A DNA stretch of 64,000 nucleotides from the NCBI GenBank assembly GCA_001244265.2, contig CDLV01000012.1:620001-684000 (forward strand), in the 5' to 3' direction. Under the pieces are notes generated by a model, which did no database searches, was not told where the DNA came from, and saw only the letters and a program-made list of their open reading frames with translations. Shown here piece by piece: positions 1-64,000 of the stretch. The DNA is from Microbotryum violaceum. Lineage: Eukaryota. How positions within the stretch are numbered: the stretch's first letter is position 1; the number at the start of each line of letters is the position of its first letter. The position numbers and the translations under genes are program-made.

Positions 1-1
1 C

Positions 2-226
2 ACCAAGTATAATCCAATCTGGGACCAGGTAGATGCATCCGTTGTACTCAATACCATGGTCCAAGATTGGGACCCAGCTACTCGAGCTGAGGTCACGCAC
101 AATCCAAAACTGCGTATTATGCGAAGTCGTAGCCGAGCTCCGAACCTCGGCGACATCGTTAATGCACTTAACAAGAAGGTTCTCCATGGACCCAGCATAT
201 CCCCAATCATGCTTTTCAGTTCCTAG
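2..226 (+). CDS. Possible 3' end of an unknown ORF entering from the left edge (TKYNPIWDQVDAS...PIMLFSS*)
   Basis: Frame is open from the window edge to TAG at 224-226. No recognisable motif. Confidence 0.25.
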   Translation, partial: TKYNPIWDQVDASVVLNTMVQDWDPATRAEVTHNPKLRIMRSRSRAPNLGDIVNALNKKVLHGPSISPIMLFSS

Positions 227-343
227 CCGAGCGCTACTTAGCTCGCATGCATTTGTTGTTCGCGCGCAGACGAACAAATGCCGATCACGTCGTCGTCACC
301 GATCGCGTCGGATTGTGAAACGCTAGACTGGGTTGCGACTCGC

Positions 344-445
344 CTCTGTAGATACCTAAAATGATACAGTGTGGGTGCCCGGATACCGATTTGCACTAAT
401 TAGTGGGTGTCCGGATACCGAACAAGCCGTGGGGCCCCAGCTACC
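344..445. repeat. Degenerate direct repeats about 30 bp apart (GTGGGTGYCCGGATACCGA) around a 12-bp palindrome; possible DNA-transposon subterminal region
   Basis: Copies at 371-389 and 403-421, a degenerate copy at 429-445, and palindrome CACTAATTAGTG at 394-405. Confidence 0.55.
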
Positions 446-689
446 TTTTTATGAACGCGGCGAGAGGTCGGCTAGCCCTTCTTGGCCGTTCTCTGAGAGC
501 TGCCGAGCCCTTGTGCCGGTAGGAGGATCAGACTAGGCGGTCTGCCTCCACGAGCCGATCGCTGCCTCGACTCTCAGCTCGGAAGCCAGCTCCTTCATCA
601 ACCGAGCAATTGCATATAGGCAATAGGCATAATCTTGAATTCCATCAAGGTCTTCTCTGTGGTATGGTAGCACCCTTGCATGTACCCAA

Positions 690-1847
690 TCAAGCCACGA
701 CCGTGTCCTCCACTGCAGCTGCGACATCCCCCTTCACGTCAGCGGAGGTCATCGTCGCGCCAACTCCGAGACTGGCCAACGCGTCCAGTTCGCCCTTCTT
801 AATGATCTTGGGAGTCTTTACGATGGTGTCGATGGTCGTGTACCCGACGCGTGGCGGGGAAGTCTTGTCGATGACCTCGGTCGTGACGGGGAGTTTGGCT
901 GCGGCGAGCTTCATGACTGCGTTAGGCGAAAAGAGATCGGTAGTCAGTTTTGCGGAAGCAGGTTGACCGATCCCTATCCTTTTCAACGCACCAGCATGTG
1001 CAATCTCGGGCCTGAGGTTGGGCCCACCGACTTCAAAGATGACACGCCCGACGCCAGCTCTAGTTGTACCGGACCGAGAAGGAAATTTGAGCACCGAGTT
1101 GAAGAGCAAGTCTTTTAAAGGAATGAAATGCTCAACTAACCTGCATGCCCAAAACTCGAACGTTCCTTTACCTTTCCCCATACGTGTTTCGTTACCCTGT
1201 CAAATGGAGAGTTGCATATACGGTGTCAGCACGCCTGCAGCGCTACTCGTCGAACCCCTAAGTATGTTCGCAATACGCTTGGACACTGACCTTGATGCAA
1301 ACGGGGATATCCGGGAAAACCCTCAAGTATCTAAAGAGACGAAAAAAACCCCGTGTCAATTTCTCTATGCGTAGTAAGTCCCCCGTTCGGGCGTCATCGG
1401 CGCCGAAACTTACACCTTGCTCCCCCTCACGGTCTTGAGCCCCCTCTTCAACGCGGCCTCGGCGCTCTCGAGGTGCTTGGCACTCAGTCGACAAGGTTCG
1501 TTGACGCGCAGACCAAAGTCGCCCCATTCGAGTGTGGTCGCCTTAGTCGAGCCACCGAGGGCGATGGGCAGTCGTCCCTTGTGCGCCTTGCGGTACTTTG
1601 TCCGTCGGGGCATGAGCGCCTTGTGACGTGCTTGCATGCGTGGTTGGAAGAGGGGAAGTGGGTGGGCATAGGAGGATGAGGAGGGGGAGGGAGACAGAGA
1701 CGATGATGAGGTGAGGGACAGCGATGAGCTGGACAAGAGCATCATTGCTCGTGAAGTCGACGAGGATGAGGACGATGTCGCAGCGGGGCCGAGTGTCATC
1801 CTCGACAGGTTCGCCAAGAATGTTGTAGGGCGAAGGAAGGACGCCAT
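690..1847 (-). CDS. MRPL16: Mitochondrial ribosomal protein uL16m, 5 exons
   Basis: Motifs PRRTKYRKAHKGR, YLRVFPDIPVCIK|GNETRMGKGKG and GRVIFEVGG. Ser/Arg-rich presequence. GT-AG introns. Confidence 0.95.
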
Positions 1848-2178
1848 CCCGTGGAGTGGATCGAATGGGTGGAAACGTTAGGCGGTGGGTGTAGGGAGGA
1901 CGCGAGCGGAGCTGTGAGCGAGACGGAGGTAAATCCAGGCGAGCCTGAGCCAAAGCTGAGCCAGTGGTGAGCCTCACGTCAACGCGCGCGGGTCGCGCAC
2001 GGACCGCCTGTGCGCGATTTCGCACTGCACCAGCGGCGCTCACGGCTCCATCAACCCGAGTCGCAGCACCGTCTTGGCTCGGCTTCGTTTCACGCTCTCC
2101 TCTCGTCCTGCGGCATGCGATAGCGCCCTTCCTCAGCACCACGTCCTTTTCGCTCATAGAGGCTGGTGCAAGACAAAT

Positions 2179-3547
2179 ATGGAGGCAGAAGGGGACGTGT
2201 TCGAGCACGCGCCGGCGAAATCGGCGCTCAAGGACGTGGCCTATGGATCCGTAAGCGACAGCTCCGCACATCCACTGCGACTCGCTCTGTGGCTGATACA
2301 CGCCGTCGTCCCTCAGGCCGCAGGTATTGTCTCCAAGCTGTTCGAACATCCCTTTGATCTCGTCAAGGTACGCTGGCTGACTGTTCTGCATCGAAACTGC
2401 TCAAGCTGACGTACCGCTGTGCTCGACGCTCCCATCAGGTCCGATTGCAATCACAACCTTTCGATCAGCCACTCAAGTTCAACGGACCATGGGACTGCAT
2501 GATCAAAACCTTCAAAAAGGAAGGCCTGCTCGGCTTATGGAGGGTCAGTCTACGGTGCACTCTGCACGGCTGAGCTCCACTGGTCTCCTCGGCACTCTTC
2601 GGCTGACCTTGAGCGATCCGTCTCCTCCATCGGCTCACCACCGCGTGACACGTCAATTTTTTCGGCTGCAACTTCGATTGGCCGACGTAGGGTGTTTCCA
2701 TGCCAGTCGGAGGCGCCATGGCCGAGAACGCGACCCTGTTCGTCGTCTACAACCAAACCCAGGCCTTCCTTCGTCGTCTGTCCCCACCCTCAGCGCCCCT
2801 CGACCCCTCCGCCGCGCCCGTGCTCAATTTCTCCCATCTCGCCATCTCCGCCGCCGCCGCAGGGGCATGCGCCTCCTTCGTGCTGACCCCGGTCGAGCTC
2901 GTCAAATGCAAGATGCAAGTTCAAGGCTCGTTGCAACCTTCCTCCGTACCCCAACGAGGCCCCGTCTCCATCTTCCGTTCCATCCTCAAAGTCGACGGTA
3001 TCAGGGGACTCTGGCTCGGTCAAACGGGGACCCTGATTCGTGAAACCGGTGGATCGGTCGCGTGGTTCTCCACCTTCGAATTCTGTTCGTCCCAACTCAT
3101 TGAAAGAAGGCATCGAGCAGGTCAAGTGTCTAAAACGGGCGCACGAGTGACCAAAGCCGATTTATCCGCATTGGAACTCATGGCTTCAGGAGCGGCCGCG
3201 GGTGTATCGTACAACTGTGTTCTCTTCCCAGCGGATTGTATTAAGTCGACGATTCAAGTTGAGGACGAGATGAAGGGGGCCAGGAAACTCGGGGAGAAGA
3301 GGAGGTCCTTTGTGCAAGTTGGGAAGGGTATCTATAGAGCGAGGGGGATCAAAGGGTTGTATCAGGGGTGTGGATTGACTGCGTTGAGGGCAGCACCGAG
3401 CTCGGCTTTGATTTTTTACATGTTAGTCGTCCTGGGTTTCGTTCTTTGAGGGCGTTGAGGGCAAGAGTACGATGCTAACTAACATCTTTCTTGACGATCC
3501 AATCGCGCCCCCACAGTTATAGTCGGTTAGAGAGCATGTTTGGTTGA
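2179..3547 (+). CDS. Mitochondrial carrier (SLC25), ornithine carrier ORT1/Arg11-like, 5 exons
   Basis: Three signature motifs HPFDLVKVRLQ, TPVELVKCKMQ and FPADCIKSTIQ, plus GAMAENATLF and RETGGSVAWF. Confidence 0.9.
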
Positions 3548-4005
3548 GACCGCAAGAGAAGCGGCGTATCCTAGACTTGGAAATTGTTGGTTAAGTTTAT
3601 GTACCAGGTTGTGCAACAGACGGACAATTACTCAGATCCAGGTGTCACGCGAAGGGGGTTGCGCTCGCTCGCCAATGTTGAGCCGACTAGCAGGCCTGAT
3701 ATTTTGTTCGGTCCGGTCCGAATAAACGATACCGAAGCTTGTCGAGATTCTCGAAACAGGCTGTCTTCGGATAATATACTATGGGATCTGGAGTAGGACA
3801 CCATCCCCTCTGCACCAAAACTTTCTGGGGCTTCCGGCTGTTCCCCGTCAATCGGCCGAGATCTGTCTCGGAGACGTCTTATTGAAAACAGTCCGCGAGC
3901 GGGATCGTCGCGCGCCGTATCTCACCTTCTCGCTTCAACAAGGCTTCAACTCCAAGCTTCACAGCAGACGATTATCCAATATCTAGATCTCATCCCAGAC
4001 CCACC

Positions 4006-5362
4006 ATGTCCAATCCCACCGGAGTGGTCGCATGCATCGACTTTGCGCAACTAGGACACTCGCCCGCTCTGCTCGCTGCGGCGCTCAAAGAAGCGATGGG
4101 CAAGACTGGGTTCATTTTCATCAAGAATCACGGGCTGGAGCAAAAGGTCAAGAAGATGTTTGCCATTTCTGGTGAGCGAGAGAAGGGAGTTGGGACATAT
4201 AGGTGTTCGGTTTGCGAGGCTTCTTCGCGAATCGGAGAGAAATGAGCTCAGTCAGCTGATACGACTTGTGGGGTGCTCGTTTCGTTAGAGACCTTCTTCC
4301 GGGAGGAGTCGATGGAGGAGAAGCAAAGAACATCTTATCAAAACAATCGGGGGTATACACGGGTGTCCCAAGAAACGTACGTCCAAGCTTTTTTTTTGCC
4401 ACCCTCCTTTCCTCAAGGTGGGCCCCACTACTAGAGCTCCGATCCAACGGCCTGACCATCTTAACCGCGTCACCATAGCCTCGACCCTACCAAGCCCGAC
4501 CTAGACATGAAAGAAGGCTTCAACCTCGCCTACGTATCCCTGACCGACCCACCCCACCCAGTCCAGCCCATCCCCTCCCTCCTCCAACCCCATCTCACCT
4601 CCCTCGCCGAATTTGAACAAAGCTGTTTCGAGTTCTGTCAAACCCTTCTCCGAGCATTCGCGGTCTTGCTCGACTTGAACGACGATTTCTTCACGAGGGA
4701 TCATCAGCATAATGAGGAGTCGGGCTCGATCTTGAGGTTTTTGCATTATCCCAAAGTCGAGAAGGGGCAAAAGTGTTCACCGAACAGGGCTGGGGCTCAT
4801 AGGTTCGTTCATGATCAAAGGCTACGCGTACTCGTTCTCTTGTGCTAATCCTCATCCTTCATCCACAGTGACTACGGTTCCCTTACTCTGCTCTTTCAAC
4901 GTCCTTCAGGAGGCGAGGGACTGGAAATCCTTCCCTCCACCGAACCACTCGATTCCCCCAACTGGCAAAACGTCGGCCTCGTCGAAGACGCTCTACTCGT
5001 AAACATCGGTGACGCACTCGAATTATGGTCGGGAGCTATCCTCAAATCGACTTTACATAGGGTGGTCTTACCTCCGAGGGATGAGGACGTTGATCCGGTG
5101 CAGGAGAGGTTCAGTATCGCTTGGTTCAACCAACCGAAACCGAGCGCGAGTTTGAAAACGGTCGTGCCCGTTTCTCAGATCTCGGAAAGTAAGTCGGTCT
5201 TGGAACACGAAGGGAACAGGACCATGGTCGCTGATGAGGACTTGTCAATATACATTAGATGATCTATCGAGAATGGAGAGGAAAGGCGTGATCGTGGGAA
5301 GTGATATCACGTCAGCACAGCATCTTCAGGCGAGGTTGGCGAGCACTTATAAGTTGAAGTAG
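4006..5362 (+). CDS. 2-oxoglutarate/Fe(II) dioxygenase (IPNS/DIOX_N family), spliced
   Basis: GFIFIKNHG, DMKEGFN, LRFLHYP, AGAH|SDYGSLTLLFQ (HxD), STLHRV (distal His) and RFSIAWF (RxS). Confidence 0.92.
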
Positions 5363-5455
5363 GGTGCTACAAAAGAAAGGTATAGACTAGTATTTGTTGC
5401 GATCAGTAAGGAAATGACACACACACAGAACGTTTTAATGAGTTATTGAGACCGC

Positions 5456-7505
5456 TCAATCATCATACATCTCGGAACTGGTGTCTTCCCAGAACGACCA
5501 GCTCTCCCGTTCCTCGCCCTCGCCCCCCTCGTACTCGAGATCGTTCTCTTCGTCTTCGATCATGCGCTGTAGCAAAATATCGTCTTCATCTGGCTCACTC
5601 GTTCCCATCGTCATGTGCTCATTGATCGTCGTGGCCGCGAACCCCGCCCTCACCATTGAGTTCGAATCGCCTGCCGTCGTGCTTGTCGTGTCCCTTCCGG
5701 TCCCCAGGAAACGATTGGCTGCGTCATCCATCTCCTCATCCTGATCCCCTTCGCGAATGGCTTCCACACTTGTCCCGTTCCCCTGTGCGTCCGTGTCATT
5801 TAAAGCTTCCCCATCCAGTATCAGCATCGGCGGAGCACTCGAAGCTCTAAGAAAGATCTCTGCTGACGGAGGACCTTCAAGTCCTTTCTCCTGAATTGTG
5901 AAAAACGCTGGTTCGACTCTAACCTCCCGTGCGTTTTGAGGTGGAGGCGGAGGAGTCCCAAAGCGTTCTTGCTGGTACCGTCCGATTGTGGGGGTTTCGA
6001 ACGACTTTGGAGTAATTTGCTGAGGATTTCGTTCCGCCGTCAAGGAGGTGTTGGGAGTAGAAGTGAGGGGTCTCATTTCTTCCATTTCGAGTATTGAGTT
6101 CGTTCGAACTTGTTCGCTTGCCATGCGAGCGAGCGCCGCGGCGTATCGATCGTTCGAGGTCGCGGTTCGGTCGATCGGCTGCTGCGGAGGCAGATAACGG
6201 TCGGTGAGCATCTTCGCCTGATCATCGAACGAACAAGTAACGAGTTATATTAACCTGTGGTGGTATCAAAGATGCATTGTTGAAATTCGGCCTCGTCCAA
6301 AACTCGGTCCCCACTTCCGAATCAGACGACTCGGCGAACAAACTAGGCGTACGACGATCGCGATCGGACGATGACGAATGCAGTATCGACTCATAAGGCG
6401 TGACGACATCTTCTTGATCCCAGGGAGTGGGAGCAAGGTCTTGATTGAGTTGATTCAAGTTCTCGAGGGGTGAACGGGGGTGGGATGGGTGGGAATCGTC
6501 GCGGGTAGGGCTTGAGAATAACGACTGCGCACGAGGGATCGGGGGCGGAGTATAGGGTCGTCGATCGTCTTCTGGTCTGTTCGTGGAAAGTCGGTTTTTG
6601 TTGGGGAACCAGTGCAGATGATTGGGGGGTGCTGGTCCGTGGTTGGGTGGGAACAAGTCCATGCGTGTCGGCGAGACGCGAGCGAGTTGGGCTTCGAAGA
6701 ACGGTCGAGAAGGAGTCGGTGGACCACCGAGTCGGACGGGGTTGTGGAGGTCTGCTGGGAGGGAGTAAGGAATAGGTGGAAGTTCCATCGGGTGATGACT
6801 ATTCGCTGACGGGTAGTCGCTCGTGGAATGATCGAAGGCAGGTGCTGGCCGTGCCGTTAGATAATGCGGGTGCGGTGGGTTCGGAGGAGCTGGCAGACTG
6901 TCGGCTTCGGAGAGGATCGAAGCAAGCCAATCTGGTGGTGGTGAACTGCTCCCATGATGAGCATTGCGAAGGTATGTCGACTCCGAATTGACGGTATGGG
7001 TAGGGCCGCGGGCCAGACTCCCGCTCGGACGTGCTGACGAAGTTCGCGGTCGGAGTTGGAGCAGTTGAGGTGACGCTGACTCGAACAACTCCTCGAGTCG
7101 ACGTGGTGCTGTGGTCATTCTCTGTCTCTTGGGTTGTGGACCACCACCAGGATCAGTCTCGGCTGGCTGCCCGACCACGCCACCCTTGAAGGTCGGTGGC
7201 GCATGATCCTTGGCCGCTCTGGACCGCTTGATCCACTTTGTCGTCGCACCTAGACTCCTGCCACCTCCATCGCGCTCGTCGGAAGAAGCCAAATCTTTCA
7301 TTTTGGCTTGTAATCGATCGTTGCGCATGTTTTGGGAGGTCGAAGGGATGAAGGTTGGCGCGCCGAGTCCGCTCGCGCGGGAAGAAGGCTCGGTGGAATC
7401 GCTCGTGCGACGGTGTGACGCGGCGGAAGAGGAGGTGTCGGGGTCGGTGGAGGCGTCCTCTTCGGAGGTGCGCCAACGTCTCGACGAGTGCGCACTCGTT
7501 GGCAT
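5456..7505 (-). CDS. Hypothetical disordered Pro/Ser-rich protein with acidic C-terminus (two ORFs joined by a putative 37-nt intron)
   Basis: Long ORFs 6222-7553 and 5456-6211. First ATG at 7505. GT..AG at 6254-6218 joins them in phase 0. NLS-like PKRQR. Confidence 0.6.
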
Positions 7506-7781
7506 TGGATCGAAATGGAGAAGATATTTGCGGGAGATCAAAAAGCTCGCCACCAGACGAGGCCCAAGCGTGCGGGCTCCCGGAGCAGCTCGCTCAGCCG
7601 GGGCAGGGGCCTCCTCTCTTGACTGCTGTCACTGCCTCCTCCTGCCTCCTGTAGGCCTGTGCACGACGCGCCGCAGCGACCACGCGATCGCCAGGCGTCA
7701 GCCACCTCCCACGCCCAGCCTTTTCCTCAACCTAGTCGCCTTTCACCACCTACTTGCAGCACTCTCGGTCCCACGCTCACG

Positions 7782-9750
7782 ATGCGAGAGTTGATTACAG
7801 TATCCGTCGGCAAGTTCACCCACGCGCGCTCGGGCTCTCCTTTCGACCAGCGCCTAGTACCTCACCCCCACGTCACACCGCTGACCACTGACCACTTCCC
7901 GTGCCACGCTCTACTCCAGGTCAAGCAGGCTGTCAGGTGTCCGAAGCGTTCTGGGACCGAATACTCCGCGAGCATGGGCTGGATCAGAACGGGGTGAGCG
8001 CGTATTGCTCGCAGTACCGGCAGTTTTGAGGCTGCCCGCAGCTGGTCAGGCCTGGACGCTGGGGAGCTGATGACCGACCACGGCGACCACTACGCTCTCA
8101 CCAGATGATCGTTGCCGGCACAGAAGACATGCAGCGTGGAAGAACAGATGTTTTCTTCTCTGAAGCCAGTAAGACGTTCCCACCTCGGTTCCTGACTCCG
8201 TCTCGAGATTGATGGCATTTTTCGTCTGGCTGCTTCACAGCGGATCGAAAATACGTGCCGAGGTCGCTCATCGTCGATCTCGAGCCCGGAACGTCGGACG
8301 TGATCAAGGGAGGCCCGGTGAGTCCGATCATAGCCGGATGCCCAAGGAGTACTTGCACTGATCGGAGATAGTGCCCAACTTTCAAAGCTCGGGAATCTGT
8401 TTGGCCCGTGAGTGCATTTCGACGAGGCGAGGCGAGGTAAGATATGACGTCCGGGACTCTGAGCGTTCAAATTGGATACGTCTCGGAACAGGAAATCCTA
8501 CATCAATGGTTTGGCCGGTGCCGGTAACAACTTTGCCAAAGGCTTTTACACCGAAGGAGCCGAGTTGGTCGACCAAATCACCGACGAGCTGCGTCGACAA
8601 GCCGAGACCACCGATCTGCTTCAAGGTTTCCAGTTGGTGCACTCGATCGGGGGTGGTTCGGGCTCGGGCTTGGGCTGTCTGATCGCCTCCAAGATGAGGG
8701 AGGAATACCCCGATCGCATCCTGGCGACCTACTCGGTCCTGCCCTCACCCAAGGTGTCTGAAACGGTCGTCGAGCCCTACAACGCCGTGCTCGCTTTCCA
8801 CCAACTCGTCGAGCATGCGGACCTCACCTTCGCGCTCGACAACGAAGCTTTGTACGAGATCATGCAAAAAGTCCTGCGCAAGACCGACCCAGGCTATGCG
8901 GATTTGAACTCGTTGATCGGCAAAGTCATGAGTGGATTGACGACCCCTTTCCGATTTCCGGGTCAATTGAACGCCGATCTGCGCAAATTGGCAACCAACA
9001 TGGTCCCCTTCCCTCGACTCCACTTCATGTTGACCGGATTCGCTCCCATCACTTCTGTGGGCGCGCAGGCGTATCGCAAATGGAGCGTCGCCGAACTGAC
9101 GCAGCAATTGTTCGCGCCCACGAACATGATGGCCGCGACGGACCCGAGGGGTGGTAGGTACTTGACCGCGGCGTGCTACTTCCGTGGTCGTAGTGTCTCG
9201 TCGCGCGATGTGGATGATGCGATGCTCGCGGTGCAACAACGCAACTCGGATTTCTTCGTCGGTCAGTTCGAGACCGCTGTTCTCGAACCAGTCTCCGCCT
9301 CGATACAGCCGCTTGCCCTGGCTCCGTCTGATCCAACTGGTTCATATTCACCACAGAATGGATCCCCAACGCCGTCATGACCGCCCTATGCTCTGTACCT
9401 CCTCCCGAGCAGTACCCAATGTCCGGTACCTTTATCGGCAACTCGACGGCGATCCAAGACCTGTTCCGCCGTACGCATGACCTGTTCGCATCCATGTTCA
9501 AACGCCGCGCGTTCTTGCATTGGTACACTGGCGAAGGGATGGAAGAGTTGGAGTTTTCAGAGGCGGAATCCAGTAAGTCTGCCCCCCTGAGTAGTAGGAG
9601 GGATATGGCCAGGCTCAGGGCGTTCGATGCAAGAAGTTGATTCGTCTGGGAGTCTTTGCAGATATGATCGACCTCATTGGCGAGTATCAGCAATACCAAG
9701 AAGCCGATGTTGATGAGGAGGAAGGAGCCTACGAAGAGGAAGAGGAGTGA
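7782..9750 (+). CDS. Divergent beta-tubulin (probably a second, beta2-type paralogue), 8 exons
   Basis: [77 protein letters not shown] and an acidic tail. Confidence 0.95.
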
Positions 9751-10471
9751 GGTGCCATCTCCGAGTGCGGCGGCGGTTGGAGTGGGTCGTGCTTGGGCCA
9801 TTCGCTTTTTCAATAAATAGAACCCTTGCAGAGCCGGTTGAAAGTTTTTATCCGTATGTTCTCTGTGGGGTTTGAATTTTCGTGATGCCAATACCCCTGA
9901 ATTTTCCCCTGCTCCACTACTTTGCCTGTGATGATGTGCCAAATCGGTCAACGATCACTGAGTTCGGCCGAGTTGTGTCACGAGCTTTCACGAGTTTATT
10001 CGCTCGAGTGCGTCGTCGGCTTTGTCCTAACCCGCCGGTCATCTGTGGCGCCCCTGCTCTACGTAGCAAACCCAACGACCTCCTGTCGTGGTGCCACGCC
10101 GAGTCGAGTAGTCGAGAGCTGAGCTCTGTCAGCCAAGTGTCGATCACGTCCCGACCTGGTTCTTCGGCATTTGAAGCGTGGTACGACCAAGTCGAGACTC
10201 GATCAACCTCGATCCGACCTCAGGCCTTCGGTTCGCGTATTGCAGGCCACGGCACCCTCGACTATTTGCATTCTGCACCTTGTTTTACTTTAGTCATTTC
10301 GGTTCTACTTCACCCTCGGTTCAAGGCTAACGCCCGTACTCGACAGAGCTTACGAGGCTGCTCGTAGCTACTCGATCAACTTCGCACGGACCACTCTCAA
10401 ACAGTGCATCATCACACGCATCCGCCGCAATCCATCTTGCACGACGTGAAACCGCTTCAAAAAGAGCAAAT

Positions 10472-12742
10472 ATGGATTCCGATCGACGAAGACCCCAAGC
10501 CTCGACCTCTTCCTCCTTCCCACCCGCCTCAGGCTCATCCAACTCGTCGAGCCACCCGAATGCTGCTCGACCCAGCCTCGTCCCGGGTTCGTCGACGTCG
10601 CGACATACCATGTCGTTCGGGTTCGAGTCGTCGACGCTTCCGCATAGTGCGAGTACGGGCAGTTTGGATAGTCTGAATGGGAGGAGGAGCACGCCCAATT
10701 CACCGAGCAAGAAGAAGGTCTATGGTGATCGGTCAGTCGTCTTGGCGGAGGCGGGCTCGCTACATGCGGGTGTGTGGCGCGGTAACGGGGAGCGATGCTG
10801 ATGTTGGGTTGGATCGTGTACGATTAGGTTCATTCCGAATCGGGATGGCATGGATTTGCAAACGAGCTTCTCGCTCATCCAATCGGCTTCGAGTAGTCCG
10901 CTAAAAGGGAAACGAAAAACGACCGTCACCGACCATGACCATCTTCAAGGTGAGTGCGCCGAGCGTAATAACGATTGCAACCCAACCTTGACACACTTTG
11001 TAAATTCCAGACGATGCCAACAAGACTTTTTCGGCTCTTCTCAAGTCCGAACTCTTTGGGCCCGACTCGGTCGATTCTTCCTCTCTGCGCAATTCGCCCT
11101 CGTCCCGAACTCGATCCGTCTCCCACAACTCGATCACTACTTCACCCTCATCCCCCTCTTCCGGGAAGAAACTGTTCTCGTTCACTTCACCATCAAGGAA
11201 ACGAGTCACGACGGGCGAAAGGGAAAGGGTCATCGGTCTTGACTCGCCGACCCACGAACGGTACAGCGTCAGCCCTGTGAGGTACGAGTCGCAAAAGCTG
11301 TTGTTGTCGCCCAAGAAGCAACAGAGGGCGATGAGTCGAGTCCCTTTCAAAGTGCTGGATGCACCTGAACTTGCAGTGAGTAAGGATACAATGGTGCGAC
11401 TAAAGCTGCCGAGCATCTGACTCTCCTTCCAACTGCCCCAGGATGATTACTACCTCAACCTGATCGATTGGAGCGCCCACAACGTTCTGGCCGTCGGACT
11501 CGGATCGAGCATCTACACCTGGTCGGCGCACACGTCCGAAGTGAAGAAGCTCTGCGACCTCTCGGAGAGCGCAGTACCAGACTCGATCACCTCCCTCGCC
11601 TGGGTTCAAAGAGGTCACCAACTCGCCGTCGGCACCAAGTATGGTTCCGTCCAAATCTGGGACGCGCAAGAAGAACGCGTCATTCGAAAAATGTCCGGTC
11701 ATACGGGACGCGTCGGAGCTCTCTCATGGAACGATGCGATCTTGAGTTCGGGTAGTCATGATCGGTCGATCTTGCATCGCGATGTGAGGGTGCATGATCA
11801 TTGGGTCGGCAAATTGACGGCGCATCGGCAGGAGGTGTGTGGACTCAAGTGGAACGATGCGGGCGATCAGTTGGCCAGCGGGGGGAATGATAATCGGTTG
11901 TTTGTGTATGAAAAGATGAATGAGGTGAGTCTGGCGGAGGGGGATGTACGGGTTGAAGGTTTGGAGGCTGAGTTGGGGAGAAGTTTTCTTCACAGGCGCC
12001 GACTCATCGATTTACAGAACATGTCGCGGCGATCAAAGCGATCGCGTGGTCACCTCATCAGCATGGGGTGTTAGCGTCTGGTGGAGGAACAGCTGGTGAG
12101 TGGGGTTGAAATTGAGCTTTTTGTGGCTTTCAACGCTGAACAGACGTGGGCACGCTCCATCTAGACATGAAGCTGCGCTTCTGGAACACCTCGACGGGAA
12201 CCCTGTTGAACGAGATCGATACCGGCAGTCAGGTATGTTGTACAGGATACCGTGGTCGCTGCGCAGTAATGGCTCACCAGCGCGCTGCTGGGGACGATGT
12301 ACAGATTTGCAATCTTCTATGGTCCAAGAACTCGAACGAACTTGTATCGACGCATGGCTTCTCGGCGGGGCAGGCGCAGAACCAAGGTGCGTCGGTCGTC
12401 CATGCCTTAAGGGTTCTGAGGGGCGCGATCTGATTCTTGAGGTGTACGTCAATTTTTCACAGTCGTGATCTGGAGATACCCGTCGATGACGCAAGTCGCG
12501 ACGTTGCAAGGGCATACGTATCGGGTGCTTTACCTCGCCGCTTCGCCCGATGGGCAGGTGATCGTCACTGGAGCCGGGGATGAGGTTAGTCCCCGAAGAA
12601 TGGCAAGATCATCGAAGGATCTTGTACTGATGCGATGCCTGTCGATTCGCAGACTTTGCGTTTCTGGCAAACATTCCCCAAGAGCAAGAGCGAGCGTCGA
12701 GGGGAGGCGTCGATGCTTAATCCATTTTCGTCGATTCGGTAG
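10472..12742 (+). CDS. CDH1: APC/C activator Cdh1/Fzr1 (WD40), multi-exon
   Basis: C-box [47 protein letters not shown] and C-terminal IR tail (NPFSSIR*). Confidence 0.93.
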
Positions 12743-13026
12743 GAAGAACTACTTTGAAAAGTGTGTTCAGGAAATGGTTGGTGGAGGATTTTCGTTTTAC
12801 CGTTCTTATGTACGCCCCCGACTTTGTTTGGTCGTACATGTTGCTTTGTAGTCTTCTCCGCCTCCATCTTAGATCCTTGTAACCTTTGCGTGCGCATGTA
12901 TGTTGTTCCCTCAAAAACTCGCATGGGATTACACCGCGTTGTTGATACAACATGAAACGACAAGCTTCCTAAAGGAGCAAAGAACCCAAACGCATCGACC
13001 TACTCCTGGCTTGTCTCCGTTGGTGG

Positions 13027-13565
13027 TCAATGCGTCGATTGAAGAAGAGCGGTCTCGCCTTGACCGGGGGCCAGTCCATGAGGAAGGATCGCGTGTCCGT
13101 CGACACCGGAAGGGAAATGAGGTGCCAGGATCGGAGGCTCGGTCCGTGTTGTCTACAGCAACAGGATCAAAACGAAACGAAATGAATAAGTAAGACCACC
13201 ACGGGATCGTAGCGCAGTGCGTACCTCATGGTTCCCCACGCTGCCGTTCAACATGACGGTCTGGAATTGGGTCCACAATGCGTGGACGGGTTCGAAGCCG
13301 CTGCTGACGGAAGCGACGTTCTCGATGTTGCGGTTCAGCGCATTGGCGGAGGTGACGCATTTGGCTAGGTTCTAGAGGAGAGGTTGCGGGCTTGGAGCGG
13401 AGGTCAGATGAGGCAGGGCGAGGGAGGGGGATACGCGACGCGACGTGACGCGAACGCGCTGGTGTATGGGGATGTGTCTGGCGCGTGAGACGGATGACTT
13501 GCCTCGGCTATTTCGGCGATCAGGCGCGATCTTTCCCGTTCGAAATGAGGGGACGATTCGGTCAT
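13027..13565 (-). CDS. DAD1: DASH/Dam1 kinetochore complex subunit Dad1, 3 exons (absent from ORF track)
   Basis: Spliced translation MTESSPHFERERSRLIAEIAE|NLAKCVTSANALNRNIENVASVSSGFEPVHALWTQF matches the Dad1 pattern (F-E-x-x-R-x-x-L-I-x-E-I...LNR-x-x-E...LW-x-x-F). Intron 1 is GC-AG. Confidence 0.85.
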
Positions 13566-13775
13566 GGTGGCAGCGTTCGGGGTGGGGTGCGTGAGTTAAG
13601 GGTAGACGCGGAGGCCAGTCTGAGCGGAGTTGCTGGGCAGAGGAGGTCAAAGCGCAAAACACGGATAGACACCGACCGCGCTGACGACCGCGCGTTGACG
13701 ACCGGGCCGAGAGGAGCTGAGCTAGCGCTGAGCCGTGCTTCCCAGTCCCCAACGTGCTCGGCAACTCGTCCAAAT

Positions 13776-15345
13776 ATGGCCAAAAGGATCATCGCTACCA
13801 CCCCCTCCGCACCGGACGAGCCGAGTCGTCCCAAACGAATGCGACCGCTGCCCTTGTACGAGGCTTCGTCCCAGTTCAGGTTAGCTTCGTCCCGGCCTCG
13901 ACTCCCGCTCTGAAGGTGACTGACCAGCTGGGGTATTCGGTGGGATAGGCATTGGAGATTCTCTGCTTCGCGATTGGATCAGTTACGACACGAGTTGAAT
14001 GCCGAGGCTGGCAAGGTTGTTGCGGCAAAGGTCGAACAGGAGCAAGTCAGTCAGAGCACTTCCCCCACTTGTTCCTTCGCGTGTCCAGCACTCAAGCTCA
14101 TCCTGCCCTCTCATCCAGGTCCAAGCCCAAGCATCGACCAGCACCGAAACACCAGACATTGAAACCCCGCCCGTCCCGCCTGCCGAACACGACTACCTTT
14201 CCGCGTCGGACGAGCTCGCCCTAGTGACCTACTACCTCGTGCAAATACCCGGCCTATGTCGGGCCTTCCATTTGCCCGAGATCGTCCAAGCGACGGCTCA
14301 GTCGTACCTCAAGAGGTTTTACCTCAGCAACACGTGTATGGATTACCATCCCAAGCATGTCATGTACGTCCAACTACGGTCTAGAAGTAGAGGGTTGGGA
14401 GGGGGGGCGGGGGGGGGGGAAGAATTCTCCTTCCCCCCGAGTCACGCCTATCCCCTGACTATGATCTTCCTCTTCATCACACATAGGCTCACCTGCGTCT
14501 TTCTGGCCTGCAAAACGGAAAACCACATGCTCTCGATTGATGGCTTTACGTCCAAACTCAAAGAAACACCCGCTTCGATCCTCGACCTCGAATTCCTCGT
14601 CTCCCAATCGCTCAAATTTGAATACAAGGTTCATCATGCCTTCACCGCTGTTCAAGGGCTCGGTTTGGATCTTCAGGTCGGTTCAAAGGGAGCCGAACCA
14701 ACTGAGTAAAGAGAGAAAGAGCTGACCAACTTTTGTCGAATTTGCATGTTCCCCCCCCCCAGACGACCCCAGCACCTCTTGAATCCATTGCAACCCTCTA
14801 CGACCCCGCGCTCAAACACGCCCGTACGGCGCGTCTAACGGACCTCGAATTTCTCTACTCGCCTTCCCAAATCGCTCTTTCCTGCGTGCGTCTGATCGAT
14901 CCCCTCGCAGTCGAAACTTGGCTCGACGCCAAATTCGACCTCGTTTCAAAAAAATCTACCACTCTTGAAGATGAAGAGGGTGATTCCGATCAAGCGGAAT
15001 TGGATAAGAGGGGTTTGTTGAAGCAGTTGGATCGGATAGGGGAGGTCATCAAGGATGTGGATGAGAATGGCGCGGTGGACAAGGAGAAAGTTAAGGAGAT
15101 TGACCGCAGGTTGAAAGGGGCCAGTAATCCGGAGAAGGACCCTAAATCCATTTTGTGAGTCCGGTCTAGGCGCAGCCAGGAGAACCTCGAGGTTTGGGGT
15201 GGGCACTCATGTCTTTCTAAGCGTCGACGGTCGCGCGTGCAGGTACAAGCAAAAGCAAGAGGGAATGGCCCGAGCGAGGGAGGAGAAATCCAAGGCCAAG
15301 TCGGCCGCACGACCTCCGAACGACGATTCGAGCGTCTTTGACTAG
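13776..15345 (+). CDS. CCL1: Cyclin H (Ccl1/Mcs2; TFIIK/CAK cyclin), multi-exon
   Basis: [61 protein letters not shown] and LTDLEFLYSPSQIAL. Confidence 0.92.
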
Positions 15346-15406
15346 GGGCCCCCAACCTGTAGCTATTCTGCACACGTCCATCTCATTGTAAAATCACGCG
15401 CAATCT

Positions 15407-17792
15407 CTACGAAGTCCTCGTCTCATAAAACGTAATCGCCCATTCGACGCTTTCCCTAACAGGTAACAACGCACTCTCAACCCTAGCTCTCACCTCACTC
15501 CCTTCTTCTAACCCTTGCACCACAATCCTAATCCTATCCAACGTTCGATCCAGGCCATTCTTCATCCTCTCCGCCCTCGCCGCCTTCTGCACCGGTGTAC
15601 TGGACGCGAAAGCACTGATATCCCCCGGTTTGGGGGGCAAGACCGCGGACCAGAATTGGCGTAGGAATTCGTTCGCACTGGCTGCGATCGTCGTGCATTG
15701 ATCGAGGGTCGAGCGGGGTATCGCTCCCGAACTGGAGGTCGATTCGCGCGAGTTGCGTTCGACTTTGAGGAGAATGGATTGGGTCATGTCGTCCATTGAG
15801 GCGTTGATGGCTGCAGGGTCGGGATGGAACTGAGAATCGGAGGGAGAGATCAGTCACCTCGGATGAGCAGCCAGAACAAGGAAAAAGACGCTAGCTCACC
15901 TCTGACAATTGAGGTTCCCACACCTCCATCTCCTGCTTAACCCTCCTCACAATTTGCCCCATCTCCAACTCGTTCATTCTCATCTTCGCATCCCCTTCCT
16001 CATCCAATTCCGAAGCCGAAGTCGCTGCCGTCAATTTGTTGCGTTGTTGACTTAGGTTCAATTCGATACAGTCCGAGGCTGCGTGGTCTATTAGGTCGTC
16101 GAGAAGGATGTCGTCGTAATAGTTGCGGTCCTGGGGAGAAGAATCGAGGAGAGTTTGCTCAGTCAAAGCTAGAGAAGTCGGTGTGAATGAGGCCAACTGA
16201 CCCCTGCATTCCCAGGATCGAAACTGATCCGAGACCGATCGACCGAGTTACCTCTGAGTTCAGAAATACACTCATCAGCTCTGCTTTCATCTCCACAATT
16301 GCCCCAATACTCCCGGATGCTCACAAGGATTGATCGAGTAACCTTTCCGAATGCTCATTGAACCTTCGCATGAGAGGAAGTGCCGCGCGTTCTCGCCCTG
16401 CTCGCATCGTCACATCGGGTTGGATGTCGACCTGTGTAAAATATTGAGAACGAGTTAGACTTTTGGGCATTGTACCAAGTTCAGCGTTCGGATTTACCTC
16501 GTGTTGGTCTTCTTCGGTGGCAGCGAGATCCAGCAGACGATAGATGTCATGATGCTGCAAGTTCTTAGGCTCGAGATCTAGTGCCCGGATTTAGCCACAT
16601 CACCATAGCAATACAATTCATAGTTTGGACGATGACCTCTGGACTAACCGTCGTCTTCTTCCCCAAGGTACTTGTCAAAGATGGCGTCATCCTTGACTGA
16701 AGCGACGGCGCTACGGTTTGTTGTTCGATTCCGATTGAATAGTTTCGATTGAAAGTAGCGTGTCCAAAACTCTTGGTCGTTGAGCTGTTCATCAAGGGGG
16801 TGTCGATCGTTAGCCCGAAAAGACTTTTGAGAATTGACAAAAAGACCAAGCCAGCACTCAACTGGCACGGGAACGTTCTCGTTGTAAGCCTTGAGCACCA
16901 TCGGGTATTCCGCAAAGATGTCGGCGATTTGGGTCGGCGTGATCTTGACCGTCACCTCGCCCGACTCGCTCGTTTCGGGTCTCAGATCGACCATCGCTGC
17001 ACTCTTGCCTCGGAGTTGAGCCTCCCCCGCTCGTGCTTGCTCCAAGAGGGCCTCCCGACCTTCCCAAAATTCGGCTTCGGCTATCTGGCCAGACATGACG
17101 AGTTCTCGATGGAGGGTCATGAGGTTCGGATGGGCCTGGAGCACGAGTTTCCTCAGTCGAAAATCGGCCGCGGCCGAAGAATTTACTGCTGTTGCTGCTG
17201 CGGTCTTGCCAGCTCGATTCGGCGACGTCGAATTCGTCGTAAGATCAATCACCTCCCGCTCTTTACCCTTGCCCTTGGGCTCGCTCGAAGAGGATGTTGC
17301 TCCGTCGACGGGTGCAAGCGCGGCATTCGCTTCGAGCTCGCGGTTGTGGGCGATGATATGGGTCAATTGTTTCTTGAAGTGTTCGCGATCGGAGATGGCG
17401 GATGCACCAGCGGTGAAGTGGAACGAGTAAGCTGCTTCATCGGCTTTGTCTAAAAGGGAGAGGGTGATGTGGCGGGGGAGGGCAGCGAGTGGGTGCAAGG
17501 TTACTCGGAGCTGGACTTTGGAAGCGCCTTCCTTGGAGGCAAAGAGGGCTAAGGGATGTGTAGGGACGCGAAAAAAAAGTCAGCTGATGTGTAACAAGAT
17601 CTCTGGTTCAGTTTGATGCTCGTACGGACCCAGTAGTCGAGCGGTGGTGATGGCCAGCCGAGGTTGGGAGCTCGACGTCGATCCGAACGTGAGCAGCTCC
17701 GGTGTTAACGTCAGCACGCCTGCATCCTTCTTGTAGGCGACTTGGGCCGAGCACAGCACCGTTGAGCTCGCGCCTGTGCTCGTGCTGGACAT
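15407..17792 (-). CDS. TFB1: TFIIH core subunit Tfb1/p62 (PH + two BSD domains), multi-exon
   Basis: N-terminal YKKDAGVLTL PH-like region, LHRELVMSGQIAEAEFWEGR, QEFWTRYFQSKLF, DLAATEED, MRRFNEHSERLL and NEFLRQFWSA. Confidence 0.92.
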
Positions 17793-18433
17793 CGCGTCGC
17801 AGCTGAGGCCGGGTCTATTTCTGGGTCTTGGTCGGGGTGGGGGTGAAGTGGGGGAGACAGAGCCGGGTGAAGCGAGCACGGGGTCGAGCCTCGGGACAAT
17901 CGATGACGACGACAACGGAAGTGCGGTTTCCCTTTGCGCTAAGCAACGATGGTATGCTAGTAATCTAGATTAGAAACACGCCCTAAGCAGCCCGCCACGC
18001 CTCTCCGCGCGACTACCGCGCGTGCGATTTTAAATTTGAACCGCCACGCAGCGCCACGCCTCACATTCAGCACCTTGTCGACCTTTCTGCCTCCCATTCA
18101 ACGCCGAGCCGCCGACGCTGCGAGTGTGTCGTGTGAGTGTGTGTGTCGTGTGCCGCCGTCGAGGGGCCACAGCAGCCACGTGGATCTACTACCATCCACC
18201 CGCTACTTCGAGTCCTATTCGTCCATCGCTCGCTCCACGACGTACAGCTCGCTCTTGGCGCTTCCCCACAACAGCCTGCCACTGAGCCCGCCCGTCGTCG
18301 ACCAGGGCAGCCAGCAGGAGCCAGGAGCAGTCAGCGCCTCAGCGCCTCCGCCTCGCGCTCAGCCGCGCTCAGCGGACACGGCACCTTCGACGAACTAGCC
18401 GACCGAGACACAGCAGACGACGACAACGCGGCA

Positions 18434-23140
<4,707 letters not shown>

Positions 23141-23963
23141 GGAAGCTCCTGTTTTTTTTTATGTTGTCACAGGGGACATCAGACCCTCTTTCCTTCTCCT
23201 CCCCCACATCTCTGTCCTCTCCTATCTTCCTTTCCAACGCAGCATGACCATCCCATCCCTTTTCTCACTTTCTGTGACACCAACGCGTGGGGGGTTCTTC
23301 ATTTTTTTCTGTGCAATAACGAACCATCTCTCTCTCCCTCTCTTTTCCTCCCGAACGATCTGATGGGGAAGACGCCTTCGGTCTTGTACGGGTCGAGTTT
23401 GAGCCGCGGCTCGGGCTCCGACATCGAGCAAGGACGTAGTTCGGAAACGCTTCACAGATGGGAGAGTTGTGATGTCGCAAAGTTGACGTGGTGAAAGGTG
23501 ATGGATGGTCTTTCCACGCATGTCAAAAACAAAGCGGTGGTGGTGAGTGTTTGATAGGCAAGTGACCCCAGCGCATTCACTTGAAGGTCGATCATGGCCG
23601 ATCAGTCCTAGCAGGACTCAGGAGACGGCTGCAAAAGCTGTGCGAGCATGCAGAACTTTTTCCCGAAGCGCTTCTTCTTTGGTAGAGTAGTAGGTCACGT
23701 AAGGATTTTAGGTCATTCGAAGTTGCCTTACACCCTGTTCTCGGGGAGTTTCAATAAATCGTCGGCGGCGGCGGCGCTCGGGTTCGGTAATCAGTTTCCA
23801 CCGGACCCGTCGCCGGCGTCGCGGACGGCAGCAGCAGCTTTAGCTTCCAACCCTGCTTCTCCCCGAGAGCGAGCCAAACTCTCTGATCCCCGTTCCCGGC
23901 CGTAGGTCCCTCAAGTTCAAATTGAAGCGGCCCGAACAACCATTCATCGTACAAGAATTCAAC

Positions 23964-26853
23964 ATGGCCATCCCAATCAGTCAAGTCGCTGCAGCCCTGT
24001 TGGTAATCCTCGTCGCGGCGTGGTTCTTCTCGTCCCAATCCTTGGGCGCCGGCGCAAGCTCGTCCTCGATCGACAAGGCCGGCCTCAGCAACGGCGGCGC
24101 GAGTCATGCCGCTGCGGGTGACGAAGAGTCCTCAGGGCGTGATTTCGTCGCGGCGATGCAGAAAGCGGTGAGTCATGCGGCTCAACTCGCATTCGTGGTC
24201 GTGGGGACATGTCGTGCGCTGTGGATGAATCCCGGGATTGGCGAGTTGAGCGCTGCGGGTAGGATGGTCGTGGTTCGCGTACGGGCCGTCGTTTTGCCGC
24301 CGCGTGAGCCGCGGGCCTTTCAAAAGGCTATCAGGCCTCATTCCTCGTCATCCAATCCTCTGAGAACAATGGAGTTTATTGACCCCAGTAGAACATGTCG
24401 ACCGACACCCAATACCCTGATCTCCCGATGACGACAACTCGACGCTGACGAGTGGTTTCCTCCTTCCCCGGCGCACTTTCCCACCTTTCCCCACTCCGGC
24501 CGTCGCTGCCCTTCCCGGTCTGCAGAAGAAGAAGATTGTCATCTTTTATGGATCTCAAACCGGTACAGCGGAAGACTATGGCACCCGTATCGCCAAGGAG
24601 GCCAAGTCGCGCTACGGCCTGTCCTCGCTCGTCTGTGATCCTGAAGAGTGAGTTGCCACTTCCGGCGATTCTGGCGATCGAAGCGCTTTGATCGCACACG
24701 ACCGCGCGATACCGGGACTGATCGCGAGCTTCCTCGATGGTAGATACGATTTCGAGACGTTGGACCAGGTCCCCGAGGATGCGCTCGTCGTCTTCTGCGT
24801 CGCGACATACGGCGAGGGTGAACCGACCGATAACGCGGTGGGTCTCATGGACTTCCTCAAGGGGGACACGATCGAGCTCTCCAAGGGTGGGGACTCGCTC
24901 GAGAACCTCAACTATGTCATCTTTGCTCGTGAGTTATCTGGCACCGTTTCGCCAGCCGGCGTCGGGAGTAACCCGATGGCCGCAGCGGAACTAGCGCTGG
25001 GTGCCATCTCACATGCGCAATACCATGCTGATGCTCTCATATTCGCCTCATAGTTGGTAACAGCACCTATGAACACTTTTGCGCCATCGGTCGTCAAATC
25101 GACGAGCGTCTTAGCAAGCTCGGCGCCAAGCGTGTCGGCGAGCTCGGAGAAGGTGACGACGATAAAAACATGGAAGAGGACTACCTCAGCTGGAAGGACG
25201 GGATGTGGGAAGCGGTGCAGAAGCAGCTCGGGTGGGAGGAGGGGGCCGGCGGTGATGTCGCTGATTTCGAGGTGACGGAAAAGTCCGAGGTCGACGAGGC
25301 CAAGGTCTTCTTGGGCGAGTTGTCGCATCGCGCCTTGACGGGAACCCGAGGCGTCTTTGATGCCAAGAACCCTTACGCCGCACCGATCCTCGAGGCCAAG
25401 GAGTTGTTCGAGGACGGTGACCGCAACTGCGTTCATGCCGAGTTCGACATTTCCGACTCGGGCGTGCGATACCAGACCGGTGACCACGTTGGTGTTTGGC
25501 CCCTCAACCCCGATGCCGAGGTCGAACGCTGGCTCCGCATCTTGGGTCTCTCGGAAAAGCGCGACCAGGTCATCGACGTCAAGTCGCTCGACCCGGCTTT
25601 GGCCAAAGTCCCCTTCCCCGTTCCAACGACGTACGACACCGTCCTTCGTCACTACGTCGATGTCTCCGGCCTCGCTTCTCGGCAGACCGTCGGCTCCTTC
25701 GCCAAGTACGCCCCAACTGAGGATGCCCGGCGATTGCTCGAGCAGCTCGGTTCGGACAAGGCCTTGTACCAGGCTAAGGTCGGTGCCCCTTGCTACAAGA
25801 CATCACAGGTCTTGCTCCTTGCCGCTGGTGACTCGCTCACGGCCGACCCAGCCTCGGCGAACTACAAGCAATGGTCCATCCCTTTCGATCGCGTCATCTC
25901 CAGCATCCCCCGTCTGCACCCTCGTTACTACTCGATCTCGTCGTCACCAAAACTTTACCCCACTGCGATCCACATCACCGCTGTTGTGCTCAAGTACCAG
26001 GCCGTGAAAGGCGATCCTGCGTACTCGTACGGTGTCGGCACGAACTACATCCTCAACCTCAAGGTCGCCCACACAGGTGGTGCCCGAACGTCTCGCGAGG
26101 AGGGTACACCCGTCTATAAGATCGAGGGTCCGCGTGGCAAGTACAAGAAGGGCTCGGCGTTCTGCGCTCCGATTCACGTACGCCGCTCCAACTTCCGCTT
26201 GCCGACGTCACCCAAGATTCCCGTCGTCATGGTCGGACCTGGTACGGGTGTCGCGCCGTTCCGAGCCTTCATTCAAGAACGTGTTGCGCTCGCTCGCAAG
26301 GCCAAGGAGAAGGATGGTGCCGACGCGCTCAAGGACTGGGGTACGATCGACCTCTTTTACGGGTGCCGTCGCTCGGACTGGGATTTCTTGTACAAGGACG
26401 AATGGAAAGCGTACGAACAAGAATTGGACGGCAAGTTCCGTATGCACGTCGCCCTTTCACGCGAGCCGAATCAACCCAAGGTTTACGTGCAGCAGTTGAT
26501 CAAGGATTTGGGCGATCATATTGGAGATTCGCTCGTTGCTAGGAAGGGTTACGCTTACATCTGGTCAGTCTTTGCTTGAGATAGTTCAAAGGGGAGCGTC
26601 GTGAATTGATTGAGGGTTGTGCTCTCTTCTTTACAGCGGTGATGCCAAGCATATGGCGCGCGAGGTCGAGGACATCTTTGAGGACATCCTTGGGAAGGCC
26701 AAGGGAGGCAGCAAGGCCGAGGGAGCCAGGGAGCTCAAGTTGCTCAAGGACCGAAACCGTCTCTTGCTCGATGTGAGTATATCAGTGCAAGTTTTGCACC
26801 TCGTTCCGAGTTCGGGAAGGCTAATCCGCTCTGCGTTCCAGGTGTGGTCATGA
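23964..26853 (+). CDS. CPR1: NADPH-cytochrome P450 reductase, multi-exon
   Basis: N-terminal TM anchor, FMN motifs YGSQTGTAED and ATYGEGEPTDNA, FAD motif RYYSISSS, GPGTGVAPF, FYGCRR and C-terminal DVWS*. Confidence 0.97.
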
Positions 26854-27310
26854 TCGTCACCTCTTTATTTGGCAAATGTCCTCCATAAAGCTGTGTCCAT
26901 GTCTTGCTTTCTCACGCACAGAGATGTTTACGTCATATGCAACGAATCTTTTTATGGTCTGTATGCCGAGTTGGTGTAGTCGAACGAGAACGAAATCAAA
27001 ACCAAAGCAAAGCATTTCCAGCATCAGTGCTGTCGGAGCGAGATCTTCAAGGATCCCGAGCGTCTTCCCCCCCAGGATGGAAGCCTTCCTATTCGGTGAC
27101 GAGAGAGAATGTACACCCAGATCACAAAATATATGACTTGCTGCAGCGATACGTCGTTTTGGTATGGGAAAAGTCGGGCCGATTTGGTTCAGACTGGATC
27201 GGAAAAAGGCTCGGTCGGAGCTCGTCGGCTCGATGGTCGCCAATCTTGCTCTTGACTTACCTGCTTCCGTTGCGTCGTGCTGCAGCATCGCAGCTCAGAC
27301 CCAAGCTACG

Positions 27311-29067
27311 ATGCTTGCGGTACCAAATCGGATGCTACCACCATCGGGGACAGTGTTATTTATTGTAAATGCTCTACTTCCCACTGCAAGCCGGCGGACG
27401 TTCAGCAGCACGTCGTTTCGTCGATCGACGTCATCAAACTCATCATCGTCCCCGTCTGCATCCTCCTCCTCATCGGGCGAGGGCAACACGACATCCAATA
27501 CATCCTCTATCCCACCCTTGATCGGTAGCGCACCCCAACTACGACGCCACCTCGTAATTCACACCAATAACGCCGCTTCGACGTGGCCTTCGCACCTCGA
27601 ATCGACGTCGGCCTTGTACAAACATTTGGGCCAGCGATGGGCCAAACATCCTGAGTTGAGCAAGTTGGGCTTTGGGATGAGTGATGCGGGGTTGAGGAAT
27701 GAGAGGGAGGTTAGGGATGGAGGAGGGAACTGGGATCCCTCGACTAATCGATTCGAAGAACCGAAGGCATCGGGATCGGAGGAGTAAGTTTTGATGATTG
27801 CGGAGTGGAGGGGGTTCACGAGCTGAAAGGATTTGAACTTGTTGCACAGGATCTATTCGGCGACGTTGTACCCTGATTTTATACAAGTACCCCAAATTTC
27901 TATCTCGTCGATCGAGACATTCGAGAACCTATTCCTTTCCCTAGATCCCGTTCCGATAAAATCCGCCGTCTCGGAAACGGCCGCTCCACTTAGAACGGAC
28001 ATCTACGTCTGCACGCACGGCACTCGGGATTGTCGGTGTGGGGATATTGGAGAACCCCTGTATAAAAAATTGGTCGAGCGGGCTCAGCGGAGGGATTTGG
28101 GCCCGGATCGAGTTGGGATAAATAGGATCGCTCATGGTGGGTCGACAAATCTTTGCTATTTCTGTATCTTAGCGGGGCACGGGCTGAAGTGCAATCGCCG
28201 GTGGTCCTTTACAGTCGGTGGACACAAGTGGGCTGGGAATGCACTCGTGTATCGACAAGGGGGTGAATGCGATTGGTGAGTCCCCCAAAATGCTAGACCT
28301 CTTTACTCTTGCTTCGGCGACTGATGGCCCATTTGAATCCCAACCCCGAAAGGCTCGGATTGCTGAGGGATACGGACGCAGATGAGGTACTGGACTTTGC
28401 ACTCCGGCCCAGTCCCATCACACCTTGGTGGACCCGCTGGCGAGGCCGACTCGGAATTAGTTCGGACGAAGCTAGATCAATGTACCAAGATGCAACCGCG
28501 CCAGGTGCGACGATCGAGGCGAGGAAGAAGAGGAAGGAGAGTGTGCGGAACGCGTTGGGCGATCCGGTGCAGTTGAGTTTCTTGAGTTGGGATAAGGTCG
28601 ATCGGTATGATGTGACGGCTTATGAGGGAGAATCGGTGATGGTTAGTCCTTTCCAACGCTCTCTGAACATAATCGATCGTGTGATAGCAGAGAACTGATC
28701 GGACTGTCGGTCCTTCTTTGATCGACACAGGAGGCAGCAAAACGCAATGACCTCCCGGCGATCCTTGCGACCTGCGGTGGGTTCTGCGAATGCGCAACAT
28801 GTCATGTTCATGTTGATGTCGACCCGGAGCAAGTTGGTTGGTCCGAGATGACCGACGAAGAGGACGAACAGCTCGATTTTGCGATGGACCGCAAGCCGGA
28901 CTCAAGGTGAGGGGGTTCCGCCTTTCTGCACCAGTAGGTGCTCACTCATTGACTTCTGGGTTCATCGGCGACCGTATTCTCAAAGGCTTGGCTGTCAATT
29001 GCGCGTTACGAAAGCGTTGGGCGAGTGGGTACAAGGTGGGGGTAGGATCACGCTGCCGCGATATTAA
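27311..29067 (+). CDS. Fusion of an Aim32/Apd1-type (sucrase/ferredoxin-like) domain and an adrenodoxin/Yah1-type 2Fe-2S ferredoxin, with predicted mitochondrial presequence; 6 exons
   Basis: VCTHGTRDCRCG...RIAH|VGGHKWAGN...WRGRLG, then CGGFCECATCHVHV...S|RLGCQ. Introns 27784-27849, 28137-28214, 28276-28352, 28642-28730 and 28907-28985. Confidence 0.85.
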
Positions 29068-29153
29068 CTGACCCGAGAGGCCGTAAGGGATGGAGCAAGA
29101 GTACACTGCAAACAACCTAGACTGCACTGCAAACATTTCAAGCGTTTTCATAA

Positions 29154-30381
29154 TCAAGCGTCAGTTTTGGGTTCCCACCCTTCATGATACTGGGGTGATC
29201 GTTCGGGGAGGACCTTGTGCAAGGGTACGGCGGCCCAGAAAAGGACGGCAAGCGCGACAGGGGCGAATTCAAGGAGTCCGAAAAGCCATTCGTTCGAGCT
29301 GGCGTATCCGAAGATGCCTTCTGCTGTTTCGGCGAGACGGTAGACCTGTGACGCGTGAGAAGGAAATGTAAGTTTCAGAGAATGTCGGGCTGAATCGAAG
29401 TGTCCAGCAAGTCGTGGGGCTTACAGTTCGTGTAAGAACGAGGAACGAAGTGATGCTCAGGATAGCGAGGAACGTCTTCCTCAGCGGTGTCGGCGTCATC
29501 TTGCTAGCCCTAACAGCGAAGGTGATAAGAAGGTAGTAGAAGCATAAGAAGGACGCGCATTGTAACGCCAGACCACTGAGGAGGATGTCATTCGCTTGTT
29601 GGGGGGTGATGCTGCTTGGATCGCCTCTTGTGCGCGAAGATTCGGCAACTCCGATGAGAGCCGCGCCGGCGATCTGGATGATGGTCGTGATGGTGTCGGC
29701 AATGACGAAGACTAACGAAGACAAGGGGTTAGCTCTGTAATAATGCGACCTCGATGCATCTAGGAACCTCACTGATGACCAATTTTTTGCCTCCGAAGGG
29801 CATCAATGTGCGAGACTCGTTCGGAGGTAGACGGCCAAGAGCGTTCGATAGTGCCAGGTACTAACGGTCATAAAAGCATGCATGAGAACTTGACCTTGAA
29901 GAGGAGATTACAAGGGCAATTGAGTCAGAACTTACAAAGGCACCGCTGAAGAAGCATGGCGCGACAACGATGAGAAAATATTGCGCTACGAAGTACGATA
30001 CGATGAACAGGTTCTTGTGCGATAAGATGCGCACAACGTATCTGTGGGAAGCCCAACATATCCGATGTTAATCAAGAGCTGTGTATCATCAAGCCAGGGC
30101 CCGGTTGCAGAAGGGCAAGTCTTGCTTCAAGCTCGAAAGACTGACCCGCCGACTTCCATAGCACAGCCGCACACAATGAGGATCTGAAACGTTCTTGTCC
30201 CCCGTGACATCACTAAATATAAAAAGTGAACGATGAAGGAGAGGGCAAAAATGACGGTTGCTACGTAGGCGAAGATGTTGGACGGTCGGTAGCCGTAAAT
30301 CGAGATGCGCGCCTCGCCGTCGGGTGGGTTGGGATTGGAGTTGACGGGGCCTCGGTAGCCGGGCGGGAGGTAGCCTGACAT
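29154..30381 (-). CDS. RTA1-like 7-TM lipid-translocating exporter family protein, multi-exon
   Basis: IYGYRPS, CAMEVGGY, FVIADTITTIIQIAGA, LLSGLALQ and YRLAETAEGIFGYASSNEWLF. Confidence 0.9.
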
Positions 30382-31753
30382 TTTCTGGATTGGTTTATGA
30401 GATGGGGCTCCGAGGAGTGGGAGGTAAGGCTGAGGTGCTGCGATTGGGAAGGGCGGTTGTGAGATGGAGCTCCGCGGAGAAATGAGACCCCTGGTCGAAT
30501 TCGAAGTTGGCGAGCCTGGCCTGATGTGAGGGTTGTACCAGGTGAATACCAACCGGAAGACTTGGAAATGGTGATATTAAGGGATGCAGTAGGTAGGTGC
30601 CTGAGAAAGGGAGCAGAACCTCTGTTGACTGAGGGTCTTGATTCGACAGCCCTTCAAAGCTTCAAAGCCTGCAAATGCTTTAACGCAGCCCATGCCAAGC
30701 CCAGTCCAAGGCCTACGTCAGAGCGCGGGCTTCGGCGAGCGCCGTGACGATCGGGCTGCTTGGGCTCGCCTGCGCTTGCTGATCCCGGAAGCCTGCTCGG
30801 CCCCCTCCCAACGGATCCCAACCACCACCTTTCGTTTCCGCGGTGGACGAGGCGAGGCCGGGTCATTGGTTCAGGCTCAGCAAGGCAGTAAGTGATGAGT
30901 ATCTGGGCCGATACGTATTTATTTGGTCATTGCAATAGTGCCCCCCTCTCATCCTTCACTGGGATTGGACTTGGGCGTCGAAGTTTGTGACGAAATCCGA
31001 GCGACTCGATCCGAAATACATGCCGGCGATTAAGAGCTGGATTTGTAAGAACCAGGTACTAGTGGCGTGAGCGACCTTTGATGTCGAAGGAACAATAACC
31101 ACATGCCTCGTTGGTAGCCATTGAAAGCTCAGCATCGCAGGAGTAAGCGACTCGGGTTGGCTGCCCAGGAGAGGGTTCGTTGGCTGTATGCATTGCCGCG
31201 GTTTGGACCAACACCTGCTGAGCCCGAATGACGCTGCGGCTCGAGCTTTGTTAGGGCTGTCTCAGTAGATGACGGTCAGTTTAGGGTGGCAGTAACCACA
31301 CTTACGCATCCCTCGCGCCCATGATCGAGTCTGCGGGATAGTGTTGCTTCGAGCCGGCGAAGTGAAGCGTGTCCGGACCGATTAGCTAGGCTAGACATAG
31401 TGGGGCGCCACCGTGCTCCTCGCATAGCGGCTTCCACTGCAGTGTCCTTGTATTCAGCAGCCGATCATAGGTGGTCCCAGCCGGAACGTAAGGTTTACTT
31501 GATACTTTGCGCGTCGAAACGAAGTCATGATTGTGATCGGCACGATGCACTTGCCGATCGCAATCGCCGCTGTGAAAGATGCTTTCCGCAGAGTGGACAT
31601 GGTCTGTGCGAGAAACCTGGATCCCGGCGAAGTCATTTGCCGTCAACCCAAGCCTCGCGCTAGCCTGTTCTCCCTCTCGCGGACTACACCAGCTGGCACT
31701 CCGCACCGACCCACCCCTCACCACCCTCCCACCCTCCCACCTCGCAAGTCACC

Positions 31754-34700
31754 ATGTCGGACGTCGATGACCCATCGCCCATCCCTCTGACCGAGCTGAT
31801 CAGCCCGGACTTTACGGCGAGGGCTACACCCCCGGCTCGGTTGACGTCGATGGCGAGCCCGTTCGCGTTCACCTCGATCGAACCGGCGCACTTGCTCGAG
31901 GACAAGGCGACGCAGGTGCAACGGGCCCAGGTCAGGGAGCAGAAGTCCAAGCAGGAGATGCAGAGCGACTCGCGCGACCTCTTCTTGAACCATAGGGTAC
32001 GTCGTACGCGAGCGTAGCTGCTGCAATGAGGGGTAGCGGCAGGCGAGGCTAAAGCTGCTTTGGCTCCACGGTGGGACCTATCAGCTTAACAAGCCGTGCT
32101 GAACTATTACATGATCCTTTTCGTAGGCCCATATCCGTGAAGACCCCATCGAGGTCAGTCTGGGAGAACTCGAGCCGGGTCTGGCAGCGTGCAGGGCTCC
32201 AGCATATCCGCCTTGGGCCTCGGGGTCTCCGACTCGAGGTCAGAGAAACCGTTTGAAGTCCTCAACTCATGTCCCGAGATTTTGTTATCCAGGTCGCGAA
32301 GCAACTGTCCATGTGGGCGAGTGGAACCGGATGGCGAGCTTATACGGGTCAGTGGAGACCTCAAAGTACTTCGGTGCGAGCCGGCAACAACGTGCTGACC
32401 TCATCCCGACCCCTGTGATCGTCCAGATTATATCGGAGCTCGTGTCATGTACGACGGCTACTCCAAAGCAACCCTTCGAGCCATCACCATGGCTCCTCAA
32501 GGTCGAGTCCTTCGGTGGTCGAGCGGGTTTTGTCTCCCCCAATCCGCTCGCTGATATCTCGACACTCCTTGTACCACATCCCACCTACAGTGCGAAAACA
32601 GATCAAGCAACTTGCACTTGAGCGCCTTGAAAGCCTTGACCTACCGCCCGAAGCGAACCGGGAAAAGAAGCTGGCTCAGCTCGAAAAGCAATTGACCGAG
32701 GTCTCGCTGCAGTATGCCGACGGAGTGGTCGCAAAGATGGACAGCGTGCGCTTCCTCAAATTTTTCGGCGCCACGGTCAACAATATCCTCGTACGCATGT
32801 ACAACCAGGGCATTCACATAAACCTCCCAGAGTATGCCGCGTTCCGCGAAGTCGCTGTGCAGGCGGCCAAGAACAAGCAGTCGCTCTTGCTGCTCCCCTG
32901 CCACAAATCCCATATCGACTATCTCACCATCTCTTGGCTTTTTTATCGTTGTGGACTGTCCCTGCCTCACATCGTCGCCGGCGAGAATCTCAACATGCCC
33001 GTCGTTGGCCCCATGCTTCAAAAGTGCGGCGCCTTCTACATCCGCCGTAGCTTTGGTGACGACGCTTTATACCCCGTCATCATCAAGGAATACATCGAGA
33101 ATCTGATGGAGAACGGTATGAACATGGAATGGTGAGAGATGTACTCCCTTTTCAGGTTGGCTCTTCGGAAGCTGACCTGAGAAGTGTTCCAGCTTCATCG
33201 AAGGATCGCGTTCTCGAACGGGAAAGCTCTTGCCACCCAAGCTCGGCATCCTGAAATACGTCGTCGAAGGCCTCCTAGCCGGGCGCACGAGCGATGTCTT
33301 AATCTGCCCCATTTCGCTCCAGTACGACAAGGTCATCGAAACCGAGACCTACATCAACGAGTTACTCGGCAATCCCAAGGAGAAGGAGACGCTCACGGGC
33401 CTCTTGCTCAACACGCGTGTGGTCCAGCTTCAACTCGGGAGGATCGATGTGCGCTTCCAGAAACCGTTTTCTCTCAACGGGTGGATAGAGGATCAGAATC
33501 AACGTCGTAGGAGCCAGCGCGAGCCGGGGGCTCCCGTCGATGCGAAGAAGGAGCAGGCGGTGCTGTTGCGGGCGCTCGGGTACCAAGTGCTGAGTGATAT
33601 CAACAAAGTTGCTGTCATTATGCCTGCTGCACTCGTCGGGACGTGCATGCTGACTATTCGTGGACGGGTAAGACCGCGGGCGGCCTGCTGGGACCCGGTT
33701 TTGACATGGCACTGACGAGGCTACTTTTATATTCGACAGGGTGTCGGTAAGATGGAGCTCCTAGCCCGTGTCGGATGGCTGATCCAAGCCATCGAGGTTC
33801 GAGGTGGTCGAGTCGCCGATTTTGCCGGGATGGACCTCGAAACTGTCGTCGATCGAGCTCTGATCGTCCTCAAGGATCTCATCGGCGAGCACAAGGATCT
33901 GATCGAGCCCACGTTCTACATCACCAAGCGCTTTGAGCTCTCCTTCTACCGCAACCAAACGATGCACCTCTTTGTGTCGGAAAGCATGTTTTGCGCTTCG
34001 TTGTACACGCGAGTCAAGTCCGGTGGAGCGGCACCTTCACAGAGGATGGCAAGGAAGGAGATCATGGCCGAGTTGCACTTTTTGTCGAGGTTGTTGCAGA
34101 ATGAGTTTGTGTATGGCATCGAGGGTCTCGAGGCGAACGCGGCGAATACGATCAACTCGCTGGCGGTGAGAGAAGAGTAGAGCTCTACGAGGATCTTGGA
34201 AGAGTTTACTGATATACGCTCTGTGGTTGTCGCCAAGCAGAAGGACGAAGTGATCCTCGTTGAGGACGACATGATCGGTCTTTCCCCCAAGGAACGCGCT
34301 TCGGGTCGCAACAATTTTGGTGAGTCGACGTCGAGAGTCAATTTGCATTACAGAACAGACGTGGTATTGATGTGATGACTATGCTGTAGATTTCTTCAAC
34401 TTCCTCCTGTGGCCCTACATCGAGACCTATTGGCTCGCCGCCGTTTCCCTGTTTGCGCTTACGCCTGTGGGGCCGCCTCCCGAGTCTTCAGCAACTCTTG
34501 CTTGGGTATCGGAGAAGGCGTTCCACAAGAGCGCTCAACTACTTGGCAAGAATGGCCACTACCAAGGCGATATCTCATATTTGGAAGCCGTCAACCAAGG
34601 TACGTATATTAGACTCGCTGCGCACTCTTAGAAGCATTCCGCACGTAGTGACGCATTTGTGACTGTTACAGCAACTCTCGCGAATGCATTCATGCGAATG

Positions 34701-35103
34701 GTTGAGCTCGGTGTGATTCTGACTCGGCGATCAACAACCTTGAAGGGCTCGCCGCCATTGATGGCGTTGCACCCGAAGTGGGTCCCGAGTCGAATGGCTT
34801 CGGGTGAAATTGCACCTGAGGGAAGGTTGTGGGATTTCGTTTCGCACCTTTCGACATTCCGACGAGTAAGCTTACATGTCGGCCCGGCCCTGATGATGTT
34901 TGAATCACCACTGATGGAGTTATTTCCTCTGCCCTTCGTTTACCGCTTCACAGGAAGGCAAGAATCGCCGCGACAACGCGACCGTTTCGAAGCGGGTGTT
35001 TGAGCACTGTCAAGCGATCGCGCCTCAGGTGCTCGAGTGGACTTCGTTCGATGGCGCGTCCAAGGCCGAGAACGACTTTTGGCAGGTCAAGCCTAATTTG
35101 TAG
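31754..35103 (+). CDS. Glycerol-3-phosphate/dihydroxyacetone-phosphate acyltransferase (PlsB/GPAT/GNPAT family), multi-exon
   Basis: LPCHKSHIDY (HxxxxD), GAFYIRRSF, FIEGSRSRTGKLLPPKLG and PISLQYDKVIE. Ends ...FWQVKPNL*. Confidence 0.92.
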
Positions 35104-35926
35104 GGAGGGGGAGAATGGCATATGTGCAAAGCAGGGAACATGAGTGTTGTGACTGTTCGCTGGGAAGCGGAAAGCGGTTTCAAGCGGGTGTAGTTTCAGG
35201 AATGCGAAGATCGGGGGTTGTGGAAAAGCTCCGTCTTTTAATTTCTGAATAGTGCATCCGATCTTCTTGCTGTTACGTTTACCGGATGCTCTCCTACGCT
35301 GGATGTAATGCGATATAATTGTGATAGTTTGAGTAGCCGTGTCCAGCACTTTACGTGGGTCGCTTGGTGTAGCTTCTACTGCGGGTGTCGTGACTGACAG
35401 TTGCTTGAACTTGCGCTGGGTGGAACGTGCCCCCAGCCTTAGTCGTGCGTGCCCGAGGTCACAGCGCGGCGGGTCGGGCGCGGTCGGCTTGAGACTGCCG
35501 GCTCGAGCGACTGTCATCGAATCGAATCGACCAGGCCGCAGCCGAGCGGGAGTTGGCTCTGCATCGCTCCATCTCCTCTGACTGGACCCTCGGTGCAACA
35601 GGAACACAGACCGCCTTCCTTCCCGAGTCGACAGTTCAAGACAACCGCTACCTACCACCTGGCACCGACCGCAAGCACGCCCCACCAGCTCAAACCGGCT
35701 CAAGTCCCACGAATTCGCCTGGACGGAGCTGATTCCCGCGGAAGATCTTCGTTCCTCTACGCACCACCTCAACCTCGCACGACGATCCACACTATTCTTG
35801 GCACTTCCGACGTAGAAACTAGGCAACCGATCTACGCTTGACTTTTTGGTGTGCTTTTCGGCTCTTCTTCGCCCGCCCTCATCGATTCCCCGACCCGCCT
35901 CGACCTCGTCTTGACCTTCTGCGAGC

Positions 35927-37954
35927 ATGACGACATCACGGCTGGCGACCCGATCGCAAGCTACCATTGGCGCCCCTTTCAGCGTGACCCGACTGGCGCT
36001 CATCGGAGCCAGTGCCCTGACTCGTTTCGCGCGGGCCTATGCGGCACCCGTGCTTGGTGCAGCGGCGAGTGTAGCCGTGAATGATTACGATACCTTTACG
36101 ATCAAGGCGCATGAGAAGGTCGAAGTTGGCAGCACGGGTTCGTTGACGGAGCCCGCCGGTTTTCCTTTTCCCCGGAGCCCGCTCGTCCTCTGGGTGTTCC
36201 CGTATTGTTGTAGGCTGACTCCAGGGACTGATACGATTGGAACAGCCTTCTATTACAAGCTCGTAATTGCTTTCGTGCTCGTTGGATTCGGAGCATGCTT
36301 CGCAGGCTTGACCCTCGGCCTGCTCTCTCAAGATTCGGTCAATTTGCAAGGTCAGCTTGCATTCACAGTGGAATAGTCGCGACCGACCACATGTATAGAT
36401 TTGGAGATGTCCCCTCCCTTTTCACGCACAGTCTTGTCGACCGCGGGTGAAGAACAGGAACGTAAAGATGCGGCCAGGGTGCTCAAGTTGTTGGAAAGGG
36501 GCAAGCACTGGGTCTTGGTCGTGCTTTTGCTCTCCAACGTCATTGTCAACGAGGTCAGTCCAACCGGTCAAGCAAGCCTTGTCAACGTCCCCATCACTGA
36601 TCGGACCTTGCTCTCGTTCTCCCACTTTGCAACAGTCGTTGCGTACGTCATTGGTCGATCAGTCAGCTTTCCTCGCGCGTTGTGATGTTCGCTAACCCCC
36701 GCTCTCGGCGCATCCTTGCTCCACAGCCATCTTTCTCGATTCCGTCATCGGAGGCGGTGTCGGAGCCGTCGTCATTTCCACTGGGCTGATCGTCATCTTT
36801 GGTGAAATCATCCCCCAAGCCGTTTGCGCAAGATACGGATTGCGGATAGGAGCGATAGCCGCCCCGGCCGTCTTGGCCCTCGTGAGTTGCTTTATGAGAT
36901 GTCATTCGTAGATTAGGAGCACTCAATTACTTCATCTGATCGCTAGATGTACCTCGAGTACCCCATCGCGTATCCCATCGCCAAATTGCTCGACTACCTG
37001 CTCGGCGAGAGCCACGGGACGCTATACAAAAAGGCCGAGCTCAAGACTTTTGTGGCTCTGCATCGTCGCATCGGCGGCGAGTCGCTCAACGAGGACGAGG
37101 TGATAATCATCTCGTCGGTGCTAGAACTCTCGGCCAAACCCGTATCGCTGATCATGACCAACCTCGAAGACACCTACTCGCTGCCCGCGGACGCGATCCT
37201 CGATCAAGAGACCGTTGATGAGATCCTGGCGCTCGGTCACTCACGCATTCCTGTGCACACCCCCGAGGACCCGACCGATTTCATCGGCATGATCATCGTC
37301 AAGAAACTCATCTCGTACGACCCTTCGCAAGCGATGCCCGTCAGCACGTTCCCGCTGTCGGTCTTGCCCGAGACGAGTCCCGAATCGACCTGCCTCGACG
37401 CGCTCAACTACTTCCAGCAGGGGCGATCGCACATCTTGCTCGTGTCGAGTACGCCGGGAACGCCGGGTGGTGCGCAGGGCGTGGTAACACTGGAAGATGT
37501 GATTGAGGAGATGATTGGCGAGGAGATCGTCGACGAGACGGATCTGTACGTCGACCTCAACAACAAGATCAAGGTCATGCGCGGACCAGCGAAGCGAATC
37601 GCGACGGGCAAGGCTTTGGCGCCGTTGATCGCGGATGTGATCGAGCGTCGCCACGCACGCCGCCAGAACACAAGCACGAACCTGGACTATGGCACGAATG
37701 AGTCGACACCGAACGGTGCGTCGCCGAAACCGCCGCATCCGAAGCCCAACCCTGCGCAAACCGCGTTCGACAAGGTCAAGTTGCGCAACGGCAAGCTGCC
37801 CGACCGAAGGCAGCGAATCCTCGATGGCGCTTCGCCGAGCTTGCATGCCGAACGAAGTGGGAGCCCTTCTTCGATGAGTGGATTGGATGATGAGACGTCG
37901 ACGTTGGGAGAGAGGAAACCTTTGCTCGGTAGGAATCAGACGACGACGAATTGA
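35927..37954 (+). CDS. MAM3: Mam3/CNNM-type DUF21 + CBS-pair membrane protein, multi-exon including a 7-nt microexon
   Basis: [51 protein letters not shown] and [20 protein letters not shown]. Start codon less certain. Confidence 0.9.
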
Positions 37955-38253
37955 GGTGGAGGGCGGTTGGATTTTCCTGCGCCGAGGGTTTGCGATGGAG
38001 TCGAGCCGTGTTGCGTAGTTTGTGTATGAACTCCCCAGCTGTGTAGCAAGTGTACAGTCTTTCGTTTCGTGTTCATCATGCCGCGTGAAAAGGGGCAACT
38101 GCCGACCCAGTCTCGGCCAAAGTGTGCGTCCGGCTTCCCGAGTCGCCGAAGTTCGAGCTTATCCGAACCAGTCCGAACCGCGGTGCCGTGATTCTGTGAT
38201 TCTGTCTCGCCTGTCCGACTCGTCTCGCAGATCGATTGCAGCCCCCGCCAAGC

Positions 38254-41200
38254 ATGTCGTTCGCCGCTCTGGCCGGTGGTGCCGAATGTGGGCCGGTGAA
38301 CCCCTTGTCGCAACTTTCCAAGCTGTACGGTCAGGATCGTGGGGTGCAGCAGGTCAGTCGTCGCACGCCGAACGCCGAAGCGCCGAGGGGATGTTCGCAT
38401 CGCGTCTTGGCTGACTCAGCTCTGTCTTCCTGATTAGGATCATACCAATCCTCAAGCTGCTTCATCTTCTTCGGTGAGTGTCATAGGTATGACTCCATCG
38501 AGTCCGGCCTTGGTTGGCGACAGCACAAATTGACTGACCGACATCCCCCACCTTCGGCGATCGTGAAGGCTTTCCGTCGCGGAGGCCCATCGTCATCGTC
38601 TTCCCAACCACTAGCAGATGAAGCGAACCAATTCTTCCAACAACAACGTGGTGGCGGACCGCATGCGTTCGATCTCTCGCCTCTCAACCGAGCCCTGACG
38701 CCACATAACCCAACCCCCGGCTCGATCAATGCAGCCGTCGCCCCGCCACCCTGGGCCCAAGCCTTTTCCCAACAAATTCACCTTCCCTCAAACGTCTCGC
38801 ACCAGTCCGAGATGGAGAACGAGGCGTTCAGAAGGGCGTTCCAACCTCAAGGACCGAGCATGATCGGTGGCGCAGGCGGTCCGGGGGGTGCTCAACTCGA
38901 ATGGACGAACGACTTTCGTCAACATCGAGCCAGCCCTCTTGCCGCATCCCAACAACAACAAGTACCTAATTCGGTTATGTCGATCGAGGCGCAGCAGTCG
39001 GGGAGGATGGGGTATTCGACCGGCCAGCAGAGGCTCTTTGGCGCTGGTTTCGGCGCACCGGCTTTGGCCATGTCAGGGGCTTCGACGATGTACCAGCCTT
39101 CGATGCAGCAGCACAATGACGTGCAACATGCTTCGGCTCAGCAGGATATGGTCGTTTCGACCCAGGGTGAGTTCCCCTGGCTTAATTTGCCACCTTTGCG
39201 AACTCGGGGGCTGACGCTGAATGCAATCTGGACCATCGTACAGGATGGGAGGACGCTTTCAAAGCCCAAGAAGCCGAAGTGAGGACCAACACGTCCAACT
39301 TGATCCACGAATCGTACCAGCCCATCTCGGAATACGAGCAGCGATCTTCCTCGCCGATCTTGTCGCAGGACCAAGCGCGCGACGCGCTCGCCGAAACGGC
39401 CGGTCGGCTACTCGATACCGTTCGCTCGAGCGAGCAAAACCGTTATTCGAATCAAGAGGTTGAGGTTGACAAGGCCGACGATGCCGCGGCGCGTAATGCC
39501 AAGTTCGCGAACTCGACCTTCCTCGACTTGATGCGCAAGTTGAGGGACGGCGAGGTCGCCGTCGAAGGGGACAAGGTAGTCGAGCAGATTGAACCCAAGT
39601 ATTCGTCCGCGGAGAAGGGGAAAGGACGAGCAGCGGATTCGGCCTCGTCGTCATGGGCGCACCAGTTTAGACGAGAAGAGGAAGGGAGGATCGGAGCTGC
39701 TGCACCGATGACGGCGGCGTTTGGGTTGTCGGCCGATGGGACGGGAGCAAGACCTTCGGCGGCGGCCGAATTTGCTCAAGCGAATCAACAATTCTCGGAA
39801 CGACAGGCGAAGAATGCACAGCTTTCTCGCGAGCTGGGTCAAGATTATCAGACCATTGCTGGGTTATGGGACGAAGAGGATCAGGTCAGATCGGGGCGCG
39901 AACAAGCCGCGGCAGAACGCGCTAAGTGGCAGTTTCAAGGTGATGGGGGAGGGATTGCGGCTGAGCACGAGACGATGGGGGATGAGGCGACAGCGGCGGA
40001 ACGGACGCGCGAGCAGATGTACATGGACACCTCGGTTCCTCTAGCAAGTTCGAATTGGGAGGAAGAGATGAACGATCCTTCGATGATCGTCGGAGGACAC
40101 GCGATGAAGACCGCTCGGCCGCCGCAGGAACTGTCGGCGCAACAACGGGAATGGGATATGCTGCAAGAGGACTGGGATGCGTTCGACGTTTCGGCCGCGG
40201 GCCTGAAACCGGCCGCTTCGACGTCGGCTTCGATTGGCGGGTACTCGTTCCACCAGAACAACCCGTACATCAATTCAACCCGACACCACTCGATGCACGG
40301 CGCGTACGGGTCGTCAAACTATGATACGATCCTGCAGAAGGAAGCGGCGGTACAAAAACGACCGCATGATCCTCAGGCTTGGCTCGCATTGGGGATTAAG
40401 CAGCAGGAGAACGAACGAGAGGAGATGGCGATCCAAGCTCTGCGACAGGCGTTGTCGATCGATCCTGGATTGGGGGAGGCCCACCTTGCTCTCGCGGTAT
40501 CGTACACGAACGAAAACGAACGACCCCTCGCTTACGAAGCTGTTGATAAATGGGTCGATAAATTAGGGCAAACGAGGTACAAGCGTGAGGTCGATGCCTA
40601 TCGGGACTTATTCGGCATCTTACCGGAACAACAACACATCCGTCACGAATACCTTACGAACCTCTTAATTCGTTTGGCGCAATCGAGGGAAAGTGACGAC
40701 GTCGACGCCGAAGTGCAGATCGGGCTGGGGGTGCTCTTCAACGCGAGTGAGGAATACGAGAAGGCGAGCGATTGCTTTGAATCGGCTCTTTCTGTACGGC
40801 CCAATGATCCGTTGTTGTTCAATCGTCTTGGCGCGACATCCGCCAATTCGGGCAAGACGGATTTGGCGATCCAGTATTACGTCGAGGCGTTGGAGATTCA
40901 ACCCAACTATGTGCGCGCGAGATTCAACCTCGCCGTCGCGAATATGAACCTTCAAGTGAGTTATCGGGAACTGGGTCGAGGACTTATGCGGAAAAGACGC
41001 TTTCGAGCTGAGTTCTGGTCACTTGAATCTGCAGCAATACGAGGAAGCGGTTCATCATCTGTTGACCTCGCTTTCGATTCAGGAGGCGGATGCGCAGCTG
41101 GAAGGTGAGTCGAGGGAGGAAATGATACTCGACAGCGGTGGATCCGTAAAGCTGACCGCATGTCTGATTTTCTCACAGCCGGTGACGCATCTCTCCCCGC

Positions 41201-41342
41201 CAACGGATCCAACGGCGTTACTTCGCAAACCCTCTGGGACTCGCTCAACATCGCCCTCTTGCAAATGAACCGTTCCGACCTCGCGACCCTGACCGCCGCG
41301 CGCGATTTGGCGGGTCTCACCTCGGCGCTCAACATCATGTGA
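38254..41342 (+). CDS. PEX5: Peroxisomal import receptor Pex5, long type with Pex7-binding segment
   Basis: N-terminal conserved Cys (GAECGPVNPL), several WxxxF motifs, FANSTFLDLMRKLRDGEV, and TPRs (LGIKQQENERE, FNRLGATSANSG, YVRARFNLAVA). Confidence 0.93.
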
Positions 41343-41594
41343 AGCCAGAAGTGGGAAAACGAGGCCGGGTCCAGGTTCCAAGGAGGTCTCACGACCCCTG
41401 GACTGGTTCTTCCCGCCGATGTTCAGATCAAGGGTGGTAGTGGTTTGTATCAGAGTTGTAGGATGTTTGGTTTGGACGTCTAATAACAGTGCAATGATCG
41501 CTCTCGGAAATGATGAAGGTTCAATCCTGCGCTTTGCATTGCTCTAATACGTACAACAAACAAACTTCCGAAAGAAGACAAACCAAAGTGAAAG

Positions 41595-43415
41595 TCAACG
41601 AGAGCTCTCTAGATCCTTTTCCCCGTCTTTGGACGCCACCACCTCTCCATCCACATTTTTCTCCCCCGCCAAGGCCACCGCATCTCTCCTATCGACCCTC
41701 CTCTTCCAAGCGCGCAGAATTACAACCAACCCCTGCCCTAACGCTACTTGACTCCCTTGATAAAGCACCAAAGGTAACTTGACCAAACTCTGATGCTCCG
41801 CCGATTCAGCACCATACATAATCGAAGCGATCGGACCACCTAAGGAAACGCCTTTAGCTGAACCGAGGAATATAAGCGCTATGGTTGTAGAGGGGTCGAA
41901 GAGGGTTTCGTGAGGGAGGAGGCGGAGAAGGTTGGGAGAAAGCGCGATTTGGTGGAGTATGTGAGGTGTAGGAATGGGGTGTGCCTTGCTAAGAGCATAA
42001 GGAAGAGGGCGTGGAAGGCGAAGAGGCCGACTGAGTGGGGTTGAGGGCGCGGTCCTTGTCAGTTCGCCGTTTCGAGGAAAGGGGCTCTGACGTAGATCGG
42101 TATTGATCCACTATCGACCAAGACGATGAAAGCGACTGTACCGACCGTAATCTTAGTGAAAACGTTTTCGTAGAACGCTCCCGAGAAGGTGGACCAGATG
42201 ACACCCAGCAGACATAAGGATGATAACTTGGCGAGGTGACAATGCGTCCGGATCCACTGAATTTGGTGGATAAAAACGGATTGGAGCACTTCACCGACGA
42301 CGAGGGGGATGAAGACGGTGAAGCCGAGCTGTGATCGGATATGTTTCGTTAGCCTCCACGGAACGAACTGGACCAATGCTGAAGCTGCTCACCTGCTTCA
42401 AAACCTTCAGATAAATATCCGCCGTCCCGCCCGAGCCCGAAGTCCTAGGTGCGCAAAAAGCCCAAGGCCCACTCATGAAAGCGTTCAGCAAAGCCGGTGT
42501 GAGGGAGACGCCGAGGGTGTTGCCAAAGATGACTTCGATCATTGCGGCGGATTCGTCGCCTCCTGCTTGATCGGTCATCACCACGTTACTTGCCTGGACA
42601 TGAGGGAAGCGCGAGCGAGCGGAGAATTTGAGCCAGATCTCACGCGGCGCTGTGAGAGTGCTTCAGTGATGCTTACGACAGTAGTCGGCACGCATCCCAT
42701 GACGACCATTCCTACCAAAGCCCACTCATTTAGTTTTGTATAAGTTGGGTCCGCGGCTCGCACAATATTCACGATCACGTAGACGACGGTCGGGAAGAAG
42801 AGGAAGCTGTAGGCTTGAGTGACGAGGTGGAGCTTGTAGTCGCGCGCTCGCTTGACAATCTTGTGCAGGGGGAGGGAGAGGCCGGATACAAAGAAAATGA
42901 TGGCGACGAGGAGGTACTGTGGTGCAGCGGGATGCGAGAAGCTGGACTTTGATCAGATCTCGCCACGATGAAAATTCGAGCCCTGGAGCATGTGGTCATG
43001 GACTCACGTTCACGGACCACTGAGCGTGAACGATACCCCCTTCTCTTCCCACGTTCGGAAACGACTAAAATATAATTTAAAGAGGATGTATTTAGCTCCC
43101 AGACGTACGCAAGCATGCTCGGCAAGCAGCTCGCCGAGTGTGGAGTAGGTGGAGTTGACTCACGTGAGCAAGCCCGATCACGAACCCGATCCCGATCAGA
43201 AACCACTGGTGCAGCATCGTCTGCCCAATCCAAACCACTGCGTTCCGACGCCTTTCTTTGATTGAAGGCGGGCTACTTGTTGGCTCGGTCAATGTTGCTG
43301 AATCATCGGAATCGCACGTCCCGGTCTCGGTCCGTCCGCCGACTCGGATTTGAGATTGCGAAGGCGACGATTCGAGCGAAGAAGCACTGGCGCGACTGGT
43401 TGGTTGGGCTGTCAT
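41595..43415 (-). CDS. SBF-like (SLC10A7/RCH1) bile acid:Na+ symporter family transporter, multi-exon
   Basis: QWFLIGIG, IFFVSGLSL, GCVPTTV|ASNVVMT, GNTLGVSLTP and FLGSAKG motifs, with multiple TM segments. Confidence 0.87.
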
Positions 43416-43881
43416 CGCAGCAGTATCAGGTTTGGAGGAGCTGTCTTGCCAGCGGCGGTTCCAGTGGTGTGGCCTGTGTCATGGTGGCTTTGATGGAAGG
43501 AACAAGAGAAGACAAGAACAGCCCGGTCCGATCCGGTTCGGCCAGCCGGAACGATTCGGAAGCTGAGCGCCACACTCGTCTCGGCGATCGGTGTGGATCG
43601 GGCAACCCCGAGAGGAGGCACTGCCGTGATGCCCACGCACCGCGGCGCAGGCAGTGCCCTCATGTAATGCAATGCAACACCTAGTCGTACGACACACCGT
43701 TATCATCGTATGACATGGCATGGCCGGCATTCATAAACTAGACAAATAGGTACCGCAGATCAGGAGGACAAGTCTAGGTGTACAGGGTTGTTCAACTTGA
43801 AGAAGAAAACTGCTGAGTTACGACTGGTCGGGAAACAAACGACCCCGGGCGACAGCGACAGAGGGAGCGCGCAGACAAAAG

Positions 43882-45643
43882 TTACACGAGGGCGCCCCAA
43901 GCCCCAAGAGCGGCAAAGAGCAAGAATAGCAAGATGATCAGGGTTATGTACGAGATGGCTGGGATACCGACGTGGCGAACACGTAGGATCCACATCATCG
44001 AAAGGAGGATGTGCACGACCACGACCACGCCAAAGGTCGGCCACATGGGGAACGCGATCAATGTCGGCGCCGAGGTTCGGAACGGGAGCGAGAGCACTAA
44101 CGCCGCCACGAGTGAGAGCAAGATACTGTAGAAAGACTCCGTCGTCAGTTGACGAAAGCTCCACGACTTCTGAACGATAGCACTCACGAGTCGACTCTCC
44201 AGACCACGACCACCGCAACCGGAATCTCGTAAAGCGGCACACCGAGCTGCGCCTCGAGCTGTTCTCTCTCCAGAGCCCGGATCCTCGCATCCAAGTCGGC
44301 ATCACTCGTCTCCCTGTCCAATCGTTCCTCAACCGCTCGGTCGAAAGCGGAGGTGTTGACGACTGTACGATCGTGTGACTTGTCCATTCCGTTCCCACCT
44401 GCAGCGTTGGTGAGAGATCCCGTACCGTACTCGGTCGTAGTCGAGTGTCCAAGCAGTGGCTCAACCGAGTCACCCCCTGCGGCTTCTTCGTCCGTGTCTT
44501 CCCCGAGAACATCGTCATACAACCGCATTCGTCGCCAAAAGTCCCGCGTGCCCTGCAAACGTCATAGACCGAAAGAGGTGAATATTGATAAGCAGTCAGC
44601 AACCTTTGCGTCCAAGGGTGTGGTGAGACACCCCGACCTCGACTGACCCAGATGATCTCAACCAGTGCCCACCCCATAGCGAACCATAGTGCCGAAAAGA
44701 ATAGAACGTCCAACGGAGGCAAAGGGAGTCTCGTCGGCTCGTGAGGGTAGCGGTGGCCCCTTCTCGGCGGTGAAGGCGGCTGAGGCATCCCTCCCTGGGG
44801 TGTGACGACCTCGGGATCTGGCAGCAAGGCCACGACGAGGATGATGGCGCCCAATCTCAGTAGTTCTTGCAGCACGGCGTGGACCGAGGTGGGCAGAACG
44901 AGACCGGTCCCCGGCGTCGGTACCCCATCCGGATCCTTACTCTCCCACGTCAAAAGCTCGAACACGACTTGTTTAAGCGCCTCGCCAGCGAGCCAAGCCG
45001 AAGCACCGATGATGAGCTCGGCGAACCGTATCTCGTGATTCCACCATGCGAGCAGGACGAAAGCCAAAGTGACGAGCACGCCCGAGACAGCAAACTGGAT
45101 GTAGTGCGCTCGCTGGAACGCTCGGCGCGTCGGGCACGCCTCGCAAATGGACGACTCGGACGAGCCGGACCCTTCGCATGAGCCGCTTTCGGCCGATTCA
45201 TGGGATGCGTTCGACGATGCTACAGAATGCGAGCGTGTTCGTACGAGGACCGTCGAAGCGAGCTGAGGCTGAACCGGAGGCTGAGGTGGGGCCGCTGCGA
45301 ACCGGGGCGGAGGAGGTGCGGCACTGTTGTGAGTCGAAACACCGGCCGACGAGTGGGTAGATGAGCTCGACTCCATAGCACGAGGTTCAGGGTGAAGAGA
45401 TACGTAGACGGGTGCGGGTGCGGGTGCGGGTGCGGGTGCGTGTACCGCGGGAACGACAAGTGCGGTGGCTTCGGGCAGATGGGTAGACGAGGCAGCCGCC
45501 GGCGGGGGAGGTGACATGGCTCGTGCTCCAGGTACGAACGTGAATGCGGCAGCATGTGGATTGAGAGACGAGTGACCTCCATTCGCTCGGGGACTGGTCG
45601 CTCGCAATAGCGGCGAGCGTTCATTCGAGCCTACGGTAGCCAT
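43882..45643 (-). CDS. Uncharacterised multi-pass membrane protein with disordered N-terminus, about 3 exons
   Basis: ATG at 45643 (MATVGSNERSPLL, dileucine-like sorting signal). About 7 hydrophobic segments. Introns near 44646-44553 and 44187-44128. Confidence 0.7.
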
Positions 45644-45865
45644 CGTATTGTCGTCGTCGGCTGCGAAACGTCCGACGGAGAGTTCGACGCGTGCTTGCGG
45701 AGGCGGTCCACGGAACGCAATTCTTGTCGAGGTTGTTACGAGTCTACTGATCGCGCTTGAAGAGAGTAGAAGCCGATCTTGCCAAAATAGTCTAGGCGTC
45801 GATTGAGCACTGCTGGCGAGAGCAAGAGGCACGTCGCGTGAGTGCTTGCCGAGTTCCGTCGGAAG

Positions 45866-45945
45866 GAAAACGCGCGCCACTAGCGCCGACCCCAGCTTAT
45901 GCTGACTGTTTGAAAACGCTCCTTCGTCGATTACGAAAACGCGTT
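45866..45945. promoter_or_regulatory. Three GAAAACGC repeats, one containing an MCB-like ACGCGT, upstream of the membrane-protein gene
   Basis: Copies at 45866, 45912 and 45935. ACGCGT at 45939-45944. Confidence 0.3.
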
Positions 45946-48900
45946 CAATCGTGCGTTTGTCTCGCCATCTCGGTGTTTACTTATCGCGGGGGCCAATGTT
46001 GAGCTTCGGACTGAGTCCAGAAAGGCAGCGTACATCAGGTGATGTCCGTTTATCAGTCTCGTAGCCTTGGATATTGAACGGCCAAGCTGAGAAAGCTCCT
46101 CCGAATCGCGGACCGGTCTGCACGAGTGTACGGCATGATGCCGGATTCTTCACGGCCGACCTTGTCGATAAACCAATACATTGGCCGACTCGATCAAGAT
46201 AGGGTACGCAGTAGGCAAAATGTGACTGCATCGGATTACCACATACCGAAGGAGAAAGGCACGAGCGTGTGCGCCATTCGCGCGGGCCTTATCAGGCTTC
46301 AGCAGCTGACAGGGGCTGGGCGGAACGGATTCCTAGTCGAAAAGCATCGAAAAGTGTTATGAAGGAGGGACTTCAATTTCGGAAAAAAATGTTTTCAGTT
46401 TTGCCACAATTGCGCAGAAACGGGCTCCAAAGTACTCCGCAACTTGCACCGGCGCCTGCCTCGAGGCGACCGTTACATAGGCAACAGCCTGGGGTTCAGG
46501 GGTCCCTCATTCTCAGACAAGCTGGAATCTCGGTATGCACGTTCTCGTCTCACGGGACCCAACTAAAAGGCTAATAAGCATCGAGGCGACTCGATCGTTC
46601 ACTGCTGTCAAGCAAGAGCCTCTAGTAACCGTTTCCTGACAGGATGTCTCAATGATCCATACTTTGGTAAATCGGGAGGCGCTGCCACTCCGCCGGAGGG
46701 CGCCGCAGTCCGTCGGTGAATAAGCTTATCTTTCGGGCAGAGGAGGTGAAGTGCTACCGTAAGCAAGCTAATGACAAGATGTGAGACGTCCAGGAGCCCG
46801 ACATTTGTGAGATTGGCGGCCGGAAAGGAGTGACTGGGACCGATGAGACAGATATGGTGAGCCGTGTGTGGAAGTGAGTCAGTTTCACCGACGAGACCGT
46901 TTTCAGGTACCCTCGCGCGCGGCGCGAGCCGCCCGCCCGTTGGCCAATTGGCCGCGCCAGGCATGTCTAAGCTCAGTGACTCAGAGGATGAGACTGAGAC
47001 AGCCGCACTTCACACACGCAGGTGAAGCGAGGACTTTGTCTCGACTCTTCGTCGCAGATGAAGTCTCGGCGTTATTCATGCGAGAAGTGAAAGATGTGTC
47101 GAACAACATGGATGGAGAGATAAATCACGTTGACAACAATAGAAAACACGCGGGCGGGCCTGAACGCACTTGCGTCTACGCTAGAGCGACCGAGTCGACG
47201 CGGACAGGAGTCGAACGTCGAGTGGTTCCGACAGCTCGGGCTTCTCCCGCGCAGCGGCAATGGTCGTGTTCGTAAATGTATCGGTGCTTGCACAACGTTC
47301 CTAAGGTAGTACCGACAATCCCACCTGTTTAGATTGGTAGATACTGTATTGTGAAACACAGCACTGACGATAACTTTGGCTATCGAGACTTGCTTTCTCT
47401 CGTTACGAACGACGAACAGGTCAGGCGTGGACAATCTGGCTTGCTCAGCTGAATTATCGAGGCTACAATTTGTTTAGGAACAGGCTCTCTCTGAAGCGAG
47501 TACGTAAAGCGTAAGTACTGCTTTCGTAACCATGGTTTGTACTCAGGCACTCGCCGCGCCAATTTTATCTTATTTCGCCTCGGATGCTTTGGTCTAATCC
47601 CGACATAAGTCTGCCCATCTGGTACCTGAATGACGGCATTCGCGTAGAGCCTTGAGAGTAATACTTACAGTGCTATACGTGGTAAGTTGTTCACAATCTT
47701 CGCTGTACCCATTAAAAGATCATCCACCGCTGCCGAGTGAAACCGATCGTTCTCGGATCCGCAAACCGAAACGCGGCGTCGCCGACTTACGGTGCCGCGA
47801 AACCTGCCGGCCCTGGTGTCGTACGACGATAATTCAGCAGGCGGTTGCGCTAGAAATTGGAGGCGGGCAGACCCTAAGGTGCAAATTGTCTCGCGTGAGT
47901 GAGCCGAGACGGAGTAGTCGTCCAGTATTTCTGCTACAGGGCACAGGGCACAGAAGACATCACTGCCAGTGAGAGTCGGGTCAGATAGTGTAGGGAGCCC
48001 AAATCCACTGAGGGACGTTCGTGGAGGCTGGGCCTGAAAATCACAGGAAAAGACGGCTATTATTGATGCATGGTATTCCTAGTTAAGAAGCTGAGTGTTT
48101 CCCGTTCATTGCCAGCTTTAATCACTCATTCGGATGGTCAATTCGTCGGGATCCAAATTATCCGCAGCTGCCGCGCGCGCTCCGCTTCCTCAAGTCCTTG
48201 GGAAGCGTTACAATTCCTCATCTTGTTCTTCGTTGCGACCGTTGCCAGGTTTTCTTTGTTCAAACTTATTGCTGACTGCGCCTCCATGCTGGGAAGCTAC
48301 GGAAAGTCGCTGACTCGCCCAACGACGACCATCGACGTGGTCTGGGGAAGGCGAGGTTGCGGTCCCTTCGATGAAGATTGTATCGCGTCATGGCGCCCAC
48401 AGACTGTATGATCCGATGCGATCAGGGGATCGAGAGAGCGTAGGGTTTGTAGTCGTAAGGATGAACTCCTCGTGCAATGATAGGGTAGTGAAATACAATC
48501 GGCGATGGCTAACTTCGGAGGCAAGGCCAGCAAAGTGGGGGTGGACGGGGCAGGGTGTACCCCACCGGCCATATAATGCCAGTGGGGCCCCCTTGGCGTC
48601 GAGTCGATTGCAGCAAGGGCTCTAAGGTCATGGGTGACAATTTGAGATGAAATGAGCGGAGCCGAGGCGCGAGGCTGAGCTGACGTGAACGCAAAGGTGT
48701 GGGAAGGAAGAGGTAGTAGTAAGCGCGTCCCATTTTCGCACGGTCCAAACTCAAGGTTCACATCAACACCTTAGTATTATAGGAATTTCAGGTTTGGAGT
48801 ATGCGATACGGCAACCCTGACTGGTCCATGACAATCCGGGGTTACAAGCAACCCTTCTTTTCATCGGAGGCCGGCTACCAATTGAAGCCTGGGCCGGACT

Positions 48901-49484
48901 CGCAGTGATGAAAAATTGCCTTGCGAGTTAGCTCGATTTTCCGAGAATGGCTGGTGCGCGCGCGGGCGCGAGCCCGTAGGGCTCCGATCACTTCCAGTAG
49001 TAGGGCGGTTCCAATCGTTCTATCGTAGTAGTGTGCGTCTTGCAGGTTTCATTGTCGCACCAGCCTACCTACCTGGCTGCGCCTATCCGTCCATCTCTTT
49101 CTCTCTCCTTGCGAGACTTGAACACTTGCCGGGCCCGATCAATCCTTCGCAGCATCCCGCCCCACCGCCGACCCCTTTGTTGGCAAGACATCACACGTCA
49201 CGCCCTGGTCCTTAACGCCGGTGGTCTCTAACCGTAACTGAAAAATCAATTGAGCAAGTGCGCGCGTCCGCGGCGGAAGAGCGAATCGCGATCGGTCGCA
49301 CCGCTGGCGGCCCCGTCTCAAGTTTGTCTCAGTCCGAGTCTGGTCCAACCTCGTCAAGGGCCGCTCGTGCGCCAACTTGCCCACTTACGCGCTTTCGCCT
49401 TGTCCTCGCACGCTCTCTCTCTCTCGTCTCTTGGGTTGCATATCGTTTCAAGTGAGCGGTCCAGCTCGCAACCCAACAGTGACG

Positions 49485-50686
49485 ATGGACATCAACGACC
49501 AGTTTGGCGGGGATGCGGTGGCCGCAGAGGTGGCGTTCGTCGACGGGACTCATCCAGCGCTGGCTGGTAACGGTGCATCGGCGGGGGCCACTTCAGCGAG
49601 GCAGCAACATCGACGGCACGACTCGGGCTCGTCCGCTGCCTCGAGCTCGTCGACCACACCCCGTCGAGCATTACCAAGGAGCCCGACCTCCCCCTCGATG
49701 GCTCAAGACTTGAACAACGCCGTCCACGCCCCTCGACGGAGCAATGCTGCGAACGGCGCCGCGAGTCAGACTGGCCCCAAGGGAGTGCTCGCGGACTGGC
49801 ACGCGTTGAACGAGGCTGGCGTCAGTGCGACATCCAACACGGGACCCAAGGGGTCTTGAAAGACTACAAGAGCTCGCAACAACAACAGCAACACCCGCAT
49901 CAACAGATCGGACTGCACAACCGCCCACCGTCCCCTACGGCGCGCATGATGGCCGTGGCGTATTCACTTGATTTGGACGGTCACGACTCTGCGGGAGGCG
50001 AGCACGACGTGCGCTTGCTGGTCGGTGACGAGGCCGCACGGGAGCTGTACAGGCGGCAGAGGATCACCGAGCTTATGGGTAGTGGGGAAAGGAAGGAGAC
50101 AAAGCAGAAGAGAAAGTTTGGGCACCTGCGGGAGATTGGGTTCGAGCAATTCGTGGCCGCGGTCGAGGATGAGGCCGACGACGTCGCGGTTGTCGTTCAT
50201 TTGTACGAGCCAGTGAGTGCCACTGCTTGTCGATGGCTGAGCCGATCGGCGGATTATTGATATTAACCACCACTTGTGAGCCACCGCAGGATATCGAGGC
50301 GTGCACGCAACTGAATACGCACCTCTCGTCGATCGCTCGGTCGTATCCGCGGACCAAGTTCCTGCGCGCGCTCGCCACGGATCTCGATTTCGCCGCCAAC
50401 GCCGAGGAGCACGCTCTGCCGACGGTGTTGGTGTATCGAGGGGGCGAACTGGAGACGAGCTTGATCCGGTTTGACCAGGAGTGGGATCAGGGGACGCGGA
50501 GTGACGTCATCCAGCTGCTCACCAAGTCAGTCTCTGGGGCCCGGTCTTTGACCGCGACCTCGCGTGCACTTCTTTTAGCTTACCCTCGAAGCTCCTTCCT
50601 TGCCTTTCTCTTGCAGCTGCGATGCCATCTCTGGATCACCCATCATGCGGTCTCGCTTTGACCGCTTTACCGACGAGGATGAATGA
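49485..50686 (+). CDS. Phosducin-like protein (PhLP1 type) with an apparent frame break near 49851
   Basis: TGPKGVLADW, FGHLREIG, VVVHLYEP, YPRTKFLRALA and LPTVLVYRGGEL. The two ORFs are in different frames. Confidence 0.85.
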
Positions 50687-51177
50687 GAGCACCGTGGTTC
50701 TTGTTCTGCAACACCGTCTACTTCCCCTTCCATATGGTATCTGCTATCAGCCATCAGTACATAACAATATTCCTCGCATCTACTTTTATTTTGTTTGTTA
50801 GCAAAATTACTGCAGCAATTGTATCGCATTCATACCCTCTCCCCTCCCCTGTTTGTCTGCGGGAAGAGTTGGTGCATGGTCGAAGAGTTCAAGGACAGCC
50901 AGAGAGGGCTGTGCGCACTGATCGGTTTGTCTCGCGTTACCCCACCGAGCTGGACGTCTCACCCGCGTTCAATCATACGGTTCCAGTTCAACTGTCGATA
51001 ATCGCACTCGAGTGCTTAGTCACCTCGACCCAAGTGACGTGCTATATCGTACGTTGCCCGCCAACGAGTGGTAGCCTAGCACACGACATACCCTCGGCAG
51101 CCCTCGGCACTTGGCACTCGGCACTCGGCAGTCGACTGCTCGCACTCGGACGCCACCAGCTCCGCCCCCGTCCCGGG

Positions 51178-54100
51178 ATGGACCCCTTGACGACCGGTTC
51201 GGCCAGCGCACTTTCACCTGTACCTGCATCTGAGCCAACACCTACGCCTGTACCTACAACCGAGACGACACCTGCAGCGGTCGTGTTGTCCCCATCGACG
51301 ACGCCGGTGCCGACCGCGTCCAAGTCGAGTGATCGAACACCGTCACCGCTTTCGGCTGCTGCGACGTCCTTCATCGGCACTTCCGATACGACCGACCTCC
51401 CGAGTTCACCTCTTGCATCTTCTGCCACCCCCGCACCCCCCCTCAGTTCTGACGCACCGGTTGCGGCTGTCTCGGACCCGGAAAACGTCATCGCGCCGGC
51501 GCCGCAGTCATCGTCGAACGGACTGGTGCTCCCTCCCGCGCCACATCGACGACCACGACGACGGCATGCGCCTCCGCTCAAGGGGATTCTCAAACCGCCA
51601 ACTGCCTCGTCCAAGACGTTCTCGTTTCGAAGGGATATTCTTCAGTCGTTCAACTCGAGATTGGCCTACGCGACCAGTCTCAGCGCCAATACCACCGCCG
51701 CTGCCGCCGCTGCTGCTGCTGCCTTGTCGTTAGCTTCGTCTCAGGACCGGCAAGGCCATCCGGACGGCAGCACACCAGCTTCGGTTGTGCCCGCTGCGGT
51801 GGCTTTAGGGAACGGCGTCGAGACGTTCAAGAATGTTGTCACGGCAGCCGCAGGGACGGGACACGGCGCTGCCGCCGCCGCGGGTGGCTTCTTTGGCTCG
51901 GCCTTTAAGAGGTTCAGCACCGGCGTGAGCAACGTCGCGACCGGTGGGCATGCAGCTCCGTTGCAACGCGATCTGACCGACGATCCACCGACACCACCCC
52001 ACCGTGAAGAGCGGTATGCCCCTGTTCTCGGAGCCGACATAGCAAGCTCGGTCCTGCACCTCCCAACCGAATCCGCGACCCAGGATCCTGTCTCTCAAAC
52101 CGAGCACAAATTATCACACGGTGGTCCGGCACCCCATACCCCAGCTCGTGCAAATGCCACCTCCGGTAAAGCCGCCACGTCCCCGTATGCGACCATACAC
52201 GCCTCGGCTCATGCCCCGTCCTCGACCTCTCTCTCGACCCCACCGGCTCCCCCACCCCTCTCGGTCGAGGAGTTGAAGCGGGTTCGGTTCCGCATGGCGA
52301 CCCTCAAGGTCGTATACCCTATTAATGGACCTAATGGCCCGATAGCACCTTATGAAGAATCTCGGACGAGGAAAAGGTTAGCCAAAGGGGATCGATGGAC
52401 TCGTTAGGCAGCTGATCGTGTGATCGAAGTGGGGCGCTTGCGAAAGCTAAACCCGATTGGTATGACTCCGCAGAATCAACTTCGCGCATCGCGAATCGCA
52501 GCAATTGAAAGCGTCTGAAGGGGGTGATGCCAAGGGTTGGACCGGGGAAGCGCTCGGCAAGTTGTACGCCGAGTGTTGTCGCACGAGGGAGGAGAGGCCC
52601 AACGAGAGGCTCAGGCGGATCTTTGTGGTGCGTAGGCTGCTGGAACCGTACCTCGTGTGGTGTGAACTCGCTGACAAGTATTCATCAAAGGACCACCCCG
52701 TGGCGCCTCCTCGAGTGTTGGATCTGACAAACGAACCACTGACGCATGGAGCCGTCGAAGCGCTGTCGGATCTGCTGAGCGTCGACTTTGGGCTCAAGAA
52801 GTTAGTGTTGGAGAACTGCGGGATAGACAACGATGTGCGTACCTTGCTGACAGGTGTTCACCTGTTGAGACGAGCACCTGAATTGAGTTTTCAATGACCA
52901 ACATTCCACAGAGCATCCGGCCTCTCGTCCACGCTCTGCTCGTCTCGGGCTCCATCCCCACCATCAGTCTCGCCAACAACCGTCGGATACGCAACAAGGG
53001 CTGGAAATACCTCGCCATCTTTATGCGCAAGGCCAGTTTCTTGCGCTACATCGACCTATCCGAGAACGTCGTCGATCGCAAGACGACCGAGTTTATTCTG
53101 CAGTCCTTGGTACCCCATACTATTGCGTCATTGCCTCCTGCACCCGTCAATGGGCTCAATTCCGCCCCCGCGGTCAACGGTCACGAGCCGAATCCGGAGG
53201 GGGGTGTTCGGGGGGAGGACAAGGATTTGCCCGACCAGCCACCAAGAGAGACGGAAACCGAGCCTGAGGCGGAAAAGGGGGAACAGGAGGAAGCGGTCGA
53301 TGAGGAAGGGGAGCTCGACGAAGAACTGCAACCGACGTTCTCGGTTGCACCGTTATTGAAAGAGGATCCGACGAATCGGGCGGGGTCGGTCGTTTCGATG
53401 CGATTGGAGAACTGTGGGCTCAAAGGGGCGACGTTGGAGGCCTTGGGTGAGTGTATGCTGTATGCGAACGATGGTCGCTAAATCGTGGTCTGAGCTGAGC
53501 ATGACGACTCTTCTCCTTTGTAGCCCATGGAATCCGCTCTTCGACGCTCAAGCATCTTTCGATTCGCCGCAACCGGATACAACCTCTCGGCGGTGTCGCA
53601 CTGGCCATCATGATTCGTGACTATCCCATTGCCGCCGACCACCATTCTGAACAGGACCTGAATTCGCCGTCCATGCTCTCCTCTCCGACGATCAAAAATT
53701 CGCTGAGCTTGTTCGAAGGCGGCAACTCGGTCACGGCGCGACTGGCGCTGCGCGAACCCTTCACAAAACGAACACCGCCCTCGAACGGAGTTGCTACTGC
53801 CCCTGCGCCGTCGACGACCGAACCCGAAGGTTTTGGACGCTTGACCACCAATGGGCACGGTCCCTCCGAGGCGACGCTCAAGTTACGGAGACAGATAGAG
53901 GAGCTGCCCCGGATGGGCTCGCTGTTGACCCTCGACGTCAAAAACAACGACCTGCGTCACGGGGTGACGTACGTCGCCCAGGTGCTCAAGCGCAATCGCA
54001 CACTCAAGGTGCTGAACCTGAGCGAGAACAAGATCGATATGCAAGGGCTGGTCGCGATTGCGGAAGCACTGGTACGTTTACTCTAGAGCGTGTAGCGCAG

Positions 54101-55468
54101 GAGGTGTGCTGATCTGTGCCGGTGATGCCACAGAAATACAACAATACGCTCGAGACGCTGGATTTGAGCTACAACCCCTGTTGTGGACCTAGCCTCGAAG
54201 GGGTACGTCGTCGGGTCCAGCCGGAGCAAGCCGATTTGCATGAACGTAGACGACTGACCCTTTTTGGGACCGTAGATTACCTCCCTTCGAACGGCCATCA
54301 CCATCAACTCGAATCTGAAACGGGTCTTTCTCAACCATACCGACCTCACCTCGGAGGGAGCGATCGCACTCAGTGAATTCCTCCCCGAGGCGCGATCGCT
54401 CATCCACCTCGATCTGACGGGCAATAACAGCATCGACATTGCCGGCGTCATGGCCTTGTCGGTGTCGGTCAAGATGAACACAACCTTACGATGCCTTGAC
54501 CTCAACATCCCGCCGAATGACCCCGACTTTGCTCGATTGTCGCAGGACATCCTTCAGTGCTGTATCCGCAATACCGAACAGGCGCAAGAGGAAGCCGCTT
54601 CGGGGGGCAAGACGATCACGATCGCAGCGCCGATCTTGAAGTCGGCCGTGGCGAGGGACCTCAAAGAACGCCAGGAGGCGCAGCAACGCCAAGAGCGACG
54701 CCGGGAGATGCAGGCACGATCCAAGGACGAGATCGTGCAGGCTGCTGAAGGGGTGAGGGACGTCCTGGCGGATATGTTGGCCGTCGATGAAGAGTTGGCC
54801 AGGACGGGGGTGATCGTACAACCTGCCGAGGTCGTACGGGATTCGCTCGTGCAAGCTCAACTTGCTGAAGCGCAGTTGGCCGAGGCGATCGCGGCGACGA
54901 GACCCGGTGATCAGAAAGGTCAGTTCGAGTGTCCGAGACGCAGGGCCTCATCGTTTTGCCGATCTGACGAATTGTATTCGTAGATCGCGCCGTGCTTCTC
55001 GGAGACGCCTTGTCCGCCCTGCTCGATCGGGCCAAAGCACTGTACGAACCCAAGGTCGCTCCCTCAACTTTGCAGGTTACACCCACAGGTACCGTCGAGG
55101 CTGAGTCAACTAACTTTGTACTCGACGATTCCGATTCCGAGGATGACTATTCAGCGCCCGCGACCTCCAATCCTGAGACAGGGGATGCTACCTCAAAGGC
55201 GACCGACGTTGCCGCCCCGAATGAAGATGCCGTAAACGACGACGACAACGAAATGTCGATCAAAACGCCGCTCGAATTCCAATCGCGTTCGCTGACGCTC
55301 GAAGAAGGCGAAATCTTCCGCAAGGGTTCCGCTCTGGGAACGGGTCAAGTCGACGACGACGACGACGAATTGGACCACGTTAGCGGGGAAGAGTTGAAGA
55401 AGGAGGTCATGGAAGCGACGGTCGAGAGGTCTTCTCGGGGAAGCTTCGAGGAGCGACCTAGTGTATAA
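51178..55468 (+). CDS. RNI-like LRR protein, MHP1/PPP1R37-like putative PP1 regulator, multi-exon
   Basis: GILK and KRVRF motifs, YAECCRTREE, and LRRs (LKKLVLENCGI, LKRNRTLKVLNLSENKI, LETLDLSYNPCC). Confidence 0.8.
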
Positions 55469-55813
55469 CGTGTGCATGTGTACATAGATGTCGCAGTGAG
55501 ATGCATAGACGTATCACTTTCATTTTCCTTCTTTCTTTGCAAGTCGTGCTCTGAGTGTACAACCGGGTTTTCCTCTTTTGCGTCGTCGAACACTTTGCGC
55601 AATGACCAGCACTTATTGATGACGCTTATACAAAACTTTGGCTGCACTCGACGCGAGAGAAATTCCTTCATGTCACAAAAAAAACTGATGGCAAGCAGAT
55701 CAATAAAGCACGATTACTGGCACACATCGTTTGGGGACACAAGCGTTGAACAGAAAACTAAAATAGCAGCTGAGGTGGGACATTCACCTCGTCAAAACAA
55801 CACACAACACTCC

Positions 55814-58408
55814 TCATAACCCAGCCTTGTGGTTCCTGATGCGCCCATGTCGTATCAAGGCGTCCTTGCGTGAGAATGATCCACCGCACTGCTTGCAGAT
55901 CCAATCGTGCTTTTTGCCCGCTTTCCCACCCTCGCCATGAATTGTCTCGCGATGCCGAGCCAAGTCGTATGGTCTTCGGAAGACGACGCCGCAGATCGAA
56001 CCGTCCGGCATCTTGTGCGAGCAAGCGAGCGACGAGCTCGTGGTTGCGGTCGTCGAAGCCGCCGAGGGAATCCGAGCGGAGGGGACACGACGCCGACGCT
56101 TATGCGGTGCTGCGCTCGCGCGGCCTCGCTTCGTTGGTGCCCGAGGGGGTTTCTTGGTCGAACCGTCGGAATCTTGGAACGAGGCATCGTCGACGGACTC
56201 GTCGTCATCGTCGTCACCCTCGGCGTCCTCCATGTCGTCCTCCTCGGCAGCAGGACTCCGACTTCGCTTTTGTTGCGCTGAAATGGATCCGCGACCGTTG
56301 CCGGGCGAGGGAGCATCATTAACAGTGTCCATTTCTCCAAGTGCGTCCGCGATATCGTCGCCTCCGACAGGGGCCGGCCGCAATGTCTCGAGGGTCCTCT
56401 GCGACGAGCTTCGCATCGGATGAGGCGGAGGTTTGGCCCAGGCCAGGGCCGGAGCCGGTATCGACGAGGTCGCTTCGTTCGTCAGAGCACTCGGAGGTGG
56501 GGGCGGTGTGGACGAGACCGACGCGGTTCCGAGCGATACGGGTCGGTCCGTCAGCGTCGAGGTCGAATGAAGCGTCTCGTCGATCGTGGCCTTGACAGCT
56601 TTCGGGACGGTGCCGGGTTTGTCCTGGCCAATGGACGCCTCGTCGTCATCAAAGTGGCCTACGACCTCATGATCGCTCCCACCCGTCGACCGTGCGTACA
56701 CGCTGGGCAGGCTGTGGCGGTCGTCCTCGTCGCTGTCGAACAGTTCGGCCGCGGCGGATCGGGCGGGTTGCTTGCCAGCGATGGTACCGCTACCGAATTC
56801 GCCAGCTCTGTTCGACGGCTGGAGATTTTTGTCGCCCTCAACATCACCGTCGCCGTCGCCGTCGCTACTCTCCCGCTCGTAATCGTCGGCGGCATCGTTC
56901 GACTCGTGCCCGGCCTGGCGCTCGGCCCAGCTGACAGCATTTTGGGGTACGGCAAAGGGGTGAGGCTTGCGCGGGAACAGCGCAAAGCCTTGATTATGCC
57001 GCGGCGAGGTGGAAGGAAGACTGGTTACGTTCGGTGGGGACGTATGCAGCGAAGTGGGAGCGCCTTCGGCGGACCTGGAGCCGGTAACTGGGCTCGAGGC
57101 CGGCCGGGGCACCGACGACGCGACGGTAGGCAGGGGGGCAAACAGCGAGGCCCCGACCCCGAGCCCAAAAGACGACGAGATGTTGTTCCCGAGGCGGGAG
57201 TTGGCGTGGAGACGGTGGTCGACGTCCTCGTAGTCAAGAAAGGCCTCCTGCGGCGAGACGGTCTTGCGAGCCATCTCGTCGTCGCGCGTACTGGAGAGCG
57301 GTTTCGACACAAGCCGAGTCCCCCGATGGGGCGAAAGATCGTTCATGGTCATGATCTGATTCGGCGGCGCAAGGTCGTGTGTCGAAGGACCGCCCGAGAG
57401 AGCGAGGGCGCGCAGTGGCCCCTTGATCGAGTCGAGATCGACGCCGTTGAGATCGCGCTTGACGCGGTCGAGCAGGTCCTGTTGCTCGTGCAAAGACAGA
57501 GGGTGGTCGACGGAGGGGGCATAAAACGAGCTCTGCCCTGCTTCTTCGGTCGGACTGGGGGTGAAAGTCGAAGCCGATCCCAGTTGGGAGAAGGTGTAAG
57601 GCAACGTGCCCACGGGTGCGAAGCCTGGCAGCTGCGGATGCAGTGACGACGATGACGAGGAGGGCGCCGCGGTGACAGAGGCGACGGCAGCGGCGACGAG
57701 GGCGGGGGCGTTGGGGGCGTACACGGAAGATACGAACGATCCTTGCTCGCTCCACTCCTGGGTGCGGCGCCGTCTCGGTTTGGGGATCTCGCCGAGTGGT
57801 GGAACCGAAGCCGAGCGAAAGTCGTTGCGCGCCAGCGAGTCGGGCGCTGCCGGCGGCTGCTGGGGCTGCTGCTGGGGAGGAGCCATGACGGCGACGGCTT
57901 GGGCCCCAGCGACGGCGGGGTGGACAAAGCTCGAGCGGGGGCGAGGGCCGGGGCCGGGGCGACTCGACGATGACGATGTCGAAGACGGCGGCGGGGGAAC
58001 GAGGAACGTCTTCGGCGGTGGCGGTGAAAAGGAGGAAGGCGAATCCGGTATCAGATCTGGTACAGGTGGCCAGTCCGCGGATGACGAAGCAGGTGGGCTG
58101 CCGCCGCGTACCGTAACCCGAGCACGATCTCGAGCACGGCCACTGCTAGCCGAGCTGGGCGCGGCAGGGCGAAGTCCGTCGAGGATCGGATCCGTGCCGC
58201 TGAGGCTCCCGCCGTTTGTTGAACGGAGGTAATCAAAGTCCAAGTCGAACGGCGGAGGCGCGGGCAGCAGGGTCGGGTTGGGGTGCGCTGGCAGTTGTAT
58301 CGGAGTCGGTTTCGCGTAAAATGGCAGTACGTCGCCGTACTGGCACGCGTCGTACTGCTGCAGCTGCGGGTTGTTGTTCTGGTAGAAGTCTCGGAGATGG
58401 GGCTGCAT
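55814..58408 (-). CDS. Intronless C2H2 zinc-finger transcription factor, Rpn4-like
   Basis: 864-aa ORF. C-terminal fingers CSHKMPDGSICGVVFRRPYDLARHRETIH and CKQCGGSFSRKDALIRH. NLS HKRRRR. Confidence 0.85.
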   Translation of the reverse strand: MQPHLRDFYQNNNPQLQQYDACQYGDVLPFYAKPTPIQLPAHPNPTLLPAPPPFDLDFDYLRSTNGGSLSGTDPILDGLRPAAPSSASSGRARDRARVTVRGGSPPASSSADWPPVPDLIPDSPSSFSPPPPKTFLVPPPPSSTSSSSSRPGPGPRPRSSFVHPAVAGAQAVAVMAPPQQQPQQPPAAPDSLARNDFRSASVPPLGEIPKPRRRRTQEWSEQGSFVSSVYAPNAPALVAAAVASVTAAPSSSSSSLHPQLPGFAPVGTLPYTFSQLGSASTFTPSPTEEAGQSSFYAPSVDHPLSLHEQQDLLDRVKRDLNGVDLDSIKGPLRALALSGGPSTHDLAPPNQIMTMNDLSPHRGTRLVSKPLSSTRDDEMARKTVSPQEAFLDYEDVDHRLHANSRLGNNISSSFGLGVGASLFAPLPTVASSVPRPASSPVTGSRSAEGAPTSLHTSPPNVTSLPSTSPRHNQGFALFPRKPHPFAVPQNAVSWAERQAGHESNDAADDYERESSDGDGDGDVEGDKNLQPSNRAGEFGSGTIAGKQPARSAAAELFDSDEDDRHSLPSVYARSTGGSDHEVVGHFDDDEASIGQDKPGTVPKAVKATIDETLHSTSTLTDRPVSLGTASVSSTPPPPPSALTNEATSSIPAPALAWAKPPPHPMRSSSQRTLETLRPAPVGGDDIADALGEMDTVNDAPSPGNGRGSISAQQKRSRSPAAEEDDMEDAEGDDDDDESVDDASFQDSDGSTKKPPRAPTKRGRASAAPHKRRRRVPSARIPSAASTTATTSSSLACSHKMPDGSICGVVFRRPYDLARHRETIHGEGGKAGKKHDWICKQCGGSFSRKDALIRHGRIRNHKAGL

Positions 58409-59930
58409 GCCGTGGGTCGGTCTAGCAGGGTAAAACTACCCTGGTCAATGCGTGTTGCGAGCGATCTCTGTAACTGCACGCTCGGGCTGTCGTCGGCGTT
58501 TAGTGTTCGTGAGCTACGGTGGTCCGACGATCTCGGCCGTCGAATGCTGGGTCCAGTCGAATCGAGTCGAGTTCACTGTGCAACAGGCAGACCAGCTTGG
58601 GATTTTCCGACGATTTTCCGACCTAAAGACACCCAGAGCAGTCGCCGCAGAAGACCCAAAGTCAGCCCGGGTGTTCAAACCGAGAAACGAGTCCAATCTC
58701 CCTCCAACGTCATCGACGACGACCACGGCCACGACGACGACGACGGATCAGAGATTCTGCACCCACTCAGCTTGCCGACACCTGCCTGACGCAAAGGTCA
58801 ACTCACCTCGCACGGACGAAGTAGATGCAAGACACGACGCGATGAGAAGAAGGTGGACGGGGAGAATGCTGACAGAGACGGAGCCCAAAGATGATCCGAG
58901 GCCCGTCTATCGAATCGCAATATCCTAATTAGTACTTGCTTGCATTTCCGGACTAGACGAAACTGTGGGCTTTATCGAGTGACTGAGGGCACGAGGCGTG
59001 ACTTGGACCTCTTGTTGAATCAATTTTCGAAATCTACTGGGACACTGCAACGAGTTGGCTTTAACGTACCCTCCATTCGCGGCCGTGGGCTGGTAAGAGC
59101 TTGGTTGCTAACCCCTGTCGACGCATAAACCCAGCCCTGCGGCCGGGCCTCGTCTCTCGCCGGTCACCCGGGCCGGCATTCCTCAAAACATCGCGGCTGC
59201 AGGACCAAGCATTCGATCAAGACAATACAAGGTTTCTTGAGTGTTTGGCCAGGTCCTCGAGTTTCACTGTCCAAAGCCGGTCATCAGGCACGAGTCTCAA
59301 AAACGTTCATCTGTCTGCCATGATTAAGCGGTGACTGTCGCAGGCCGCGCCGAGCAACTGCCGAGCATTGCAGTATCCAGCGTGGCAGCGGCGCCACCTC
59401 GTAGCTTCTTCTCTCTTTGTTCACCCTGCCTTGGACTCGCCAGGTGATTGCCGTTCAAACGCAGCTTGGGAACATCGACCGAGGCGAGCGGGTATCTCCG
59501 CTTGCAAGTGGAGTGTTTCGACTAGAAGCCTAGATCGCCGGCCACCCGACTATTAGCCTCGACTCGGAGCAACTCGAGTCGTGCCCCGGAATCGGCGTGT
59601 CGTGGACTGTCGTGGACGTGCGCCAGCTTGAGTCAGGGACGGGCGCAAGACCCTGTACATCAGCCCGGCCACTACGCAGCGACCTTGGATCGAGCTTCCA
59701 CCCTTGGGATCTGATCTGTTTGCGCAACTACCCAACTACCTAGCTCTCGTGTAACCCGTCTTGCTCGTCCCTGATTCACTCAACCTGAGACTCGAAGCGC
59801 CTTGTTCTCGTAGCGAGTCGGCGCGATCGAACGGCCTTCTCGTTAAGCGGCTCGAACTCGATTCGACTCTGTGCCCAGTTGGCGCTATACAGGTTCAGGA
59901 AGATCGAGGTAGAAAACTCTTCTACAAGCC

Positions 59931-62384
59931 ATGACGGCTCTAGCGCTGACGGTCGACAAGGCGATCGCGGTCCAACTCGCTCCGCAACCCATCACCGGCT
60001 CGCGGTTGGCGATCCGGCCTTCCACCGAATTGACCGTCGACACGATGCGCAGTTCGATCGCCATGGGGAGCAACAGCAATGGCAACGAAAGTGAAAGCAG
60101 CAGCAGCAGCAATGGCCACAACAACGATCACAACAACAGCAACGGCAGTTATCTCTCCTCCAGTCCACCAAGGTCGGCGTTCAAACCCAAGGAGCTCGCG
60201 CTCGTCAGCAATGGCCTTGCCGCCTTGCCGCTTCGAAAGGATAGCTCGATCCCGATCCCAGCTGCTGCCAATGGTACCCGAGCTCGGACCACTTCGGCAT
60301 CGCTGCAACTCCTTGTGGATCCCCAATCAGCCGATTCGACCCCTTGGAACCACACACATCTAAACGGCTTGACTCGTGGCGAAGTGCCTGCATCACCGAC
60401 ATCGGGGATGGCTCCGAGCCTCTATCCAACCGACCTCGGACCCGACAATCCGAAGCCTCGCGTCAACGGCCACGCACCAACCCCGGGACCTTCGAAACCT
60501 CCCAAATTCCGCAAGTCGTCAATAGCAGCTGCTCAAAACTCGGCTGTCCCGGAAATTGCCTCGAGCTCATTGCCTCTCTCCACCGGAGCTTCTCCCATGG
60601 CCTCCTCGTCGGCGGCACCCCTTTTGACACCGTGTGATCTCCCTCGACGTCAACGAAACTCGCAATCGTCGGCCAAGCCGTCCACGACGACGTCCGAGCT
60701 GGACCCCACAGCGGCACTGATCCAAAGCCTCTATGCCCGCCTCGACGTGCAAGGTGTGCCCGGTGACGGATGGGACGAGGGTCTTGAGAGGACTCGGGAT
60801 GGGCTCATCAATCGAGAGGTCTGTGAAGAGACGGCGACGATGAATTCGCTGAACAAAAAGGGCAAGCAAGTCCTGTCGGCGCAAGGTGCAGAAGAGGAAG
60901 AGGATAGGGTGTTGAAACGCGTCGACCGGTCAGTCGGGTGTTGAGACACTGTGCGCACTACTTACCGCATACTAAACCGAAGGCCACCCCCACAGATATG
61001 GCTTCTTTTCGTCGTGCCACCCCGCAGCTCTAGCAAGTCAACACAATCGACTCGCAACCCTCGCCACTTCCGCCTTCACCACGCTCCCCTTTGGTAAACG
61101 TCTCTCGCAAAATCGATCGAAAGCGAACCGACCGACACCAGCAACGATCAATGGCCGCCATTCGTTACCCTCCCCTACGCCCGGCGACGTCGTCATGGAC
61201 GCCGAAGCGGTCGCCCTCGAGACGCGGCGGATCGACAAGTGGGCGAAGATGTTGCGTATCTCAAAAAAAGATCGGGGTAAAAACGCGATCGAATGGGATC
61301 TCGCACCCGGTTGGTGGGACGGGCGGGAGGAAGGGAAGGGCAAATACCGTATGTTTCAGCGCCGTGTCTTCAAAGGGGTTCCTGACAGGTGGAGGCGAGC
61401 GGTTTGGGGCTTGGAAATGGAACGAAGAGCGCAGGAGGAGCAGCGCAAGGGTCGGAGCGAGGTCAAGTCGTTGGAGCAGCTCAAACGCGATTACAGCACG
61501 TGGCTCGATCAACCCTCGGCGCAGGACGTGCAAATCGACCTTGACGTCCCACGGACGATCTCGGGCCACGTCATGTTCCACACGCGCTACGGTCAGGGCC
61601 AGAGGGCTCTCTTCCACGTGCTACACGCTTTCGGTCTGAACTGCGACGACGTTGGAGGCTATTGTCAGGGCATGGGCCCGATCGCGGCGACGCTGCTGTG
61701 CTACTTTGAGCCGGAGCAGGCGTACGCAGCGCTCGTGCGACTGTTTGACCAGTATCATCTGAGGCGCATCTTTGCTCCTGGGTTCACGGGACTTATGGAG
61801 ACGTTTTACGTGCAAGAACGAATGGTCGAATGGCTGATGCCGGGGGTGCACAAGGCCTTTGTAAGTTTTCTTTTCCCTTACCTTCCTGTTCCCGAGGGGT
61901 GTCAAACTAACGTTTGCAGGGTTCCACTTCACCAGACCGAACATATGATATCGACCTCGGCGTACGCGACGAAATGGTACATCACCTTGTTTGCCAACTC
62001 GGTACCCTTTGCGACGCAACTGCGGTTATGGGACGGGCTCTTGCTCGAAGGAGCGGATTTCTTGATCATCGTGGCGGTGGCGATAATTTGGGCTTTCAGG
62101 GGTGAGTGTATATATGCATTGTTGTTAGACGCTATGTTCAACGGAGAATATAAAGCTGAGCTTCACCTCCTTCTCTCCTAGACTCATTCACCTTGCCCTC
62201 GGCTTCGTTCGAATCGATCCTATCGACGCTCTCGTCCTACTTTTTCGTCGAGTCGGACGACGGGTTGCTGCGATGGATCCGCAAGACGTTGCGATTGAAG
62301 GGCGTGAGACAAAAGATGTGCGACTGGAGGGTCGAGTGGCAAGGTTTTGTCGAAAATGGGTCCGCGGATCGGAGGGTGACGTGA
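59931..62384 (+). CDS. TBC-domain Rab GTPase-activating protein (TBC1D10/EVI5-like), 4 exons
   Basis: VDR|YGF, RRVFKGVPDRWR, QIDLDVPRT (Arg finger), GYCQGM (Gln finger) and YATKWYITLF. Confidence 0.92.
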
Positions 62385-62589
62385 GGTGTGGGGCTCGGAG
62401 GCGCACGTCGCGTCGCAAGGAGCCGTCCAGCTCGGTAACCTCTGAACGATGGATATGCTTTCGCAATTTTGTGAATACGAATCTGTTGGAATTTACATAC
62501 CTAACGGTGTTCTCACGCCTCCCAATGAACTCTTGCTCTCCGCCCCGAGGTCGACCTGGGATGCCTACCAAATGGGGCAGTGCGGACCC

Positions 62590-62950
62590 TAGAAAGGACG
62601 GGCTGTCCGAATAGGACCGATAGGACCCTTCAGCCCAATGTGCGTCTCGAAAAACAGCGATTTTAGGCCGATATCTACATCGGGATAAGGTGTCTGAGGG
62701 GTCGATTTGTACCTGTTTCGAGTCGTACACTGGAAGAGCTCGGAGAACATGATATGGAAATGCCCAAAAATCGCTCTCCAGCAGCCAGAAATATGAAAAA
62801 TCGCTCCGACGACCCGACACTATATATCGTCGCGTCGAATTTGACAGCCGGCCGCTCGGACCAGCCCGACCGCTCGTTGGCTATTCTGGTGGTGCTAATT
62901 GGAAAACAAAAGAAAGTTTGGCTGAACTGAGAATTGACCTCAGTTCCACT
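62590..62950. repeat. Non-coding patch with short direct and inverted repeats, possible DNA-transposon terminal remnant
   Basis: AAAAATCGCTC twice (near 62766 and 62796) with an inverted copy AGCGATTTT near 62656, ATAGGACC twice, and hairpin GAACTGAG/CTCAGTTC at 62924-62946. Confidence 0.3.
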
Positions 62951-63001
62951 CTATTAATCAGAGTTGCTCTGACCGCTGAGCTACTCAACCAGTGGGAATA
63001 G

Positions 63002-64000
63002 ATGAATATGACGGTGCACCCGAGTCATACCGGCGGTGGTTCTACCACACATTGGGTACTAAATACGGCGCGGACTTGCGACGACCCGCGCTCGGATCCT
63101 CTCTTTCTGCGCCGACTCTCGGAATCGCAGATCGACTTACTCCAGCGACCAATCACCGAGGACGAGGTCGTGGCCGCGATCGGGACGACGCACCCGGGGC
63201 GATTGCCGGGGCCGTTGGGCGTGCCCTACGAACTCTACCGGACCGCACCCAAGGCGTGGGCCAAGGTGCTGACCAAGGCCTACAACGCAATGATAGAGCG
63301 AGGCTCACTCTCTCCCAAGCAGGGCCAAGGACTCGTGCGCCTCATCTTCAAGCGACACAAGGAGAATGCTGATCGCGCCGAACGTTCGTCGTACCGGCCG
63401 ATCACCCTGCGCGAGTGCGATTACAAGATCTTTACCAAGGTCTATGTCGCCCGTTTGAACCAGATTCTACCGGATCTCCTCCCGCCGCAGCAGCACGGAT
63501 TCGTCAAGGACCGCCGATCGGCTGACGCTGCACTACACCTTCGTCTCCTGATCGAGGAAGTTGGCGCGCGCAGGACCGAGTTCCCCGCGGCCGCACTCTT
63601 ATCTCTTGACCAATCGTCCGCCTACGACCTCGTCGAGCATGACTGGATCTTTGCCATCTTTGACGCTCTGGGCGCTCCTGCCACCTTTCTTCGCGTGCTG
63701 AGGATGCTCTACTCGGGTGACTCGACCTCGGCCCGCTACATCATCAATGGGTTCTTGACGGCGCCGGTACGACTGACGTGTGGGCTCGGCCAAGGGGACC
63801 CGGCGTCGTCGTCGGTCTGGGACATCGTGTTTCAGCCGTTTCTGGATGCTCTACACCGTCGAAACATCGCGCTGAATCTCTCCGTACCTGCACTTCATCC
63901 GTACCCACAGAGCCGCGCCATTACATCGCTTGCTTTTGCCGATGACGTTGTCGTCGCCGTCGCGGGCTTGGGGTCACTCAACTTGCTCGATGACCTGGCG
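63002..64000 (+). mobile_element. Non-LTR retrotransposon (L1/Tx1-like) reverse transcriptase, lacking an upstream endonuclease; runs off the window
   Basis: Open frame: [68 protein letters not shown] and AFADD. Confidence 0.93.

What the first reader, a model, noticed from the sequence alone, without database searches (positions are those of the whole stretch)
27311..29067. Two-cluster ferredoxin fusion: Aim32/Apd1-type His2Cys2 domain joined to a Yah1/adrenodoxin-type Cys4 domain
Seen: C-X8-C (CTHGTRDCRC) plus HVGGH, followed by C-X5-C-X2-C (CGGFCECATC)...RLGCQ. The junction lies inside one stop-free exon (28353-28641), so it is not a gene-merging artefact. The N-terminus is Arg/Ser-rich like a mitochondrial presequence. 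Established: yeast Aim32/Apd1 bind a bis-histidyl [2Fe-2S] cluster as stand-alone proteins, and Yah1-type ferredoxins are reduced by Arh1. Inference: a built-in electron relay, and a Rosetta-stone hint that ferredoxin is the redox partner of Aim32-family proteins. I do not know of a characterised protein with this architecture.
Basis: partly seen in the sequence, partly recalled or inferred. Interest (0 to 1): 0.75.

Follow-up and report, generated by a model that had tools for sequence, protein, structure and literature searches.

The report
Fungal Aim32–ferredoxin two-cluster fusion protein
In this fungus and many of its relatives, a mitochondrial iron-sulfur protein that yeast makes alone (Aim32 type, job unclear) is built in one piece with its own ferredoxin, which points to where the family probably gets its electrons.

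Summary
The fusion is real. A six-exon gene (27311-29067) gives 455 aa: a presequence-like N-terminus, a sucrase/ferredoxin-like (Aim32/Apd1-type) domain with C-X8-C-X31-H-X-G-G-H, and an adrenodoxin-type domain with C-X5-C-X2-C-X37-C. Two public runs each give one contig with all five introns removed as modelled. The same architecture occurs in 95 other proteins, from basidiomycetes, chytrids, Gonapodya, Mortierella, Calcarisporiella and Dispira, with all eight ligand positions conserved in the alignments. The ferredoxin half was lost again in most sampled Agaricomycetes and in Ustilago.

A separate YAH1-like gene, an ARH1-like gene and an Apd1-like gene (ending in a cytosolic targeting tripeptide) exist. 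The fused domains form their own lineage, whose origin is unresolved. New detail: a nearly invariant extra cysteine lies beside the second ligand.

Most likely mechanism (about 0.6, inferred): NAD(P)H → Arh1 → tethered Cys4 cluster → His2Cys2 cluster → an unknown acceptor. Cluster binding, localisation and electron transfer were not shown. The domain pair is visible in automatic annotation, but I found no paper on it; the key 2019 JACS paper was not readable.

The parts
27311..29067 (+). Whole gene, six exons, 455 aa: Aim32-type thioredoxin-like ferredoxin region fused to an adrenodoxin-type ferredoxin
   Evidence: gene model; spliced contigs; 81% identical to an annotated Microbotryum intermedium protein
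27311..27783 (+). Exon 1 (aa 1-157): presequence-like N-terminus (about aa 1-45), Ser-rich stretch, start of the N-terminal half of the Suc_Fer-like region
   Evidence: 5 Arg, no acidic residue in aa 1-45; alignment with relatives; no Pfam hit on this exon alone
27850..28136 (+). Exon 2: C212 (28010-28012), extra C219 (28031-28033), C221 (28037-28039), H253 (28133-28135)
   Evidence: (Suc_Fer-like 53.7 bits)
28215..28275 (+). Exon 3: completes H-V-G-G-H, H257 at 28223-28225
28353..28641 (+). Exon 4: end of the first domain (WRGR at 28438-28449), linker, first strands of the ferredoxin domain (from about 28564)
28731..28906 (+). Exon 5: C385 (28773), E390, C391 (28791), C394 (28800); acidic helix D412-D419 (28854-28877)
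   Evidence: (Fer2 24.5 bits)
28986..29067 (+). Exon 6: C432 (28993-28995), C-terminus LPRY, stop
27223..27310 (+). Upstream stretch covered by the spliced contigs (probable 5' untranslated region; contigs cannot show a start)
   Evidence: table 8

Best explanation
This is the mitochondrial (Aim32-like) member of the bis-histidyl [2Fe-2S] family, carrying a dedicated adrenodoxin-type ferredoxin on a flexible tether. SHOWN: one spliced reading frame; both ligand sets conserved across distant fungi; two separate folds in a model of a relative; separate YAH1-, ARH1- and APD1-like genes in the genome. INFERRED: (1) import into mitochondria; (2) two [2Fe-2S] clusters bound; (3) Arh1 passes one electron from NAD(P)H to the Cys4 cluster through the acidic helix; (4) the ferredoxin domain swings on its linker and passes the electron downhill to the higher-potential His2Cys2 cluster; (5) that cluster, with a proton, reduces a small acceptor, most likely a redox-active phenolic or quinone, or its iron complex, protecting mitochondria from redox-cycling compounds. 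Lineages that lost the ferredoxin half would use a free ferredoxin (Yah1) instead. Odds: fusion real 0.97; both clusters bound 0.9; relay in this direction 0.6; this class of acceptor 0.3.
For: Spliced contigs join both domains. All eight ligand positions are invariant or nearly so in alignments A1 (69 rows; first His 90% or more) and A2 (58 rows). The 24 sampled fused ferredoxins form one group (90/93) whose supported subgroups follow fungal classes, so the fusion is old and inherited. A separate Yah1 exists, so the fused domain is not needed as the general ferredoxin. An ARH1-like gene with a presequence-like start exists (L183; E 8.6e-14 to adrenodoxin reductase). The acidic helix is kept (consensus), and this helix is the binding surface for both reductase and acceptor in human ferredoxins (PMC11618653, passages), which fits a mobile domain and a linker of variable length (57-146 aa from WRGR to the first ferredoxin Cys, n=90). 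His ligands raise the potential by up to about 200 mV each and allow proton-coupled transfer in Apd1/Aim32 (bioRxiv 10.64898/2026.10.21.760712, passages; PMC11138216, passages). Yeast Aim32 protects sod2 cells from primaquine (PMC4683384, passages); apd1 cells are sensitive to gallobenzophenone (PMC11126956, passages). Model of the Rhodotorula relative: pLDDT 88.1, pTM 0.75; its parts match thioredoxin-like ferredoxins (5abr Z 11.3, rmsd 2.2, 96 aligned) and adrenodoxin-type ferredoxins (3hui Z 18.3, rmsd 1.8, 110 aligned).
Against: Nothing here shows cluster binding, localisation, contact between the domains or electron transfer. The ferredoxin half is dispensable in some fungi: 7 unfused Agaricomycete-clade proteins and a Ustilago protein nest among fused ones. 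The reported partners of yeast Aim32 are Erv1, Osm1 and import components; the words Yah1 and Arh1 do not occur in that paper's main text (PMC8482512). The annotated protein of the closest relative (P0001) lacks the first His; I read this as a gene-model error but could not test it. Orthology to yeast Aim32 was not tested, as no yeast sequence was fetched. The spliced contigs come from one study. Some fungal models carry unrelated extra domains by gene merging (e.g. P0008), so annotation alone would not have sufficed.
Confidence: 0.6

Rival explanations
1. Composite precursor: two independent mitochondrial proteins share one gene and one presequence and are cut apart after import, or simply stay tethered without exchanging electrons. 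The ferredoxin then serves other clients (heme A, coenzyme Q, lipoate).
For: A ferredoxin fusion is known in fission yeast (Etp1; PDB entry 2wlb is its ferredoxin part; that it is fused to Cox15 and cleaved is recalled, and the review passage describes the fusion differently). Relatives of this gene pick up other mitochondrial partners: lipoyl synthase in a Ustilago protein, FAM210 in two chytrid genera. The window's linker is basic (net +3).
Against: The linker has no conserved Arg-rich internal presequence: several linkers have no Arg, some are acidic, and the shortest are under 15 aa. The pairing of these two domains persisted from chytrids to basidiomycetes while a free Yah1 was available.
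Confidence: 0.15
2. Reverse or different chemistry: the His2Cys2 domain, with its extra Cys219, works on protein thiols as proposed for yeast Aim32, and the ferredoxin recharges it or drains electrons from it.
For: Yeast Aim32 forms mixed disulfides, and its loss raises aberrant disulfides (PMC8482512, passages). The extra Cys is present in 94 of 96 full fusions and absent from the protist and Apd1-like proteins sampled.
Against: The extra Cys is missing in 2 full and 4 of 10 partial fusions, chytrid where named, and is kept in unfused basidiomycete proteins, so it does not track the fusion. One-electron clusters near -160 mV (value recalled for Apd1) are poor disulfide reductants (inference).
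Confidence: 0.15
3. Ferric-chelate reductase: the relay ends on Fe(III) bound to a catechol, siderophore or similar ligand, releasing Fe(II) in the matrix.
For: A bacterial member of the same InterPro family sits in cyanobacterial siderophore uptake cassettes, with iron reduction suggested but unproven (bioRxiv 10.64898/2026.07.30.741596, passages). Gallobenzophenone is a trihydroxyphenyl compound that can chelate iron (chemical knowledge).
Against: That cassette gene was dispensable in the heterologous host. No sequence feature tested here marks a substrate site. Neighbouring genes are a P450 reductase and an RTA1-like gene, not iron genes.
Confidence: 0.1

Closest known systems
Saccharomyces cerevisiae Aim32 (mitochondrial) and Apd1 (cytosolic), Pfam PF06999
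   Same: C-X8-C-X24-75-H-X-G-G-H motif (PMC11138216) met with X31; thioredoxin-like ferredoxin fold; a presequence-like copy and a copy ending in a CIA tripeptide coexist in this genome (tripeptide rule PMC10245660).
   Different: The yeast proteins have no adrenodoxin domain as described in the papers read. This protein adds one, and an extra Cys two residues before the second ligand.
Mitochondrial ferredoxins Yah1, FDX1, FDX2 and bacterial putidaredoxin-type ferredoxins
   Same: C-X5-C-X2-C-X37-C, acidic helix, S-R-L-x-C-Q motif, same fold.
   Different: Fused behind another Fe-S domain; separate lineage from Yah1; invariant Glu before the second Cys where the sampled Yah1 proteins have Ala; lacks the C-terminal tail of this genome's Yah1.
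Schizosaccharomyces pombe Etp1
   Same: A mitochondrial ferredoxin fused C-terminally to another protein (2wlb).
   Different: Etp1's partner is heme A synthase and it is the only Yah1 of its cell (recalled); here the partner is an Fe-S domain and a free Yah1 is kept.
Multi-domain electron-bifurcating enzymes and complex I subunits with thioredoxin-like [2Fe-2S] domains (NuoE, StnB and similar)
   Same: Thioredoxin-like [2Fe-2S] domains working in a chain with other clusters (fold matches).
   Different: Those use Cys4 ligands within flavin-containing complexes (recalled). None of the 50 listed chains covers both domains of this model.

Membership tests
Aim32/Apd1 bis-histidyl [2Fe-2S] family | C-X8-C-X24-75-H-X-G-G-H motif | tested here: met
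   C212-X8-C221-X31-H253-V-G-G-H257; motif definition PMC11138216
Aim32/Apd1 bis-histidyl [2Fe-2S] family | Pfam Suc_Fer-like above cut-off | tested here: met
   53.7 bits on exon 2 alone, cut-off 34.9
Aim32/Apd1 bis-histidyl [2Fe-2S] family | Thioredoxin-like ferredoxin fold | tested here: met
   model of relative P0016, residues 164-275: 5abr Z 11.3, 1f37 Z 11.1; the window protein itself was not folded
Aim32/Apd1 bis-histidyl [2Fe-2S] family | Bound [2Fe-2S] cluster with two His ligands | not testable with these tools
   needs spectroscopy
Aim32 (mitochondrial orthologue) | Cleavable presequence and no C-terminal CIA tripeptide | tested here: inconclusive
   composition fits; 67 of 94 full fusions starting with Met have 3 or more basic and at most 1 acidic residue in the first 30 aa (counted by eye); ends LPRY, while the paralogue ends LSW; no predictor or localisation data
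Aim32 (mitochondrial orthologue) | Groups with yeast Aim32 in a tree | not tested
   no yeast or other ascomycete sequence was among the named proteins fetched
Adrenodoxin-type [2Fe-2S] ferredoxins | C-X5-C-X2-C-X35-37-C | tested here: met
   C385, C391, C394, C432; many relatives have a longer insert between the third and fourth Cys (33-73 aa)
Adrenodoxin-type [2Fe-2S] ferredoxins | Acidic helix for reductase binding | tested here: met
   D412-D419 aligns with the Yah1 and adrenodoxin helix; one Glu invariant in A1 and A2
Adrenodoxin-type [2Fe-2S] ferredoxins | Reduction by adrenodoxin reductase (Arh1) | not testable with these tools
   an ARH1-like first exon is present in the genome; activity untested
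Yah1 orthologues | Falls inside the Yah1 clade | tested here: not met
   10 Yah1-type rows including this genome's L004 form a 100/98 group without the fused domains; a sister relation is neither shown nor rejected (p-AU 0.50)

The most novel reading that the evidence does not exclude
Early fungi had a second, dedicated mitochondrial ferredoxin lineage, distinct from Yah1 and possibly of separate alphaproteobacterial origin, that exists only tethered to Aim32. The fusion is the ancestral, self-contained form of an Arh1-fed reductase whose His2Cys2 cluster (with an accessory Cys) does proton-coupled reduction of quinones or ferric catechol complexes. Yeast Aim32 is the reduced form that borrows Yah1. 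This would name the missing electron source of the family and give a one-protein assay for its substrate.
Probability: 0.25. Interest if true: 0.75.

Novelty: new variant of a known kind. Interest (0 to 1): 0.55.

Why it matters
[quoted passage not shown] I found no reductant assigned to Aim32 in the passages read. A fusion kept from chytrids to basidiomycetes proposes one: an adrenodoxin-type ferredoxin fed by Arh1. It makes two cheap tests possible: does Yah1/Arh1 reduce yeast Aim32, and what oxidises the fused protein once it is NADPH-driven. It is also a natural His2Cys2 plus Cys4 two-cluster protein for electron-transfer studies. The audience is specialist, and the domain pair already sits unnoticed in automatic annotation.

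Tried and rejected
Gene-merging artefact: rejected. The fusion being this genome's only Yah1: rejected. The third Fer2 hit (L002) looks like a xanthine dehydrogenase-type N-terminus, read by eye. Yah1 duplication versus bacterial origin: no verdict; the tree has 106 columns for 54 rows, and the bacterial set with the Glu signature was fetched with words from this exon, so it is enriched by design. A search for short stand-alone relatives of the ferredoxin domain found only 5 proteins among 7 candidates, mostly fragments of fusions. A first structure job failed. A planned scan of charge and conservation per domain gave no result. A Pfam scan for Arh1 scored 10 of 34 candidates and missed it; a short pattern found it (the second match, L184, is unrelated). 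No listed run is on record as RNA; X1 showed no joints and cannot be read as RNA. A link to the upstream P450 reductase gene was considered and dropped: it is a separate contig in the spliced runs and synteny was not testable. No ascomycete appears among named hits; these searches are not exhaustive, so absence is not shown. No earlier finding of this scan matched. Literature searches that found no description of the fusion. Stegmaier et al. 2019 (JACS) is not held; it, its supplement or theses from that group may mention this architecture. Supplements of the other papers were not opened.

Full report
1. What is in the sequence. The window is fungal DNA with short introns. The nearest named protein is from Microbotryum intermedium, 81% identical to my model over 447 aligned residues. 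Six exons between 27311 and 29067 join to 455 aa without a stop, all five introns GT..AG. Exon 2 passes the Pfam cut-off for Suc_Fer-like and exon 5 that for Fer2. The candidate ligands are C212, C221, H253, H257 and C385, C391, C394, C432.

2. It is one transcript. No listed run is on record as RNA. Of four runs laid, X10 and X11 each give a single contig that skips exactly the five modelled introns and has no other letters; both belong to one study. X8 covers the region unspliced, and X1 gives six short unspliced pieces. Contigs drop rare variants, so minor splice forms are not excluded.

3. It is old and widespread. A search with the two-domain part of P0001 gave 86 proteins, 40 with both Pfam labels already attached (counted from the table). 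A full HMMER search added more. Among 233 proteins examined, 96 have both complete motif sets, 10 have the second set incomplete, 58 have only the first (many are fragments) and 69 have neither in full. Named fusions come from Microbotryomycetes, a rust, Malassezia, Tilletiaria and other Ustilaginomycotina, Naematelia, Cantharellales, several chytrid orders, Gonapodya, Mortierella, Calcarisporiella and Dispira. All eight ligands are invariant in A2 (58 rows); in A1 (69 rows) seven are invariant and the first His is in at least 90%. The ESM Atlas returns eukaryote-only clusters with this domain pair. One result against: P0001 as annotated lacks five residues including the first His, probably a splice error in that model, untested.

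4. History. In a tree of 54 ferredoxin domains (24 fused, chosen for spread; 10 Yah1-type; 20 bacterial; 20 near-duplicate rows of the 74 collected were dropped; 106 columns), the fused domains form one group (90/93) and the Yah1-type rows, including this genome's own, another (100/98). Forcing fused and Yah1 together costs 0.10 log units (p-AU 0.50), so the source is open. The fused domains have an invariant Glu before the second Cys, shared with one proteobacterial type and not with the sampled Yah1 proteins; the bacterial set was fetched with that word. In a tree of 38 first-domain sequences, basidiomycete proteins form a 99/99 group. Seven unfused proteins (three named: Phanerochaete, Somion, Sistotremastrum) sit with the fused Cantharellales proteins (99/97), and a Ustilago protein without ferredoxin sits with fused Ustilaginomycotina (99/99). 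The simplest reading is one early fusion and at least two later losses; deep branches are unresolved and long.

5. The rest of the genome. A free YAH1-like gene with its own presequence-like start lies on C5 (L004). A second Suc_Fer-like gene on C18 (L005) gives 398 aa, has no ferredoxin and ends L-S-W, matching the tripeptide that marks cytosolic clients such as Apd1 (PMC10245660, passages). An ARH1-like first exon lies on C4 (L183). So the cell has the yeast set, with the fusion in the place of Aim32. That assignment rests on targeting features, not on a tree with yeast proteins.

6. Structure. AlphaFold2 on the Rhodotorula toruloides relative P0016 (57% identical) gave pLDDT 88.1 and pTM 0.75. 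Residues 164-275 match thioredoxin-like ferredoxins (5abr Z 11.3; 1f37 Z 11.1) and 298-434 match adrenodoxin-type ferredoxins (3hui Z 18.3; 3lxf Z 17.4). No listed solved chain covers both, and sequence searches of the PDB found no Aim32 or Apd1 structure. The distance between the clusters is not known.

7. An extra Cys (C219) sits two residues before the second ligand in 94 of 96 full fusions, 6 of 10 partial ones and 46 of 58 first-domain-only proteins; the sampled protist and Apd1-like proteins lack it. C221 is the invariant one, so C219 is probably accessory. The linker varies widely (57-146 aa from WRGR to the first ferredoxin Cys, median 78, n=90) and has no conserved Arg-rich signal, which fits a tether better than a cleavage site.

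8. Mechanism. Shown: the points above. Inferred: import; two clusters; Arh1 reduces the Cys4 cluster through the conserved acidic helix, the surface human ferredoxins use for both reductase and acceptor (PMC11618653, passages); the domain then swings to the His2Cys2 cluster, whose His ligands should raise its potential and couple a proton (bioRxiv 10.64898/2026.10.21.760712, passages; PMC11138216, passages). The acceptor is the weakest step. Yeast phenotypes point to redox-active drugs and phenolics (PMC4683384; PMC11126956; PMC4298746; PMC8482512; passages, plus one section of the last). I put the relay at 0.6. Rivals: independent or cleaved domains 0.15, thiol chemistry 0.15, ferric-chelate reduction 0.1.

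9. Comparison and novelty. It meets the sequence and fold tests for the Aim32/Apd1 family and for adrenodoxin-type ferredoxins, and fails the test for being a Yah1 orthologue. Eight literature searches (listings and abstract starts seen) and passages of ten papers showed no description of the fusion. The founding 2019 JACS paper was not available and supplements were not read, so prior mention is possible. The domain pair is present in automatic annotation. Verdict: a real, ancient, apparently unstudied variant of a known family that makes the family's electron source directly testable. Interest 0.55.

Noticed in passing
P0135 (Ustilago loliicola, 791 aa) and P0141 (unnamed, 492 aa): The orthologous first domain, without ferredoxin, continues through a presequence-like stretch into a complete lipoyl synthase. 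P0141 shows the same domain and the same linker start, then an unrelated LRR tail. Several Malassezia fusions are labelled 'lipoyl synthase' by their source. Possible composite precursor in smut fungi; lipoyl synthase is a ferredoxin client (PMC10462841, title only). No Atlas cluster with both domains was listed.
   Followed up: partly
P0043 (Fimicolochytrium), P0092 and P0222 (Powellomyces): The fusion continues after the ferredoxin through a presequence-like stretch into a further domain, FAM210A/B-like in P0043; P0092 has a similar tail by eye. Another possible composite mitochondrial precursor.
   Followed up: partly
window 25032-26852, + strand (5' part further upstream): NADPH-cytochrome P450 reductase gene directly upstream on the same strand (FAD_binding_1, NAD_binding_1, Flavodoxin_1). 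Separate contig in the spliced runs.
   Followed up: partly
window about 29270-30580, - strand: RTA1-like gene facing the fusion gene. The spliced contigs run on past 29345 across what looks like one of its introns, so the two 3' ends probably overlap.
   Followed up: partly
window 29071: All four runs laid have one extra C after this place, four bases behind the stop codon: probably an assembly slip in the window, outside the reading frame.
   Followed up: yes
L005:1181-2675: Apd1-like paralogue, 398 aa, with an N-terminal C-X2-C and a C-terminal L-S-W tripeptide.
   Followed up: yes
L010 (G000:C3:2185464-2186528): Gene with a Rieske-like C-X-H stretch ahead of a pyridine nucleotide-disulfide reductase domain, AIF-like by eye.
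   Followed up: no
P0145 / P0227 (Diplonema papillatum): Two tandem copies of the whole Aim32-type region in one protein.
   Followed up: no
L023-L102: A proteobacterial adrenodoxin-type ferredoxin group sharing the Glu before the second Cys with the fused domains; neighbourhoods not examined.
   Followed up: partly
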